Shown here: positions 1 to 64,000 of the stretch, piece after piece | Numbering within the stretch: the stretch's first letter is position 1 | Layout of the letters: every line of letters starts with the position of its first letter | Assembly (NCBI GenBank): GCA_963662335.2 | Contig: CAXXVD010000002.1 | Coordinates: 32,001-96,000, forward strand | Source: Chloroflexota bacterium | GTDB taxonomy: Bacteria > Chloroflexota > UBA11872 > VXOZ01 | Direction of reading: 5' to 3' | Length of the DNA: 64,000 bases | Notes under the pieces: model-generated | Told to the model about the DNA's origin: nothing | Databases searched by the model: none | Seen by the model: only the letters and a program-made list of their open reading frames with translations | Program-made: the position numbers and the translations under genes

Positions 1-552
1 GCGTTCTACGTGCGGGGCCTCTTGCAACTGTGGCAGGGCGAGCCGGAGGCGGCGCTGGCCGACCTGAGCAAAACGGTGGAACTGGCGCCGGACCAGCCCC
101 AGCCCTACGTGGCGCGGGCGGGCATCTTCCAGGAGTTGGAACGCTACGAGGACGCGCTGACCGACCTGCAACAGGCGATCAACATTTCGCCGCAGGCGCC
201 GGACGGGTACGCCGCCCGCGCCGAGGTCTACCGCGCCATGGGCCAGCTTGCCCGCGCGCTGGACGACGCGAACCGCGCCATCGATCTGGGACAGGGCGAC
301 CCGCGCTACCTGGTGACCCGCGCGGCCGTGCTGGCCGACCAGGATAACACGACCCAGGCGCTGCGCGACCTGGACCAGGCGCTGGCGGCGGACCCGGCCC
401 TGGCGCAGGCGCTCCTGAAGCGGGCGGAAATCTATGAGAAGACCGGCGAAACGCAAAAGGCGATAGCGGACTACAACCGCGTGCTGGCGATACCGACTTC
501 GGAACAGACGCTGGCGCAAGCCCGCGCCGCGCTGGAACGCCTGCAGAACTAG
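1..552 (+). CDS. Tetratricopeptide-repeat protein (5' truncated by window edge)
   Basis: Repeated ~34-aa TPR units (e.g. YVARAGIFQELERYEDALTDLQQAINISP); frame open from base 1. Confidence 0.85.
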   Translation, partial: AFYVRGLLQLWQGEPEAALADLSKTVELAPDQPQPYVARAGIFQELERYEDALTDLQQAINISPQAPDGYAARAEVYRAMGQLARALDDANRAIDLGQGDPRYLVTRAAVLADQDNTTQALRDLDQALAADPALAQALLKRAEIYEKTGETQKAIADYNRVLAIPTSEQTLAQARAALERLQN

Positions 553-1180
553 GCCCGCGACCCCGGCCGCTCCCCTTGTCTGTTTGCGCTGAGCGCCACC
601 TGCCCGTTCGCGCTGAGCGGCCGCGTGTCCGTTCGCGCTGAGCCTGTCGAAGCGCGGCGGTTGCCTCCCTGCCCATCGCGAACCCGCACTCCCATTCCCA
701 CCGTAGCGCGGGGGCTTGTCCCCCGCCGGAGCCATTGAAACTGACACGTAAAGGATTGACCTAACAGATTTTCAGGTTGCAAACCTGCGACGGGGAATTT
801 GGACGCGAGTTTTGCCGCCGTTCTGTTTAATGCGACAGCATTAGGGCTTGTCCCCCGCCGCCAGTTGCCGCACGCACTCCCTCTCCCACGTAGCGCGGGG
901 GCTTGTCCCTTGCCACTTGCTTCACGCCCTGCCGCAAAGATGGATTCCCGCGTGCGCGGGAATGACGGAAACCGTTACGTTATCTTCAGAGGGCACGACG
1001 AGCGTAGGGGCACGACATGTCGTGCCCCTACGCCGTTTCCCGCCTCTCAACCGCGCCTCTTTGTCCGTTCGCGTTATGCGCCCCTTTGTCCGTTCGCGCT
1101 GAGCCTGTCGAAGCGCGTGGCCAAGCGGTAGCCCGCCCGCGTCCGCCGTTCACCTTTCGACAAGCTCAAGGCGAACGGCG
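549..1180. repeat. Cluster of REP-like palindromes of several families (GTAGCGCGGGGGCTTGTCCCCCG; CCGTTCGCGCTGAGCCTGTCGAAGCG; ATTCCC-N8-GGGAAT; CGTAGGGGCACGACATGTCGTGCCCCTACG)
   Basis: Each motif recurs in many intergenic regions of the window. Confidence 0.85.
702..843 (+). mobile_element. Partial copy of MITE family 1 (left TIR missing)
   Basis: Aligns by eye with 61985-62130; ends in TTAATGCGACAGCATTA followed by GGGCTTGTCCC. Confidence 0.65.
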
Positions 1181-1243
1181 GGTTAGCCTCAGACCTGGGC
1201 GAATGGCGGGTTGGTGTCAGGCACTGGGCAAACGGCGAGCGAC

Positions 1244-2764
1244 TCAGGACGAACGGCGGCCGGGCGTGGGACTCGCAATGGGCCGGTCGTTCCGCAATGC
1301 CGGGTCTTCCTCCCGCAGCGCCGGGGATTCCAGCGCGGAGAGCAGCCCGAAGAGTATCCCCAGCAGGATGCCCAGGCTGTGCACGAAGAGGCTATCCACC
1401 AGGCTGTGGGCGGAGAAGGCGGCCAAGCTGCCGATCAATCCCAGCGCCAGCGTCCGGCCCCAGGCGTCCGGGGCGCGCCGCCACGCGCCGATGGCTACGC
1501 GCCACGCCAGCGCCAGGAAGAGCAGAAAGCCCAGGAAGGTCAGCAGTCCGCCCTCCGCCGCCAGGTTGAGGTAGTAGTTGTGGGCGTGGCCCACGCCGGT
1601 GGGCCAGCCGGGCAGCGCGTAGTCCGCGTACGCCTTGGGATAGTTGCCGATGCCCACGCCGAGCACGGGATTATTGGCGTACATCTGCCAGCCGGCGTAC
1701 CACTGGGAGACGCGCTCGAGAATCGCCCAGTTATCCGGGTTCGCGCCGGCGCGCAATTCCCGCACGATGCGCGTGCCGTACACGAAGAGGTCGGTGACCC
1801 GCGACAGGACGGCCTCCGGGATGATGCCGAGCACCAGGATGACCAGCCCTGCCGTCACGCCGCCGTAGGCCAACCCGAAGGCGCGCAGCCGGTTGCGCCG
1901 GCTTTCCAGCAGCCAGACCGCGCCGAGCGCCGCCAGTGTGCCCAGCCACGCCCCGCGCGAAAGGCTGGCGGCAATGCCCGCGGCCAACGCCAGGCTGAGG
2001 CCCCAGCCCAGCAGGCGCGCGCGGTGATGCGGCGCCGCCAGGGCCAGCGCCAATGCGATGGGCAGGCTGAGCGCCAGGTAGCCGCCGTAGGGATTCGGTT
2101 GGCCAAAGGTGCCGTGCGCCCGCATCAGCGCGCCGCCGGCCAGGAAGTGCGGCGGGCCGATGCGCAGGGCGGCCTGGAGCAGGCCGATGCCGACTTCCGC
2201 CAGCGCCGCCAGCAGCAGCGCGCCCACCAGCGCCGCCAGCGCCCGGCGGCTGCGCACGGTGGTGGCCGTGACCAGGTATATCACCAAGAGTTCGGCCCAC
2301 TTGCTGAGTTCCTTGATGCTCAGCAGCAGGCTCTCGGCGCGGAGCGCGGAGAGCGCCATTGGGATCAAGACGATGACGATGGGTATCGCCAGCGGCGGCA
2401 GCGCGGCGGCGCGCCAGCGGCCGGCAACCATGCCCGCCAGCCAGGAAAGGCCGATGAGCGCCACCAGCGGCTCGTTGACCGTAATGTCCACGTTGTCCGG
2501 CAAGCTGATGGTGCGCAGGCTGCCAAAGGGGACGGTGATGAGCAGCATAGCGACGCCCACCAACGGATGGGCGAAGATCGCCGCCGCCCCGGCGACCGCG
2601 CCGATGACGAGGAGCGCCCACATGGGCGGCAAGAACCACGCGACGGCGAGGACGGCCATGACGCCCAGCACGCCGAGCAGCCGCCAGCGCTGCGCCGCGG
2701 CGCGTTGGCGGGCGTGGAATTGGCTGGAGATTTCTGCCGCGCTTTGCTCTATCATGGCTTTCAC
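1244..2764 (-). CDS. O-antigen ligase (Wzy_C) family membrane protein
   Basis: Many TM helices; RAHGTFGQPNPYGGYL, SLSRGAW, GVGIGNY and HAHNYYL motifs. Confidence 0.85.
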   Translation of the reverse strand: MKAMIEQSAAEISSQFHARQRAAAQRWRLLGVLGVMAVLAVAWFLPPMWALLVIGAVAGAAAIFAHPLVGVAMLLITVPFGSLRTISLPDNVDITVNEPLVALIGLSWLAGMVAGRWRAAALPPLAIPIVIVLIPMALSALRAESLLLSIKELSKWAELLVIYLVTATTVRSRRALAALVGALLLAALAEVGIGLLQAALRIGPPHFLAGGALMRAHGTFGQPNPYGGYLALSLPIALALALAAPHHRARLLGWGLSLALAAGIAASLSRGAWLGTLAALGAVWLLESRRNRLRAFGLAYGGVTAGLVILVLGIIPEAVLSRVTDLFVYGTRIVRELRAGANPDNWAILERVSQWYAGWQMYANNPVLGVGIGNYPKAYADYALPGWPTGVGHAHNYYLNLAAEGGLLTFLGFLLFLALAWRVAIGAWRRAPDAWGRTLALGLIGSLAAFSAHSLVDSLFVHSLGILLGILFGLLSALESPALREEDPALRNDRPIASPTPGRRSS

Positions 2765-2958
2765 TATAGCAGCCGCCGCCGCGCGCTACGAGAGTAATCA
2801 CCCTGGCCGCCTACCGGCCACACAATGGATTGAAAGTGACGGCGCGTTCTCTTTCCGTCATTCCCGCGCACGCGGGAATCCACTGGCTGCGCGGAGAAGA
2901 TGGATTCCCGCTTTCGCGGGAATGACGGAGGCTGCCGCGCGCTCCGAGGGAACGGATT

Positions 2959-3750
2959 GTGGGTAGAGACAAGGAACCGCTGCGCTGGTGGGAAGTCGCC
3001 CAGGCCGTGCGCGGTCAACGGATCGGCCGGCGCGTGGTGTACCGGGCGGCGGTCGACTCCACGATGGACGTGTGCCACGCGCTGGCGCGGGCCGGCGCTG
3101 AGACCGGCACAGTCGTGGTGGCGGACGCCCAGACCGCCGGCCGCGGCCGGCAAGGCCGTTCGTGGCACGCGCCGCCGTGCACCTGCCTGCTCTTCTCCGT
3201 TCTGTTGCGGCCGGCGTTGCCTTCGGCGCAGTGGCCGCACGCGCTGTGGCCGTTGGCAGTGGCCCTGGCGGAGGCGGTAGAGCACACGGCGGGCGCGCGG
3301 CCGGCCGTCAAGTGGCCCAACGACCTCATGCTGCGCGGGCGCAAACTGGGCGGCCTGCTGGCCGAAACGACGCGCGGCGGCGTGGTGGTTGGCGCGGGCC
3401 TGAACGTGAACTTCGCCGCGGCAGACCTCACGGTAGACCAGCCGCTCACCACCCTGGCGGACGCGGTGGGACAGCCGGTCTCCCGCGAAGCGTTGCTCAT
3501 TGCGAGCCTCCGCTTGTTCGAGCAGTGGTATCACCGCTGGCTCGCGGCGCCGGACGAGGTATGGGAGGCGTGGCGCGCCAACGCGTACCTCATTGGACAG
3601 CAGGTGGAAGTCACCGTCGGCAGCCGCCGCTACGCGGGCACGGTGGAAGACCAAGACCGCGAGGGCTATCTCTGCGTGCGCACGGCCGACGGAGCGGCGC
3701 AACGCTTCGCAGCCGGCGACGCGCAGGTGCGCCTTACCGTCAGGAAATGA
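2959..3750 (+). CDS. birA: Biotin--[acetyl-CoA carboxylase] ligase (no N-terminal HTH)
   Basis: VDSTMD, QTAGRGRQGRSW, KWPNDL and KLGGLL motifs. Confidence 0.93.
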   Translation: MGRDKEPLRWWEVAQAVRGQRIGRRVVYRAAVDSTMDVCHALARAGAETGTVVVADAQTAGRGRQGRSWHAPPCTCLLFSVLLRPALPSAQWPHALWPLAVALAEAVEHTAGARPAVKWPNDLMLRGRKLGGLLAETTRGGVVVGAGLNVNFAAADLTVDQPLTTLADAVGQPVSREALLIASLRLFEQWYHRWLAAPDEVWEAWRANAYLIGQQVEVTVGSRRYAGTVEDQDREGYLCVRTADGAAQRFAAGDAQVRLTVRK

Positions 3751-3908
3751 CCGAGCAACTGCGCGACAAACTATCCGTTTGTCGCTGTGCCGATTCCCTC
3801 TCCTTGCGGAGACCTTTGCATAACCCCTAGTCTATGGATAAAAAACTAGGAGATCCTCGCATACGCCGTCATTCCGGCGAAAGCCGGAATCCAGAGGCGC
3901 CGTCAGGG

Positions 3909-4634
3909 CTATGCCTCGGCATCCGGCGGCTTGAGTTCGATCACCACCCGGCGGTCGTCGCCTGCGCCAACCGAGTGGGTTGCCACGCCATCGTCTTCGG
4001 CCAGCGTCAGGTGGATGATGCGCCGTTCGTGGGGCGGCATCGCCTCCAGGGTAATCGCCTTGCCGTTCTCCCGCACCAGGTCGGCCAGGCGGCGGGCCAT
4101 GCCGGTCAGCAGTTCTTCCCGGCGTTGGCGGTAGCCGCCGACGTCCACCACCACCAGGCCGTGCTCGCCGAGTTGCTTTGTCAACATCAGGTTGTAGAGG
4201 AACTGTATCGACCGCAGCGTGCTCCCCCGCTTGCCGACGAAGGCGTCGGCGCCCTCGCCGGAGACGTTGAGCCGCAGCGGGTCGGCGCCGGTGACTTCCA
4301 CCGTGACCGCGCTGCCGAGATGGTGGAAGAACTCCCGGAGGAGTTCCGTGGCATCATTGAGCTGCTCCGGCGTCAGCGGCAATTGCTCGTCCTCCGCCGC
4401 GGTTTCTGGGGCGGCGTAGTCCTGCGCCGCTGCCGGCGCGGTTTCCGGCGGCGCGCCCTCCGGTTTCAGTTCCACCAAGACGCGGGTCTCCTCTCCGCCA
4501 ATGCCGAAGAGGCCGCCGGTGCCGGCGCTCAGGACGCGCACGGTAACGGCGTCACGCGAGGCGCCAAGTTGCTCCAGGGCGCTCTCTATCGCTTCCTCGA
4601 CCGTTTTGCCAGTTGCTTCAACGCTTTCCGCCAC
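3909..4634 (-). CDS. jag: Jag/EloR (KhpB) RNA-binding protein
   Basis: Jag-N (VEATGKTVEEAI), KH (VGKRGSTL) and R3H (ERRIIH) domains; GTG start at 4634, downstream of yidC. Confidence 0.93.
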   Translation of the reverse strand: MAESVEATGKTVEEAIESALEQLGASRDAVTVRVLSAGTGGLFGIGGEETRVLVELKPEGAPPETAPAAAQDYAAPETAAEDEQLPLTPEQLNDATELLREFFHHLGSAVTVEVTGADPLRLNVSGEGADAFVGKRGSTLRSIQFLYNLMLTKQLGEHGLVVVDVGGYRQRREELLTGMARRLADLVRENGKAITLEAMPPHERRIIHLTLAEDDGVATHSVGAGDDRRVVIELKPPDAEA

Positions 4635-5688
4635 CTTTTTTCTTCTCCCTCCGTCGCGACTTCGTCTTGCCAGTGCCCGGCGCCGGTTGCGGCGCGCCGT
4701 CTCCCTGCTCCGCGGGCCCATCCAGGCCGAGTTCTTGCAGCGTCGTCTCGGTAAGCTCCGGAATCGCCGCGCGCCGGCCGCCGCCCAACGACAGCCCGCC
4801 GAAGAGTCCGCCGGCCCGGGCCGGTTCCTGCGCCGGCTGCGGCAGCGGCGCCGGGGCGCGCTCGGTCTTCTCGTTCTCAGCCTTTGGCGCGGCCGGCGCC
4901 GGTTTGGACGCCTGGGCCTGCTCACTGCCGTTGGCCGCGGGCGTCGCGGCGGCCGGCGCCGTGGCCGGCGTCAGGCTCTTGTCCCGCATGATAAACCACT
5001 GCTGGCCGATGCTGAAGATATTCGACACTACCCAGTATAAGGCAAGTCCCGCCGGAAATTGCATGGCAAAGAAGACGATCATGATGGGCATGAACTGCAT
5101 CACGTTCTGGATCATCTGCTGTTGCGGGTCGGTCGTCATGCGATTCATCATCATGCGCTGCACCACCCACTGGGTCGCGCCCGCGGTGAGCGCCAACACG
5201 CCCGGCAGCTTGAACGGCAGATCCACGCCCGGCGGCAGCCACACGTCGGGCTGGGCCAGGTCTGCCAGCCACAGGAACGCCATTTCCAGGCCGGCTTTGG
5301 TGTCCGGGTCGTTCGTGACACCGATGATGGCCCAATAGAGCGCGAAGAGCACCGGCAATTGCGCCAACTGGGGCAGGCAGCCCATCAGCGGATTCACGCC
5401 GTGCTGCTTATAGAGTTCCATCTGCGCCTGCGCCATGGCCTGGCGGTCGCCCTTGTGCTGCCGCTGCAACTCCTTGAGGCGCGGCGAGAGCAACTGCATG
5501 CGGCGCGACGAGCGCAGGCTGGTGACGCTGAGCGGGAAGAGGATGAGCCGGACGATGACGGTGAAGATGATGATGGCAATGCCGAAACTGGGCACGCCAA
5601 GGTCTACGGTCAGGTCGTAGAGGCGGAGCAAGCCGCTCTGCAAGCCGCCAACGAGTATGTCGTTCCAGAGTGTGCTGAAGAAGTCCAC
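4618..5688 (-). CDS. yidC: Membrane protein insertase YidC with long low-complexity C-terminal tail
   Basis: GIAIIIFTVIVRLILFPL, GVNPLMGCLPQLAQLP, FLWLADLAQPD, PAGLALYW. Confidence 0.95.
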   Translation of the reverse strand: MDFFSTLWNDILVGGLQSGLLRLYDLTVDLGVPSFGIAIIIFTVIVRLILFPLSVTSLRSSRRMQLLSPRLKELQRQHKGDRQAMAQAQMELYKQHGVNPLMGCLPQLAQLPVLFALYWAIIGVTNDPDTKAGLEMAFLWLADLAQPDVWLPPGVDLPFKLPGVLALTAGATQWVVQRMMMNRMTTDPQQQMIQNVMQFMPIMIVFFAMQFPAGLALYWVVSNIFSIGQQWFIMRDKSLTPATAPAAATPAANGSEQAQASKPAPAAPKAENEKTERAPAPLPQPAQEPARAGGLFGGLSLGGGRRAAIPELTETTLQELGLDGPAEQGDGAPQPAPGTGKTKSRRREKKKGGGKR

Positions 5689-6019
5689 CGGAGCCGCTTT
5701 CTTTCCCCTGAGCCTACTTCCCCTAGGGACTGTTCCCTTTAGAGCTTGCTTATCTTACGGAACATGTCGCAGTACTCTTGCCGGGCGTATCCCACCGTTC
5801 GCGGTAAGCCTGTCGCAGCGCGCAGAGCTTGACCCATCCTTAGCTCTCAGCAGGCATTTCCAAAGTCTTTGCAGACCGTTCGCGCTGAGCCTGTCGAAGC
5901 GCTCCGCGCTTCTCACGCACGCGATACCGGCCCCACCGCCCTTCCCGCCAACCCCTCACCCCGGCAATCTCCCCAGGGAGAGGGAGCCAGTTTGCCTGCC
6001 TGTCGGCTCAGACGTCTGC

Positions 6020-6238
6020 CTAGGGCACCGGATCGGCGCCGCCGGGGTGGAACGGGTGGCAGCGCGCGATGCGTTTGACACCCAGCCAGCCGCCCCGCAG
6101 CAGTCCATAGTGCCCGATCGCGTCGTAACAGTACTCGGAGCACGTGGGCGCAAAGCGGCAACTCGGCGGCAGCAGGGGCGAGATTGCCAGCCGGTACACC
6201 TGGATGAGCCGCAAGGCAACGGCGCTACTCAGCGGCAC
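6020..6238 (-). CDS. yidD: Membrane protein insertion efficiency factor YidD
   Basis: [22 protein letters not shown]...[12 protein letters not shown]; lies between rnpA and yidC. Confidence 0.93.
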
Positions 6239-6647
6239 GGGTCGTCTTCTCCCTGTCTCTCTCTGCGCGCGGCTGCGCCGATGCGCCGCTTGCCTGCCGC
6301 GGCCGGTAGTGCGGCGGCAGCAGGCGCGCCCGCCGCAGGGCGGTGCACACGTGCCGGTCCAGCTCTCGAAACGAGGCCGCCGCCGCGGCCGGCCGGGCAA
6401 TGAAGACCAGGTCCAGCCCCGGCCGCACATGCGGATAGTGCGCGCGCACGGATTCGCGCAAGCGCCGCCGGACGCGGTTGCGGGTTACGGCATTGCCCAG
6501 ACGCTTAGACGTAATGAATCCGCACCGGCTGCGCGGGCGGTGATTTGGTGTGACGATGAGCCGGACGGTGTACGCCGACCACGCTCTGCCCCGCGCCAAG
6601 ACCGCGGCAAAGTCACCCTGTTTCTTCAGCTTCTCCGTGTGGCCCAA
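6225..6647 (-). CDS. rnpA: Ribonuclease P protein component
   Basis: [23 protein letters not shown] (RNR motif); TTG start preceded by GAGGA. Confidence 0.93.
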
Positions 6648-6761
6648 TCCTCGTGCAGTGTGCGCGCAACCGGCGCCGGGCGTGCGACGGCGCGCGCGCT
6701 CCCCGCCCGCGGCCGGGACGCGCCGCCGGGCGCGCGCCAAACCGCAATGGCGCACGCGCGC

Positions 6762-6899
6762 TCACACCGCGAGCCGCGTGCGCTGCTTATGGCGGCGATG
6801 CTTGAGTATGCGCCTTCCCGCGCGCGTGGACATGCGGGCGCGAAAGCCGTGCCGGCGCAACCGGCGCCGCACTTTCGGTTGATAGGTTCGCTTGGGCAT
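6762..6899 (-). CDS. rpmH: 50S ribosomal protein L34 (not in ORF track)
   Basis: Hand translation [45 protein letters not shown]; canonical position before rnpA. Confidence 0.97.
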
Positions 6900-7008
6900 T
6901 CAGCCGTACCCTTCTTTACCTCTTTATGGTCTTACTATAGCACTCCGCCGCACCGACGGCAAAGCTCCGGCCGCCGCGGCCCACCGCCTGAGCGGGCAAC
7001 GCGCACCG

Positions 7009-7344
7009 CTACTCGCTCGTGCGGATGACCAGATAGACGATCGGCGCTTCGCCGCTGTTGCGCAGGCCGTGGCGCGTGCCCGCGGGCGCAAAGAGCGCCG
7101 CCATCGCTTCCATTGGCTGCTCGTCGGCGCCGAGCGTCGCCGTGCCGCTGCCGCTAATGAGAAACATGATTTCCTCGCCGCCGTGCGCGTGCGGCGGGTG
7201 CGCCGCCTCGCCCGGATTGATCGAGGAGAGGTGAAGTTGCAACTCCTCCGCGCCGCTCGCCTCACCCACGAACGGCAGGGAGTAGCCGCGCTCGTGCACG
7301 CGCTTGCGCGCCTCGTCCCATGAAATGACTACCGGCTCTTTCAT
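7009..7344 (-). CDS. Cupin domain protein
   Basis: HPPHAHGGEE and PAGTRHGLRN cupin motifs. Confidence 0.85.
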   Translation of the reverse strand: MKEPVVISWDEARKRVHERGYSLPFVGEASGAEELQLHLSSINPGEAAHPPHAHGGEEIMFLISGSGTATLGADEQPMEAMAALFAPAGTRHGLRNSGEAPIVYLVIRTSE

Positions 7345-7389
7345 CGCGGTTTCCTTTCCGAATTGTGTGCTCGACGCAAGACGCGGCGG

Positions 7390-8580
7390 TTAGTTGCGAT
7401 GGAAAAACGTATCCACCAACTTCTCAATGTCCGTCGGCGCGCAGCCGTACTTCTCATGGAAGCGCTCGTGGTGTTGTTCTTCGTACGCCGTGACGCCTTG
7501 CAAGGGCAAGGGAATCGTCGTGCGGTCGCGGCCGCCGGATTCCAGCATGGCGATGTCCATTTCCTGGTCCAGGCGCGCCGCGGCCGCGCCGTAGGCGGGC
7601 TCTCCGCCCTCGCGCACCGCGTTGGCGATGCTCAGCAGTTCGTCGGCCACCTGCACCTGGTTCTCAGTCAACGGATAGCGGCGCAGCGGGTTTTCCCACA
7701 CAACGCGCCGTTCGGGCAGCGCCACCTCCAGGCGATCCAGGATTTCAACGCCGTCTCGTTCGCTGGTGATGCGTTGCGGCGTTGCGGGCACGCTTTGCGC
7801 GCCGGTGAGCAGGTCCGCTTCCGGCACAGTGTGCACCTCGTCGCCCACAAGCGACCCGTGGGTGCCGTCGATCTGCGAGAAGTGAAACGCGCCGCGTCCC
7901 AACGAGCGGGCGTGGATGACGGTGGAGTAGGCCGAGAGCGCCATCACCCCGTTGGCAAACTCGATGACGCCGATCGAGAGCCGCTCGTCCTCGTGGCGGC
8001 GCAGCTTCCGGTCCACAATCGGCACCACCGGGCTGGTGTGGGAGACGCCCATGATGCCCGTGGGGTCGGCGCCGGCCCAGAGGCGCAGGATGCTCATGCC
8101 GTGGTAGCCGCCTTCCTCGAAGATGCGGTAGATGCGGCTGACCGCGCCGATGGCGCCGGAGTCGATGACCGCCTGCCGCAGGCGCATGAGCGGCTGGCGG
8201 TGGTAGTTCTCCGCCACCTCCAGCTTCACGCCGTTTTGCCGGGCGGTCTTGATCATGAGGTCGGCCAGCGGCAGCGTGACGGCAATTGGCGTCTCCACGA
8301 TTTGGTGCACGCCGTGGCCGGAGAAGAAGCAGCTTAGCGCGTGGTGCGCCTCGCCGGGCACGACCACGTCGGCAATATCCAAGGTTTCGTGGCGCGCCAG
8401 GTCGCGGGCGGACGTGTACGCCCGGCAGCCGTACTGGGCCGCCACCGCCTGCGCCCGTTCCGCCGTGGCGTCGCACACCGCCACGAAGTCGAACACGTCG
8501 TTCAACGCGGCTATAACCGGCGCGTGCGCGCCCGCGCCCCGCCTACCCGCGCCGACCAGGGCAATCTTCAGACGTTCCAT
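7390..8580 (-). CDS. Gfo/Idh/MocA family oxidoreductase
   Basis: IALVGAGRRG Rossmann motif, VETPIA, VAENY. Confidence 0.88.
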   Translation of the reverse strand: MERLKIALVGAGRRGAGAHAPVIAALNDVFDFVAVCDATAERAQAVAAQYGCRAYTSARDLARHETLDIADVVVPGEAHHALSCFFSGHGVHQIVETPIAVTLPLADLMIKTARQNGVKLEVAENYHRQPLMRLRQAVIDSGAIGAVSRIYRIFEEGGYHGMSILRLWAGADPTGIMGVSHTSPVVPIVDRKLRRHEDERLSIGVIEFANGVMALSAYSTVIHARSLGRGAFHFSQIDGTHGSLVGDEVHTVPEADLLTGAQSVPATPQRITSERDGVEILDRLEVALPERRVVWENPLRRYPLTENQVQVADELLSIANAVREGGEPAYGAAAARLDQEMDIAMLESGGRDRTTIPLPLQGVTAYEEQHHERFHEKYGCAPTDIEKLVDTFFHRN

Positions 8581-8728
8581 GTTCTTCACGCCTCCTCTGC
8601 GTAGCAACTGCGCTCGCTTTCGCTGCGCGTCAAAGAAGCCTCTCCGCGCCCGGCGGCGCGCGCTCTCCCCGCGCTACCGCTATTCTATGGTACGCTGGCG
8701 TCGGCTGAAAAGGAACAAGGAGCGGGCT

Positions 8729-9799
8729 ATGGCCGAACGGTTGCAGATCGAGGTCACGCGCGGCGCGCTGGTGGAGAGCGTGCACTATGCGCACGCGGCG
8801 GTTGCGGACGCCGCCGGCAATCTCCTCTTTGCCGCCGGTGATGGGGAACGGGTCACGTTCCTGCGGTCGTCGGCCAAGCCGTTGCAGGCGCTGGCCATGG
8901 TGGAGAGCGGCGCGGCGGCGCGCTTTGGACTTACCGACCGCGAGATAGCCGTCACCTGCGCCTCGCACTACGGCGAGCCGTTCCACGTGGAGGCCGTGCA
9001 GAGCATCCTGCAAAAGATCGGCCTGGATGAAGAGGCGCTGGCCTGCGGCACGCATCCGCCGACCCACGCGCCCAGCGCGGCGGCGCTCATCCGCGCCGGC
9101 GAGCCGCCGCGCAAGATTCATAACAACTGCTCCGGCAAGCACGCCAGCATGTTGGCGCTCTGCCAACACGCCGGCTGGCCCGTCGCGGACTACACCGCGC
9201 CGGAACATCCCGTGCAGCAGCGCCTGCGCCAGGTGGTGGCGGCGGTGTCCGGCATGTCCCCGGACGACGTCTACGTGGCCGTGGACGGCTGCAACGCGCC
9301 GGTGTTCGCCCTGCCGTTGCGGCGGATTGCGCGGGCGTTTGCCGTGCTGGGGCGGCCCGACGGGCAGCACACCGACGGTGGGCAGGCCGTCGGCCTCTCG
9401 GCTGCGCGCGCCGCCGCGCTGCGCCGCATCTCGCGGGCCATGCGCGCGCACCCGGAGATGGTCTCCGGCACCGGCGGCTTCACCACGGACCTCATGCGCG
9501 TGGCGGGCGAGAACATCGTCTCCAAGAGCGGCGCGGAGGCGCTCTTCTGCGCCGGCGCGCTCGCCGAAGGCTGGGGCATCGCGGTCAAGATCGAGGACGG
9601 CGACGCCCGCGCCCACCCGGCGCTGGTACCGCAACTGCTGGCGGCGCTGGGCGTGATCAGTCCCGCGCAACGGGACGCGTTGCGCGCGCTGCATCCGCCG
9701 TCGGTCCACAACACCGCCGGCGTAGCGGTGGGCGAGGTGCGCCCGCGCCTCACGCCAGCGGTTGCGGCACTGTCCACAGAATCAGCGTCGCCGCGATAG
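8729..9799 (+). CDS. L-asparaginase II (Rhizobium AnsA-type)
   Basis: VTRGALVESVH, RSSAKPLQA, HNNCSGKH, SKSGAEA motifs. Confidence 0.9.
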   Translation: MAERLQIEVTRGALVESVHYAHAAVADAAGNLLFAAGDGERVTFLRSSAKPLQALAMVESGAAARFGLTDREIAVTCASHYGEPFHVEAVQSILQKIGLDEEALACGTHPPTHAPSAAALIRAGEPPRKIHNNCSGKHASMLALCQHAGWPVADYTAPEHPVQQRLRQVVAAVSGMSPDDVYVAVDGCNAPVFALPLRRIARAFAVLGRPDGQHTDGGQAVGLSAARAAALRRISRAMRAHPEMVSGTGGFTTDLMRVAGENIVSKSGAEALFCAGALAEGWGIAVKIEDGDARAHPALVPQLLAALGVISPAQRDALRALHPPSVHNTAGVAVGEVRPRLTPAVAALSTESASPR

Positions 9800-10505
9800 C
9801 GCAGACCGCGCCGTATTCCACCACCTGCGCGAAGCCGAATTTCCTGGCAACGTGCGCCTGGATGAGCCCAAGCGCGACGTGAACGTGCAGCAGCAGGGCC
9901 AGCGCCTCTTGCAGCGTCGGCAGCGGCCAGTAGTTGAGCGCCCACGAGACCTCGCCAACGACAACCGCCACCAGCAGGCTGTAGCGCAGCGCCGCTCCGC
10001 GCGGGATGTTCCGGTGCAAGAGCACGGACATGCTCGCGGCACAGGCCGCGGCCCCGGCCAGCGCCGCGTACAGCACCAGGTTGAGATCCCAGGTGCTGAA
10101 GGTGGCGCAGAACATGAAGAGCGTAACGTAGACAACCGCCTGGTTGGGCCACGCGGCCGTCTCCGCGCCGCGCTGGGCGCTGCGCCGGTGATAGTCCACC
10201 AGCGCCAGCAGGAAGAGCAGGCCGAAGAACGCGCAGCCGATGAGGGACGCGCGTTCGTCGGGGATGATCCGCCAGAAGAGGATGTTGGCCAACGTGAGCA
10301 GCAACGGCGTCAGCAGCCGCGCGGCCTCGCCGCCGCGCGGCGCCATCACCTGGCGCAGGGCCGCCGTCACGACGCCAAGCAGCACCACCACGGCCACGAG
10401 CAGCAACGGCATGGCCGCGCGCAGCGTGAGCAGCACGCCGGTGGTGGCCAGCGCGCTCAGCACGATGAGACGGTCGAATTGCAGCCGTTGGTAGAAATCT
10501 TGCAC
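9750..10505 (-). CDS. Multi-pass membrane protein of unknown function
   Basis: About 8 hydrophobic segments; WALNYWPL and VVEY C-terminal motifs. Confidence 0.7.
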   Translation of the reverse strand: MQDFYQRLQFDRLIVLSALATTGVLLTLRAAMPLLLVAVVVLLGVVTAALRQVMAPRGGEAARLLTPLLLTLANILFWRIIPDERASLIGCAFFGLLFLLALVDYHRRSAQRGAETAAWPNQAVVYVTLFMFCATFSTWDLNLVLYAALAGAAACAASMSVLLHRNIPRGAALRYSLLVAVVVGEVSWALNYWPLPTLQEALALLLHVHVALGLIQAHVARKFGFAQVVEYGAVCAIAATLILWTVPQPLA

Positions 10506-10549
10506 GATGCGCGGTTACTCCCAAGAGAGAAGCATAGCACGTTTCGCTT

Positions 10550-10578
10550 TTGACACGCTGGAGTCGCAAGGCTATACT
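10550..10578 (+). promoter_or_regulatory. Sigma70-type promoter of tRNA-Cys
   Basis: TTGACA - 17 nt - TATACT, 43 nt upstream of the tRNA. Confidence 0.8.
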
Positions 10579-10621
10579 TGAGGCAAGGAAGAGGCGCGGC
10601 CTCCAGGCAACGCAGAGAGTC

Positions 10622-10696
10622 GGCGACGTAGCCAAGTGGTAAGGCGAGGGTCTGCAAAACCCTTATACAGCGGTTCGATTCCGCTCGTCGCCTCCA
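10622..10696 (+). tRNA. tRNA-Cys (GCA)
   Basis: Acceptor stem GGCGACG/CGTCGCC, D-loop AGTGGTAA, anticodon loop CTGCAAA, GGTTCGATTCC, encoded CCA. Confidence 0.97.
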
Positions 10697-10719
10697 GCAG
10701 TCGTTACCAGCAATCAGCC

Positions 10720-11105
10720 CGTCATGCCGGCGCAAGCCGGAATCCATCTGCGCCAGATGCCGCGCACGGTGTGCCGGACAGGGAACGGACCCTCATTGCT
10801 TCTGGTTCCCTCTCCCTGGGGCTATGGGCTCCCTCCTCGCGGCCTTGCCCCGCCGCCCCGTGCGGGGGACAAGCCCCCGCGCTACGATCAATCACTGCCA
10901 TGACAATAGCGCGGCTGCGTGCGTCATTCCCGCGTGCGCGGGAATCCATCTTCCCTGCCCACGCTCACCCCAGGCGGGGGACAAGCCCCCGCGCTACGTT
11001 AGTGCGACACCATCGGGGACAACCCCCCGCGGTACGTTAATGCGACAGCATTAGGGACAAGCTCAGCGCTACGGCCCTAGATTCCTCGCTTCGCTCGGAG
11101 TGACG
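10720..11105. repeat. REP-like cluster including tandem MITE-1 end fragments
   Basis: GGGGACAAGCCCCCGCGCTACG several times, TTA(A/G)TGCGACA ends, ATTCCC-N8-GGGAAT, AGATTCCTCGCTTCGCTCGG. Confidence 0.8.
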
Positions 11106-11140
11106 AGGAATGGCGCCAGTGTGAACGGCAGCCGGGCCGT

Positions 11141-11935
11141 TTACACCAGGAACGAGCGGAGCACGTGGCGGAGCGCGGTTTGCTGTTGCGCGATGCGGTC
11201 GGGCAGGGGCAGCCGGCCGGGGGTCTCGAAGCCCACCACGCGCCGGATGACGCCGTGCCGCAGCAGGGTCGGTTCCAGAGCGCCTGAGCGGCCGGCGCGG
11301 ACAGAGCCGGGGTTAGAGACCACCAGGCCGCCGCGGTTGTAGTTGCCGTCCACGTGGTCCGTCGCGCATACCGGGTGGCCCGCCGCCGCCAGCGCGTCCA
11401 GCAGCGCCACGTCGTCGGCCACGATGCGCGCAAACAGCGCCCGCTCCCGCACGCCGCTCTCGTACATGTAGAAGCACGGGGACGTCACGTCCTCGTGCAG
11501 GGAGACCAGCAGTTCCGCCCGCTGCTGGCGCAGGAAGTCCAGCGCGATTTCGTTCTCCGGCTGGGCCGTGGGCCGGTCGAAGTGGCGGTTCAGGTCCACC
11601 ACGCCGTTGCCGCGAATGCCGCGGGCAAAGCCAACCGGATTGATGAGCGGCAGGCAGAGGAAGCGGACGCCCTCCAGATGGGCGTGGTTCGCCGCGTCTT
11701 CCCAGAACTGAAGCAGCGCCAGCGGCCCAGCGACTTCATCCCCGTGGGTGCCGGCCAGGATGATGGCGCTGCGGGGGCCGGCGCCCGCCGCCACCGCCAG
11801 CAGCGGGAACCGCAGGCCGAAGCGCTCAACCGCGCCGATCTCGGTCACGGAAAACTGGGGAAAACGGGCGCTGAGCGTCTGGTAGCGGCGCACCAGGTCA
11901 TGGACGCGGTTCGGGTCGCGGCGGGGCATCTTCAC
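11141..11935 (-). CDS. M14 zinc carboxypeptidase / AstE-MpaA-like hydrolase
   Basis: GTHGDE (HxxE), NPVG, DLNRHF, SLHED, FETP. Confidence 0.85.
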   Translation of the reverse strand: MKMPRRDPNRVHDLVRRYQTLSARFPQFSVTEIGAVERFGLRFPLLAVAAGAGPRSAIILAGTHGDEVAGPLALLQFWEDAANHAHLEGVRFLCLPLINPVGFARGIRGNGVVDLNRHFDRPTAQPENEIALDFLRQQRAELLVSLHEDVTSPCFYMYESGVRERALFARIVADDVALLDALAAAGHPVCATDHVDGNYNRGGLVVSNPGSVRAGRSGALEPTLLRHGVIRRVVGFETPGRLPLPDRIAQQQTALRHVLRSFLV

Positions 11936-12544
11936 CTAGGCGCTGTCCTGACGCCCCTGCAAGGCGCTCGCGATGGTGCTCTCGTCGGCGTACTCCAGAT
12001 CCGCGCCGGTGGGCAGTCCCCGCGCCAGGCGCGTGATGCGCTGGGCGAACGGCGCCGCCACCTGGGCCACGTAACTGGCCGTGGTGTCGCCTTCGTGGTC
12101 GGCGTCCATGGCCAGGATCAGTTCCGCCACCGGCCGCTCCCGCAGCCGCGCCACCAGTTCGCCAATCTTCACGTCCTCCACGTTGCGGCCTTCCAGCGGC
12201 GAGAGCGAGCCGTGGAGCACGTGGTAGAGGCCGGCGTAAAGCCCGGTGCGCTCGATCGCCAGCAGGTCCAGCGGCTCCTCCACCACGCAGACGCGGGTCT
12301 GGTCGCGCTCCGGGTCCTGGCAGATGGGGCAGGGATCGCGCTCGCTGAGGTTGAAGCAGCGGGCGCACCAGACCGTCTGGGCGCGCAGGTTCATCAGGGC
12401 CGTTGCCAGGTTGCGGGCCAGGTCCGGCGAGGAACGGAGCAGATAGAACGCCAGCCGTTGCGCCGTGCGCGGGCCGATGCCGGGCAGCCGGGTTAACTCC
12501 TCGATGAGCCGCGCTACGGGCGCCGGCAGGCTCATCCGTGCCAC
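11936..12544 (-). CDS. recR: Recombination mediator RecR
   Basis: LPGIGPRTAQRLAF HhH, C4 zinc finger, Toprim, RLARGLPTGADLEYAD. Confidence 0.97.
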   Translation of the reverse strand: MARMSLPAPVARLIEELTRLPGIGPRTAQRLAFYLLRSSPDLARNLATALMNLRAQTVWCARCFNLSERDPCPICQDPERDQTRVCVVEEPLDLLAIERTGLYAGLYHVLHGSLSPLEGRNVEDVKIGELVARLRERPVAELILAMDADHEGDTTASYVAQVAAPFAQRITRLARGLPTGADLEYADESTIASALQGRQDSA

Positions 12545-12562
12545 CGCTTCGCTTTCTCCATG

Positions 12563-12889
12563 CTAGAACATACCGGGGATATTCATCCCGCCCGTCACTG
12601 CCGAGAGGCGCCGGCTGGCAAGTTCTTGCGACTTCTCCACGGCGTCGTTGACGGCGGCCGCGAGCAGGTCTTGCAGCATCTCCAGCCCATCCTCGTCGAT
12701 CTCGCCCTCCGGCGTGACGGCCGCCTCCAGCACGCCCGGGTCTATCTGAACGGACTGGACCTGCTGGTGGCCGGTCATCACCACCGTCACCGCCCCGCCG
12801 CCGGCGGCGCCTGCGACCGTCTCGCGTCCCAATTCTTCCTGGATCTTCGTCATCTTTTGCTGCATTTGGCGCAGCATCTTCATCGACAT
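12563..12889 (-). CDS. ybaB: YbaB/EbfC nucleoid-associated protein
   Basis: GAAGGGAVTVVMTG, EMLQDLLAAAVNDA; upstream of recR. Confidence 0.95.
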   Translation of the reverse strand: MSMKMLRQMQQKMTKIQEELGRETVAGAAGGGAVTVVMTGHQQVQSVQIDPGVLEAAVTPEGEIDEDGLEMLQDLLAAAVNDAVEKSQELASRRLSAVTGGMNIPGMF

Positions 12890-13009
12890 CTCCGGCTCTC
12901 CCTCGCTTGCGGCTGTGTATTCCCCAGCATACCAGATGGGCCGCGCCGCGAATAGGCGGGGCGCGCGTTCAAAGCGGCGGCTGTCACGCCGGCGCGGGCG
13001 GAGCCGTCC

Positions 13010-13039
13010 TTTACTTTTGCCGCTGGCATTGACTATAAT
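13010..13039 (+). promoter_or_regulatory. Candidate sigma70 promoter for rpsA
   Basis: TTTACT - 18 nt - TATAAT. Confidence 0.5.
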
Positions 13040-13122
13040 GGTGCCAGACCACACGCGGCCCGGCGCGCGTGTCCGGCCTTGCGTGGCGGCGGCAATACGT
13101 GAGCGAAGATTAAGGATAGCCA

Positions 13123-14322
13123 GTGCAAGAATCACCAACGACCGAAGAAGCGGTAGCGACCGAAGAAGCGATGACGATGGAGTCTCTCCTGGGAGAGATC
13201 GAAAGCTCCATTCGCACGGTGCGGCGCGGAGACGTGGTTGAGGGCGTCGTGGTGCAGGCGGCCGCGGACGAGATCATGGTGGACATCGGCCTCAAGGCGG
13301 AAGGCGTCGTCTCCGGCAGAGAACTGGCGCGCATGGACGAAGCGGTGGAGATGGACGTCGGTGAGAAGGTGCTGGTCTACGTGGTGAACCCGGAAACCGC
13401 CGAGGGGCACGCGCTCCTCTCCATCCGGCGGGCCATGGCCGAGCGCGCCTGGCGGGAGATCGACGAGCGCTACCAGAACGGCGAAATTCTGGAAACGACC
13501 GTCATCGACGCCAACAAGGGCGGCGTCATCGTGGATATTGGGCTGCGCGGCTTCGTGCCCAGTTCCCAGCTTGTTTCCCTGGAGCGCCCCCCGAACCGCG
13601 ACGCCAGTGAAGAAGACCTGCTGGCGCGCCTCTCCGAACTCATCGGACGTGACCTCAAGCTGAAGATCATCGAGGTTGACCGCCGCCGCAACCGGCTCAT
13701 CCTCTCCGAGCGCCTGGCGGAGCGCGAGATGCGCGCCCAGCAGCGCGAAAAGTTGCTCAAGGAACTGGAAGTCGGCCAAACGCGCGAAGGCGTGGTGAGC
13801 AACCTGTGCAGCTTCGGCGCGTTCGTCGACCTGGGCGGCGCCGACGGCCTCGTCCACATATCCGAAATCTCCTGGAGCCGGGTGGAAGACCCCGGCGAGG
13901 TGCTGCAGGTGGCGCAAAAAGTAACCGTCTGCGTGCTCAGCCTGGACCACGAGAGCAAGAAGATCGGCCTCTCGATCAAGCGCACCCAGAAAGACCCGTG
14001 GGAAGGCATCGAGGCGCGGTACCCGGTGGGCAAAGAGGTGCCGGGCATCATCATCAAGATTGCGCCGTTTGGCGCGTTCGTGCGCGTGGAGGACGGCATC
14101 GAGGGCCTGGCGCACAATTCCGAAATGTCGCCCGAGGGGCGCGACCTGCTGCAAGAAGGGGTGGAACTCACCTTCCGCGTGCTCAGCGCCGACCCCCAGC
14201 GCCACCGCATGAGGTTGTCCCCGCTGGACTTGGAAGAGAAACTGGCGCACCTGAGGGACGCGGCGGACGAGGAATCCGCCCTGGACGAGGCTGAGGAGGA
14301 GCGCCCCACGCAAGAGGACTAG
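13123..14322 (+). CDS. rpsA: 30S ribosomal protein S1 (four S1 domains)
   Basis: VDIGLKAEG, RGFVPSSQL, FGAFVDLGGADGLVHISEISW, FGAFVRVEDGIEGL. Confidence 0.93.
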   Translation: MQESPTTEEAVATEEAMTMESLLGEIESSIRTVRRGDVVEGVVVQAAADEIMVDIGLKAEGVVSGRELARMDEAVEMDVGEKVLVYVVNPETAEGHALLSIRRAMAERAWREIDERYQNGEILETTVIDANKGGVIVDIGLRGFVPSSQLVSLERPPNRDASEEDLLARLSELIGRDLKLKIIEVDRRRNRLILSERLAEREMRAQQREKLLKELEVGQTREGVVSNLCSFGAFVDLGGADGLVHISEISWSRVEDPGEVLQVAQKVTVCVLSLDHESKKIGLSIKRTQKDPWEGIEARYPVGKEVPGIIIKIAPFGAFVRVEDGIEGLAHNSEMSPEGRDLLQEGVELTFRVLSADPQRHRMRLSPLDLEEKLAHLRDAADEESALDEAEEERPTQED

Positions 14323-14396
14323 CGGGCCGGCCGCGGCGCCGGACGTTCGCGCAGCGCCGCTTGCGCCGCGCGCGGCAGGGACCCAGGAGCATTGCC

Positions 14397-15122
14397 GTGA
14401 GTCCCATATACGACAAATACACGGAGCGCGCGAAGCGGACTCTCGCACTGGCGACGGAAGAGGCGCGCCGGTTCAACCATAACTACATCGGCACCGAGCA
14501 CCTGTTGCTGGGGCTGGTGCGGGGGGAAGAAGGCATAGCCGCGCGGGTGCTCGCCGACCTGGGAGTGGACATCGGCAAGACGCGCAGCGCAGTAGAATTC
14601 ATTATTGGGCGCGGCGACCACGTAAGAGTCGGCGACATCAGCCTGACGCCCCGCGCCAAGAAGGCCATCGAATTCGCTACGGAAGAGTCGCGCCGCCTGG
14701 GGCACAACTACATCGGTACCGAGCACATCCTGCTGGGCATGGTGCGCGAAGGCGAAGGGATTGCGGCAGGCATCCTGGAGACCCTGGGCGTAGACCTGGA
14801 CAAGCTGCGGCAACGGATTATCCAGGCGGTGGCAAGTCCCGGCGCACCGGCGCGGCAGGGCCTACCAGCCGCTACCGGAGAAGCGGCGCAACGCCAGGCG
14901 GCAGACCGGCTCGGTTACACGCCGGCCGCCAGGAAGGCGCTCAGGCTGGCGGCGGATGAGGCGCGCCGGTTGGGTCGCAGCGAAGTTGGCGCCGGCCACC
15001 TGCTCCTGGGCCTGGCGCGCGATGAAGAAGGTATCGCGGCAGGCATTTTGGTGAGTCTGGGCGTGAATCTGGAGCAGGTACGCCAACGGGTTATGCAAGC
15101 GGGGAACCAGGAACCGGAGTGA
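14397..15122 (+). CDS. Stand-alone Clp N-terminal domain protein (three Clp-N repeats, no ATPase)
   Basis: First ~145 aa closely match the N-domain of the adjacent ClpC; own AGGAG RBS and stop codon. Confidence 0.88.
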   Translation: MSPIYDKYTERAKRTLALATEEARRFNHNYIGTEHLLLGLVRGEEGIAARVLADLGVDIGKTRSAVEFIIGRGDHVRVGDISLTPRAKKAIEFATEESRRLGHNYIGTEHILLGMVREGEGIAAGILETLGVDLDKLRQRIIQAVASPGAPARQGLPAATGEAAQRQAADRLGYTPAARKALRLAADEARRLGRSEVGAGHLLLGLARDEEGIAAGILVSLGVNLEQVRQRVMQAGNQEPE

Positions 15123-15141
15123 TCCCAGGAGTGAATACGTC

Positions 15142-17607
15142 GTGAGTCCTCTGTACGACAAGTATACGGACCGCGCGAAGCGGGTGCTGGCGCTGGCGAC
15201 GGAAGAGGCGCGCCGGTTCAACCATAACTACATCGGCACCGAACACCTGCTGCTGGGGCTCGTGCGCGAAGGCGAGGGCATCGCCGCCAAGGTGCTCTAC
15301 GACATGGGGGTGGAACTCACCAAGGTGCGCGGCGCGGTGGAGTTCATCATCGGGCGCGGCGAGCGCGTGAACGTGGGCGACATCAGCCTGACGCCCCGCG
15401 CCAAGAAGGTCATCGAGCTTGCCACGGAAGAAGCGCGCCGCCTGGGGCACAACTACATCGGCACCGAGCACCTGCTCCTGGGCCTGGTGCGCGAAGGCGA
15501 GGGCATCGCCGCCGGCGTGCTGGAAAGCCTGGGCGTGAGCCTGGAGAAGGTGCGCCAGCGCGTCATCCAGGCGGTCAGCCAGCAACCCTCGCGCCTGACC
15601 CACGAGAGCGGCGGCCGCCAGTCCACCTCGCGCACTCCTTTGATCGACCAGATGGGCATCGACCTCACCGCCGCGGCCCGCGCGGAGAAACTCGACCCCG
15701 TCATCGGCCGCCAGCAGGAAATCGAGCGCGTGGTGCAGATACTCTCGCGCCGCACCAAGAACAATCCCGCCCTCATCGGCGAGCCCGGCGTCGGCAAGAC
15801 CGCGATCGTGGAAGGCCTGGCGCAACGGGTGGTCGAGGGCGACGTGCCGGAAACCCTGCTGGGCAAGCGCCTGCTGACCCTGGACATCGGCGCGTTGGTA
15901 GCCGGCACCAAGTACCGCGGCGAGTTCGAAGAACGGCTCAAGAAGATTCTGGAAGAGATTCGCGGCTCCGGCGACTGCATGCTCTTCATCGACGAACTCC
16001 ACACGTTGGTCGGGGCCGGCGCGGCCGAAGGCGCGGTGGACGCGGCCAATATCCTCAAACCGGCCCTGGCGCGCGGCGAACTGCAATGCATCGGCGCCAC
16101 CACCCTGGACGAATACCGCAAGTACATCGAGCGCGACGCCGCTTTGGAACGCCGTTTCCAGCCCGTGCACGTGCGCGAACTCGACATCGAAGAGACGATC
16201 GCCGTGCTTCAGGGCGTCAAGGAGGCCTATGAGGAGCACCATAAGGTGCACATCGTCGACGAAGCCATCAAAGTGGCGGCGGAGATGTCCGGCCGCTACG
16301 TCACCGACCGCTTCCTGCCGGACAAGGCGATCGACCTTATCGACGAGGCGTCCTCGCGGGTGCGCATCCAGCAGGCCAATACCTCCAACGCGCTGCGCAA
16401 CGCGGTGAAGGACCTGGACGGCATCGTGCGCGAAAAAGAGGACGCCATCGAGGGCCGCCAGTACGACGAGGCGGTTGGGTTGGGCGAGAAAGAGGCCGAG
16501 TTGCGCAAGCAGATCGAAAACCTGGAATCGGACTGGCCGAACCAGGAAGAGAAGTGGCCCGAGGTCACCAAAGAGGACGTGGCGACCGTGGTCTCCATGT
16601 GGACCGGCATTCCGGTGACGCGCATCGCCCAGGAGGAATCCGACCGGCTGCTTCACATGGAAGAAAACCTGCACCGGAAAGTGGTAAGCCAAGAAGAGGC
16701 GGTGAGTAACGTCTCCAAGGCCGTGCGGCGCGCGCGCGCCGGCCTGAAAGACCCCAAGCGGCCGATTGGCTCCTTCATCTTCGTCGGTCCCACGGGCTCC
16801 GGCAAGACCTATCTGGCGCGGGCGCTGGCAGAGTTCATGTTTGGCAGCAGCGACGCTATGGTCCTCCTGGATATGTCGGAGTACATGGAGAAGCATACGA
16901 TCTCCCGCTTGGTGGGCGCGCCGCCGGGCTACGTGGGCTACGAAGAAGGCGGCCAACTCACTGAAGCGGTGCGGCGGCGCAGCTATTCGGTGGTGCTGCT
17001 GGACGAAATCGAGAAAGCCCACCCGGACGTCTTCAACGTGCTGCTGCAAATCATGGAAGACGGACGCCTCACCGACGGCAAGGGCCGCACGGTGGACTTC
17101 CGCAACACGATTCTCATCATGACCTCCAACGTGGGCGCGCACCTGATCAAGCGCGACGCCGCCATCGGTTTCAAGCTGGACGCCTCCGACCTGCGCACGG
17201 AAGACCAGATGTATAAGGAGATGCGGGAACGGGTGATGGCGGAGATCAAGAAGACCTTCCGCCCCGAGTTCCTGAATCGCGTGGATAGCGTCGTCACGTT
17301 CCGCCACCTCTCGAAAGCGGACATCATCAACATCGTGGACATCCAACTCGCCGAGGTGCAGGCCCGCCTCACCGAGCAGGAGATCACGCTGGAAGTGACC
17401 GACGACGCCAAGGAACTGCTGGTGGAACAGGGCTACGACCCGGACAACGGCGCGCGGCCGCTGCGGCGGGTGATCCAAAACCTGATCGAGAACGAGCTTG
17501 CCGAAGGCCTGCTGGCGGAGAATTTCCACGCCGGCGATACGGTGGTCATAGACCGCGACGGCGAGGCGCTGCGCCTGGACGTGCGCGTGCTGGTTGAGCA
17601 GGCGTAA
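15142..17607 (+). CDS. clpC: ATP-dependent Clp protease ATPase ClpC
   Basis: Clp-N repeats, [11 protein letters not shown]-like M domain, [11 protein letters not shown] ClpP-docking loop. Confidence 0.97.
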
Positions 17608-17613
17608 GTCGGC

Positions 17614-19053
17614 GTGAGCAAGGCCAAGAGCGTCTTCGTCTGCGAACAGTGCGGCCACGAATCCCCCAAGTGGGCCGGCCAGTGTCCCTCGTGCCAAAGC
17701 TGGAACAGCTTGGTGGAGAGCGTGCAGCGCGAGGCGGCCCCGCGCGGACGGGGCGTCGGCGCGCGCTCGCCCGCCGGCGCGACCCAGGCCCGCAAGCTCC
17801 AGGATATAGCCCCGACCGACCTCATCCGCATTCCGGTGCCCATCGGCGAACTCCACCGCGTGCTGGGCGGCGGCCTGGTGCCGGGCAGCGCCGTGCTCCT
17901 CGCCGGTGACCCGGGCATCGGCAAGTCTACGCTCCTGCTCCAGTTTGCGATCGCGTTGGCGCACGCCGACCGGCCGGTGCTCTACGTTTCCGGCGAGGAG
18001 AGCGCGGGCCAGATTCGCCTGCGCGCCTCGCGGCTCGGTCTCGAGCCGCAGGAACTCTACGTGCTCGCCGAAATCGGCCTGGAGGACGTTCTGGACGCCA
18101 TCGCGCAGGTGCGGCCCGGGCTGGTCATCATCGACTCGATTCAGACCCTGGTGAGCGCGGAACTTAGCGGCGTGCCGGGCAGCATCGGCCAGGTGCGCGA
18201 GTGCGCCTCACAGTTGGTGGCGTTGGCCAAGCAGACGGGCGTCACCCTCTTCCTGGTCGGCCACGTGACCAAAGAGGGGTCCGTGGCCGGGCCGAAGACC
18301 CTGGAGCACATGGTGGACACCGTGCTCGCCTTGGCCGGCGACCAGCACCACAACTATCGCATTCTCAAGGCCACCAAGAACCGCTTTGGCTCCACCAACG
18401 AGGTGGGCATCTTCGCCATGCAGGAGCGGGGACTGGTGGAGGTTCCCAACCCCTCGGCGGCCTTTCTGGCGGAGCGGGAGCCGAATCCGGGCTCTGCCAT
18501 TGCCGTGCCGCTGGAAGGCTCGCGTCCGCTGCTGGTGGAGGTGCAGGCGCTGGTGACGTACAGTCCGCTGGCGGTGCCGCGCCGCATGGCCAACGGCTTC
18601 GATCAGAGCCGCCTGCACATGCTGCTGGCGGTGCTCACCAAGCGCGCCGGCGTGCGCCTGGCCGACCAGGACGTATACGTGAATGTGGTCGGCGGTCTGG
18701 AACTGGATGAACCGGCGGTGGACCTGGCAGTCTGCCTGGCGATTGCCTCCAGCGCGGCGGACGTGGCGCTGCCGGGCGATCTGGTCGCCCTGGGCGAGGT
18801 GGGCCTGGCCGGTGAACTGCGCAGCGTCTTCAAGCTGGAAGAGCGCGCGCAGGAAGCGGCGCGGCGCGGCTATAATCGGGTGCTCCTGCCGCGCGCGAGC
18901 AAAATCGGCGCGCTTGGCGCCGCGCGGCCGGCGTTATCCCGCGCCGAGAGCGTGCGGCAGGCGATACGGATTGCGCTGGGCAAAGGGCCGGCCGAGCGCC
19001 GGGAAGAAGGGCGGGAAGCCGCTGCGGCGCGCGCTTCGACAGGCTCAGCGTGA
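17614..19053 (+). CDS. radA: DNA repair protein RadA/Sms
   Basis: C4 zinc finger, GDPGIGKST, KNRFG. Confidence 0.97.
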   Translation: MSKAKSVFVCEQCGHESPKWAGQCPSCQSWNSLVESVQREAAPRGRGVGARSPAGATQARKLQDIAPTDLIRIPVPIGELHRVLGGGLVPGSAVLLAGDPGIGKSTLLLQFAIALAHADRPVLYVSGEESAGQIRLRASRLGLEPQELYVLAEIGLEDVLDAIAQVRPGLVIIDSIQTLVSAELSGVPGSIGQVRECASQLVALAKQTGVTLFLVGHVTKEGSVAGPKTLEHMVDTVLALAGDQHHNYRILKATKNRFGSTNEVGIFAMQERGLVEVPNPSAAFLAEREPNPGSAIAVPLEGSRPLLVEVQALVTYSPLAVPRRMANGFDQSRLHMLLAVLTKRAGVRLADQDVYVNVVGGLELDEPAVDLAVCLAIASSAADVALPGDLVALGEVGLAGELRSVFKLEERAQEAARRGYNRVLLPRASKIGALGAARPALSRAESVRQAIRIALGKGPAERREEGREAAAARASTGSA

Positions 19054-19139
19054 ACGGGCAGGACGACGGCCGGAGTGACGGAACGTAGCGCGGGGGCTTG
19101 TCCCCCGCTGGCGCGAGGAATACGGCGCTCGTGACGGAC

Positions 19140-19835
19140 ATGGCTCTGGCCGCCATCATCGTCGGCGCGGGACGCAGCCGCCGCATGGCGGGGCAGGACA
19201 AGCTCTACGCGCCGCTCGCTGCCGATGGACGGCCGGTGATTGCCGCGACCGTGGCGGTCTTTGAGGCGGCAGCGGCGGTCGCTGCCATCGTCCTCGTCGT
19301 TGCCCCGGAGCGGGTCGCCTACTGCCAGGAACTCGCTCAGAAGCGCGGTTGGCGCAAGATGCGCGCTGTCTGCGCGGGCGGGGCCAGCCGGGGCCACTCG
19401 GTGGCGCGCGGTTTGCAGGCGCTGCAAGACACGTCGGCCGCTTACGTGGCCGTGCACGACGCGGCCCGTCCCTTTGTGACGCCGGCGCTGATCGCCCGCG
19501 TGCTCAGCGCGGCGCAACAACACGGCGCGGCCGTCCCCGGTGTGCCCTGCGCCGATACCATCCGGCGGGTTGACGGCAACGAACGCGCGCTGGAGACGCT
19601 GCCGCGCGACGCCTTGCGCGCGATACAGACGCCCCAGGTCTTCAGCCGCCCGCTGCTGGAGCGCGCCTACGCCGCGCAAGCGGCGAATCTGGATTCGTTT
19701 ACCGACGACGCGGCGGTTGTCGAGGCCGCCGGCGCGCCCGTCTTCGTCGTGCCGGGGGACTATGGTAACATGAAGCTGACCACGCCCCGGGACTTGGCAT
19801 TCGCCCAGTGGCTGGCGCGGAACGTGTCCGCATGA
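19140..19835 (+). CDS. ispD: 2-C-methyl-D-erythritol 4-phosphate cytidylyltransferase
   Basis: GAGRSRRM, VHDAARP, QTPQVF, TDDA, KLTTPRD. Confidence 0.95.
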   Translation: MALAAIIVGAGRSRRMAGQDKLYAPLAADGRPVIAATVAVFEAAAAVAAIVLVVAPERVAYCQELAQKRGWRKMRAVCAGGASRGHSVARGLQALQDTSAAYVAVHDAARPFVTPALIARVLSAAQQHGAAVPGVPCADTIRRVDGNERALETLPRDALRAIQTPQVFSRPLLERAYAAQAANLDSFTDDAAVVEAAGAPVFVVPGDYGNMKLTTPRDLAFAQWLARNVSA

Positions 19836-19864
19836 CGTGAACACACGGAGCAAAGCTAAAGGAG

Positions 19865-20410
19865 ATGGAAGCGGGCGCTCACGAGCGGAAACTGCCCGCA
19901 CTGCGCGTCGGCAGCGGCTACGACGTGCACCGTCTCGTTCCCGGTCGCCCGCTGGTGCTTGGGGGTGTGCGCATCCCGCATGAACAGGGTCTCGCCGGCC
20001 ACTCGGACGCCGACGTGTTGGCCCACGCCATCATGGACGCGCTGCTCGGCGCGGCGGCGCTGCCGGACATCGGACAGCAGTTTCCGCCCGGCGACCCGCG
20101 CTACGCCGGCGCGAATAGCTTGCAATTATTGAACAACGTGCGTAAGCTACTGGCTGAACGGCAGTGGCGCGTCGTCAACGTAGACAGTACAATCGCGGCG
20201 CAAGCGCCGCGGCTGGCGGACTACATACCGGCCATGCGGGACAACGTTGCCCGCGCGTTGAAAGTGGAAAGCGTGAACGTAGGCATAAAAGCCACCACGA
20301 CCGAAGGACTGGACGCCATCGGCGCCGGCCGGGGCATCGCGGCGCACGCCGTGGCCCTGCTGGCGCATGACCCCTCGTTGCAAGACTGCGCGTGTATCAC
20401 GCCCCGCTAG
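19865..20410 (+). CDS. ispF: MECDP synthase
   Basis: GYDVHRL, GHSDADV, DIGQQFP, KATTTEGL. Confidence 0.96.
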   Translation: MEAGAHERKLPALRVGSGYDVHRLVPGRPLVLGGVRIPHEQGLAGHSDADVLAHAIMDALLGAAALPDIGQQFPPGDPRYAGANSLQLLNNVRKLLAERQWRVVNVDSTIAAQAPRLADYIPAMRDNVARALKVESVNVGIKATTTEGLDAIGAGRGIAAHAVALLAHDPSLQDCACITPR

Positions 20411-20421
20411 GGGCCTTTTTT
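20401..20421 (+). terminator. Short intrinsic terminator-like hairpin after ispF
   Basis: GCCCC-GCTA-GGGGC followed by a T-run. Confidence 0.45.
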
Positions 20422-20515
20422 GTGGCGCACGCCGGTTGTCCGCGGTCCGGCGCGCGCGAGTGACGACGGCGGCGCGCCGCGCCGCAACGCAGTGTTGAGA
20501 CGAGGGAAGCAACCT

Positions 20516-21205
20516 ATGAGCATACTCCATACGCTGCGGCAGGACATCGACGCAGCGCTGGAACGCGACCCTGCCGCCCGCAACGTAATCGAAATCGTCT
20601 TGGCCTATCCGGGCGTGCACGCCATCTGGTTCTACCGCCTTACGCGCGCCCTGTGGCAGGCGGGCGTGCCGGTCCTGCCCCGCGTGCTCTCCCATTTTGC
20701 CCGCTTTCTCACCGGCATCGAGATTCACCCGGGCGCGCGGCTGGGCCCGGGCCTCTTCATCGACCACGGCATGGGTGTGGTGATTGGCGAGACCGCGGAA
20801 GTGGGCCGCAACGTGACGCTCTACCAGGGTGTGACCCTGGGCGCGCAGACGCTGCACACCGGCAAGCGCCATCCCACCTTGTGCGACAACGTGGTCGTCG
20901 GCGCGGGCGGCAAGATCCTGGGGCCGGTGACGGTCGGCGAGGGGTGCGTCATTGGGGCCGGGGCCGTGGTTGTCAACGATGTGCCGCCCCACGCCACCGT
21001 GGTGGGCGTGCCGGGCCACGTGGTCGCCATGCGCGACCCGCACACCGGCGAAAGCGCGCGCGTGGTGCAGCCGGACCCCATGGCGGAAGCGCTCTACGCC
21101 TTGCAGAAGCGCGTCGTAGACTTGGAAGCGCGGTTGGCCCGCTTCGAGAATGAAGAACCGCCGCCGCAGCGCGAGGAGATGCTGGAGAAGTGCCGTGACG
21201 CTTAG
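20516..21205 (+). CDS. cysE: Serine O-acetyltransferase
   Basis: [34 protein letters not shown]. Confidence 0.95.
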
Positions 21206-22643
21206 TATTTCCAATACCCTTGGCGGCCAACGAGAGCCGTTCACGCCCCTGGACGGCAAGCGCGTCAAGATGTACGTCTGTGGCATGACGCCCAAGCGCG
21301 AACCGCACATTGGCCACGCCCGCCTCTTCGTCGCCATGGACATGATCCGCCGATACCTCTCCTACCGCGGCTACGAAGTCCACCACGTGCAGAACATCAC
21401 CGACGTGGACGATAAGATCATCGATGCGGCGGAACGCGAGGGCGTGACGCCGGCTGAAGTGGCGCAGATGTACACCGACGCCTACGACGCGGTGATGGGC
21501 AACCTGAACGTCCTGCGCGCGCACGAAGTGCCCAAGGTTACCGAGACCCTGCCGCAGATCATTGCGATGATCGAAGGCTTGATCGAAAAAGGCGCGGCGT
21601 ACGCGGCGGCAGAGGCGGTCTACTTCTCGGTGCCGCGTTTCGCCGCCTACGGCGCGCTCTCCACCCGCACCGAGGAGAGCGGCGTCCAAGCCGGGGCCTC
21701 CGGGCGCGTGGACGATGAGCCGGGCAAGCGCGACCCCCGCGACTTCGCCCTCTGGAAACCGGCCAAGCCGGGTGAACCCTGGTGGCAAAGCCCCTGGGGG
21801 CAGGGACGCCCCGGCTGGCACATCGAGTGCAGCACGATGATCTACGAGACGCTGGGCGCGCAGATCGACATTCACGGCGGCGGCGCCGACCTCATCTTTC
21901 CCCACCATGAGAACGAGATCGCCCAGAGCGAGGCCTTTACGGGCAAACGTCCCTTCACGAAATACTGGCTGCACACCGGCCTGCTGACCATCGACGGCCA
22001 GAAGATGGCCCATTCCCTGGGCAACTTCATCACGATCGAAGACATTCTGGAAGAATACAGCGGCCCGGCGCTGCGGCTCTACCTGCTCTCCGTGCACTAC
22101 CGCTCACCCCTGACCTACACACCGGAGAGTCTGGAACAGGCGCGGGCGGGCCTGGCGCGGCTGACCGGCGCGCTGCGGGTAGAAGCGGACGGCGACGCCA
22201 GGGAGGCAGATCAAGACCGGGTCGGCGACGCCATAGATGAGAGCGCGGACGCCGTACTCGCGCACGCGGCCTACCAGGCGGAAACCGGCTTCTTCAGCGC
22301 CATGGATAGCGACTTCAATTCGGCCGGCGCGCTCGGCCACCTCTACCAACTGGTGCGCGAAATCAACCGCGTGGGGCCGGCCGCCGAGCCGGAGATTCTG
22401 TATCAGGCCCAGCAAACGTTGGTACGCCTGGCCGACGTCCTGGGCATCGACCTGCAAGAGACGCTGGAAGAGGAGATGCAAACCGACGCCGCCGAGTTCA
22501 TCGATCTGCTCGTGGAACTGCGCGCCGACCTGCGCCAGGAGAAGCAGTTCGCGCTGGCGGACAAGGTGCGCGATCAGTTGGCGGCGCTCGGCATTGCCCT
22601 GGAGGATTCGCCCGGCGGCACGGTCTGGCGGCGGAAGGCGTAG
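21195..22643 (+). CDS. cysS: Cysteine--tRNA ligase
   Basis: [37 protein letters not shown]; KMSKS loop reads KMAHS. Confidence 0.96.
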
Positions 22644-22654
22644 CCGGTGGTCAA

Positions 22655-22825
22655 CCCCTCTCCCTGGGAGAAGGGGCAATGTAGAGAACCCCCGTAGTGC
22701 AATGAACCCCGGCGTAGGGGCACAACATGTTGTGCCCCTACGCCGTTTGGCGCGCTGTGCTCCGGCCGCGGGCAGCGGCGATGAATGGCGATGCCGCTCA
22801 CGCTTCGACAGGCTCAGCGCGATCG
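22655..22825. repeat. REP-like cluster between convergent cysS and pafA
   Basis: CCCTCTCCCTGGGAGAAGGGG, CGTAGGGGCACAACATGTTGTGCCCCTACG, CGCTTCGACAGGCTCAGCGCG. Confidence 0.75.
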
Positions 22826-22918
22826 GCATCCGCTCGGCGACGAGCTTTGCGCGAACAGCATCCGCCCGCTTACAGATTCAACACGAACCGCGTCCACCTA
22901 TGGACGGCCTTCAGGCGG

Positions 22919-24418
22919 CTACTCTTCATCGAATATCCCTTCCAGACCCTCCCCAAAGATCTGCGCCTCCTCGTCGTACGTCGCAAAGGGATCCGGCATC
23001 TCCAGCACGCGGCCGCGCACGGCAATGGCTTTCCAATCCAGCACGTAGGGGATCACGTCCCAGCTTTCGTTCGCGGCCACGTCCTGCCAGTCATCAACGT
23101 AGTCATAGGCCAGGAAAAAATACCGGCGGTCCCACATCAGGTTTTCCAGGTTCGTGCGCAGGTCTTGCCAGGGGATGGCCGTATCCGCGCCCGCGTCGGC
23201 AAGGGCGCGCAGGGCGGCGCCGCGACCGTGGGCGCGGGTGTCGGGCGGCGCGTGCATTTCCGCCGTGTAGGCCGCGTCGCCCTCTACCCAGTAGAGACCG
23301 CGCAGGCGTTTGGCAAGCACGTCGAAGAGGCTGACCGACGGGTCGATTTGGTGATAGGAGAGGTCGAGTTTGATCAAGTCCGGGTCGGTCCAGGCCTGGT
23401 CGGAACCGGCGTAGCGCTTGAGTTGCTCGTGCTTGGTCACCCAATCCAGGTAGCCGTCCAGCCGCGCCGGGTCGCGCTCCAGCTCGTCCAGCGCCCACGC
23501 CCAATTCTCCAGCGTCCAGACCGTATCCGCGTCGCGCCCGCCAAAGCGGCGTTCGGCCTCGCGCAGGTAGCGGCGCTGCACCTCTATGGCGGGGATGTAC
23601 TCATCATCCTCCGTACCCACCGTCCACTTGCCGCCGGTGGTGCCGGCGATGCGGCGCAGATCGCGCACCGGGTCGGCGAGCGCGAGTTGCGGGCTCCAGC
23701 CTTGCTCCAGCAGTTGGGCCACCAGCGCGGTGGCGCCGATCTTCAACGCGGTGGTGAACTCGGAACGATTCACGTCGCCGACGATCACGTGCAGCCGCCG
23801 GTACTCGCGTCCGGCCAGCGGCTCGTCGCGCAGGTTGATGATGGGCCGGCCGCCGAAACGCACCCGGTGGCTCACGTCCAGGGTGACGAACTGCGCCCGC
23901 TGCGAGAGCGCAAACGCGGCCGGCGTATCCTTGCCGCGCGGCAGCAGGCAGCCGGCGCCGGTGTAGAGCTGGCGGGTGACGAGAAACGGCAACATGCCGT
24001 CCACCAGTTCGCGGTCGTAGGGGCTTTGGCGGATGCAGTAGTTCTCGTGGTAGCCGAAGGTGTGGCCGAAGTAGTCGGTGTTGTTCTTGACGAAGTAGGC
24101 CTGGGACTCAAGCCCGGCGGTGCGCACGGCTTCGTTGATGATGGCTTCGCCGGCGCGTTCGTGGGCCACGATGTCCGTGAGCGTGCGGCACTCGGCGGTG
24201 GCGTGCTCCAGGTGGCCGAGGTCGAGGTACATGCGCCCGCCGTTGAAGAGGAAGCCGCCGTTGCCCGGCGCTTCCCCCCATTCCCGGGGCGGCGGGTCGA
24301 TCAGGCCGTGGCGGCAGCCGCGGAAGATGGCGTCCTTTACCAACACCGCCGCCCGCACGGGCTGCACGCTGCCCACGCAGCCGTATTCGATCTCGGTGCC
24401 GAACAGTGCGTCATCCAT
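22919..24418 (-). CDS. pafA: Pup/UBact-type ligase (PafA family)
   Basis: GTEIEYG, NGGRMYLDLGHLEHATAEC, KNNTD...GYHENY, RDEPLA...YRRLHVIVGD, PPDTRA; no Dop loop. Confidence 0.88.
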   Translation of the reverse strand: MDDALFGTEIEYGCVGSVQPVRAAVLVKDAIFRGCRHGLIDPPPREWGEAPGNGGFLFNGGRMYLDLGHLEHATAECRTLTDIVAHERAGEAIINEAVRTAGLESQAYFVKNNTDYFGHTFGYHENYCIRQSPYDRELVDGMLPFLVTRQLYTGAGCLLPRGKDTPAAFALSQRAQFVTLDVSHRVRFGGRPIINLRDEPLAGREYRRLHVIVGDVNRSEFTTALKIGATALVAQLLEQGWSPQLALADPVRDLRRIAGTTGGKWTVGTEDDEYIPAIEVQRRYLREAERRFGGRDADTVWTLENWAWALDELERDPARLDGYLDWVTKHEQLKRYAGSDQAWTDPDLIKLDLSYHQIDPSVSLFDVLAKRLRGLYWVEGDAAYTAEMHAPPDTRAHGRGAALRALADAGADTAIPWQDLRTNLENLMWDRRYFFLAYDYVDDWQDVAANESWDVIPYVLDWKAIAVRGRVLEMPDPFATYDEEAQIFGEGLEGIFDEE

Positions 24419-24442
24419 GGCTGCCCTACCCAGGAAGCGCGC

Positions 24443-24652
24443 CTACTCGCCGCCGGGCTGCGGCGTGGGATCGGGCACTTCGCGAATGATGCGCCGGATC
24501 TCCTCGTCCAGATCGTCGGTCTCGGTCTTTTCCGGCGCTTCCGTGGGCGTTTTCGTCGGCGCTTCCGTGCCCGCCCGCGCCGGACGCAGACCGCGCCCCG
24601 CCGCGCCGGCGGCGGGTTCCGTCCGCGCTTCGTTTCCAGCATACCACGTCAC
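24443..24652 (-). CDS. Pup-like small protein modifier, 69 aa, C-terminal GGE
   Basis: GTG overlaps the dop TGA (GTGA), AAGGAGG RBS 6 nt upstream; MTWYAGNE...TETDDLDEEIRRIIREVPDPTPQPGGE; lies between dop and pafA. Confidence 0.85.
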   Translation of the reverse strand: MTWYAGNEARTEPAAGAAGRGLRPARAGTEAPTKTPTEAPEKTETDDLDEEIRRIIREVPDPTPQPGGE

Positions 24653-26208
24653 GTGCCGCCTCCTTTGTGCGTTAACCGGTGGAGTTCCTCGATCGTCTGA
24701 CACGCATCCACCATAGCCTGTTGCCGCGCCACCGTCTCGCCCCAGAGTTCGGGCAGGGCGAGGGTGAAGGACGCGCCGTTGTGTTGGAACGTAATCGACC
24801 CCCACTCCATGGCGCTGACGTGGGGCGCGAACTTGGCGAGACAGGCCGCGCGCACGCCGGCGCGGGTGTCCGCCGGCGCGGTGGTCTCGGCCCGCTCGAC
24901 GTCGTCGTCCGTGACGATACGCCGCATCCGCCCCGCGCGCGCGAGCATGTGGTAGAGGCTCACCGCCGGGTCTACCAGGTGGTAGGCCACGTCCAGCCGC
25001 AGCGCCGCCGGGTCGTCCCAATCGATGCGCTCCCCGCCGCCGATCTGGGCGAAGAGCGCCAGCTTGGCCGCCCAGTCCACGCGGTCGCGCAGTTTTGCCG
25101 CCGCGTTCGCCTCCAGCAGGTCCAGCGCCGCGCCCCACTCGTCCAGCACCCAATCGGTCTCGGCGTCGCGGCCGCGGTAGCGCAAGGCGGCTTCCCAGTA
25201 ATGGCGCTGCACGTCCACGGCGCGGACAGTCGTGCCGTCGGCCAGCGCCAGCGGCCGCGTGCATTCCAGATCGCGGGAGACCGTGCGCAGCGCGTGCACC
25301 GGGTGTTGCAGTTGCAAACGCGGGGCCGCGCCTTCCTCCACCAGGTCGAGCATCAAGGCCGTGGCCCCCACGCGCAGGGCCGTGGCGAACTCGCTGCAAT
25401 TGGCGTCGCCGATGATCACGTGCAGACGGCGGTACTTCTGCGCGTTGGCGTGGGGCTCGTCGCGGGTGTTGAAGATCGGGCGCTGGGTGGTGGTATTGAT
25501 GCCTACCTCGGTCTCGAAGAAGTCCGCCCGTTGACTGATCTGAAAACCGCCCTGGCGCCCGTTTCTCGTCTCATGCGTGGAGTGCGCTTCATAGGCAGAC
25601 TGGCTTTCGTGCGCCGCCTTGCCCGCGCCGGCGTAGATTTGGCGGGTGACGAAGAACGGGATGCAGGCGCCGATCAGGTCGTCCAGCGGCACGGCGCGGC
25701 TGACGAGATAGTTCTCGTGGCAGCCGTAACTGCGCCCGTGATAGTCAGTGTTGTTCTTGACCAGGCGCACCCGGTCGGGCTGGCCGGTGGCGGCGTTGCG
25801 CGCCTGCTGCGCCCGCCAGACCACGCGCTCGCCGGCCTTGTCGTGGGCCACCAGGTCGCGGAGGGAGAGGCAGGCGTCCGTGCAGTATTCCGGGTGGTTG
25901 TGGTCGTTGTAGAAGCGCGCGCCGTTGGCCAGCACGGTGTCGGCCAGGAGTTCCTGCCGGCTGAGGCGCTGGCTCTTGGCGGTGTTCTCCGTGCGCAGGT
26001 CGTGCGGGTCTTGATCCAGGCGCGCGACCCGCGTGCCGCGCAAGTCCAGCCGCGGGTCCTCGGCGGCGTAGTCCCAGCCGCGAAAGTTTTGCCCCGCCAG
26101 CGGCGCGCTGCGCACGAGCATCGCGGCCTCGTAGGCAAAGTCCACCGCCTGCGCGCTGTTGGCGCAAATCATGCCGTACTCGGTTTCGATGCCTACGGGT
26201 CGATTCAT
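24649..26208 (-). CDS. dop: Depupylase/deamidase Dop family
   Basis: GIETEYG, Dop loop WDYAAEDPRLDLRG, NGARFYNDHNHPEY, KNNTD...GCHENY, SQRADFFE, NTRDEPHA, RRLHVIIGDAN. Confidence 0.92.
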   Translation of the reverse strand: MNRPVGIETEYGMICANSAQAVDFAYEAAMLVRSAPLAGQNFRGWDYAAEDPRLDLRGTRVARLDQDPHDLRTENTAKSQRLSRQELLADTVLANGARFYNDHNHPEYCTDACLSLRDLVAHDKAGERVVWRAQQARNAATGQPDRVRLVKNNTDYHGRSYGCHENYLVSRAVPLDDLIGACIPFFVTRQIYAGAGKAAHESQSAYEAHSTHETRNGRQGGFQISQRADFFETEVGINTTTQRPIFNTRDEPHANAQKYRRLHVIIGDANCSEFATALRVGATALMLDLVEEGAAPRLQLQHPVHALRTVSRDLECTRPLALADGTTVRAVDVQRHYWEAALRYRGRDAETDWVLDEWGAALDLLEANAAAKLRDRVDWAAKLALFAQIGGGERIDWDDPAALRLDVAYHLVDPAVSLYHMLARAGRMRRIVTDDDVERAETTAPADTRAGVRAACLAKFAPHVSAMEWGSITFQHNGASFTLALPELWGETVARQQAMVDACQTIEELHRLTHKGGGT

Positions 26209-26210
26209 CG

Positions 26211-26264
26211 TTACCTCGCGGTACCGCGTTACCTCACGGTACCGCATTGCCTCGCGGTACCAGC
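26211..26264. repeat. Three tandem 18-bp units immediately upstream of dop
   Basis: TTACCTCGCGGTACCGCG / TTACCTCACGGTACCGCA / TTGCCTCGCGGTACCAGC. Confidence 0.9.
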
Positions 26265-26283
26265 CGAACTACACGAGGGCCTC

Positions 26284-26584
26284 CGTCATTCCCGCGCACG
26301 CGGGAATCTATCTTCGCCTTGATTGCGGAAACCCACCTTGGCCGCGCAAGCGGGATTCCACCTTTGCCGCGTTCCCGATGGATTCCCGCGTGCGCGGGAA
26401 TGACGGTCCGAAGTCGCCCCCCACTCTCAATTACACATGCGGCCTCGCCCATACTTGGGCGGCCTCGCGGAGCTTTGGCGAATCCGCCTACGCAGCGCTA
26501 TTTTCTAGTATAGCAAGCCGCAGCGCCGTTGGGTCCCCGCGCGCGGCGACACTGCGTAGGGGCACGACATGTCGTGCCCCTACG
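26284..26584. repeat. Inverted pair of ATTCCC-N8-GGGAAT repeats plus a GTAG-type REP
   Basis: CGTCATTCCCGCGCACGCGGGAATC...GATTCCCGCGTGCGCGGGAATGACG; CGTAGGGGCACGACATGTCGTGCCCCTACG. Confidence 0.8.
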
Positions 26585-26661
26585 CGTTGGACTCCAGCGC
26601 GCGCGGGCGATACGCTAGAGGGCGCGCTTCCGTGACGGTAGGCGAACCGGGAGACAACGGC

Positions 26662-27633
26662 ATGACCCTGCGCGAACTCTACGAAACGGCCATCGAAATC
26701 GGCCGCGAGGTTGATCCTCGTGGGCGCGCGGCGCTCGACCGGCAGCTTGAAGCGCGGCGGCGGGAATTCGCCACGCTGCCGGCGTGGCGCACACCCTACT
26801 ACGACCGCGAGCGCTTCACCAATCCCTACGGCGACGTGCGCATCGTGAACGGCCCGGCGGACACCGAACTCGATACCATATTGCTGGGCATAAACATCTG
26901 GACCCAGGAACTCCTGCTGGCAGACCACCTGCGGGGCAACGGCACGCGGGTCGACGCGGTGATTTCCCACCATACCAACGGCATCGGCGTGCCGACGGAC
27001 ACCCTCATCTACGACTCGGTGCCCTATCTGGTGGACCTGCTCGCAAGCGCCGGCGTAGCCCGCGCCGACGCCGAACCGCATATCGACGCTATGATGACCG
27101 AACGCTGGCTCGCCGTCGAGGACGCCAACCGCATCGGCCGGGATACGGCAAAATTGCTTGGCTTTCCCCTGGCCTGCATCCATACACCGGCGGACTTTCA
27201 CCACGGCATCGGCGTGCGCGGCGCGATTGAGGCCGCCAACGCGCGGACGGTCGGCGACGTGGTGGAGGCGCTGCTGGCGCTGCCGGAGTTTCAAGGCGCG
27301 GCGCGCATTGGCGCCATCCCGCGCATCATGGCCGGCGACGCCGCCCAACCGGCCGGCCGCATCTTCCACCAGGACGGCGGCGGCTGGCTTTTTCCGGCGG
27401 ACGTGATGCCGTTGCTCAAAGATGCCGGCGTCGGCACGTTCGTCACCATCGGCTGTTCGCCCGCCCACCAACGAAAGGCTGAGGAACTCGGCATGAACTG
27501 GGTGCGCATGCCCCACGGCGCGTGCGACAACGTGGGCCTCAACCTACTGCTCGATAAGGTGGAACAGCGCCTGGGGCCGCTGAACGTGATCGCCTGCAAC
27601 TACTTCGAGCGGATCACGCGCAATGGCAACTGA
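26662..27633 (+). CDS. NIF3-like (NGG1p-interacting factor) metalloprotein, paralog 1
   Basis: DPRG, NPYGDVRI, ISHH, CIHTPAD, HGACDNVGLN. Confidence 0.78.
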   Translation: MTLRELYETAIEIGREVDPRGRAALDRQLEARRREFATLPAWRTPYYDRERFTNPYGDVRIVNGPADTELDTILLGINIWTQELLLADHLRGNGTRVDAVISHHTNGIGVPTDTLIYDSVPYLVDLLASAGVARADAEPHIDAMMTERWLAVEDANRIGRDTAKLLGFPLACIHTPADFHHGIGVRGAIEAANARTVGDVVEALLALPEFQGAARIGAIPRIMAGDAAQPAGRIFHQDGGGWLFPADVMPLLKDAGVGTFVTIGCSPAHQRKAEELGMNWVRMPHGACDNVGLNLLLDKVEQRLGPLNVIACNYFERITRNGN

Positions 27634-27890
27634 ATCCGCCGTAGCGCGGCCTCTCCCCCTTTCTAAGCAGGCATGGGCAGTAGCGCGGGGGCTTGTCCCC
27701 CCGCTTCAGGCGCGGTGTTGCGCGATTGGGCTAACCCAATGCGCGCCAAAGATGGATGCCCGCGTTCGCGGCAATGACGGATGCTGGCGCGGCGGCTTGT
27801 CCCCCACTCTTGGGCAAGCGTTATGTCGCGCCTGCGGCCAACGAGGCCAATGAAAAGTCACCCCCACCCCGGCCCTCTCCCGCTGGGAGA

Positions 27891-28053
27891 GCTGACAGGG
27901 GTATGCAGATGTCATTCCGAGCGCAGCAAGGAATCTAAAGATGCTGACTTTGCAAGGCTGTGCTCGAGATTCCGCGAACAGGCTTCGACACTGCGCTGCG
28001 CTCCGTTCGGAACGACACGTGAAGTCGGTTATAGAATACATACCCCTATCAGC
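27891..28053 (+). mobile_element. MITE family 2 with 9-bp target duplication
   Basis: TIRs GCTGACAGGGGTATG / CATACCCCTATCAGC; GCTGGGAGA on both sides (27882-27890, 28054-28062). Confidence 0.75.
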
Positions 28054-28103
28054 GCTGGGAGAGGGGGCAATCTGGGACAGCAACGTCACGCTAGGACTGA
28101 AAT

Positions 28104-29123
28104 ATGGTAACCCTACGCGGTTTGTATGAAACGTCCATCGCGATTGGGCGCGCACTGGATCCCAGGGGCCAGGCGGCCATCGAGGGCCAACTGCGGCAGC
28201 GCCGCGACGAGTACGCCGCGCTGCCGGCCTGGGAGCAAGCGCTCTACGATCAGGAGCGCTTCCGCAACCCGTATGGCGACGTGCGCATTGCCCACGGCCC
28301 GGCGGATACGCCCATCCAAACCGCGCTGGTCGGCATCAACATCCACGTGCCGGAGATGCTGCTGGGCGCGCACTTGGCCGCCAAAGGCACGCGCATCGAC
28401 GCTTTCATTTCCCACCACACGAACAGCGTCGGCGTCTCCGCCTCGCTGGTGGCAGACTTCATGGAGATCAACGCCGACTATCTCATCTGGGAAGGTGTGC
28501 CGGAGGATGAAGCGCGGGCGTCCATCTTCGACTACATGGCGGAGCGCCTGCAAGCGCACGAGGACATGCACCGCATCGGCCCCGACACCGCCAGGCTGCT
28601 GGGCTATCCGCTGGCCTGCATCCACACGCCGGTTGACCTGGCGCACCGCCAGTACATCAACGCGCTCTTGGCACGGGGGAAGCCTGAGACCGTCGGCGAC
28701 ATCGTCGAAGTGATGCTGACGCTGCCGGAGATGCAAGAAGCCGCCCACATCGGCGCATGGCCGCGCGTCATGGTTGGCGACGCGGCGCAACCCGCCGGCC
28801 GCATCCACGCAAAATTCGCCGGCGGCTACGCCTATCCGCCCAGCGCCTATCCGCTGCTGGCGCGGGCGGGCGTGAACACCGTGGTGCAGGTCTCGGCGTC
28901 GGCGGCCACGGTGGACGCCTGCCGCGCGCACGGCATCGCCCTGGTGCGCCTGCCCCACTACGCCACCGACAATATCGGCCAGAACCTGCTGCTGGACGAA
29001 CTGATGCGCCGCCTGGCGCCGTTCAACGTGATTCCCTGCAACTACTTCGGCCGGGTGGACCGGGCGGGCGACTTGGCCAAGTTGCTGGCGGCAGGGCCGA
29101 TCATCAGGAGTCTCCGTCACTAG
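28104..29123 (+). CDS. NIF3-like metalloprotein, paralog 2
   Basis: Collinear with 26662-27633: DPRG, NPYGDVRI, ISHH, CIHTP, HYATDNIG. Confidence 0.78.
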   Translation: MVTLRGLYETSIAIGRALDPRGQAAIEGQLRQRRDEYAALPAWEQALYDQERFRNPYGDVRIAHGPADTPIQTALVGINIHVPEMLLGAHLAAKGTRIDAFISHHTNSVGVSASLVADFMEINADYLIWEGVPEDEARASIFDYMAERLQAHEDMHRIGPDTARLLGYPLACIHTPVDLAHRQYINALLARGKPETVGDIVEVMLTLPEMQEAAHIGAWPRVMVGDAAQPAGRIHAKFAGGYAYPPSAYPLLARAGVNTVVQVSASAATVDACRAHGIALVRLPHYATDNIGQNLLLDELMRRLAPFNVIPCNYFGRVDRAGDLAKLLAAGPIIRSLRH

Positions 29124-29161
29124 AGCGAAGAGAACGGGGCCCAGATTTTCTTTAGAATGCG

Positions 29162-29185
29162 AACACCCGCCAAATGGCGGGTGTT
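29162..29185. terminator. Hairpin between convergent NIF3-like gene and putP
   Basis: AACACCCGCCA-AA-TGGCGGGTGTT perfect stem. Confidence 0.55.
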
Positions 29186-29262
29186 GTGTTATCGGCAAGA
29201 GATCCGGCGCGGAGCAACGCCCGCAGTCTCACATCCATTCTTTCCCACCAGCCCGCGCGGCG

Positions 29263-30792
29263 TTAGCTCTCTTTCGCGGCGGACCAGCCGGTAGCAACGT
29301 CGTCGAACACTTCCGTGATCTTTTCAGACGGCGCGGCCGTAAGCAGCGTGACGACCACGGCGATGGGAATGGCCATCACGATCCCCGGCGTGGCCGGTTG
29401 GATGTCCATGATGCCGCCGGGGCCGCCGGAGAAGTAGCCCCAAATCGAGGCGATCGCCGTGCCGGAGAGCATCGACGCCAGCGCGCCCCAGAAGTTGAAG
29501 CGCCGCCAGTAGAGCGCCAGCAGGATCAGCGGGCCGAAGGCCGCGCCCATGCCGCCCCAGGCGTAGGAAACCAGGTTGTAGACCGAATCGGGGTTGAAGA
29601 TGGACAGGAGCGCCGCGATCAGCCCGACCACCACCAGCAGGAAGCGGCCCAGCCACACCCGCGCGAATGCCCCCATTATGAAAACGTAGCGCTTGGCGTA
29701 GGCATAGCGCTTGACGATGGGCAAATCGTCGGTGGCCATGGCCGAGGCCAGGAGCAGTTGCGAGTCCGCCGTGCTCATGACGGCGGCAATCACCGCCGAG
29801 AGCAGCACGCCCGCTATGACGGGCGGAAAGAATACGGTGGCGGTCACAAGATAGAGGCGCTCCGCGTCCGCCGTCACCTCCTCCATCCGCCCCACCTCGG
29901 CCAGGGCGGGCAAGGCCACCAGGCCCAGCACCAGGCCGAACACGAAGATCAGCAGCGTCCACAGCGTGCTGATGTCGCGGCTGGGCCGGATGCGCTCTTC
30001 GCTCTCCACCGCCATGAAGCGCTGCAAGAAGCGCAGCGAGCCAAAGCTGCCCAAACCCCATCCGGCCGCCGAGAGCAGGAACGTGACGGTGATGCCCTCG
30101 CCCGCCGCGTCGGTGAAGGGATTCCAAAAGCCGGGGGCCATGTCCTCGAAGCCCTGAAACGGATCGGCGGTGAGGAAGATCAACGTGAGCGGCAGGATGA
30201 TGAAACCGCCCAGCATGATGAGCGCCTGGAAGACGTCGGTGCGGGAAACGGCCAGAAAACCGCCGATGAACGTGTAGGACGCCACCGCCACCAGTGTCAC
30301 CAGGATGCCCACGATGCCGTCCAGGCCGAAGACCGTCTCCAACAGCTTGGAACCGGCAATCAAGCCGGAACTGATGTAGAAGATGATGAAGAAAAGGGCG
30401 ATGGCGCAGGAAAGGGTGCGCAGCACGCCCCGTTCGTCCCCAAAGCGCTTCTCGAAGAACTCCGGGAAGGTGAGGGAGTTGTCCGCGGCGATGGTGTAGC
30501 GGCGCAGGCGCTTGGCGTAGATCGCCCACGTCAACCAGACGCCGAGCACGAGGCTCAGCACGGTCCAAAACTCGATGGCGCCGTTGGTGAACGCCAGGGC
30601 CGGAAAGACCAGCATCGTCCAGCCGCTGGCGGTCGACGAACCGGAACTCAACGCCGAGGTAAAACTGCCCACACGCCGCCCGGCCAGCACGTAGTCCGAC
30701 ATCTCCTGCATCTGGCGGCTGCGAAAGACCGCAATGCCAATCAGCGCCGCGAAATACGCCAGGAAGACGATGAGCACCCACGTGGTCAACAT
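29263..30792 (-). CDS. putP: Sodium/proline symporter (SSS family)
   Basis: DYVLAGR, SALSSGSSTASGW, AAVMSTADSQLL, VSYAWGGMGAAFGP. Confidence 0.88.
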   Translation of the reverse strand: MLTTWVLIVFLAYFAALIGIAVFRSRQMQEMSDYVLAGRRVGSFTSALSSGSSTASGWTMLVFPALAFTNGAIEFWTVLSLVLGVWLTWAIYAKRLRRYTIAADNSLTFPEFFEKRFGDERGVLRTLSCAIALFFIIFYISSGLIAGSKLLETVFGLDGIVGILVTLVAVASYTFIGGFLAVSRTDVFQALIMLGGFIILPLTLIFLTADPFQGFEDMAPGFWNPFTDAAGEGITVTFLLSAAGWGLGSFGSLRFLQRFMAVESEERIRPSRDISTLWTLLIFVFGLVLGLVALPALAEVGRMEEVTADAERLYLVTATVFFPPVIAGVLLSAVIAAVMSTADSQLLLASAMATDDLPIVKRYAYAKRYVFIMGAFARVWLGRFLLVVVGLIAALLSIFNPDSVYNLVSYAWGGMGAAFGPLILLALYWRRFNFWGALASMLSGTAIASIWGYFSGGPGGIMDIQPATPGIVMAIPIAVVVTLLTAAPSEKITEVFDDVATGWSAAKES

Positions 30793-31140
30793 GCGAAAAG
30801 CAATCCTCTCAAGCTTTCGCTATGGCATCCTACAGAATACTAGCTGCGGCAGGTTGTGTCTACCGCAAGGCCACCGCGACTTAGGCGACAGTCCTGCAGG
30901 AGGCGAAACGCGAGAACCGGCGGCACGTGTTGTCCTGCCTTGGCCAGGGCCAATCTCGTCTCCGCGACGCTGAAGACAGCGGTCACGGTCCACGCCCTGC
31001 GGAACAGACTCTGGCTGCGACAGTCAGTAAGGGTACGAGACAGTGGGCCCTAATGCTCACCGCACCATCTTCCCGGCGACCCAAGTGCAAACACCCGCCG
31101 GGGAGGCGGGTGTGATAAGCAATGAATAGCGTGAAGAGCG

Positions 31141-31329
31141 TCAGTCCACCGGAACAAGCTTGATCTTGCCGTCTACCTGCACGAGCCGCACTCGCTCTTT
31201 CTTCCCGGCTACTTGCTTCTCCGGTTTTACGCTGTCTCCCGAGCTACCACTGCGCCGCTCATCGTATGGCCGGGGCTTCTCGCCCTTGACTTGCCTAGCT
31301 ACACCACTGCGCTCGCCGTTATACATCAT
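31141..31329 (-). CDS. Small basic hypothetical protein coupled to the Ntn-hydrolase gene
   Basis: ATG overlaps the end of the upstream gene; AGGA upstream; 62 aa. Confidence 0.45.
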   Translation of the reverse strand: MMYNGERSGVARQVKGEKPRPYDERRSGSSGDSVKPEKQVAGKKERVRLVQVDGKIKLVPVD

Positions 31330-32341
31330 CGCCAAATCCTGTGTGACGGTGTTGCAACTCCGGTTCGTTGAGAATCCGAAATCCTTCTCCTTTCGTCACC
31401 ATCGCAACCTGAGTCCTGCCTCCCACTGTTGCCACCCCGGGCGCAAACCTCGACTTGCCGGATTGTAGATTAACCAAGAAAGCCACGAAGTCCACTGCGC
31501 TCTGTAGAGGCAGATTTCCATAGTCAAAGCCTACCTTCAGCTTGTCCCAGGGAAGAGACACCTCCAACTTCGAGGGTAACACAGATTCAACATCAGGAGG
31601 CAACTCAAAGCCAATTTCAGCAAAGACGTCATCCAGTATTTTGACAATTGCGCCGGTCAACTGCTCATAGTTCTCGTCAATCAACCGACCTAGGTGGTTC
31701 TCGATTTCTTCCTTGAGAGCACTGTCATAGCCTCGTATCAGCCGCTCTACGCTGTCCGCTTGACCACTCCATGCAACCCCAAAACTGCCTTGGCTAAAGT
31801 GCTCGTACACTTCATTGGCTTTAGTATCAAGACGATAGACTGCAGGTAGTTCATCAGTTGCGCCATAGCCACCGACGAGAAAATTCGGTCCAGTCCAATA
31901 GTCTTGAGGAATTGTAGAGTCTTTGTAATGCTCTACGAAGTGATCTCTCATGAAGGACAGAAATGCACTGGACACAGAACGAACGTCTTCATAGGTCTCC
32001 TCGTTCTGCTTTTGTCGGGCCAGAAACTCCTCTGCATAGCTCTTCATCGTCCTATCTTTGATTTGCGCGATCCCTGAGGTCACTGCGGCGACTGGAGCTG
32101 CGCCCCCATGAATCTGGAAGAGTTTTGTCACACCTCCCCATGCGTTGGTGACAACAGGGCGAATACTTGACGGGTCAAAGCTAACGAGAGGGTGCCCTTC
32201 CCCGTCCACCAATGGTTCGCCATCTTCGTCCTTTGGCTGACTTAGTTCGAATGGATCTATAGCGTACTCAATACTACTCGCAATACTGTCACAACCCAGC
32301 ACTAACCCTTCACTGGTAGCTAGCGCGATGTTTATCGTCAT
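31319..32341 (-). CDS. Proteasome-beta-like Ntn hydrolase (Thr1)
   Basis: GGAG RBS then M-TINIALATSEGLVLGCDS; TKLF; FLVGGY; ATVGG near C-terminus; low-GC DNA. Confidence 0.7.
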   Translation of the reverse strand: MTINIALATSEGLVLGCDSIASSIEYAIDPFELSQPKDEDGEPLVDGEGHPLVSFDPSSIRPVVTNAWGGVTKLFQIHGGAAPVAAVTSGIAQIKDRTMKSYAEEFLARQKQNEETYEDVRSVSSAFLSFMRDHFVEHYKDSTIPQDYWTGPNFLVGGYGATDELPAVYRLDTKANEVYEHFSQGSFGVAWSGQADSVERLIRGYDSALKEEIENHLGRLIDENYEQLTGAIVKILDDVFAEIGFELPPDVESVLPSKLEVSLPWDKLKVGFDYGNLPLQSAVDFVAFLVNLQSGKSRFAPGVATVGGRTQVAMVTKGEGFRILNEPELQHRHTGFGDDV

Positions 32342-32697
32342 GTTGTGCTCCAAGAGCGTACATAGCCGAAAACTCCACAAGCACGCAGACTGCACCTTTG
32401 TATCCAATCGAAGGCTGGCGCCAGACTGGCGAACTGAATCGCAGGAAGTTCACGTTGAGAAGATCTCGACACATAGGTTGTGTAAAGAGATCCAGCGGTC
32501 CCAGCGTTGTTACTCGACAACCCAACAAGATGAGTAACATCTTCCAGGAAGGCAGGCGCGCGGTGCAAATAAGGAAGCGCGGAACAATCCAAGCGCACGA
32601 AACTGATCATTCCCTCCACCCGAAGAAGCCGCACTCTCTCATTTGAATTTCGCATCCGGCGTAAGGAACAGGCTCCCACAGGGGGCAGCGGAAGTTT

Positions 32698-32955
32698 CTA
32701 TGCCTGCGGTGGCGAACCGTCGGTGCGTTCCCGTATGAAGTAGCCCTCCAGCAGGCCCTCGATGCGGGAGACGCGCTCGCTGAGGGCATCCACACGGATG
32801 CTGAGGGCGTCGATGCGCGAATTCACGTCCCTACTGAGCGTGTCCATGCGCTGTTCCAGCCGGGATATGCGCCCGTCCATGCGCAGAATCAGGCCAATGA
32901 CCGCGACGCTGGTAACGATGATGGTCGCCAACATGCCGAAGAATTCGTAATTCAC
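32698..32955 (-). CDS. Small protein: N-terminal TM helix plus coiled coil
   Basis: Hydrophobic N-terminus, heptads RIDALSIRVDALSERVSRIEG. Confidence 0.7.
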   Translation of the reverse strand: MNYEFFGMLATIIVTSVAVIGLILRMDGRISRLEQRMDTLSRDVNSRIDALSIRVDALSERVSRIEGLLEGYFIRERTDGSPPQA

Positions 32956-33153
32956 TACGTTTCCCTTTCGCGATCAGGGATTCACCGGAGAGTTTCTTCC
33001 ACCACCATTGTAGTCAAGCGCCGCGGGCCACGCAATCCTGGCGCGCACTCGGCGTGAAACCATCACCAGAGTCGACAGAGAAGCGTCTCGCCTACGCCTC
33101 TGGTACACTTCAGTCAAACAACAATACCGTCACTTAAGGGAGGTTTGTTCACT

Positions 33154-34899
33154 GTGGGCATGCTTGTTCTCACCCAACCGGGGAATCGCGCGAATACGTA
33201 TGGGCCGTATACGGCCGCGGTGCTGAAGGCCGAGGGTTTCGCGGACTTCGACGTGCGGCCCATCGGTCAGGAGGCTTTGTGCCGGCTCGACGCGTACGAC
33301 GCGGTGATACTCACGCCCAGCCTGCCCCGGCGCGCCCTTGTCGAGCGGCTCGCGGCGTACGTAAAGGCCGGCGGACGGCTGATCGCGCTGCGGCCCTCGC
33401 GGCTGCTGGCGGTGGCGTTGGGCCTGGCGCCCACGGACACGGCGGCCTTTCCAGCCTACGTGCGGCCGCTGCCGGGCAATGCGATCAGCGCCGGCGTGCC
33501 GCACGAGTCCATTCAGACACACGTGCCCGCCGACAACTACGAGCCGCTGCAACTGCCGGAGGGCGCGCGCGAGATCGCCCGCATCTTCCAGGACGCGGAA
33601 GTCGAGACCTCCTATCCCGCCGTCTTGCACTTCCCCTTGGGCAAAGGCCAGGTGGTGGTTTTCGGCTACGACCTCCCCCAGGCGGTGGCGCTGATTCGCC
33701 AGGGCAATCCCACTCACTACGGCTGGCGCACCTGTGGCTTCGGCAATCCCTACCGGCCCAACGATATGTACGCCGGCCACCTGGACCCGCGCCGCATGAG
33801 CCTGCCCCAGGCCGACATCCACGCCATGCTGCTTGGCAACGCGATCAACGCCATTGCCCGCAACCCGCAGCCGCGCCTGTGGTACTACGACACACCCGAT
33901 ACCACAAGCATGGTGGTGCTGGATTCCGACGACGACTACTCACCGCTGGAAGCCTTCGAGGCGCTCATGGACTCCGTGGAAGCGCACCAGGGGCACATCA
34001 CCATCTACCTCATGCTCGGCCCTTCCAAGTACACCATCGCCACGCCGGAGCGGGTGGAAGGCTGGCGCGCCCGCGGGCATTCGTTCGGCATCCACCACAA
34101 CGCCTTCGATCCACAGTACGCGAATGAAGAGCAGGACGCGGTGATGGAAGAGATCGTGCGGCGCGATACCGGCTACTTCCGCGAGCACTACGGCGGCGAG
34201 ACGGTCATCGCCAACCGCAATCACTGTCTCGGCTGGAAGGGCTACGTGGACCTGCCGCGCATCTACCAGGACGTGGGCGTGGTGCTGGACACCAACCTGC
34301 TCAGCATCCACAACGAATGGCTGCATTACACCAACGGCTCCGGGCATCCCGGCAAGTTCGTGGACACCGACGGCGAGGTAATCGAGGTATTCCAGCAGTT
34401 GACCCAGGCCTACGATGATGCTTCCGTGAAGGCGCGGCTCTCGTCGGACCCGGTGGGCGAGGCCAAGTCCACGCGCCAGGTGATGCTGGAAAAGAAGGAG
34501 CGCTACTTCAGCCCGCTCACGATGCTCTCGCACCCGGTCTCGTTCTACACCTACAGCAGCGCCTACCAGAACCAGTGCTGGGACTACGCCAACGAACTGG
34601 GACTGCCCATCTGGAGCGCGTTCGAGTGGGCGGCGTTCGTGCGCGCCCGCGACCAGGCGGTCGTGTTGCACAGCGCCTGGGACAACGGCAGTTTTTCCTG
34701 CACGGTTGCCGGCAGTTCGCCCAGCGGCAGCTTTACGCTGATGGTGCCGTTGCCAGACGGCGAAACGCCCCGCGCCACGGTGGACGGCGAGGACGTGGAC
34801 GTGACGCTGCAAGAGGCGTACGGCTGGACCTACGCCCTGGCGCCGGTGCCCATCAGCAGCAACGGCGCGGAAACGCGGCAGGTTGTAGTGCAAACGTGA
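33154..34899 (+). CDS. Hypothetical protein with GATase/ThuA-like N-part and polysaccharide deacetylase-like core
   Basis: LDSDDD, FGIHH, RNHCLGW, HP motif; start codon uncertain. Confidence 0.6.
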   Translation: MGMLVLTQPGNRANTYGPYTAAVLKAEGFADFDVRPIGQEALCRLDAYDAVILTPSLPRRALVERLAAYVKAGGRLIALRPSRLLAVALGLAPTDTAAFPAYVRPLPGNAISAGVPHESIQTHVPADNYEPLQLPEGAREIARIFQDAEVETSYPAVLHFPLGKGQVVVFGYDLPQAVALIRQGNPTHYGWRTCGFGNPYRPNDMYAGHLDPRRMSLPQADIHAMLLGNAINAIARNPQPRLWYYDTPDTTSMVVLDSDDDYSPLEAFEALMDSVEAHQGHITIYLMLGPSKYTIATPERVEGWRARGHSFGIHHNAFDPQYANEEQDAVMEEIVRRDTGYFREHYGGETVIANRNHCLGWKGYVDLPRIYQDVGVVLDTNLLSIHNEWLHYTNGSGHPGKFVDTDGEVIEVFQQLTQAYDDASVKARLSSDPVGEAKSTRQVMLEKKERYFSPLTMLSHPVSFYTYSSAYQNQCWDYANELGLPIWSAFEWAAFVRARDQAVVLHSAWDNGSFSCTVAGSSPSGSFTLMVPLPDGETPRATVDGEDVDVTLQEAYGWTYALAPVPISSNGAETRQVVVQT

Positions 34900-34990
34900 T
34901 AGACTCGTCAGGAAAAGTGAGGCAGTGTTGATACGTGGGAGGCGCGGCATGTCCGCGTGTGTCGCCCAGAGGAGAACGGCTCCCGCAAAG

Positions 34991-35064
34991 TGTCATTCTG
35001 AGGAGCGCAGCGACGAAGAATCTAGGGCGCGCGCAGTAGATTCCTCGCTACGCTCGGAATGACA
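34991..35064. repeat. Inverted pair of TGTCATTC...GAATCTA repeats
   Basis: TGTCATTCTGAGGAGCGCAGCGACGAAGAATCTAG ... TAGATTCCTCGCTACGCTCGGAATGACA. Confidence 0.7.
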
Positions 35065-35140
35065 AGCCACGTGTCAACAATGCCGAGACTCGAGAGATGA
35101 ATAGATTCGCCCAACAGCACTTAGTGACAAGGAGTGTGCC

Positions 35141-36358
35141 ATGGAACTGACCAAAGACGAACAACACCTGCTGGAGCACGCCAAGCGGAAGTTTCCGTTT
35201 CCCATCCTGGGCGGCTGGTATACGGAAGCCGAGGTAGACGCGATCAACGCCAGCTTGCAGGAGAGCATGGACTGGCGCATCGGCTTTCACGGGCCGGAGA
35301 TACCGCAGTTCGAGCAAGCGTTCGCGGAGTACTGCGACGTGAAGCACGCGCTGGCCGTGAATTCCTGCGGCACCGGCCTGGACGCGGCCATTCACGCCCT
35401 GCAACTCGGCCCGGAAGACGAGGTAATCGTGCCGGGTATCACGTTCAAGGCCACCTCGCTCTGCGTGCTGGGCGTGGGCGCGAAAGTGGTGCTGGCGGAG
35501 ATCGACCCGGCCACGTTCAACATCGATCCCAACGACGTCGAGCGCCGCATGACGCCCAATACCCGCGCCATTCTGGCCGTGCACAACAACGGCCTCTCCG
35601 CCGACGTGGACGCCCTGGAAGAGATCGCGCAGCGGCATCCGCATCCCGTCCACGGCCCGCCGCCGGTGCTCTGCGACGCGGCCCGCGCCGTCGGCGCCGG
35701 CTACAAGGGCACCAAGGTCGGCAAGAAAGGCGCCATGAACATCTTCAGCTTCCAGACCAGCAAGAACATGACCACCCTGGGCGAGGGCGGCATGGTCACC
35801 ACGGACGATGACGACTACGCGAACTTCGTGAACAGCATGCGCTCGTTTGGCAGTGCGCTGGACGGCTGGGGCACCAACTTCCGCATGACCAAGCTGCAAG
35901 CGGTCGCGGGTTCGATTCAGGTCACGCGCCTGGACGAGATGAACGAGGCGCGGCGGCAGCGCGTGGCCGACTTCGTCGAACTGATCGAGGACATCCCCGG
36001 CCTCATCCTGCCCAGCGAGCCTGAGGGCTACCACCACGTGTGGTACGGCTACACGCTCATGTTCGAGGAAGAATGGGCCGGCGACCCGCGCGACAAGTTC
36101 GCCGACCGCCTCATCGGCAAGCACGGCGTGGGCACCTGGATCATGAACGCCTCCCTGCCGGATTACGTCGGCTACATGGTGCGGCTGGGGCACAGTCCGG
36201 AAGACGTGCCGGTCTCCACCGACGCGGGACGCCGCCTCTTCTGCCCGGCGATCCATCCGCTCATGACCGACGAGGACCTGCGCTACGTGGCCGCGGCCAT
36301 CAAGGAGAGCATGAACGCGGTGGCGGCGGAGACGCGGATGCCGGTGGCGGTGGGCTAA
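35141..36358 (+). CDS. DegT/DnrJ/EryC1/StrS PLP aminotransferase
   Basis: AVNSCGTGL, DAARAVG, FSFQTSKNMTTLGEGG (PLP Lys), NFRM. Confidence 0.9.
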   Translation: MELTKDEQHLLEHAKRKFPFPILGGWYTEAEVDAINASLQESMDWRIGFHGPEIPQFEQAFAEYCDVKHALAVNSCGTGLDAAIHALQLGPEDEVIVPGITFKATSLCVLGVGAKVVLAEIDPATFNIDPNDVERRMTPNTRAILAVHNNGLSADVDALEEIAQRHPHPVHGPPPVLCDAARAVGAGYKGTKVGKKGAMNIFSFQTSKNMTTLGEGGMVTTDDDDYANFVNSMRSFGSALDGWGTNFRMTKLQAVAGSIQVTRLDEMNEARRQRVADFVELIEDIPGLILPSEPEGYHHVWYGYTLMFEEEWAGDPRDKFADRLIGKHGVGTWIMNASLPDYVGYMVRLGHSPEDVPVSTDAGRRLFCPAIHPLMTDEDLRYVAAAIKESMNAVAAETRMPVAVG

Positions 36359-36407
36359 TCCGGGCGCTCCTTGCCGCTGGATACGACAGTCCGATAGGAG
36401 GAGTGCC

Positions 36408-36725
36408 ATGCCAGCTTTGGACACACACAAGGCGTACGAGGCGTATACGCGGGCAGGCTTTAGCAAGCTCCAAGCCGAAGCGCTGCTGGATACGCTGAAT
36501 GAAGAGCGCGAAGCGCTGGCAACCAAAGCCGACTTGCAGGCACTAGAGGAACGGATGAATGCGCGGTTCAAAGAGCATCAGCAACAGACGGATGCCCGGT
36601 TCAAAGCGCTCGAGCACCAAATGGACTCGCGCTTGCAGTCCCTTGAACTGCGCATAACGCTTCGTTTGGGCGCGCTGGTGGTGGCCGTGGCGATCTTGCT
36701 CGCCATACTGGAACTGATTCCGTGA
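36408..36725 (+). CDS. DUF1640/CCDC90-like coiled-coil protein with C-terminal TM
   Basis: LDTHKAY...AGFSKLQAEAL...LATKADL; AGGAGGAG RBS. Confidence 0.75.
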   Translation: MPALDTHKAYEAYTRAGFSKLQAEALLDTLNEEREALATKADLQALEERMNARFKEHQQQTDARFKALEHQMDSRLQSLELRITLRLGALVVAVAILLAILELIP

Positions 36726-36841
36726 GACAACGGCAGAGTTCCCACCGCTCGTGCTGCTGATTGTTCTGCAGCAGCGGCGTACGCAGGCTACAGGGAGTAG
36801 AATTCGTGGGAATACCTGCCTGTAGACGTTGAGAGAGGCAC

Positions 36842-37246
36842 ATGCTGCGCAAACTCATTGGCCCGCACTTTTCCGCCTCTGCCGAGCAATCGGACGCGCA
36901 GGATTCACGCCCTCGTCAGCGAGATCACGCGAGCCGGGACGGAAATCCGCAGGCTGCCGGCCAAGAAGCGCAGGCAGACTCCTGGGCCAACGAGGACGCC
37001 GGCCCGGACGAAGACGAGAACGACTGGGACGAATACGACGACGAAATCGCCAGCGCCGCAGCCTTCTCAGCCTGGCAAGACGCATCCGTGCCTCAACGGG
37101 TCTGGAATGAGGATGAAGCGGCCCTGGCGGCGGAACTGCAGGAAGCGCATGACGACGCAGAGCGCTGGGAAGACTGGGCGGCAGTGGATGACATTGAAGA
37201 CGATGCGTCGTATGAATGGGGGCAAGAGGAAGAGGAGGAATATTGA
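36842..37246 (+). CDS. Acidic low-complexity hypothetical protein
   Basis: D/E/W-rich; GAGG RBS. Confidence 0.5.
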   Translation: MLRKLIGPHFSASAEQSDAQDSRPRQRDHASRDGNPQAAGQEAQADSWANEDAGPDEDENDWDEYDDEIASAAAFSAWQDASVPQRVWNEDEAALAAELQEAHDDAERWEDWAAVDDIEDDASYEWGQEEEEEY

Positions 37247-37374
37247 CCACTCTCCTTCTCGATAAGGATTCAACGCAGTCTCAGTCTATCCCGCCGGCTC
37301 CGAGTGTCATAGAGCAGGCGGGGAACGTGAAACCGGTGTCGGTTAAGTCGTAGGCAACAGGGGAAGAAACTGGC

Positions 37375-38541
37375 ATGAAGAAAGCAATCGTGCATCCGCT
37401 GCGGTTCGTGGTGGGGCCGGGCGTAGTTGGCGACGTGGGCGCTCATGCGGCGGCATTGGGCAGCAAGGCGCTCATCGTCGGCGGCGGTCGCGCCGTGGCG
37501 GCCATCCAGGACACCGTTACCGGCGCGCTCGACGCGCACGGCATCCCGTACCACGTCGAGCACGGCAAGCACGTCGATAAGAATCGCCCGGCGGTGGACG
37601 CGCTGGTGGCGAAGGGCAAAGAATTCGGCGCGGACGTGGTGATTGGCGCCGGCGGCGGGCGCGTGGTGGACGCGGCCAAGGCGATCGCGCACGAGATGGG
37701 CGCGTGGCTCATCAGCGTGCCCACGGTCGCTTCCACCAACGCCACCGCCACCTTCAGCGCCAGCATCGAAGGCGACGCCGAGCGCAACGTGTGGTACGTC
37801 GGCCCGCACACGGTGATTGCCGACACCCGCGTCATCGCTCAAGGCGGCGGGCGCTGGCTGGCGGCCGGCATGGCCGACGCGCTGCCCACCTGGACCGGCG
37901 GCCGCATCGCGCGCGAACTGCGCCAACGCAGCGGCACCGAGCGCATCCTCGGCTTCGACAACGTCTTTCCCACCGAAGCCGCGATCGCCATCGCGGAGTG
38001 GACCTACGACACGATTCTCGGCTACGGCGCGTCGGCCTACCAGGCCTGCGAGCGCGGCGTGGCTACGGAAGCGGTGGACAAGGTGGTGGAAGCGATCGTC
38101 TACGGCGGCGGCGTGGCCGGCCCGGCCTGCGGCGTGGTCGGCGGCGAACACGGCCTGCACCCCGGCAATTCCAAGCACGCCACCAAAGAGGGCGTCCACG
38201 GCGAGCAGGTGGCCTTCGGCATCCTCGTCTCGGTCTCGCTCATGCAGCAGGGCGAAGCCGAGGTGCGCAATCTCATCCGCTTCAACCAGTCGGTCAACCT
38301 GCCCTCCACGTTCGCCGACTTCGGCGTGGAGAACGCGGACCGCAGCCTGGTGCGCGAGATCGCGGAGGAAATCCTGGGCCCGGGCGGCACGAGCACGTTC
38401 GGCCTGTGGTACGAGGTGGACGTGGACTTGCTGACGGACGTGATGGTGGACGTGGACCGCATGGCGCAGGAGGAGAAGGGCCGTCAGCCGCGCTTGCCGG
38501 CAGGCGCGATGTTTGGCAGGCGCCGGCGGCTGTGGGCTTGA
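37375..38541 (+). CDS. Glycerol dehydrogenase-like (GldA / Fe-ADH superfamily)
   Basis: GAGGGRVVDAAK, PTVAST, AGMADAL, HGLH, HGEQVAFG. Confidence 0.85.
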   Translation: MKKAIVHPLRFVVGPGVVGDVGAHAAALGSKALIVGGGRAVAAIQDTVTGALDAHGIPYHVEHGKHVDKNRPAVDALVAKGKEFGADVVIGAGGGRVVDAAKAIAHEMGAWLISVPTVASTNATATFSASIEGDAERNVWYVGPHTVIADTRVIAQGGGRWLAAGMADALPTWTGGRIARELRQRSGTERILGFDNVFPTEAAIAIAEWTYDTILGYGASAYQACERGVATEAVDKVVEAIVYGGGVAGPACGVVGGEHGLHPGNSKHATKEGVHGEQVAFGILVSVSLMQQGEAEVRNLIRFNQSVNLPSTFADFGVENADRSLVREIAEEILGPGGTSTFGLWYEVDVDLLTDVMVDVDRMAQEEKGRQPRLPAGAMFGRRRRLWA

Positions 38542-38734
38542 AGCAATGCCGCATCGCCGCGGGTCGCAAAGCGGTGAATCCCGCGCCGGCGCTTCCCTCC
38601 CGCCGTATCGGCAAACGGTAGCGCGGGGGCTTGTCCCCCGCCTCGGTAGAGAGGCCGCCAACGGAATTCTGCGAGCAACAGCCCCCCTCACCTAGCCCTC
38701 TCCCCGGGGAGAGGGAAAAGAAGGATTGACATTA

Positions 38735-39619
38735 ATGGCCGCTAAACCGCTCTACGTCATCTTTACGCAGGACTGCGAGCAACTCATGGACGACTCGCTG
38801 CACGGCGGGCCGGAGGAGTGGGGCATCAGCGAACGCTCGGTAACCGGCTATGCGGATGTCCTGGAAGAGAACGGCTTGCGCGCCACCTTCTTCATCGTGG
38901 CGCAGACGGCGGCGGCGCAGCCCGCGCTGTATTGGGACCTGGAGAAGCGCGGCTTCGAACTTGGCTTGCACGTCCATCCGCAGGATACCGGCCTGGGCTA
39001 TACCGACTATCTCGGCGGCTACACGTTCGACGAGCAGGTAAGCATGTTCGACACGGTGGCCGACCAGTGGGCGGACGCCATCGGCAGGCGGCCCACCAAC
39101 TTTCGGGGCGGCAATTTTTCCGCCAACGACAACACGTATCCCGCCCTCGTCGCCACCGGCTTTACCCATGGCAGCGTCTCGTCGCCGGGCCGGCAGTATG
39201 ACAAAGCCAAGGCCGTCTGGCAGGGCGCGGCGCCCTACGCCCACTACGCGCACAAGGCGAACCGGCTCTTCCCCGGCGACCTGGACTTCTACGAAATCCC
39301 GCTTACCTGCGACCAGGTGCGGCGGCGCGCGCCGCATCTGCCCATGGAACTGCGCATCGAGGGCGCCGACGGCGATTCACACCGCCAGACTATTCGCCAG
39401 GCCTGGGCCGATATGGCGGATTACCCCGACGATGTTCCCAGGATCATCATGCCCTTTACCCACAACACGCACTTCTACGGCGATACGGACGGCGAGAAGC
39501 GCCTGGCGCTCGATGCCATCGTGGATGAGATAAAAATCATTGCGGAAGAAGCGGGCTACGCGGTCGTCGGCGGCACCATTGGCAGCGTCTACGCGGCGGT
39601 GGAAGGGGTAAGCAATTAG
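38735..39619 (+). CDS. Polysaccharide deacetylase family protein
   Basis: FTQDCE, ATFF, ELGLHVHP, FRGGNF, THN. Confidence 0.8.
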   Translation: MAAKPLYVIFTQDCEQLMDDSLHGGPEEWGISERSVTGYADVLEENGLRATFFIVAQTAAAQPALYWDLEKRGFELGLHVHPQDTGLGYTDYLGGYTFDEQVSMFDTVADQWADAIGRRPTNFRGGNFSANDNTYPALVATGFTHGSVSSPGRQYDKAKAVWQGAAPYAHYAHKANRLFPGDLDFYEIPLTCDQVRRRAPHLPMELRIEGADGDSHRQTIRQAWADMADYPDDVPRIIMPFTHNTHFYGDTDGEKRLALDAIVDEIKIIAEEAGYAVVGGTIGSVYAAVEGVSN

Positions 39620-39655
39620 ACGGCAGTGGCCTTAAGCACGCAGGAGGTATTTCCC

Positions 39656-40696
39656 ATGCGGCAAGTGGTTCAGTCGGGCACGCCCCACGAGATGGGCTTG
39701 CAGCACGGCGCGGCGTTCGCGGACGTCATTCCGGTGGCGGTCAAGCGCTTTGCCATCGACCGCGGCTGGAACACGCCGCACGGCAGGCGCGTGCTGCGGC
39801 AGGTGGAGCGCAACCTGGACAGAGTGTTCCCGGAATCCCTGGAGGAACTCCACGCCATCGCTGGCGCCGCCAACGTGAACTGCGACGAACTGCTGGCCTA
39901 CAACTTCTGCCAGGAGATTAGCCGCTCGCGCGTGGAGTGCACCAACGTGGCGTTGGCGGATACGCCTCAGGGAACCATTCACTTCAAGTCCAACGACGTG
40001 GACGCCGACATGAAGCAGTTCCACGTCTTGCAGGAAGTGCACCCCGAGCGCGGGCACGCCTATCTTGGGGTGACCTACGCCGGCACCACGTGGCTGAACG
40101 CCGGCGTGAACGAGGCGGGCCTCACCTACGGCGGCAGCAGCATTCCCAACAACGACAGCGATTGGGATAACGGCATTCCCACCAATACGGTACTGCGCTA
40201 TCTCTTGCAGTTCGCCGATTCCGTTGACGCCGTGGCCGATTTGGCGGCGCGCACGCCCATCATGAACCACGGCGCAAACATGATGTTCACCGACCCCAGC
40301 GGCGCGGCAATCGTGGTGGAACGCTCGGCCACGCGCACGGCGGTGCGGTGCATGGACGGCCACGCCATCTGGAACACGAACCACTTTCTGTGCGCAGAGA
40401 TGCAGGCGGTGCTCAAGGACGACGGCGGCGCGGCGGCCCAGAACAGCCGCGACCGCTTCACCGTCTTGGAGCGGCTGACGGCGGAGCAACCCCACTCGCT
40501 GGCGCAACTCAAGCAAATCGCGCGCACGCACACGGAACCCGCCGACATCTGCCGCCACGGCCCGCTGGCCCACAGCATCATGGGCTACATCATGATCCCA
40601 CGGGAACGCAGTTTGCTCGTGAGTTTCGGCTATCCGTGCGAGAATGAGTTTGAGACGTTTACGTTTACTCAGGTACCCGCAGCGGCCGCGTCCTGA
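39656..40696 (+). CDS. Peptidase C45 (AAT-type Ntn amidase/acyltransferase)
   Basis: GTPHEMGLQHG, ECT (Cys nucleophile), GVNEAGL, TNHF, SRDR. Confidence 0.85.
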   Translation: MRQVVQSGTPHEMGLQHGAAFADVIPVAVKRFAIDRGWNTPHGRRVLRQVERNLDRVFPESLEELHAIAGAANVNCDELLAYNFCQEISRSRVECTNVALADTPQGTIHFKSNDVDADMKQFHVLQEVHPERGHAYLGVTYAGTTWLNAGVNEAGLTYGGSSIPNNDSDWDNGIPTNTVLRYLLQFADSVDAVADLAARTPIMNHGANMMFTDPSGAAIVVERSATRTAVRCMDGHAIWNTNHFLCAEMQAVLKDDGGAAAQNSRDRFTVLERLTAEQPHSLAQLKQIARTHTEPADICRHGPLAHSIMGYIMIPRERSLLVSFGYPCENEFETFTFTQVPAAAAS

Positions 40697-40795
40697 CAGA
40701 GCGACCGCGCATATCGTCATTCCCGCGAAAGCGGGAATCTATCGGCTGCGCGGCGAAGATGGATTCCCGCGTGCGCGGGAATGACGCTCCAACCC

Positions 40796-41998
40796 ATGAA
40801 AATTACACTCGACGACTACCGGTACATCGGCACGGAACTTGGCCGCTACGTTGCCGCGCGCGTGCCCAATCTCGCTGCGGCGGTCTACTGCAAGCATCAT
40901 CTCGGCACGCTCACGCCCGGGTTCAGCGATCACGACCTCCGCACCGTGGCTGCCGCGCCGGACGCCGCGACCTGGCTGGCGTTGAGCCGCGCCGGCGGCG
41001 AATCCTACGTGGAACTGCTGGAGCGCGCCCCCCACTACGCCCGCATCCTGGAGCATCCGCCGGGTTTCATCTGCTCGCCGGACGAGGCGCGACAACTCCT
41101 GCCGCTCATGGGCGAGGTGCGCGATTGGGAGCGCATCGGCGGCGCGGAGAACCCGCTGGACGACGTGCTGGCGGCGCAGCCGCCGCAGTTTACGCGGGCG
41201 CAGCAGCATGAGGCCTGCGGCAAGTTCAAGATGTACTTGGTGCCGCGGCCGCAGCAGTTCGACCCGCCCATCAACCTGCTGCCGGAGTACCTGTCCTACT
41301 ACCCGCTCTACGGCGCGCTCTCGCACTGGTTCCTGCCGGCGGCCAAGCTGGCGTGCGGCCTGCTGCGGGACGCGTGGGTACCGACCAAGCCGGCGGCCTT
41401 GGACGTGCTGCCTGAGGTGATTGGCGCGCGGCCGCTGTTGGAGCGGCTGAACGCAATTGTCGCCGCGGACTATCGCGTACGCATGTCTGACACGGAGTGC
41501 GCGGCGCTGGCGGACGAACTCCTAGCAGTGGTCTACGAACTGCGCGACAAGGTGGCGGCGCATTGCGCGCAACTGCCGCCGGTAGCGCCGGAACTGGCGG
41601 CCCACGAGCAACGGCTGCGCTACGCGCTCCAGGCGCTGGCCGGTATCCGCGGCCGGTTCGGCATCGCGGTCTTCTTCCGCCACGCTCCCCCCGACCGCTT
41701 CGACGGCGCGTGGCTGCGCATGCACCTGGGCGAGGAAATCGAAACTCTGAGCACGCAGTTCTTCAATGCCCTGCTCAATGACGACGGCACAGATACCAGG
41801 CCAGTGTCTGAAAGGCTTGAAGGCGTACTCAATCCTTCAACACTTCCCATCGTCACCAACCTCTACGCCGCAATCACGCCGCACGACGACATGAACGACG
41901 CCCGGCTCGACGCGCTGATAGCCATTTGGCCGGAATACGCCGCGCTGGTGGAAGAACTCTATGCCGCTAAAATCGCGCCGCTGTGGCGCGAGGCGTAA
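40796..41998 (+). CDS. Hypothetical protein with nucleotidyltransferase-like motif
   Basis: LTPGFSDHDLR resembles the Pol-beta SDxD motif; start uncertain. Confidence 0.55.
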   Translation: MKITLDDYRYIGTELGRYVAARVPNLAAAVYCKHHLGTLTPGFSDHDLRTVAAAPDAATWLALSRAGGESYVELLERAPHYARILEHPPGFICSPDEARQLLPLMGEVRDWERIGGAENPLDDVLAAQPPQFTRAQQHEACGKFKMYLVPRPQQFDPPINLLPEYLSYYPLYGALSHWFLPAAKLACGLLRDAWVPTKPAALDVLPEVIGARPLLERLNAIVAADYRVRMSDTECAALADELLAVVYELRDKVAAHCAQLPPVAPELAAHEQRLRYALQALAGIRGRFGIAVFFRHAPPDRFDGAWLRMHLGEEIETLSTQFFNALLNDDGTDTRPVSERLEGVLNPSTLPIVTNLYAAITPHDDMNDARLDALIAIWPEYAALVEELYAAKIAPLWREA

Positions 41999-42030
41999 GC
42001 CGCGCCCGCGGCTCCGGTTCCCTCTCCCTG

Positions 42031-42179
42031 GCTGACAGGGATAGGCAAATGTCATTCCGAGCGCAGCGAGGAATCTAGAGTTGCCGGCTCTGCGTGAGAG
42101 TGCCTTAGATTCCTCACTCCGCTGCGCTCCGTTCGGAATGACACGTGAAGTCGATTGTAGAATACCTGCCCCTGTCAGC
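42031..42179 (+). mobile_element. MITE family 2, second copy
   Basis: GCTGACAGGG...CCCCTGTCAGC ends; interior matches 27891-28053. Confidence 0.7.
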
Positions 42180-42404
42180 CGGGGAGAGGGTTTGGGTGAG
42201 GGGGAAACTTCCCCAATCCGGCGGGGGACAAGCCCCCGCGCTACGAATTGCCGGCGCGCGCCGTTCGCCCTGAGCGCCGTCGAAGGGTGAACGGCGCGGC
42301 ACAGGCGAGACCAGTCCCACTCTTCGCTCGCATTCTCAGTTCATGCTTCGACAGGCTCAGCACGAACGGCGCGATTTGCCCTACGCCTCGTGCTTCGACA
42401 TTGC

Positions 42405-44201
42405 TCAGCACGAACGGAAGATCTCGCCCGGCCCCCAGTCGAAGTCCGCCGGCCGGCTGGACGAGAGCGAGAAGAAGGGCAATTCCGGCTCCGCGCCGTC
42501 GCGCCACCAGAGGAAGCCGTCCCACTTGTACGTGGTCCAGCCGTGTTCCACCGGGCCGGGGATGAGGGTGGAGAGGTGGTTGTTGCGGAGAACCAGGCCG
42601 CAGAAGCGGTAGAGGCCCAGGGGCAGCATCTCTTCGATCCAGTCCGGGCCGATCTTCACCCGGCCGGCGTTGGCGCCGGCCACGACATCCAACTCGCCAA
42701 GCGCGCCGTCCCGCCAGGCGTCGTGGATTTCCAGCACGCCCAGCGGCGCGCCCGCCCGTGCCACGTGCGAATCGGTATCGGCGTCCAGCATCACCCACTT
42801 GGCGTGCGCGGCGCTCCAGATTTCCGCCACAAAGTGGCCGTTGGTGTGCAAGGTCGGCTCGGCGGACATCACCCAGAGGCGCGCCGTCCAGCCCAGCGCC
42901 AGCGCGCACTGCGCCAGGACCACCGCGTAGTGGGTGCAGTAGGCGTCCGGTTGCGGCTGGCCGTGGCCCCGGTCGGCGCGCATCCACGCCAGAATCGTCA
43001 GCGCGTCCCACGGGCAACAGCGGCGAAACTCGTGGGGCGCCCGGTGCGTCCACTGCACCGCCGTCCAGCTACGCAGCGCCAGCATCTGCTCCCATTGCGT
43101 CTTGGCGCCGGCGATGACGTCGTCAAGTCTCTCCTGACTTCGGAGAATACGCAGCTTAGGTTCCGCAGGATCTTGGTGGGTGAACGTGTAAGAAGGTGTG
43201 GCTTTGCTCTCAGCCCGAGACAGCGTGCCGGCGGGTTTTGTCTCGTTTGGACCGGCGTCTGTGGGAAGAAGCGCCACGCCGCGCAGAACGGGCGTCGCGC
43301 TACCATTGCTCGAACGCAGTTCTGCTTGCCACTGCACACAAGGGCCGGCGGGATGCGGTAACTCGGCTTGCGCGAATTCCTCATTCCCGCGCATTGCCGA
43401 CCCCGTATCTGATTCGGAACGGGAATCAACCTCCTCATCTGAACTCGCAGCGGCATTCACCGCGTCGAGCCAAGCTGTTTTCTCTACGTCTTGCAGCTTT
43501 CCAATGCGGTAGCGCAAGGCGACGCTCGTTCCAGCCGGCGTGTCGGCGTGCCAATGCAGGACGAGTGGGGCGGACTGAAATAGTGTATCCACGTCAAGTA
43601 CGGAACTCGTGATCGCCCCTCGCGCCGGATGCTCTCGCACGCGCAGACGCACCACGTACTCGCCGGACAACGCGCCTTCCAGACCGAATCCCGTTGTGTG
43701 CCACGACTGTCCCCCGTCCGTGCTCTTGTGGCTGTGCGCGTTGGGCACGCTGGTATCCACGGCCAGAATCCAGGCATTAGCGGCGGGGCTCTCGCAGGCA
43801 AAGCGGACGACATTTCCGCTATCAAGTAACGCATGCTGGGGTATTCTCACGTGGCGCCAGGCGAATTCTCCCGCCAGCGGCGTGTCAGGCCCCACGATCT
43901 GGCTGTGACCGTTCACGCTAACCAGCAGCGGCCAGCGGTTGTCCGGCTCCTCACGGGCGTAAAAGTAGCAGTCGGCCCACTCGGGACGAGTCTCGGCCAA
44001 GTCAAAGCACACTTCAGCCTGGACGTGTTGGAAGAGTTCCTCCCCGTGCTGGGTGGAAAACGCGCCGGGCTCGTGCGTTATCAAGTGGCTGGCGGCAAGG
44101 CCCACCGCGCCGTCATCGCCTATGGCAATGCCGCCGTCCCTGGCGCAGGTGTCCCAGTCAGCCGGGTCAGACCAAATCAATGTGTGCGAGCGCGTTGACA
44201 T
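42405..44201 (-). CDS. Transglutaminase-like domain protein with beta-rich N-terminal region
   Basis: AYCTHYA (Cys), GHFVAEIW (His), WVMLDAD (Asp). Confidence 0.75.
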   Translation of the reverse strand: MSTRSHTLIWSDPADWDTCARDGGIAIGDDGAVGLAASHLITHEPGAFSTQHGEELFQHVQAEVCFDLAETRPEWADCYFYAREEPDNRWPLLVSVNGHSQIVGPDTPLAGEFAWRHVRIPQHALLDSGNVVRFACESPAANAWILAVDTSVPNAHSHKSTDGGQSWHTTGFGLEGALSGEYVVRLRVREHPARGAITSSVLDVDTLFQSAPLVLHWHADTPAGTSVALRYRIGKLQDVEKTAWLDAVNAAASSDEEVDSRSESDTGSAMRGNEEFAQAELPHPAGPCVQWQAELRSSNGSATPVLRGVALLPTDAGPNETKPAGTLSRAESKATPSYTFTHQDPAEPKLRILRSQERLDDVIAGAKTQWEQMLALRSWTAVQWTHRAPHEFRRCCPWDALTILAWMRADRGHGQPQPDAYCTHYAVVLAQCALALGWTARLWVMSAEPTLHTNGHFVAEIWSAAHAKWVMLDADTDSHVARAGAPLGVLEIHDAWRDGALGELDVVAGANAGRVKIGPDWIEEMLPLGLYRFCGLVLRNNHLSTLIPGPVEHGWTTYKWDGFLWWRDGAEPELPFFSLSSSRPADFDWGPGEIFRSC

Positions 44202-44364
44202 GTCACGTCCTCATCCCATGCGGGGGACAAGCCCCCGCGCTACGCGGGCAAGGCAGCGCCCCTGTTTGCCTGCCATTGTATACGGAGCACGCGCTTGTAT
44301 GCCCACTACCAAACGAGTACAGTACATTGGCGGAGGACCGGACACGCATAACTAAGGAAAGCCA

Positions 44365-45687
44365 ATGGCAGCAGCCGTAATTGCGGACGTCGAGCAGGCC
44401 GTTGCCGCGCAGCCGGTCATCGACACCCACGAACACACCTTTTCCGAATCAGACCGGCGGCAAGACCAACTCGATCTGCTCTCTCCCACAATGCACCACT
44501 ACGTCGGCAGCGACCTGGTTTCCGCCGGCATGACGCCCGCCGAGCAGGCGCGCATGTACGACCAGGGCCGCGATCCCGCCGAGCGTTGGGACATCTTCCT
44601 GCGCTATTGGCAGTACGCGCGCACCACCGGCTACGGCAAGGCGCTGCACGTCGCGTGCCGCGACCTCTTTGGCGTGGACGACCTCATGTCGGCCGCGCCG
44701 TCGCTGGACGGCTACCGGCGCGTCACCGAGCAACTGGAAGCCTCCAAACGGCATGAGGCGTGGTACCGCTACGTGCTGCAGGAGCGCGGCAACATCGTGC
44801 TGGCGATTCCCGATGTGCAGTCCACTCAGGTTGACAAGACGCTCTTTGCGCCGGCCATGCGCTTCGATTCTTTTATAAGCGCGGGCAGCCGCAGCGACGT
44901 GGCGAAACTGGAGCGCCAGACCGGCCGGAGCATCCACGACCTCGCTGACCTCGTGTCCGCCCTGGGCGTCGCTTTTGCCACGGCCAAGGATGAGGGCATG
45001 GTGACCGTCAAGAGCGGGCTGGCGTACCGGCGCATCCTGCGCTACGACAACGCGGCGCGCACCGACGCGGAGCGGCTCTTTGCGCAGGCGGTCGCGGGCA
45101 CGCGGCCGCACGGCGGCGGCCTGGCGCAGGACGGCCTGAACTTCACCGAGGCCAAGCCGCTGCAGGACTACATGATGCACCAGGTGGTGCGGCTCTGCGT
45201 CGAGCACGGCGTTCCCATGCAAATCCACACCGGCCTGCACGCGGGCAACGGCAATATCATCACGAACAGCAATCCCGTGCACCTTGTCAACCTCTTCATC
45301 CAGTATCCCCAGGCGCGCTTCGACATCTTCCACGCCGGCTACCCGTACCAGAGCGAACTCGCCGCGCTGGCCAAGAACTTCCAGAACGTCTACGTGGACC
45401 TCTGCTGGGTGCACATCATCAGCCCCTACGTGGCGCGCGCGACGCTGCACGAGTGGCTGGAAACCATCCCCCACAACAAGATCTTCGGCTTTGGCGGCGA
45501 CTACGGGCCGGTGGAACTGGCCTACGCCCACTGCGTGATGGCGCGGGAGAATATCGCCCGGGTGCTGAGCGAGAAGGTGGAAGAAGGGCTCTATTCGGTG
45601 GAGCAGGCCGGCATCGTCGCGGCGCGGCTGCTGCACGACAATGCCAATGTGTTCTTTGGGCTTGAACGAGAGAACCACTGCCCGTAG
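44365..45687 (+). CDS. Amidohydrolase superfamily protein (Amidohydro_2 / uronate isomerase-like)
   Basis: IDTHEH, VKSGLAY, QIHTG, FHAGYP, FGGD. Confidence 0.85.
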   Translation: MAAAVIADVEQAVAAQPVIDTHEHTFSESDRRQDQLDLLSPTMHHYVGSDLVSAGMTPAEQARMYDQGRDPAERWDIFLRYWQYARTTGYGKALHVACRDLFGVDDLMSAAPSLDGYRRVTEQLEASKRHEAWYRYVLQERGNIVLAIPDVQSTQVDKTLFAPAMRFDSFISAGSRSDVAKLERQTGRSIHDLADLVSALGVAFATAKDEGMVTVKSGLAYRRILRYDNAARTDAERLFAQAVAGTRPHGGGLAQDGLNFTEAKPLQDYMMHQVVRLCVEHGVPMQIHTGLHAGNGNIITNSNPVHLVNLFIQYPQARFDIFHAGYPYQSELAALAKNFQNVYVDLCWVHIISPYVARATLHEWLETIPHNKIFGFGGDYGPVELAYAHCVMARENIARVLSEKVEEGLYSVEQAGIVAARLLHDNANVFFGLERENHCP

Positions 45688-45709
45688 CACTGCGGTGTGG
45701 CTTCTTGGC

Positions 45710-45782
45710 CGTCATTCCGGCGAAAGCCGGAATCCAGGGCGCGCCCGACGAAGATGGATTCCGGCTTTCGCCGGAATGACGG
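45710..45782. repeat. Inverted pair CGTCATTCCGGCGAAAGCCGGAATCCA
   Basis: Same unit at 3868-3894; forms a long hairpin. Confidence 0.75.
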
Positions 45783-45853
45783 AAAGATCGCTCTTTACAC
45801 CGGACGCGGCCCACTTTCACAACAGGGCCTATTCTCACGATAGGAGTCTCGTC

Positions 45854-47398
45854 GTGAGCGACGAAATCGGCAATCGCGGCAACGGCAGCGGCGCGCGCAA
45901 TCGGCCAAACGTCCTCTTCATCATGGCCGACCAGATGCGCTGGGACGTGCTGGGTTGCGCCGGCCATCCCATTTGCCGGACGCCCGTGCTGGACGCAATG
46001 GCGGCGCGCGGCGTGCGCTTCAGCAACTTCTACACGGCGGCCCCAACGTGCACCCCCGCCCGCTACTCGCTCTTCAGCGGACGGCACGTCCACGTCCATA
46101 ACGGTTGGAGCAACGGCTGGCCCACGCGGGACGGCGAAATCTTTCTTCCGTCTATCCTCAAGCACTACGGCTACGCGACGGCAATCGCCGGCAAACTGCA
46201 CTTCGCGCCCAAGGAAGAGTCATTCGGCTTCGACGACTTCCGCTCGTACCGCGCCGAGGGGCCGACGCCGGAACGCGGCTACGACGCCTATATGACGCGC
46301 AAGTACGGCGACGCCTACCAGCGCAATCGGATCGAAGAAGGCACGGCGTACAAGGGCGTCGGGCGTTTCGCCGACCCGCCGGAGGACTACGACACGAGTT
46401 GGATTACGGCGCAGAGCATCGAGGCCCTGGATTTGCTGGCGCAGAGTGGCAAGCCGTGGTTTCTCTTTGCCAGCTATCACGATCCCCACTCGCCGTTCGT
46501 CGAGCCGGAGCCGTACTTCTCCATGTATGAGCGGGAATCCATTCCGTTGCGGCCCATTCCGCCGGAGAATCGCCGGCTGCGCCGGGACGCGCGCGGCACC
46601 CAGGAACGGGCGCACGTGATCGACGATCCGGAAATCGTGCAAGCGATTACGGCGGTGTACTATGGGTCAACCACCCACGTAGACCATGACGCCGGCATTC
46701 TCTTGGACGCGCTCGCGGAACGCGGCCTGGCGGACAACACGATTGTCCTCTTCCTTTCCGACCACGGCGACATGATGGGCGACCGCGGCCGGATGAATAA
46801 ACAGGTGATGTACGAAGGCGCGGCGCACGTGCCGTTGGTGATGCAGATCCCGGAGTCCATCCACCCGGCGCTGGCGCCGGGCCGCGTGGTGGACGAGATC
46901 ACCGGCCACGTGGACATTCTGCCAACCGTGCTCGACCTCTGCGGCCTACCCATTCCCCAGGGCATGCAGGGCAAGAGCCTCGTGCCGTTGTGCGCCGGCA
47001 ACGCCGCCGGTTGGCCCAATGAGGCGTTCGCGGCGGTGCGGGCCGCGCCGTTCGTGCGCCAGGAAGCGTACATGGTCGGCAAGAAGCGCATGCTGCGCAC
47101 GCCGGCGTACAAACTGATCGACTACGGCGCGGACTTCCGTACGCAGTGGGAACTCTTCAACATGGCCGACGACCCGGGTGAGACGCGCAATCTCGCCAAC
47201 GATACGGGGTGCCGTTCCGTGCTGCGCGCGCTGGCGGCGCGGCTGGATGCGTTGCAGGCGGAAGCGCCCCCGCCGGTGCGGGTGCCCGGTATGCCCACAC
47301 CGAGCTATGCGTACGTTCCTGCGGAACGCCGGGCGGCAATGCACGCGGCGTGGGAAGCGAACATGCGCCGTTCGGCGGCGCGGCGCTGGCCGCAGTAA
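45854..47398 (+). CDS. Formylglycine-type sulfatase, paralog 1
   Basis: PNVLFIMADQMR, CTPAR, GKLH, PHSP, SDHG. Confidence 0.92.
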   Translation: MSDEIGNRGNGSGARNRPNVLFIMADQMRWDVLGCAGHPICRTPVLDAMAARGVRFSNFYTAAPTCTPARYSLFSGRHVHVHNGWSNGWPTRDGEIFLPSILKHYGYATAIAGKLHFAPKEESFGFDDFRSYRAEGPTPERGYDAYMTRKYGDAYQRNRIEEGTAYKGVGRFADPPEDYDTSWITAQSIEALDLLAQSGKPWFLFASYHDPHSPFVEPEPYFSMYERESIPLRPIPPENRRLRRDARGTQERAHVIDDPEIVQAITAVYYGSTTHVDHDAGILLDALAERGLADNTIVLFLSDHGDMMGDRGRMNKQVMYEGAAHVPLVMQIPESIHPALAPGRVVDEITGHVDILPTVLDLCGLPIPQGMQGKSLVPLCAGNAAGWPNEAFAAVRAAPFVRQEAYMVGKKRMLRTPAYKLIDYGADFRTQWELFNMADDPGETRNLANDTGCRSVLRALAARLDALQAEAPPPVRVPGMPTPSYAYVPAERRAAMHAAWEANMRRSAARRWPQ

Positions 47399-47482
47399 TT
47401 CGGCTATTCTGTGAAAACCGGCCCGCGCTTGGGCGCGGGACTCGCGTCAGAGCAAGTTTGCAATCCGCTGAGGAGTCGCATC

Positions 47483-49045
47483 GTGAACGACCGCTCCGGC
47501 ATTGGGCATAGCGAGAGTGGGGGCGCAGCGCGGCTGCCAAATGTGCTCTTGCTCATGGCCGACCAGATGCGTTGGGACGTGCTGGGGTGCGCCGGGCATC
47601 CCATCTGCAAGACACCGGCGCTGGACGCTATGGCGGCGCGCGGCGCGCGCTTCGCCAATTTCTACAGCGCCGCGCCGATTTGCACGCCGGCCCGCTATTC
47701 GGTCTTCAACGGCCGCCACGTCCCCGTCCACGAAGGTTGGTGGAACGGCCTGCCGACGCGGGACGGCGAAATCTTCCTGCCTTCCATCCTGCGGCACTAC
47801 GGCTACGCCACCGCCATCGCCGGCAAACTGCACTTCGACCCCAAGGAGGACCCGTTCGGCTTCGACGACTTCCGCACCTTTCGCGCCGAAGGTCCCACGC
47901 CGGAGCGGGGCTACGAAGCCTACATGAAGGGGAAATACGGCAAGTTGGACCGCGACCGCATCGAAGCGGGCACCTGCCCCTGGCCGGACGACCCCCACGG
48001 CCGGGGCGTGGGGCTGTTCGCCGACCCGCTGGAAGACATTGATACAAGCTGGATTACGCGCCAGACGCTGGAGGCGCTCGACCTGCTGGAGCAGAGCGGC
48101 AAGCCGTGGTTCCTCTTTGCCAGCTACCACGACCCCCACTCGCCGTTCGTCGAGCCGGAGCCGTACTACTCGATGTACGACCGCGAAGCGATTCCGCTGC
48201 GCGAGATTCCGCCGGAAATCGGCCGCCTGCGCCGGGACGCGCGCGGTTCGCAGGAGGTCAACCACCTCATCGACGATCCCGAAATGCTGCGCGAAATCAC
48301 AGCCATCTACTACGCGGCCACCACCCACGTGGACCACGACATTGGCATCGTCCTGGCCGAACTCGACAAGCGCGGCCTGACGGATAACACCATCATCATG
48401 TTCATGTCGGACCACGGCGACATGATGGGCGACCACGGCCGCATGTACAAGCAGGCGATGTACGAAGGCGCGGTGCACGTGCCGCTGATCGTGCAGGTTC
48501 CTGAATCCGTGCGCCCGGGGCTGACGCCGGGCCGGGTGGTGGATGAAGTCACCGGGCACGTGGACATCGTGCCGACCGTGCTCGACCTCTGCGGATTGCC
48601 GGTTCCGGAGGGCGTGCAGGGCAAGAGCCTGGCGCAACTGTGCGCCGGCAAGACCGCCGGTTGGCCCAACGAGGCGTTCTCGTGGATGCTCGGCGTGCCG
48701 CATACGCGCCAGGAAGCCTACATGCTCGGCACCAAGCTCATGCTGCGCACGCCGGCGTACAAGCTGATCGACTACGGCGCGGAATTCCACACGCGCTGGG
48801 CGCTCTACGACATGGCCGCCGACCCCGGCGAGACGCGCAATCTGGCCGGCGACCCGGCGCACGCCGCCGTGCTGCAGGCGCTGGCGGAGCGCCTGGCTGC
48901 ATGGCAGCATGAAACGCCGCCAGCAATGCGCGTCCCCGGCATGGCCACGCCCAGCTATTCCTACCTGAGTGAGGAGCGGCGGGCGGCATTCACGCGGGCG
49001 TGGGACGACGGCCTGCGCCGCCAGGCCCGTTGGCGTTGGCAATGA
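47483..49045 (+). CDS. Formylglycine-type sulfatase, paralog 2
   Basis: Same motifs; collinear tandem duplicate of 45854-47398. Confidence 0.92.
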   Translation: MNDRSGIGHSESGGAARLPNVLLLMADQMRWDVLGCAGHPICKTPALDAMAARGARFANFYSAAPICTPARYSVFNGRHVPVHEGWWNGLPTRDGEIFLPSILRHYGYATAIAGKLHFDPKEDPFGFDDFRTFRAEGPTPERGYEAYMKGKYGKLDRDRIEAGTCPWPDDPHGRGVGLFADPLEDIDTSWITRQTLEALDLLEQSGKPWFLFASYHDPHSPFVEPEPYYSMYDREAIPLREIPPEIGRLRRDARGSQEVNHLIDDPEMLREITAIYYAATTHVDHDIGIVLAELDKRGLTDNTIIMFMSDHGDMMGDHGRMYKQAMYEGAVHVPLIVQVPESVRPGLTPGRVVDEVTGHVDIVPTVLDLCGLPVPEGVQGKSLAQLCAGKTAGWPNEAFSWMLGVPHTRQEAYMLGTKLMLRTPAYKLIDYGAEFHTRWALYDMAADPGETRNLAGDPAHAAVLQALAERLAAWQHETPPAMRVPGMATPSYSYLSEERRAAFTRAWDDGLRRQARWRWQ

Positions 49046-49277
49046 TTGCGGCATGTCCCGCCGAGTACATGATTCACAACCGAGGACTTCCCCAAAGGCG
49101 GGAACGCGCGGTCTGAAGTGCGCAGCGCCGTTGACCACACGTGTAGAGAAATGCGGCGCTTTCAGGCGTGAGTCGCTGCGAAGGGCGGCAGGTTGCCGCA
49201 CGGAAGAGGGCCAAACGCTAGAAATCAGAAAACACCCTGCGAGAGGGGCAGGGGATCTGTCACTCTGTTCCAATACT

Positions 49278-49879
49278 CTATCTGACTTCAGGCGCCGCGG
49301 ACTCCAATTGTCGTCTGAGCAAGGTCGTCGTCAAGGTGATCAAAGGCTCGAAGTTACCATTGTCAGCCATTCGGAGCCCAGCGACGTATTCATCGTGCCT
49401 AAGCCTGAACTGCTCTGGCAGGATGGGTTGCCCGGCAATACCAGCCCCATGCTTGTACTGATGATGTAGTAGCAGACCGCTCGCGCTGTGCGGCCATTGC
49501 CGTTGACGAAGGGGTGAATACGGTTAAGTCCCCATAGAGCATACGCGGCTACCGTCACGAATGCCGTTGACTCCCATAGTCTGTTAGTAGTATCGACGAA
49601 TTCCGCCATCAAGTCCGGCACTTCGGTGTGGTCTGGCAAGTCCAGATTTCCAACCGTGACTTGAACTGGACGGTATATCCCTGCCTCCATGTGCAGTCCG
49701 GCAATTGCGTGGAAGTTGATGGCTTTGATGAGGGCTTGGGTAAGTTCGCGCCTGCCCGTCTTGATTGCGGCGTCGATCATGGAAAGGAGGAATTCGTAGT
49801 GCCTGCTACCGTTAGCCGCCTCCACTTCCATGTACAGTGGATCGTCCTGATCCAATCCGATGGCGCCAAACTGTTCCAT
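49278..49879 (-). pseudogene. Fic-family protein with a 1-nt frameshift near 49425 (pseudogene or sequencing error)
   Basis: HPFVNGNGRTAR; the natural-looking C-terminus PILPEQFRLRHDEYVAGLRMAD...RRQLE lies in another frame. Confidence 0.75.
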
Positions 49880-49888
49880 GGCAAATCA

Positions 49889-50119
49889 CTACCAGCAGCG
49901 GCGCTTTTCGAGATACTGAATGACCTCCTCGCGCGTCATGGTGCTTTTCGAGCTAACGGTGCCGAGAACGAAGGAAATCAACTGTTCCCGGCGCTGCTCG
50001 GGCGTCATTTCACCGGCGCCCTTCACTGCGTTCCGCAACTCCTCTTCGGTTATGCCAGGATCGATGGACTGCAGTAAGTCCGCAATCTTCTCACTGCTAT
50101 CCTTGATAAGTGCCGGCAT
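49889..50119 (-). CDS. Small putative antitoxin upstream of Fic
   Basis: 76 aa, GGAGGAG RBS, 9 nt upstream of fic. Confidence 0.65.
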   Translation of the reverse strand: MPALIKDSSEKIADLLQSIDPGITEEELRNAVKGAGEMTPEQRREQLISFVLGTVSSKSTMTREEVIQYLEKRRCW

Positions 50120-50432
50120 ACACTACTCCTCCCGAAGCTACAGACATCGCATCGTAACGCTATGCTCATATAATCGCACATTTCTGCGCAAATCAGAAGG
50201 GGTTGACTTGAGTGTGAAACGCACACACTCCCTATAGCGACGTATATGCAGGATCGGTGTTCGCTAGGCGCTTTTCGGGCTCGTCTTGCGCCGAGGACGT
50301 GCTTACCCGCGGCATTGTGACCTGGGCGCCGCCTGCCAATCTGCTACCCTTGACATTAATTCGACATTGTCCAAGATTTAGAACACGTCACTCAAAGTAG
50401 ATTAGCCGCAACGCAGCACATGAGGAGTCACT

Positions 50433-51482
50433 ATGCGCGCGCTATATGCAAACAATCGCGGTGAGACATTTCTCAAGGAAGTGCCCGACCCCGCATTGGG
50501 AGAATCTGGAGTCCTGATAGAAACCACCGTCTCCGTGCTGGGCACCGGCTCGGAGGTCGGCGGCGTGGCCGGCGCGCGCCGCGCCGCGCAAGCGGGGAAC
50601 GCGCCGGACGACGTGCGCGAGCGGCCCATGAGCTACCAATCGGCGGGCCGGGTGGTGGCCGTCACGCCGGACTTGCAGTCGCACTACGCGCCGGGCGACC
50701 GGGTGGTGGCGGTGGGCGGCGGCTTTGCGCCCCATGCCGAGCGCGCGTTCGTCATCCGCCACAACTTTGCCAAGATCCCGGACGGCCTGGACACGGCGGA
50801 TGCCGCCACCGCCAATATCGGCCTCACCGCGCTCCACGCCCTGCGCCGCGCGCAGTTTCTGCCGGGCGAGACTGCCGCCGTCATCGGCCTGGGGCTGGTG
50901 GGCCAGATGATCGGTCAGATGGTGCGCATGACGGGCGGCCGCGCCATCGGCATCGACCTCATCTCGTTTCGCCTAGAAAAGGCGCGGGAACTGGGAATCG
51001 ACCTGACCCTGCACGGCACTGCGGACGAACTGGCCGCGGCGGTGGCGGACTACACCTGCGGCCTGGGCGTGGACGTCTCGTTCGTGGCGGCCGGCGGCGG
51101 GCCGGTGCCGGGACGCTTGGGCGTGCGCCTGGTGCGGCCCAGCGGGCGCGTGATGATGATTGGCGGCCTGGTGCCGGACTTCACCGTGAGCCACCCGGAC
51201 GCCAATCCCCACACCAAGGAAATCGACATTCGCTGGGTCTTTGGCCGCGGCCCCGGCAGCCGCGACCAGGACTACCTGCACGCCCGCGCCGACTACCCCA
51301 ACCGTTTCGTCCAGTGGGACCAGGAGCGCAATCTCAACGCGCTGCTCCACATGCAGGCCAGCGGCCAGGTGAACGTCGGCCCGCTGCTCACCCACCGCTT
51401 CCCGTTCAGCGAAGCGCCACGAGCGGTAGATCTCCTGATCGACCACCCCGATGAGGCCCTGGCGGTGGCGCTGGAGTATTGA
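50433..51482 (+). CDS. MDR (zinc-binding ADH-like) oxidoreductase
   Basis: GTGSE, GDRV, VIGLGLVG, LLTHRFPF. Confidence 0.85.
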   Translation: MRALYANNRGETFLKEVPDPALGESGVLIETTVSVLGTGSEVGGVAGARRAAQAGNAPDDVRERPMSYQSAGRVVAVTPDLQSHYAPGDRVVAVGGGFAPHAERAFVIRHNFAKIPDGLDTADAATANIGLTALHALRRAQFLPGETAAVIGLGLVGQMIGQMVRMTGGRAIGIDLISFRLEKARELGIDLTLHGTADELAAAVADYTCGLGVDVSFVAAGGGPVPGRLGVRLVRPSGRVMMIGGLVPDFTVSHPDANPHTKEIDIRWVFGRGPGSRDQDYLHARADYPNRFVQWDQERNLNALLHMQASGQVNVGPLLTHRFPFSEAPRAVDLLIDHPDEALAVALEY

Positions 51483-51824
51483 GCGCACTGAAGCACTACT
51501 GCTCCGCCATTAGACGCTTGATGCAGATTGGTTTAGCCATTGAAGCGCGTGGCCAATGCCAGCGGTGGACGACCGAGGTGCCGGATCCGGGCGTTTCAAT
51601 GCTTATGTTGCGATATAGGAAACTACAATGTTAAGAACGTTCTGCAAATACCGCCAAAATAGACGATAAATTACATAATAAAGGTTGCATTCTTCGGATT
51701 CATGGTCTATACTACCTTCTAGGTTTGATTTTCTAAACATGCAGTTAGGAGGACTCGATGCTACGTCGCGACGGAGCGGCGGTGTGCGCGGCCGCGCCCG
51801 CACAGAGACTGGGAAGGGGCGCCA

Positions 51825-52748
51825 ATGAGCGACACTAGCCCCGTCATTCAGACGGAAGGACTCACCAAGCGCTACGGCAAGATCCTCGCCGTGGACAATC
51901 TCTCGTTGACCGTGCCGCGCGGCCACGTCTTTGGCCTATTGGGCCCCAACGGCTCCGGCAAAACCACCACCATGGGCATGTTGCTGGGCTTGGTGGCGCC
52001 CACCGCCGGCAGCTTTCGCTTGTTTGGCGGGAGCGGGAACCACCAGAACGCCCTGCGCCGGGTGGGCGCGATTGTGGAGACGCCGGCCTTCTATCCCTAC
52101 CTTTCGGGGCGCGACAACCTGGCCTACTTCCAGGGCGTGCTGGGTCGCGGCACTGCCAAAGAACTCGACGACCTGCTGGCGCGGGTCGGCCTGGCGGAGC
52201 GCGGCGGCGACCGCTTCCACACCTACTCCCTGGGCATGAAGCAGCGCCTGGGCCTGGCCTACGCCCTGCTGGGCGACCCGGAGTTGCTCTTCCTGGACGA
52301 ACCCACCAACGGCATGGACCCGGCCGGCATGGCCGAAATCCGCGACTTGATTCGCAGCCTGGGCACGGAAGACCGCACGGTATTCCTCTCCAGCCACCTG
52401 CTCAACGAGGTGGAGCAGGTCTGCGACAGCCTGGTCATCCTCTCCAAGGGCAAACTGATCGCCCAGGGCAGCGTGGCCGACCTGCTGCAAGGGCGCGGCC
52501 AGACCCGCCTGCGCACTACCGATAACGCGCAGGCGCTCACGATTCTCTCGGCCCTGGACTGGGTTGAGGAAGCCAAGCTGGACGGCGAGACCCTGGTGGT
52601 GACGGCCCCGCCGGAGCGCGCGCCGGAACTGAGCGCGGCCCTGGGCCAGGCTGAAATCTACGTCACCGAGATGACCAGCGGCGCGGAATCCCTGGAAAGC
52701 TACTTCCTGGAAATCACCGCCGCGGAGGAAGGAGAGGCAGCCACATGA
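51825..52748 (+). CDS. ABC transporter ATP-binding protein (BcrA/CcmA-like exporter)
   Basis: GPNGSGKTT, YSLGMKQR, LDEPTNG, SSH. Confidence 0.93.
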   Translation: MSDTSPVIQTEGLTKRYGKILAVDNLSLTVPRGHVFGLLGPNGSGKTTTMGMLLGLVAPTAGSFRLFGGSGNHQNALRRVGAIVETPAFYPYLSGRDNLAYFQGVLGRGTAKELDDLLARVGLAERGGDRFHTYSLGMKQRLGLAYALLGDPELLFLDEPTNGMDPAGMAEIRDLIRSLGTEDRTVFLSSHLLNEVEQVCDSLVILSKGKLIAQGSVADLLQGRGQTRLRTTDNAQALTILSALDWVEEAKLDGETLVVTAPPERAPELSAALGQAEIYVTEMTSGAESLESYFLEITAAEEGEAAT

Positions 52749-53794
52749 TCGGCCAGGTCTTGCGACTTACCGTCTGGGAGTGGCACAAGCTCCGCCGCCG
52801 GGCGCTGCCCTGGATACTGCTGGGAATCGTCGTCGTCCTGATGCAGGTAGCGGTCTGGGGCGCGTACGCCGTGTACCGCACCGAACCCTTCTCGCCGACG
52901 CACGGCGTTTCCATTAACGATGAGACTGACGAAGACGTAACGGTGTTCGAAGCGTCATGGACGTGCAAGGACGTGCGCGGCGACCGCATCCCGCCGGAGG
53001 TGGAGAACGTCGCCGACGAGCATCGGGAACGCGCGCTCGCCAGTGTGGAGGGTTTCCGCGAAACGTGTGAAGGCTACGAGGAGTTCCGCGCGTTCACGAG
53101 CAACGCGGTCCTGCTGCCGAACAGCATTCTCCTGGGCTTCGACCTGCTGCAAGGCACCCTGTTCATTCTCGTCAGCATCCTGGCCGCGGCGGCGCTGGGC
53201 GGTGAATACGGCTGGGGCACGCTGCGCACGGTGTTGACCAAAGGCGCGGGCCGCTGGCAGTTTCTGACGGCAAAGCTCCTCGCCGTCATGTTCAAGACGC
53301 TGGTGGGACTGGCCATTGCCGCGGCCGGGGTGGCCCTGAGCAGCCTCTTGATTAGCGCGCTGGGCCTGGAAGTGGAAACGCCGCTGGGCTTGGCGGAATG
53401 GCCGGACGTGCCGCTGAAGATCGGCGCGCTGCTCTATAGCTTCTTGCCGTACGTCATGCTGGCGCTGCTCATCACGGCCCTCGCCCAGTCCACGGCTGCG
53501 GGCATCACCGCGTTTGTCGTTTACTACCTAATCGAGGCAACGCTCTTCCCGCCCCTGGAGAATCTGGACTGGTTCAAGCGGGTGTCCGAGTACCTGCTCA
53601 GCCCCAACGCCGATGCCTTGCTTGCTTCGACCTACGGCGAGGTCTCCGTCACGCTCGGCAACGGCGGCGGCAACGGCGCACAGCCGGACGTCCTCCACGC
53701 CATGGTCGTGTTGGCGGTCTACACCCTCGTCTTCGGCGCGGCCACGTTCTGGCTCTTCCAACGGCGGGACATCGCGGGGGCGAAAGGCGGCTAA
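52745..53794 (+). CDS. ABC-2 type permease
   Basis: GGEYGWGTLRTVL, FQRRDI; ATGA overlap with the ATPase gene. Confidence 0.88.
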   Translation: MIGQVLRLTVWEWHKLRRRALPWILLGIVVVLMQVAVWGAYAVYRTEPFSPTHGVSINDETDEDVTVFEASWTCKDVRGDRIPPEVENVADEHRERALASVEGFRETCEGYEEFRAFTSNAVLLPNSILLGFDLLQGTLFILVSILAAAALGGEYGWGTLRTVLTKGAGRWQFLTAKLLAVMFKTLVGLAIAAAGVALSSLLISALGLEVETPLGLAEWPDVPLKIGALLYSFLPYVMLALLITALAQSTAAGITAFVVYYLIEATLFPPLENLDWFKRVSEYLLSPNADALLASTYGEVSVTLGNGGGNGAQPDVLHAMVVLAVYTLVFGAATFWLFQRRDIAGAKGG

Positions 53795-53852
53795 GCGGCC
53801 GGCGATCCGATCGCGACTTAGCAGGCGGCGGGCTTTAGGCAGTTTCGCTCCC

Positions 53853-53887
53853 AAAGTGGGCGCAGGGTTGCATCCTGCGCCCACTTT
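53853..53887. terminator. Hairpin after the ABC operon
   Basis: AAAGTGGGCGCAGG-N7-CCTGCGCCCACTTT. Confidence 0.55.
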
Positions 53888-54199
53888 CTCCATACACAAG
53901 AGAGCCGACATTCGCGCAATCGATAGACTGAGACGGAAGCAATGCAGACACCGGTGTGCTCGCTGTTGATAGTAGGGGAAACTGTCAAGAAACTTTGCGT
54001 AGCACGGTCGCATTCTGGCTACAATGGATCGGCCATAGGAGTACAAGAGTTAGAGAATGTAGAGAGTGCTGTAGTCATGGGCAGTAGATGCGAAGAGCTC
54101 CGAAAGGAGGACGGACAACAATTCTCTTCGTCAGCCGCCCTGAATGTTCAGGGGCTGGTTGCCATCTGCGAGTGCTCGGACAGTCAGGATACGCTCACG

Positions 54200-54730
54200 C
54201 TAGATAAGCCCGGCTCCTTCAAGAGTTTGGTAAGCGCTTTCAATTGTCTGTCGATTGAATTTTGGCTTTATCTCGCCGACAGTCCTCAAGACTTCATCCT
54301 TAGACTGCTCTTCGTGCACCCCAGCAATAAAGTGGATTGTGGCAGAAAGCTCAAGCACATGGGTATCGAGAGAATTGAGTGCGCTAATCGCTCCATCGAT
54401 TTCTGCCCCATTAGAGAATTCCGATATGTCCTGTGCTTGCGACCAGGCTCCTCCATCTGCCGTACCCGGCGTCACATGAAATCCGAATCCGTCAGGGTCA
54501 GGATTGATGTCGACTAATCCAAGCGCCTTAGCAAGGGATAGCACACCGTCAAGATCATCCGAATAGGGACCAAAGTAATGTATCCTGAATCGGTACTCTA
54601 AAGGAGCGCCGACTGATTCTTGCAGAAAGTACGTAATCTTCTGGATCTTGGTCTTGCCAATGTCCTGACACGAGGAAACTATCCTCTCAACGATCGCCAA
54701 TCTAAATGACAGCAGTTGTTGGTCTCTCAT
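54200..54730 (-). CDS. YwgA/SocA(Panacea)-like winged-helix protein
   Basis: GKTKIQKITYFLQ and FRIHYFGPYSDDL motifs; LELSATIHF. Confidence 0.7.
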   Translation of the reverse strand: MRDQQLLSFRLAIVERIVSSCQDIGKTKIQKITYFLQESVGAPLEYRFRIHYFGPYSDDLDGVLSLAKALGLVDINPDPDGFGFHVTPGTADGGAWSQAQDISEFSNGAEIDGAISALNSLDTHVLELSATIHFIAGVHEEQSKDEVLRTVGEIKPKFNRQTIESAYQTLEGAGLI

Positions 54731-54742
54731 GGTTTGCTCCTT

Positions 54743-56050
54743 CTAGTTTACTATTGTGCCACAAAATCCTGCTATTTCTCTCTCTAAGGCTTCGTCTTCT
54801 CCAACGTCAGCATATACTCTAAACTGAATGACTTCGTCTAAGCCATACAGAGCCTTAGAGAGGCTCTTGAGAGAGGCCCACCTACCGTCTCTTCTTTGAA
54901 TCGACAACTCCTCGTCGCCCATTTTGTATCTCTCTGGATGGTCGGTTGCTTTGTCAGTCCAGATTTCGACATTGGGATAGTTGGCTTGCAACTCTTGAGG
55001 CAGCAGCATCGCGCGGTTAACTAACGCTGAGTCGGCGTGATCGCCAGTTTGAAAGACGGGCTTCGGGTGCTTTCGGGCGGCCAGTCTCCACGCCAGGTTC
55101 CTCGCGCCCTCGTCCCGACGCTCGTTCAACTCCGCCAAGACGTTCCAGTCACTCCATTTAATGTACTCTGCTACTTGGTCGGGGTAGTGTTCCAAGTCTA
55201 GCCTGTCTTGCAGTAGCTCATGAATGAAGTCGGTCAGTATCAGATCGTATGCGCGGCGAACCGCATGAAAATACACCTGGGTGAACATAAAATACCTTGC
55301 TAGAATAAATCCCTCTATTGCGTGAATGCCACCGTATTCAACTCCCAGCCTGAGAACGCCGTCCGGGTTTTCGTCATAGAGCGTAATCGTATCGATAATT
55401 CTGTCCAGGTCAAACGAGCCATATCGAACGCCGCAATACAATGAGTCGCGTAGCAGGTAGTCCATCTTGTCGACGTCCCACACACTGTCAATCAGCTCTC
55501 GCACGAATCCAACTTCATATATTCCTCTCTCTTGGAGTATGGCAACTACCCTCTGCGTAGTCACGCCGAAATTACGTTCCAAGTCGTCGATGATGGGACA
55601 TATCCCCATCTCAGGCGAGAGCACTATCTCTTCACTGTATTGTTCGTGCTGTTTGCCTTTTGGAAATAGCGTCTTCTCTCCCGTGTGAGAGAACGGCGCA
55701 TGGCCAATGTCGTGCAGCAGTCCAGCTAGGCGAGCCTCCAACACGATCTGATCCACTTTCGATTTGAATTCGCCCTCAGACCATCCTTGTCTCTCTTTTA
55801 GTAGCTGCTTGTGCTTAGGGTGCCGAAGTATCTTCTCGACGAATCGCCCCGCTAGGTGCATCACGCCCAATGAGTGGCCGAAACGAGAGTGCTCCGCGCC
55901 GTGATAAACGTATGAGGACAGTCCCAATTGCCGAATGCCGCGCAGCCGCTGAAAGACTGGCGTGTCGATTATCTCCTTTTCCCAATCGAATACACCAATA
56001 TACCCGTGTATCGGGTCTCTGAAAGTTCTGGTCGGTTCAGGCAAAGGCAT
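54743..56050 (-). CDS. HD-domain phosphohydrolase, YwfO/SAMHD1-like dNTP triphosphohydrolase family
   Basis: RDPIHG, FQRLRGIRQLG, HSRFGHSLG, LLHDIGHAPFSH, DVDKMDYLLRD, QVYFH. Confidence 0.88.
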   Translation of the reverse strand: MPLPEPTRTFRDPIHGYIGVFDWEKEIIDTPVFQRLRGIRQLGLSSYVYHGAEHSRFGHSLGVMHLAGRFVEKILRHPKHKQLLKERQGWSEGEFKSKVDQIVLEARLAGLLHDIGHAPFSHTGEKTLFPKGKQHEQYSEEIVLSPEMGICPIIDDLERNFGVTTQRVVAILQERGIYEVGFVRELIDSVWDVDKMDYLLRDSLYCGVRYGSFDLDRIIDTITLYDENPDGVLRLGVEYGGIHAIEGFILARYFMFTQVYFHAVRRAYDLILTDFIHELLQDRLDLEHYPDQVAEYIKWSDWNVLAELNERRDEGARNLAWRLAARKHPKPVFQTGDHADSALVNRAMLLPQELQANYPNVEIWTDKATDHPERYKMGDEELSIQRRDGRWASLKSLSKALYGLDEVIQFRVYADVGEDEALEREIAGFCGTIVN

Positions 56051-56189
56051 GGCGAGTCTCGGCAAGGACCTATCTTCTACTGAGGTGAGTTTAGCACTGA
56101 AGCGGTGACATAGTCTCGCGACTGTCGCTCAAAGCCGTAGTAGGGCAGGGTTTAGGCAGATGGTTAGTCTCACAGAGAACAAAACCCAA

Positions 56190-56374
56190 ATGGCCCGAGT
56201 CGCTCGACGACATCAAGGAACGCTATGCGGCGTTAGATTTGAAACTGGAGGTCGCTGGGCCGGAGGACATCGACGCCGCGCCTGCTGGTCTTTCCGTATG
56301 AGTACGACGACAGTCTGGCTAAGGTGGTGTTAGAGACGAGCGATTTCACAGCGGTCTGCCCGTGGACCGGACTG
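56190..56374 (+). pseudogene. queF: Degenerate duplicate of the 5' part of queF
   Basis: Aligns with 60267-60452 (e.g. TGCTGGTCTTTCCGTATGAGTACGACGACA); small indels break the frame. Confidence 0.85.
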
Positions 56375-56375
56375 A

Positions 56376-56402
56376 CGGCGGAAACCGTTCAGGAGGCGTC
56401 AT
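56376..56402 (-). pseudogene. 9-codon stump of a HEPN gene (MTPPERFPP)
   Basis: ATG overlaps the MNT gene end; resembles the MPPERFPPDDPREW start I recall for HEPN partners; cut at the queF remnant. Confidence 0.55.
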
Positions 56403-56706
56403 ACACGACAATTCCTTCTGCGAGCGCGGGCTTGATGACCAGCGCGTGGCTGTCCCGGTAGCGCTCTACGTCCGCGGGCGAGACCATTACGGCGTCTACC
56501 GCCGCGCCGACGCCGTGCAGCCTGCGGTAGACTTGCCCCACCAATTTGCGCGAGTGCCCGCCTTCTCGGACAATGAGCAGGTCCACATCGCTATTGGAGC
56601 CCATGTCGCCGCGAGCGGCAGAGCCGAAGAGGATGATCTTCTCCGGGCGGACAGTCTCGACAATCCGGCTGACGATGTCCGCCAATACCGCTTCATCGAG
56701 CGTCAT
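56389..56706 (-). CDS. Minimal nucleotidyltransferase (MNT/MntA-like)
   Basis: IILFGSAARGDMGSNSDVDLLIV. Confidence 0.88.
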   Translation of the reverse strand: MTLDEAVLADIVSRIVETVRPEKIILFGSAARGDMGSNSDVDLLIVREGGHSRKLVGQVYRRLHGVGAAVDAVMVSPADVERYRDSHALVIKPALAEGIVVYDAS

Positions 56707-56980
56707 GGGACAATCCAATTCTCTGCTATCGCGCGTTTATTTCCGCGTCCGCCTCACGGCAGCGACAAAGGTCTCGCCGGGCGGCGTGCCAACGGCCGCT
56801 GCCAGCAACATACCACGCAGGTGGACTTGAGCCAAGCCGGTCCGGTTCCTGGCGGCGCCGGTCGTTTTGGGCGCAGCCGGTTCAACGCCAACGCTCTTCC
56901 CTAGACATGAGTGTGCTAGAATCGCTTCAACTGATCGGCAGTGGTCCCGGTCGGCGCGCGGCGGCCTTTAGGGGGAACCG

Positions 56981-57370
56981 ATGGCCACACTCAGCATATT
57001 CGTGAGTTTCGAGTTTGACAAAGACGAGAACCTCAAGAGCAAGTTCTACGCAGAGGCCAAGAGTGAGACGCACCATCGGGTGGTTAATAGGGCGCTAAAC
57101 GAAGCGTATCCGAGTAACGCTTGGAAGAAGAAGGCGCGGGAAGCCATAGTAGCAAGTGACGTTGTCGTCGTCTTGATCGGTCAGGACACGCACAACGCGC
57201 AAGGCGTCAGAGTGGAAACGGACATGGCGCGCGGCCGGCAGAAGCCAATTATCCAGATTAGGCCGCAGGGCAGCACACACACCGGGCTAAAGCATCTCAA
57301 CAAGCCAATCGCGTGGCACTGGCAGACCATCAACGCCAAGCTGGATGCTATAGCGCCGCGGAAACGTTGA
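56981..57370 (+). CDS. TIR-like domain protein (ThsB/DUF1863-like)
   Basis: IFVSF..D, SDVVVVLIGQDT, GVRVE (catalytic Glu position), KPII. Confidence 0.8.
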   Translation: MATLSIFVSFEFDKDENLKSKFYAEAKSETHHRVVNRALNEAYPSNAWKKKAREAIVASDVVVVLIGQDTHNAQGVRVETDMARGRQKPIIQIRPQGSTHTGLKHLNKPIAWHWQTINAKLDAIAPRKR

Positions 57371-57413
57371 GCGGCCCCGTCAAGCTGCGGCATAACGGAG
57401 AGAGGAAGACGCG

Positions 57414-57854
57414 ATGGCAAGCGCAAACCTGGATGTAGAGTCCGCCGCCGTTCAGACTCATCTCACCATCATGCAAGACGTGATACGGCGCATGGCGGAG
57501 AACAGCCGCTCGTGCAAGGTATGGTGCGTCACGCTGGTTGCCGCCGTCCTGGTTTTGGCGGCGCAGAACGGCAACGCCGATCACGCCTTGATCGCGCTGG
57601 TTCCCGCGCTCCTCTTTCTCGTGCTCGACACCTACTACCTGGCTTTGGAGCGCGGCTTCCGCAATTCATACGACGCGTTTGTCCGCAAGCTGCATTGCGG
57701 CACGCTAACCCCCTGCGACCTCTACGTCGTCAAGCCAACGGAAGCCATCCCCAAGCTGTTCCTGCAATGCCTGCCGTCCTTCTCGATCTGGCCCTTCTAC
57801 GTGATGGTAGCGGGCATGGCAGTCATCCTTGCCCGGTGGTTGATAGCCCCTTGA
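57414..57854 (+). CDS. Small 3-TM protein, putative membrane effector
   Basis: HLTIMQDVIRRMAENS..CKVW, LDTYYLALERGFRNSYD; co-oriented 43 nt after TIR. Confidence 0.75.
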   Translation: MASANLDVESAAVQTHLTIMQDVIRRMAENSRSCKVWCVTLVAAVLVLAAQNGNADHALIALVPALLFLVLDTYYLALERGFRNSYDAFVRKLHCGTLTPCDLYVVKPTEAIPKLFLQCLPSFSIWPFYVMVAGMAVILARWLIAP

Positions 57855-58018
57855 CGCTGCGGGGAGAGGAAGTGAGTAGGGAGGCCCCGGTTTAGCCCAC
57901 TTCCGCAAGAGGCTTGGCTTCCTGGAGCTAGCGGACACCGCGCACGGGCATTGTTCCGCGCTTGTCCCGCGCCGCCGCTTCACGAACCGCGTTCCAGGTA
58001 GTAGAATGCTACCCGTAG

Positions 58019-60214
<2,196 letters not shown>

Positions 60215-60266
60215 AACGAGCGAGGCGCGCGCCGGCGCCATGAGCGGTAGCAAGAAGGAGGCGCCG

Positions 60267-60707
60267 GTGGCCGAGTCATTGGACGACATCAAGGAGCGCT
60301 ATGAAGCGCTTGACGTGAAACTGGACGTTGCCGGTGAGGAGGCCATCGACACCGCGCTCTTGCTGGTCTTTCCGTATGAGTACGACGACAATCCGGCTGA
60401 GGTGGTGATAAAGACCAGCGAGTTTACGGCGGTCTGTCCGTGGACCGGGCTGCCGGACACCGGCGACCTGACGATTACCTACGTGCCGGACTTGTATTGC
60501 CTCGAACTCAAGTCGCTCAAGTTCTACCTGCTTACCTACCGGCAGGTGGGCATCGTGCAGGAGCACGCCGCCGGCCGCATCTTGAACGACCTGGCGCAGG
60601 CGTGCCGCCCCCGCGCGCTGACCGTGCGCCTCGACTATACGCCCCGGGGCGGCCTGCACACGGTGGTCACCGCGCGCTACCCACCGGAGAAGGCTTCTTG
60701 CGCCTGA
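60267..60707 (+). CDS. queF: preQ0 reductase QueF (type I)
   Basis: EFTAVCPWTGLPD, ELKSLKFYL, PRGG; AAGGAGG RBS before GTG. Confidence 0.95.
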   Translation: MAESLDDIKERYEALDVKLDVAGEEAIDTALLLVFPYEYDDNPAEVVIKTSEFTAVCPWTGLPDTGDLTITYVPDLYCLELKSLKFYLLTYRQVGIVQEHAAGRILNDLAQACRPRALTVRLDYTPRGGLHTVVTARYPPEKASCA

Positions 60708-60751
60708 GCCCTCATTTGGGCCGTCTCATTTGGTTGGCTGTCTACCCCAGC

Positions 60752-61030
60752 TGTCATTCCGAGCGCAGCGAGGAATCTAGGGCGCAGAAGCGGTTCGCGA
60801 GCCGCCGCTGTCGCATTGAACAGTGCGAGGGGAAATCTCGTCCCCAGTATCCCCGGTTGCGCAGGTCTGTAACCTGCGAAGCATTAGGGCTAGTGCTCTA
60901 TGGGTCGGTTGCCCTAACTCCGGCGGGGGACAAGCCTCCGCGCTACATTAGTGCGACAACATTGGCGACAAGCCCCCGCGCTGCGCCAAGACTCGGCATG
61001 ACGCAGGGGCGGTTCGCGAACCGCCTCTAC
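60752..61030. repeat. REP-like cluster with MITE-1 end fragment
   Basis: TGTCATTCCGAGCGCAGCGAGGAATCTAG, GGGGGACAAGCC, TTAGTGCGACAACATTG. Confidence 0.7.
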
Positions 61031-61082
61031 GTCATTGGCGCGCGCATGGTCGGGGGGAGAACACCGCCGCGGGCAACGGCGC

Positions 61083-61835
61083 TTAGGCGTTCGCTGTCTC
61101 CGCGGCGTTCACGCTCGCCGCCGGGTCGCCGCCGAAGATACCGAACGGATTGAGCGAGCGCGGCGCGTCGTAGACGTCCATGCGCTCGGTGCGCTTGAGC
61201 CAGCCCACCACCAGGTAGGTCAGCGGCGTGGCGGCGATTTCGTAGGCGGTCTTGGCGAGCCAGGCGAGTATCATGGCGCGCGCCACCTCCTCCGCCGGCC
61301 AGAAGCCGGAGAGGCCGAACGCGATGCCGTAGAAGATGAACGAATCGACGCCTTGCCCCACAAACGTGGACGATATGGTGCGCAGCCAGAGAAAACGGCC
61401 CTGGGTGCGGTTCTTCAGCACCACCATTACCGTGGCGTTTGTGAATTCACCCACCAGGTACGCGGCGAACGAGCCGAGCAGCACCCAGCCGGTGGCGCCG
61501 AGGATTGCTGCGTAAGCGTCTTGGTCTTCCCAGAAGCCGGGAGCCGGCAGCGCGCCGCCCAGCCAGAAGATGACCACCATGAGCAGATTGCAGCCGAAAC
61601 CCAGCCAGATTACGCCCCGCGCCACGCGAAAGCCGTACACCTCGGTCAGCACGTCGCTGATGATGTAGCTCAGCGGAAAGCAGATAACGGCCACCGATAC
61701 GACGAAAGCCGTACTGCCGAGAAACGTGAACGGCAGGTCGAAGAGCGTGAGCGGCTTGGCGGCAATGATGTTGCTCACCAGCAGCACGGTGACGGCGATG
61801 GCAATGATAACGACCAGCTTGCCGGAAAACCGCAT
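61083..61835 (-). CDS. yhhQ: Queuosine precursor transporter (YhhQ/VUT family)
   Basis: SNIIAAK, DVLTEVYG, WLRTISSTFVGQGVDS; next to queF. Confidence 0.88.
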   Translation of the reverse strand: MRFSGKLVVIIAIAVTVLLVSNIIAAKPLTLFDLPFTFLGSTAFVVSVAVICFPLSYIISDVLTEVYGFRVARGVIWLGFGCNLLMVVIFWLGGALPAPGFWEDQDAYAAILGATGWVLLGSFAAYLVGEFTNATVMVVLKNRTQGRFLWLRTISSTFVGQGVDSFIFYGIAFGLSGFWPAEEVARAMILAWLAKTAYEIAATPLTYLVVGWLKRTERMDVYDAPRSLNPFGIFGGDPAASVNAAETANA

Positions 61836-61889
61836 GGATTCTCTCTTCCCTACCTACGGACGGGGAGGTGTGCCGGGAGTGTCGCAGGC

Positions 61890-61919
61890 AGTATAGTGGA
61901 AGGCGCGTGATTGGTTCAA
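61890..61919 (-). promoter_or_regulatory. Sigma70-type promoter of yhhQ
   Basis: TTGAAC - 18 nt - TATACT on the minus strand. Confidence 0.6.
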
Positions 61920-61967
61920 GGCGCGGCGCGCGCGACAACCGTCAGCCGTAACGCGGGGACTTGTCCC

Positions 61968-62130
61968 CAATGTTGTCGCATTAACGTAGCGCGGGGGCTT
62001 GTCCCCCGCCGGAGCCATTGAAACTGGCACGAAAAAGAATTGACCTAACAGCATCGCAGGTTACAAACCTGCGCTACCAGAAGTCTCGAACTCGAGTTTT
62101 GCTGTCTTTCTGATTAATGCGACAACATTA
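61968..62130 (+). mobile_element. MITE family 1 (IS4-like ends) inserted in a REP with 11-bp target duplication
   Basis: TIRs CAATGTTGTCGCATTAA / TTAATGCGACAACATTA; flanks GGACTTGTCCC and GGGCTTGTCCC. Confidence 0.75.
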
Positions 62131-62243
62131 GGGCTTGTCCCCCGCCGGCCGCGTGGCGGAGCATGTCACGGGCTGGGCGCGAATGGCAACCATTGGTTCA
62201 ACAATAGGCGTGGAATCTCTCGCGCTGCATGGGAGGCGACCGC

Positions 62244-63848
62244 ATGGAGCTTGATAACGGGCTAGTCGCACACTGGCCGCTGGACGGGGATTGCGATGAT
62301 CATTCCGGCAACGGCAACCACGGCCGGCCCCAGGGAGCGCTCGCGTTCACCGCGCCGCTGCCGCTGGGCGGCGGCCCGGGCGCGGCCCGGTTCGACGGGC
62401 GCGGAGGGCGCATCACCGTGCCGCACGGCGAGAGCCTGGCGCTCGGCGCGGCGGACTTCTCCCTGGCGGCGTGGGTGAACGTGAATCGGGTCACCACGGA
62501 CGTGCCCGGCGACATCCTGAGCAAGTTCTGTCCAGAGACGCGGCGCGGCTTCAACTTCGGCATCCAGTCGGCGGCGGGCGTAGGCTCATCGCAAGCCAAC
62601 TGGCGCAACGTCTTCTTTGGCGTCGATAACGGCCAGGTGGAGCCGGTCTGGACCAACCACGGCCGCCCTGGCAATGCGCAGTACGTCATGGCCCTGGCCG
62701 TCCACGACGGCGCGCTCTACGCCGGCACGTACGAAGGCGGGGCCGGCGAGACCGGCCACGTGTACCGCTTTGCGGGCGGCAGCGCCTGGGAGGACTGCGG
62801 CGCGCCCGCCGGCTGCAACGCCGTGAGTGCGCTCGCCGAATACAATGGCGATCTCTACGCGGCGGTGAGTTGCTATCGCGCGCAGGGCTCGGCTCTGCCC
62901 AATTCGCCGAACCGTGTGCCGGGCGGCAACGTCTACCGCTACGCGGGCGGCAGGGAGTGGGTGGACTGCGGCCAGCTTGGCGACGCCGCGGACGTGTTCG
63001 GCCTGGCGGTCTACGCCGGCGAACTCTACGGCTCGGCCATGTATTCGGCCGGCATGTTCCGCTACGCCGGCGGCACAACCTGGTTGCCGTGCGGCGATCC
63101 GGGCACACGGGTTGCGGTGCTGGGCGTCTTCCAGGGCGGCCTCTACGCCACCGGCTACGACGTGGGCGGTGTCTTCCGCTATCAGGGCGAGCGCCGCTGG
63201 TCGTTTTGCGGCAATGCGGCGGGTTCCACCCAACTTTACTCGTTCGCCTCGTACCAGGGGCGGCTGCACACCGGCGTCTGGCCCAGCGGCTCGGTCTACC
63301 GCCAGGACGACGGCCTGCCGTGGTACAGTTGTGGGCGCTTGGGCGAGGAACTGGAAGTGATGGGCATGATGGTCTACAACGGCAAGCTCTATGCCGGCAC
63401 GCTGCCCACCGGTTCGGTCTACCGCTACGACAGCGAGGGCGCGTGGGCGAACACGGGCCAACTCGACACCACGCCGCACGTAAAATACCGCCGCGCCTGG
63501 ACGATGGCCGTCTACCAGGGCCGCCTCTTCTGCGGCACGCTGCCGTCGGGAAACGTGCTCTCGCTGGCGGCCGGCGCCAACGTCACCCACGACCACGCCC
63601 TGCCGGGCGGCTGGCGCCACCTCGCAGCCGTGCGTGCCGGCGGCGTGCTGCGCCTCTACGTCGACGGCGCCCTGGCAGCAGAATCCGCGTCCTTCAACGC
63701 CGCGGACTACGACCTCTCAATCGAAGAACCGCTCCAGATCGGCAACGGCCAAATCGGCCCCTTCAGCGGCAGCCTGAGCGGCGTGCGGCTCTACAACCGC
63801 GCACTTAGCGAGACTGAGGTTGCCGCGATGTGCGAGAGACCGCGATAG
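62244..63848 (+). CDS. LamG-like jellyroll interrupted by a beta-propeller
   Basis: N-half LVAHWPLDG...FSLAAWV; repeats W.DCG...Y.G.LYAGT...VYRY; C-half WRHLAAVR...LYVDG...YNRALS. Confidence 0.75.
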   Translation: MELDNGLVAHWPLDGDCDDHSGNGNHGRPQGALAFTAPLPLGGGPGAARFDGRGGRITVPHGESLALGAADFSLAAWVNVNRVTTDVPGDILSKFCPETRRGFNFGIQSAAGVGSSQANWRNVFFGVDNGQVEPVWTNHGRPGNAQYVMALAVHDGALYAGTYEGGAGETGHVYRFAGGSAWEDCGAPAGCNAVSALAEYNGDLYAAVSCYRAQGSALPNSPNRVPGGNVYRYAGGREWVDCGQLGDAADVFGLAVYAGELYGSAMYSAGMFRYAGGTTWLPCGDPGTRVAVLGVFQGGLYATGYDVGGVFRYQGERRWSFCGNAAGSTQLYSFASYQGRLHTGVWPSGSVYRQDDGLPWYSCGRLGEELEVMGMMVYNGKLYAGTLPTGSVYRYDSEGAWANTGQLDTTPHVKYRRAWTMAVYQGRLFCGTLPSGNVLSLAAGANVTHDHALPGGWRHLAAVRAGGVLRLYVDGALAAESASFNAADYDLSIEEPLQIGNGQIGPFSGSLSGVRLYNRALSETEVAAMCERPR

Positions 63849-64000
63849 TAGATTGAGGTTTGCGTCCGTTTAACCCACTACGGTTCTAGCGTAAGCCTGC
63901 ACGGGCTGGAACTTTCCCAACGATTACGCCTGAAAGGTCGATCCCAGTTCGACCCAGCCGTCATACGCGCGAAGGAAGACATAGCCGGCAAGACAAGCCC

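What the first reader, a model, noticed from the sequence alone, without database searches (positions are those of the whole stretch)
22919..26208. Self-contained dop - Pup-like modifier - pafA operon with no proteasome or ARC/Mpa genes, in a probable Chloroflexota genome
Seen: three tightly packed minus-strand genes encoding a Dop-family enzyme with the Dop loop, a 69-aa modifier ending in GGE, and a PafA-family ligase. The flanks are convergent cysS and divergent NIF3-like genes, with no prcA/prcB or arc/mpa. Known: pupylation is characterised in Actinobacteria, and the related UBact system is described from Nitrospirae and several other phyla, typically with proteasome and ATPase genes in the locus. 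Inference: this is a writer/tag/eraser protein-modification system in a lineage where I know of no characterisation. It may be non-degradative or may feed another unfoldase.
Basis: partly seen in the sequence, partly recalled or inferred. Interest (0 to 1): 0.9.

Follow-up and report, generated by a model that had tools for sequence, protein, structure and literature searches.

The report
Proteasome-free Pup-like tagging operon, new tag
A three-gene cassette (tag-removing enzyme, small tag protein, tag-attaching enzyme) related to bacterial "pupylation" is kept by almost a whole class of Chloroflexota that has neither a proteasome nor its ATPase, and its tag belongs to no described tag family.

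Summary
On the minus strand lie a Dop-like gene (24649..26208), a 69-aa ORF ending PDPTPQPGGE (24443..24652, its GTG overlapping the Dop stop) and a PafA-like gene (22919..24418). The genome (96% complete) has no Mpa/ARC, no Pup, no UBact and no prcA/prcB pair, only one weak lone proteasome-like ORF elsewhere. The cassette is a lineage trait. Pup-ligase genes occur in 93 of 98 genomes of the window's class and the tag in 89 of 98. Outside that class none reached the family cut-off in 356 further genomes of the phylum sampled. Only one class genome (G374) has a proteasome pair with an Mpa-like ATPase, and there the tag is a canonical UBact. The tag's C-terminus, RIIRE[IV]PDPTPQPGG[E/Q], is near invariant. 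Its codon-position pattern shows selection on the protein. It matches neither the Pup nor the UBact models, and all database copies are "hypothetical". A complex model places its C-terminal 26 residues in the PafA-like groove and active site (ipSAE 0.79; best control 0.00). I read it as a reversible lysine-tagging system of the pupylation kind, with a new tag family and an unknown, non-proteasomal outcome. It is a new variant of a known kind. Nothing was tested biochemically.

The parts
24649..26208 (-). Dop-like depupylase/deamidase paralogue (519 aa) with a Dop loop
   Evidence: PF03136 503.8 bits. TIGR03688 435.7 against TIGR03686 357.6 bits. PDB Dop 343.9 bits over the full length against PafA 234 bits. 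Invariant GIETEYG, the Dop-loop residues R43 G44 W45 D46 E50 D55 R57 G58, and D102-H103..HPEY in 16 sequences. Groups with Dop of UBact-type loci in a quick tree.
24443..24652 (-). 69-aa tag gene (GTG start, TAG stop included) ending RIIREVPDPTPQPGGE
   Evidence: Sequence read. Homologous ORF between the two enzymes in 76 of 80 loci. Found once per genome in 89 of 98 class genomes. Third codon positions vary at 20 of 20 sites, second positions at 5 of 20. No Pfam or NCBIfam family. Residues 44-69 contact the PafA-like protein in the complex model.
24659..24665 (-). AAGGAGG ribosome-binding site 6 nt before the tag's GTG, inside the end of the Dop-like gene
   Evidence: Read. The same AAGGAGG/GGGAGG lies before the start in same-genus loci.
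22919..24418 (-). PafA-like ligase paralogue (499 aa) without a Dop loop
   Evidence: PF03136 352.5 bits. TIGR03686 292.6 against TIGR03688 252.1 bits. Invariant G7 T8 E9 E11, D66 G68 H69 E71, R208 H210 D215 N217 in 27 sequences. Groups with the PafA of a UBact-proteasome locus. Model pLDDT 80.2 with best fold match 4bjr PafA-Pup at TM 0.77, but Dop at 0.76-0.78. PDB sequence scores PafA 210.3 against Dop 208.9 bits.

Best explanation
This is a self-contained, reversible protein-tagging system of the pupylation type that works without a proteasome.

How I think it works:
- The 69-aa, largely disordered tag binds through a C-terminal helix (about residues 44-57) and a proline-rich tail (PDPTPQPGGE) in the groove of the PafA-like enzyme.
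- The Dop-like enzyme would remove the tag again. In the species whose tag ends in Gln it would first deamidate it to Glu.

Shown here:
- the gene content and order;
- family-level homology of both enzymes;
- invariant catalytic motifs;
- the conserved tag with E/Q endings;
- the absence of proteasome and Mpa/ARC;
- a complex model that supports binding but does not prove it.

Inferred from the actinobacterial Pup system:
- the chemistry;
- lysine as the acceptor;
- the division of labour between the two paralogues.

Open: what tagging does. A second conserved motif in the tag, E-A-P-x-K-P, lies upstream of the part that contacts the ligase. It suggests a further binding partner that is not Mpa.
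For: - Both enzymes are PF03136 members. Gene 1 carries the Dop loop and scores best as Dop. Gene 3 scores best as PafA.
- In a quick ML tree gene 3 forms a clade (22 rows, SH-aLRT 100) beside the PafA of a UBact-proteasome locus. Gene 1 (18 rows) sits among Dops of Nitrospira, Verrucomicrobia and Armatimonadetes records.
- The order dop-tag-pafA is kept in 76 of 80 related loci. Three of the other four are cut by contig ends.
- Within the window's class, PF03136 is in 93 of 98 genomes and the tag in 89 of 98. The tag is in none of the 5 genomes without PF03136.
- The tag's C-terminus is near invariant. Endings are E in 45 and Q in 31 of 76 loci.
- Among 74 distinct DNA versions of the last 20 codons, codon positions 1/2/3 vary at 9/5/20 sites.
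- Catalytic motifs are invariant.
- Complex model: ipSAE 0.79, 0.78 and 0.79 in three runs; best of 3 controls 0.00; partner pLDDT at least 50; runs agree in at least 43% of contacts. The mark was reached by 58 of 80 solved complexes and 2 of 110 mismatched pairs. Tag residues 58-69 touch residues 11-21, 66-69, 108-122 and 212. The helix (44-56) touches 332-371.
- No 20S pair, Mpa/ARC, Pup or UBact in the 96%-complete genome.
- In the class, PF00227 matched in 12 of 98 genomes. Only G374 has an adjacent pair next to an Mpa-like ATPase of 453 bits.
Against: - No biochemical or expression data exist.
- Gene 3 cannot be told from Dop by solved-structure sequence scores (210.3 against 208.9 bits) or by fold (TM 0.77 against 0.76-0.78). 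Both NCBIfam scores are far below the equivalog cut-offs.
- The tag shows no detectable homology to Pup or UBact. The profile against PDB gave no Pup hit at E<=10, and hhalign against 27 UBact sequences gave probability 0.37%. 'Pup-like' therefore rests on position, size, disorder and the GG[E/Q] end.
- PafA-Pup and Dop-Pup complexes are solved, so the complex model may pass partly from memory. My own alignments were used, so the calibration holds only roughly.
- The class-wide PF00227 search scored G000 as 0 although the 'own' search found its weak lone ORF, so weak homologues are under-counted.
- In the TIGR03689 class search only 13 candidates per genome were scored.
Confidence: 0.7

Rival explanations
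1. Tagging is degradative, but through another unfoldase-protease. The tag, perhaps through its conserved EAPxKP motif, would deliver substrates to ClpC-ClpP, ClpX-ClpP, Lon or FtsH in place of Mpa-20S. This refines the best explanation and does not replace it.
For: - The genome encodes ClpC (window 15142..17607; AAA_2, Clp_N), ClpX and two FtsH.
- A ClpC-like ORF lies within 10 kb of the cassette in 23 of 81 sources.
- A conserved tag motif lies outside the ligase-contact region.
Against: - ClpC is not linked in the other 58 of 81 sources, and it lies on either strand at varying distance.
- No gene beyond the three is conserved next to the cassette.
- No binding test was run with any unfoldase.
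Confidence: 0.3
2. Tagging is purely regulatory or structural and does not lead to degradation. The reversible modification would change the activity, assembly or location of its targets, and Dop would act as the off-switch.
For: - No Mpa/ARC and no 20S in the genome or in nearly all of the class.
- Dop is kept even where the tag already ends in Glu and needs no deamidation (45 of 76 loci), which fits a need for removal.
- Proteasome-independent pupylation is on record for Corynebacterium glutamicum (PMC8223512, passages read).
Against: - C. glutamicum still uses the ARC unfoldase, which is missing here.
- No target or reader is known.
- The conserved EAPxKP motif implies some partner.
Confidence: 0.35
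3. The ligase joins the peptide's terminal Glu to something other than protein lysines: a small amine, a lipid head group or one dedicated protein. The cassette would then be a biosynthetic or maturation module, not a general tagging system.
For: - PafA belongs to the carboxylate-amine ligase (glutamine synthetase-like) superfamily, whose other members act on small molecules (PMC2588565, passages read; fold matches to YbdK and GshA).
- The acceptor was not tested.
Against: - A paired Dop-type hydrolase with a Dop loop, E/Q dimorphism of the tag and a 57-108-aa disordered tag are the hallmarks of protein tagging.
- No biosynthetic or export genes are conserved beside the cassette.
Confidence: 0.08
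4. A proteasome and its ATPase do exist but were missed, through assembly gaps or divergence. The system would then be an ordinary UBact/Pup-proteasome system with a split locus.
For: - G000 is 96% complete, not closed.
- A lone weak proteasome-like ORF exists at C3:463592-464320.
- Class-wide searches under-detect weak matches.
Against: - Many class genomes are single-contig, 93-99% complete assemblies with the cassette and no PF00227 or Mpa-like match.
- The canonical locus in G374 was detected readily: prcB 81 bits, ATPase 453 bits, UBact 79 bits.
- The lone ORF is single, lies in a low-GC patch (0.52-0.57 against about 0.66), and a PF00227 match is found in only 2 of 16 same-genus genomes.
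Confidence: 0.05

Closest known systems
Actinobacterial Pup-proteasome system (Pup, PafA, Dop, Mpa/ARC, PrcAB)
   Same: - Two PF03136 paralogues, one of them with a Dop loop.
- A small disordered tag encoded between or beside them, ending GG[E/Q].
- The tag's C-terminal part is modelled in the ligase groove with its end at the active site.
   Different: - The tag is not a PF05639/TIGR03687 member, and the profile finds no Pup in the PDB.
- A proline-rich PDPTPQP stretch replaces the part of the tag just before GG[E/Q]. From recall, that part is helical in Pup.
- There is no Mpa/ARC and no PrcAB.
- The enzymes score below the equivalog cut-offs.
UBact system (PF20513 / NF033388) with proteasome and ATPase, as in genome G374 of the same class
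   Same: - Same enzyme pair. The window's Dop-like protein is 45% identical to the G374 Dop.
- The tag lies directly after dop.
- Both tags have a basic helix followed by a D-P and a G[E/Q] end.
   Different: - UBact ends RRYRQR[ST]G[EQ], this tag PDPTPQPGG[EQ].
- 0 of 30 tag members hit PF20513 or NF033388, and hhalign gave probability 0.37%.
- The G374 locus is ATPase-dop-UBact-prcB-prcA-pafA; here the three genes stand alone.
- The Chloroflexota-type Dop and PafA form their own long-branched clades.
Proteasome-less pupylation of Corynebacterium glutamicum
   Same: Pupylation is kept without 20S genes and has a degradation-independent role in ferritin disassembly (PMC8223512, passages read).
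   Different: - C. glutamicum keeps canonical Pup and the ARC ATPase; the control genome rings for PF05639, PF16450 and TIGR03689.
- Here ARC and canonical Pup are both missing.
Pup/Pup-ligase loci of Plesiocystis and Rhodopirellula without proteasome linkage (Iyer et al. 2008)
   Same: A Pup-ligase and a small G[EQ]-ended protein are not linked to proteasome genes (PMC2588565, passages read).
   Different: - Those ligases carry four inserted transmembrane segments and are linked to a membrane protein.
- The later phylogeny describes a single copy per genome in some Planctomycetes (PMC7947786, passages read).
- Here there are two soluble paralogues. I did not compare the sequences directly.

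Membership tests
Pupylation system (Pup-PafA-Dop) | PafA-type carboxylate-amine ligase of family PF03136 with the GhExE motif and the catalytic Asp | tested here: met
   PF03136 352.5 bits. G7 T8 E9 E11 and D66 are invariant in 27 sequences.
Pupylation system (Pup-PafA-Dop) | Dop paralogue carrying the ~40-residue Dop loop | tested here: met
   TIGR03688 aligns from residue 16, whereas TIGR03686 aligns only from residue 86. The full-length alignment to Dop 5lrt includes the loop. Loop residues are invariant.
Pupylation system (Pup-PafA-Dop) | Gene 3 is specifically a ligase (PafA) and not a second Dop | tested here: inconclusive
   For a ligase: the NCBIfam score order, the lack of a Dop loop, and a tree clade with a locus-defined PafA. 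Neutral: PDB sequence scores of 210.3 against 208.9 bits and fold TM 0.77 against 0.76-0.78.
Pupylation system (Pup-PafA-Dop) | Small tag ending in GG[E/Q], encoded beside the enzymes | tested here: met
   69 aa ending GGE. 45 E and 31 Q endings in 76 loci.
Pupylation system (Pup-PafA-Dop) | Tag belongs to the Pup family (PF05639 / TIGR03687) | tested here: not met
   0 of 30 members hit at E<=10. No PF05639 match in the genome, while the C. glutamicum control rings. No Pup chain hit in the PDB at E<=10.
Pupylation system (Pup-PafA-Dop) | Mpa/ARC ATPase and 20S PrcA/PrcB | tested here: not met
   for the genome. In the class, PF00227 matched in 12 of 98 genomes, with one adjacent pair only (G374), and TIGR03689 at E<=1e-50 matched in 2 of 98.
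Pupylation system (Pup-PafA-Dop) | Isopeptide bond between the tag's terminal Glu and substrate lysines | not testable with these tools
   Only a complex model is available: ipSAE 0.79 against a best control of 0.00.
UBact system | Tag belongs to UBact (PF20513 / NF033388), ending R-[ST]-G-[EQ] | tested here: not met
   0 of 30 members hit. No PF20513 match in G000, while G374 rings at 79 bits. hhalign probability 0.37%. The ending is PGG[EQ].
UBact system | Proteasome subunits and ATPase in the locus | tested here: not met
   Nothing beyond the three genes is conserved within 10 kb in 81 sources.

The most novel reading that the evidence does not exclude
This would be a third family of prokaryotic Pup-type protein modifiers, beside Pup and UBact, with its own dedicated PafA/Dop lineage. 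It is fixed in a whole class of mostly uncultured Chloroflexota. It signals through a reader that is neither Mpa nor a proteasome: the conserved EAPxKP motif of the tag would be the docking site of that unknown partner. Pup-type tagging would then be a general, proteasome-independent modification and not an appendage of the bacterial proteasome.
Probability: 0.45. Interest if true: 0.8.

Novelty: new variant of a known kind. Interest (0 to 1): 0.66.

Why it matters
Pupylation is usually described as the targeting arm of the bacterial proteasome. Its proteasome-independent roles remain an open question (PMC8223512, passages read). Here a whole bacterial class keeps the writer, the eraser and a tag under strong selection, yet lacks both the proteasome and the Mpa/ARC unfoldase.

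- **A natural test case.** It shows what Pup-type tagging does on its own.
- **A new tag family.** It has an invariant, trypsin-resistant C-terminal signature. In the window's own tag the last Lys/Arg before the end is R57.
- **Existing data can be searched.** That signature can be looked for in existing metaproteomes.
- **Annotation.** The tag gene is 'hypothetical' in every named database copy I saw.
- **Tools.** Three genes of modest size could give an orthogonal tagging tool.

Tried and rejected
**Homology of the tag.**
- The Pfam and NCBIfam scans of 30 members gave only chance matches (FtsA_C in 8 of 30, best E 0.011).
- The PDB profile search gave 5 chance hits, none of them Pup.
- hhalign against one UBact and against 27 UBact sequences was not significant. 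The best local pairing was TDDLDEEIRRI with TKELLRRMRRV.
- The ESM Atlas gave no usable hit.
- The representatives library gave only 26 proteins at E<=0.001, so the family is narrow. I did not inspect the four weakest hits, one of them a 2246-aa protein.

**Conserved partner gene.** Clustering of ORFs within 10 kb in 81 sources found nothing universal beyond the two enzymes. The next most frequent were an ornithine cyclodeaminase-like gene (26 sources), ClpC and other metabolic genes.

**PafA against Dop for gene 3.** The fold search did not discriminate.

**Tree.** Only the quick tree finished. The careful search did not end within the time limit.

**Expression.** No RNA holder was listed for the 3.3-kb stretch. 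I did not lay reads.

**Relic hypothesis.** I rejected a decaying remnant of a UBact locus because of the invariant catalytic residues, the codon-position pattern and the retention across the class.

**Literature.**
- Searches 'UBact/Pup/Chloroflexi', 'pupylation+Chloroflexi', 'UBact', 'PafA+Dop+Chloroflex', 'prokaryotic ubiquitin-like+Chloroflexota', 'pupylation+sponge' and 'Pup-like/PafA/without proteasome' (82) found no description of this system.
- The original UBact paper is not in the library. I know its list of phyla only from recall.
- Supplements are closed. The sequence sets of PMC7947786 may contain Chloroflexota entries that I could not see.


Full report
**What is there.** Window 22919..26208 holds three tightly packed minus-strand genes.

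Gene 1 (24649..26208, 519 aa from MNRPVG):
- It is a Pup_ligase-family protein (PF03136, 503.8 bits).
- It scores higher on the Dop model (TIGR03688, 435.7 bits, aligned from residue 16) than on the PafA model (TIGR03686, 357.6 bits, aligned only from residue 86). Both scores are below the equivalog cut-offs.
- Among solved structures its best relatives are Dop chains (5lrt/4b0r, 343.9 bits, residues 1-509), ahead of PafA (234 bits, from residue 65). The alignment covers the Dop loop.

Gene 2 (24443..24652):
- It starts with a GTG that overlaps the Dop TGA. An AAGGAGG lies 6 nt upstream.
- It encodes 69 residues ending RIIREVPDPTPQPGGE.

Gene 3 (22919..24418, 499 aa):
- It is again PF03136 (352.5 bits).
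- PafA scores 292.6 bits against Dop 252.1.
- It has no Dop loop.

The convergent downstream gene is cysS. The two divergent upstream ORFs have no Pfam family at E<=1e-5, so 'NIF3-like' is unconfirmed.

**The small ORF is a real, selected gene.**
- A search of one genome per species with an alignment of Dop-like proteins returned 80 loci, all from records titled Chloroflexota/Chloroflexi, including three titled Thermoflexus.
- tblastn finds the tag between the two enzymes in 76 of 80. Three of the rest end at a contig edge within dop. One (L054) has both enzymes, truncated at their junction, and no tag.
- The N-terminal halves vary in sequence and length: 57-108 aa with my heuristic starts.
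- All copies share an E-A-P-x-K-P motif, an acidic patch and a near-invariant C-terminus, RI[IV]RE[IVLM]P[DGN]P[TK]PQPGG[E/Q].
- 45 end in Glu and 31 in Gln. This dimorphism is known from Pup, where Gln forms need deamidation by Dop (PMC7947786, passages read).
- Over the last 20 codons, 77 sequences give 74 distinct DNA versions but only 23 peptides. Codon positions 1/2/3 vary at 9/5/20 of 20 sites. Over all pairs there are 21,990 synonymous and 9,084 non-synonymous codon differences. The conservation is therefore on the protein.

**The tag belongs to no described family.**
- None of 30 aligned members hits Pup (PF05639, TIGR03687) or UBact (PF20513, NF033388) at E<=10.
- The profile finds no Pup chain in the PDB.
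- hhalign against 27 UBact sequences gives probability 0.37%.
- In the 5.8-billion-protein collection, 161 clusters match at E<=0.01. None of the 120 listed has a Pfam domain for the tag (one carries a PF03136 match), and every name given is 'hypothetical protein'.
- In 1.84 billion representatives only 26 match at E<=0.001.

By eye the tag and UBact share a layout of TKP, then a basic helix, then D-P, then a G[E/Q] end. That is a lead, not a test.

**Absence of proteasome and Mpa/ARC.** In the window's genome (3.23 Mb, 5 contigs, 96% complete):
- PF00227 finds one lone 242-aa ORF on another contig (43.8 bits by hmmscan; 41.8 bits to the archaeal beta model, whose cut-off is 224). It lies in a low-GC patch and has no informative neighbours.
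- The best TIGR03689 matches are two FtsH and one ClpX.
- The Mpa/PAN OB domain PF16450, Pup and UBact give nothing, while the controls ring.

**A lineage trait.**
- In a sample of 401 genomes of the phylum, PF03136 passes its cut-off in 43. All 43 are in the window's class. One genome of another class had a single weak match below the cut-off.
- All 98 genomes held for that class, G000 included, were searched.
  - PF03136 is in 93, usually as exactly two adjacent matches.
  - The tag occurs once per genome in 89.
  - The five genomes without PF03136 are small (1.9-2.2 Mb) and also lack the tag.
- PF00227 matches in 12 of 98. Most of the matches outside G374 are single ORFs scoring 22-46 bits. 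That search scored G000 itself as 0, so weak lone homologues are under-counted.
- At E<=1e-50, TIGR03689 matches only G374 (453 bits, near full length) and a double-AAA, Cdc48-like ORF in G441. Only 13 candidates per genome were scored.
- G374 is instructive. It carries ATPase-dop-UBact-prcB-prcA-pafA (UBact NF033388, 77 bits) and no PQPGG[E/Q] tag. A canonical locus is thus readily detected when present, and the two tag types exclude each other in this sample.

**Which enzyme does what.**
- A quick maximum-likelihood tree (53 rows, SH-aLRT only; the careful search did not finish) splits into two clades.
  - One holds all 22 gene-3 proteins, the G374 PafA and two G374 paralogues.
  - The other holds all gene-1 proteins and Dop homologues from Nitrospira, Verrucomicrobia and Armatimonadetes records, including the G374 Dop.
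- The Chloroflexota-type proteins form their own long-branched groups in both halves.
- Catalytic motifs are invariant:
  - G-I-E-T-E-Y-G, D102 and the Dop-loop residues in 16 Dop-like sequences;
  - G7 T8 E9 E11, D66 G68 H69 E71 and R208 H210 D215 N217 in 27 PafA-like sequences.
- Against a clean assignment, solved-structure sequence scores (PafA 210.3, Dop 208.9 bits) and fold (4bjr TM 0.77; Dop entries 0.76-0.78; model pLDDT 80.2) do not separate PafA from Dop for gene 3.

**Binding.** A complex prediction of the PafA-like protein (27-row alignment) with the tag (30-row alignment) scored ipSAE 0.79, 0.78 and 0.79.
- The best of 3 controls scored 0.00.
- Partner pLDDT was at least 50, and the runs agree in at least 43% of contacts.
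- The mark was reached by 58 of 80 solved complexes and 2 of 110 mismatched pairs. These counts hold only roughly with my own alignments.
- Tag residues 58-69 touch the beta-sheet cradle (residues 11-21, 66-69, 108-122, 212), which contains the invariant E11, D66 and H69. The helix at residues 44-56 touches residues 332-371.
- PafA-Pup and Dop-Pup complexes are solved, so part of this pass may reflect likeness to them. The model supports binding; it does not show it.
- The E-A-P-x-K-P motif is outside the confident interface.

**Surroundings.** Clustering all ORFs within 10 kb in 81 sources found no conserved partner. Neighbours are lineage-specific housekeeping genes. A ClpC-like gene is within 10 kb in 23 of 81 sources, on either strand.

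**Comparison with what is known.**
- Pup systems outside Actinobacteria are on record for Nitrospirae, Verrucomicrobia, Planctomycetes and Deltaproteobacteria, with two lineages unlinked to proteasome genes (PMC2588565, passages read).
- Sporadic occurrences are reported in NC10, Armatimonadetes, Nitrospinae, Firmicutes and Proteobacteria (PMC7947786, passages read). Neither paper mentions Chloroflexi.
- C. glutamicum lacks PrcAB but keeps ARC (PMC8223512, passages read).
- Searches found no description of this system. The UBact paper itself is not in the library, and supplements were closed.
- NCBI already names the enzymes 'PafA2 family protein' in Chloroflexi MAGs.

New here are the tag family, the class-wide fixation and the complete lack of Mpa/ARC and 20S.

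**Verdict.** This is a new variant of the pupylation kind. It has the same enzyme chemistry by inference, a tag family of its own, and no known downstream machinery. Confidence in the tagging mechanism is 0.7. The outcome of tagging is open.

Noticed in passing
window 26209..26261: An 18-bp tandem repeat (2.9 copies, 88% matches) lies directly upstream of the dop start codon. L009 has a related repeat. The other same-genus loci carry instead a conserved GCTTGCTATACTAGA element in the 125 bases before the ATG, which may be a promoter -10 region.
   Followed up: partly
G000:C3:463592-464320 (L001 1096..1824): A lone 242-aa proteasome-beta-like ORF starting MTVCIAAL (PF00227 43.8 bits) sits in a low-GC patch (0.52-0.57). 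A 632-aa ORF of no known family lies beside it. PF00227 matches occur in 12 of 98 class genomes; outside G374 most are single ORFs with weak scores.
   Followed up: partly
L095 (G374:C2:55000-72000), L096, L097: One genome of the same class has a canonical ATPase-dop-UBact-prcB-prcA-pafA locus. It also has three further PafA-family paralogues on other contigs and another PF00227 gene on C14.
   Followed up: partly
L010-L021, L026, L027, L073: between the tag and the pafA-like gene: The spacer between the tag and the pafA-like gene is 24 nt in the window. In most other same-genus loci it is 245-673 nt, with no conserved ORF. In L027 (734 nt) it holds a 109-aa ORF.
   Followed up: no
window 26569..27633 and 28104..29123: Two paralogous plus-strand ORFs (354 and 339 aa), divergent from the operon, have no Pfam family at E<=1e-5. 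They are not conserved beside the operon in other loci.
   Followed up: partly
class genomes G089, G222, G350, G406, G414: The only five class genomes without Pup-ligase genes are the small ones (1.9-2.2 Mb; 76-93% complete). This suggests loss during genome reduction.
   Followed up: no
window 54001..56000: G+C drops to 0.505 against about 0.65 elsewhere in the window.
   Followed up: no

Follow-up and report, generated by a model that had tools for sequence, protein, structure and literature searches.

A candidate third sequence family of Pup-type modifier encoded between dop and pafA homologues in Chloroflexota

A 69-residue protein encoded between homologues of dop and pafA is, on our reading, a Pup-type modifier of a third sequence family, previously uncatalogued. 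The gene lies in a 64,000-nucleotide stretch of a Chloroflexota genome (hereafter the window), where a preliminary description of this DNA had proposed it as a hidden ORF. Work on pupylation has dealt almost exclusively with its part in feeding the actinobacterial proteasome; in Nitrospirota, Armatimonadota, Poribacteria and others the place of Pup is taken by UBact. By analogy with Pup, it is likely that the protein described here would be ligated by PafA through the side chain of its terminal Glu and removed by Dop. A wider statement is held more tentatively, just short of what we would call probable: that this is a third independent-looking tag family, with a proline-rich tail in place of helix 2, distributed in about 90 Chloroflexota species with no Mpa or proteasome, and that it may serve for reversible non-degradative tagging or be read by another receptor.

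The features of the locus are listed in Table 1. Translation of the minus strand across the gene gives the stop-free 69-residue sequence VTWYAGNEARTEPAAGAAGRGLRPARAGTEAPTKTPTEAPEKTETDDLDEEIRRIIREVPDPTPQPGGE*, running from VTWYAGNE at the N-terminus to TEAPTKTPTEAPEKTETDDLDEEIRRIIREVPDPTPQPGGE at the C-terminus, and the same frame is present in relatives, so that the hidden ORF of the preliminary description is borne out. Its description of the start also agrees with the coordinates: the GTG overlaps the dop stop codon (GTGA) and stands behind an AAGGAGG ribosome-binding site. This GTG is the sole in-frame start past the dop stop in the window. AAGGAGG, or a motif one base off, occurs at the same place in the loci of all 16 same-genus relatives, and the same-genus copies always begin with a GTG or ATG that overlaps the dop stop behind the Shine-Dalgarno sequence. 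The modifier stop is separated from the pafA start by 25 nt in the window, against 246-674 nt in same-genus relatives (for example L039 4226-4860). No convincing ORF was seen in the long spacer of these relatives. Its translations contain motifs that are typical of short palindromic intergenic repeats, and a repeat element may have been inserted inside the operon.

Table 1. Features of the modifier locus in the window (positions in nucleotides of the 64,000-nucleotide stretch)
Feature	Position	Strand	Remarks
radA, ispD, ispF, cysE (serine acetyltransferase-like), cysS	17614-22643	+	Housekeeping genes downstream of pafA and convergent on it
pafA homologue, 499 aa	22919-24418	-	Presumed ligase; PF03136, E 5e-105
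Modifier-pafA spacer	24419-24442		
Putative Pup-type modifier gene, 69 aa	24443-24652	-	Stop TAG 24445-24443
(E/D)AP.KP island and T/E/P-rich repeat	24530-24570	-	Residues 28-41 of the modifier
GTG start of the modifier gene	24652-24650	-	Overlaps the dop stop
TGA stop of the dop homologue	24651-24649	-	
Shine-Dalgarno AAGGAGG	24659-24665	-	6 nt upstream of the modifier GTG
dop homologue, 532 aa	24649-26247	-	Presumed depupylase/deamidase; PF03136, E 6e-151
Two paralogous genes with a mutual identity of about 50%	26569-27633 and 28104-29123	+	Just upstream of dop; no Pfam match
putP, PutP-type sodium/proline symporter	29263-30792	-	Further upstream of dop

The ORF is a real gene that lies in conserved synteny and is under strong purifying selection. 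Of 41 genomes from the window's class, 40 gave a dop homologue, and these include the genome of the window itself. The same frame follows dop directly in all 30 loci fetched through Dop (29 by tblastn and L027 by reading frames), a set that includes the window's own genome (L003). A scan with the pattern RI[IV]RE[VI]PDP in one genome per species returned 96 stretches, 67 of which encode a relative of the modifier, and all 67 relatives sit between a dop match and a pafA match. These 67 loci have the pattern in common by construction, and searches that do not depend on it were therefore also used. With a family profile, 98 species genomes of the class were searched and one copy was detected in each of 89, which represent five of the six families of the class. 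When 1.84 billion representative proteins were searched exhaustively with HMMER, 25 were returned at E<=0.001. Of these, 23 were read, leaving out P0012 and P0044 (2,246 aa, matching over only 15 profile positions); all belong to the modifier family and none is Pup or UBact. PGG[EQ] ends 21 of these 23 homologues, and the other two are truncated or frame-shifted copies.

The pattern of substitution bears on whether the ORF could have arisen by chance in GC-rich DNA, or could be an untranslated spacer serving translational coupling of dop and pafA. Such a reading would agree with the many long spurious ORFs that the high GC content produces here, and with codons 8-33, which drift almost freely within the genus (21, 23 and 26 variable columns at codon positions 1, 2 and 3). 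However, change within the genus is nearly confined to third positions in the tail codons (2, 0 and 23 variable columns) and in the TEAPT island (4, 1 and 12), and 65 distinct sequences of the last 26 codons have 13, 7 and 26 variable columns at the three positions. The frame survives length differences among relatives (69, 74 and 78 aa), a strong Shine-Dalgarno motif and a unique start are present, and the protein motif is kept across families whose DNA has diverged so far that Dop is only 47-58% identical. The overlapping frame at 24426-24647 contains stops in 51 of 67 relatives. On frame conservation in relatives, third-position change and these stops we rejected a chance ORF or spacer, which we regard as scarcely credible. 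The preliminary description had staked its claim on the frame that ends in GGE rather than on 24426-24647; that frame is the conserved one in all 30 and all 67 loci, and the terminal G-E/Q is also kept, the terminus being always G-G-E or G-G-Q.

The modifier is composed of a variable, disordered N-terminal half, a conserved (E/D)AP.KP island, an amphipathic helix (DDLDEEIRRIIREV) and the invariant tail PDPTPQPGGE. An acidic D-[DE]-L-[DG]-E stretch lies upstream of the tail. The final 16 residues, RI[IV]RE[IV]PDPTPQPGG[E/Q], hardly vary over 76 distinct tails of 45 residues (R 74, I 76, I/V, R 76, E 74, I/V, P 76, D 72, P 76, T 74, P 76, Q 76, P 76, G 76, G 76). All 76 close with GG[EQ], and the final residue is Glu in 60 and Gln in 16. 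Counted by locus, 42 of the 67 encode GGE, as the window does, and 25 encode GGQ. Five of the last 10 residues are prolines. The fold predicted for the protein alone has a single helix at residues 44-55, at low confidence (mean pLDDT 60), and the helical hydrophobic moment peaks at residues 47-62. From these predictions the protein would be disordered except for one amphipathic helix, and its tail contains too much proline to be helical. One helix followed by a proline-rich tail, instead of a second helix, had been anticipated in the preliminary description, and this arrangement fits the lone fold, the hydrophobic moment and the complex model presented below. The helix may be homologous to helix 1 of Pup.

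The (E/D)AP.KP island is followed by a T/E/P-rich repeat, and this segment is under purifying selection within the genus. There is no confident contact between the island and PafA in the complex model. The island could be a site for a reader.

Both enzymes of the locus look intact from their sequences. The Dop homologue scores higher with the Dop model TIGR03688 (436 bits) than with the PafA model TIGR03686 (358 bits), and the PafA homologue higher with TIGR03686 (293 bits) than with TIGR03688 (252 bits), all four scores lying below the actinobacterial equivalog cut-offs. Residues 14-522 of the Dop homologue align from end to end with Dop of Acidothermus (5lrt, E 1.5e-101), and the Dop-loop Trp and the DHxHPEY motif are kept. 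The PafA homologue aligns with Corynebacterium PafA (4b0t, E 3e-61); it is devoid of a Dop-loop and keeps GTEIEY and the Asp of YLDxGH. A tree of Dop and PafA was built with 31 rows, using one UBact system and one Pup system as outgroups. Dop is split from PafA at 100/100 support. The modifier-linked Dop and the modifier-linked PafA each form one 100/100 clade, with long stems of 0.5 and 0.85. Both clades exclude the UBact-linked enzymes of genome G017, and the Dop side also excludes the Pup-linked Dop of Nonomuraea. The tree names no donor, because there is one outgroup of each kind. Two rows labeled as Dop (L055_Dop and L072_Dop) are actually PafA, since dop is cut off at the contig end in these loci; they sit in the PafA clade and have no bearing on the Dop result. 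As far as these sequences go, the clades show enzymes that diverged together with the tag.

Modeling of the complex with PafA, which the preliminary description had called for, was carried out in three runs with an alignment of PafA, an alignment of modifier residues 28-69, ATP and Mg. The complex scored 0.82 (median of three runs) against 0.01 for the best control. Among solved complexes 58 of 80 attain this mark, and among mismatched pairs 2 of 110; these counts are only rough for the present case because our own alignments and ligands were supplied. Agreement of contacts among the three runs is at least 82%, and the pLDDT of the partner is at least 66. In the model, L48, E51, I52, I55, I56 and all residues from E58 to E69 of the modifier make confident contacts with PafA residues 11, 13-17, 66-69, 108, 115-124, 212 and 332-371, including E11, D66, G68, H69, D115, T120, G122 and H124, which are invariant in the PafA alignment. 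The helix and the proline-rich tail are thus placed on PafA, with the tail reaching active-site residues. A PafA-Pup complex has been solved (4bjr), and the score may in part come from the model having memorized that groove. The placement agrees with the published picture of Pup, which occupies a long groove and has its C-terminus at the active site (PMC8599861). The model supports binding of the modifier by PafA.

A link of the family to Pup or UBact was given by none of the sequence methods, and the case consequently rests on context, terminus and one model. The modifier has no match at E<=1 in Pfam and NCBIfam. When 16 family members were compared with the Pup models PF05639 and TIGR03687 and the UBact models PF20513 and NF033388, none matched at E<=10, and whole-genome scans with Pup and UBact models did not match the window ORF. 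The positive control, the UBact of G017, scores 76.8 bits on the UBact model. A profile search of PDB sequences gave no matches at E<=10, and a search of the ESM Atlas gave no usable match. With hhalign, the family has a probability of 0.24 against UBact and 0.75 against Pup; no homology conclusion is drawn from these values, because the control comparison of UBact with Pup itself reaches only 0.53 and the method is without power here. All 23 homologues in a collection of 5.8 billion proteins carry neither a Pfam domain nor a name, and current annotation pipelines therefore miss the gene. Searches started from UBact and from Pup, in contrast, bring up proteins labeled PF20513 and PF05639. The modifier does not score as an ordinary Pup or UBact, as the preliminary description had expected. 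It was filed under neither name because the family-defining features of both were looked for and were absent.

Several features are shared with Pup. Both are small disordered proteins encoded directly after dop, with an acidic stretch followed by a helix, a Gly-Gly-Glu/Gln end and a Gln at position -5, and both are paired with one Dop-type and one PafA-type enzyme, the use of the modifier by PafA being modeled. They differ in the C-terminal region, where the second helix and the YVQKGG segment of Pup are replaced in the modifier by PDPTPQPGG. Pup has two helices within roughly its final 27 residues, the second before VQKGG, and these dock into the groove of PafA/Dop, whereas one helix is predicted for the modifier. 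Pup belongs to Actinobacteria and is accompanied by Mpa/ARC and usually by a 20S proteasome, whereas the modifier belongs to Chloroflexota, in genomes where no Mpa/ARC or PrcB was found, and has neither an HMM nor a profile match to Pup. UBact occupies the same place after dop and is of similar length. Also common to both are a P[DE] break after a basic-hydrophobic helix ([KR]R[IM].R), a terminal G-[EQ] and a Gln at -5, and KRIIREIPD of the modifier resembles RRMRRVDPE of UBact by eye. However, UBact ends in R[ST]G[EQ] preceded by RRYRQ (consensus RRYRQRSGE), whereas the modifier ends in TPQPGG[EQ] and the RRYRQR segment is absent. The UBact of G017 is part of an mpa-dop-UBact-prcB-prcA-pafA cluster and the modifier of a bare dop-modifier-pafA arrangement. 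The enzymes that accompany the modifier fall in separate long-stemmed clades.

All 67 loci fetched by the pattern come from Chloroflexota or Chloroflexi MAGs, three of them titled Thermoflexus. In a sample of 401 Chloroflexota genomes, PF03136 was present in 43, all of them in four families of the window's class, and was found in none of the other Chloroflexota families of the sample. UBact was found in one of the 401 genomes (G017), which belongs to the same class as the window and to another family. There the cluster mpa (AAA and both OB domains)-dop-UBact-prcB-prcA-pafA is complete (L114 4490-11680, minus strand; G017:C2:57000-71000), and the family profile detects no copy of the new modifier. 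Three further PafA-like paralogues were observed on other contigs of G017. The Mpa OB-N domain (PF17758) is above cut-off in one of 98 class genomes and the PrcB query matches one of 98, in both cases G017. The genes mpa, prcB and prcA are absent from the window locus, and Mpa and PrcB were not found in 97 of the 98 class genomes, a result of genome searches of MAG-derived assemblies, which a divergent reader or unfoldase would escape. In the window's own genome (96% complete), the best match to the Mpa model TIGR03689 has 144 bits against a cut-off of 505, and PF16450 was not found. Since neither an Mpa/ARC-type ATPase nor a PrcB-like 20S subunit was seen in genomes with this modifier, the tag most likely feeds no proteasome; it probably works without one.

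The only proteasome-family ORF in the window's genome encodes a distant 242-aa protein on another contig (PF00227, 43.8 bits; L033 1096-1824, plus strand; G000:C3:463592-464317), perhaps an Anbu-type subunit. It was considered as a partner of the modifier and rejected, because only 5 of the 98 class genomes have it and its distribution thus does not follow that of the modifier.

No conserved reader, unfoldase or protease was found around 55 loci of at least 8 kb. Only dop, the modifier gene and pafA are common to all, and the commonest flank clusters encode an ornithine cyclodeaminase (21 of 55 loci) and a MarR protein (18 of 55). The two paralogous genes upstream of dop are conserved, among the 67 loci, only in the closest relative, L049 (90% and 84% identity). 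Antisense ORFs at the same site are less conserved (about 70%) and are probably spurious.

Proteasome-less pupylation is found in Corynebacterium, which has a Pup-type tag with an encoded terminal Glu and has no 20S proteasome. The genome of the window resembles it in the putative Pup-type tag, in the encoded Glu and in showing no PrcB-like 20S subunit. However, Corynebacterium keeps the ARC ATPase and a canonical Pup (a control genome matches PF05639, TIGR03687 and PF17758), while the modifier genomes show no Mpa/ARC-type ATPase and their tag is of a different sequence family.

The proposed chemistry is taken over from the established Pup pathway (PMC7947786, PMC8599861). The groove of the PafA homologue would bind the amphipathic helix (about residues 44-59), and the tail PDPTPQPGGE would be threaded in extended form into the active site. 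PafA would then phosphorylate, with ATP, the side-chain carboxylate of the terminal Glu and join this Glu to a lysine of the target protein. Isopeptide conjugation to lysines is thus what we infer by analogy. The bond would be reversed by the Dop homologue, and in relatives with a terminal Gln, Dop would first deamidate it to Glu. The preliminary description had proposed that Dop would act only as a deconjugase, the terminal Glu being encoded. This fits the window genome, but does not extend to the 25 of 67 loci that encode GGQ, where by analogy with Pup the deamidase activity of Dop would be needed. The conjugated tag may be a reversible regulatory or quality-control mark, or may be read by some other partner; the invariant 16-residue tail and the (E/D)AP.KP island are candidate reader sites.

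Two other explanations accept the gene as real. The modifier may be a very divergent member of UBact (or of Pup) for which the available HMMs are too narrow, inherited by vertical descent from a UBact-proteasome cluster in which mpa and prcBA were afterwards lost. The presence of a full cluster of this kind in G017, a genome of the same class, would suit such a history. So would a layout that by eye is common to the three families, namely an acidic run, a helix (with [KR]R[IM].R), a break (P[DE]) and a terminal Q-x-[GS]-G-[EQ], with the endings VQKGGQ in Pup, RQRSGE in UBact and PQPGGE in the modifier. In addition, hhalign misses even the relation of Pup to UBact, and its failure to link the modifier to either means little. 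However, none of the 16 members tested matches any of the four Pup and UBact models, the family profile recovers only its own kind in 1.84 billion proteins (the 23 matches read), and the R[ST]G[EQ] terminus and the RRYRQR segment are absent. The modifier-linked Dop and PafA also form their 100/100 long-stemmed clades without the G017 enzymes, in a tree whose outgroup sampling is thin. Descent from UBact or Pup seems to us unlikely on balance, with a weight that is still appreciable, and the suggestion of the preliminary description that the modifier could form a subfamily distinct from both is supported by the model searches and by a profile search that returns no other kind of protein.

The protein could also remain unconjugated, as a RiPP-like precursor or as a regulatory or adaptor peptide that is modified or bound by two homologues of carboxylate-amine ligases. 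The invariance of its 16-residue proline-rich C-terminus, which exceeds that of Pup itself, and the failure to find a proteasome, Mpa or other reader would be compatible with such a role. However, the enzymes are clear Dop and PafA orthologue types by their 100/100 clades, with the Dop-loop kept, the alternation of Glu and Gln at the terminus is exactly that of the Pup and UBact alignments, and the flanks have no conserved genes for export, cyclases or proteases of the kind usual in peptide natural-product loci, the best clusters there being those of 21 and 18 of 55 loci. With Dop paired with PafA and Glu or Gln at the terminus, an unconjugated role is quite improbable, and a Pup-type modifier of a sequence family of its own remains our preferred reading.

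No description of a pupylation, Pup or UBact system in Chloroflexi/Chloroflexota was found in the literature searched, and no biochemistry on UBact was found there; the supplements of PMC7947786 may list more taxa. In the part of Hecht et al. 2020 available to us, Dop/PafA are assigned to Actinobacteria, Nitrospirae, NC10, Armatimonadetes, Verrucomicrobia, Nitrospinae, Firmicutes, Proteobacteria and Planctomycetes, and Chloroflexi are missing from these phyla (PMC7947786). The modifier adds a third sequence type, class-wide in Chloroflexota, in genomes with no detected Mpa or PrcB-like subunit. These bacteria offer a natural test of the role of pupylation in the absence of a proteasome, and of how much of the two-helix binding mode of Pup is needed by PafA and Dop. 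Modified lysines would bear a distinctive remnant of the short, invariant tail, so that targets could be searched for in metaproteomes of communities that contain these uncultured bacteria. If a third family without a proteasome is confirmed, it would represent a reversible, non-degradative protein-tagging system, or one that uses another receptor.
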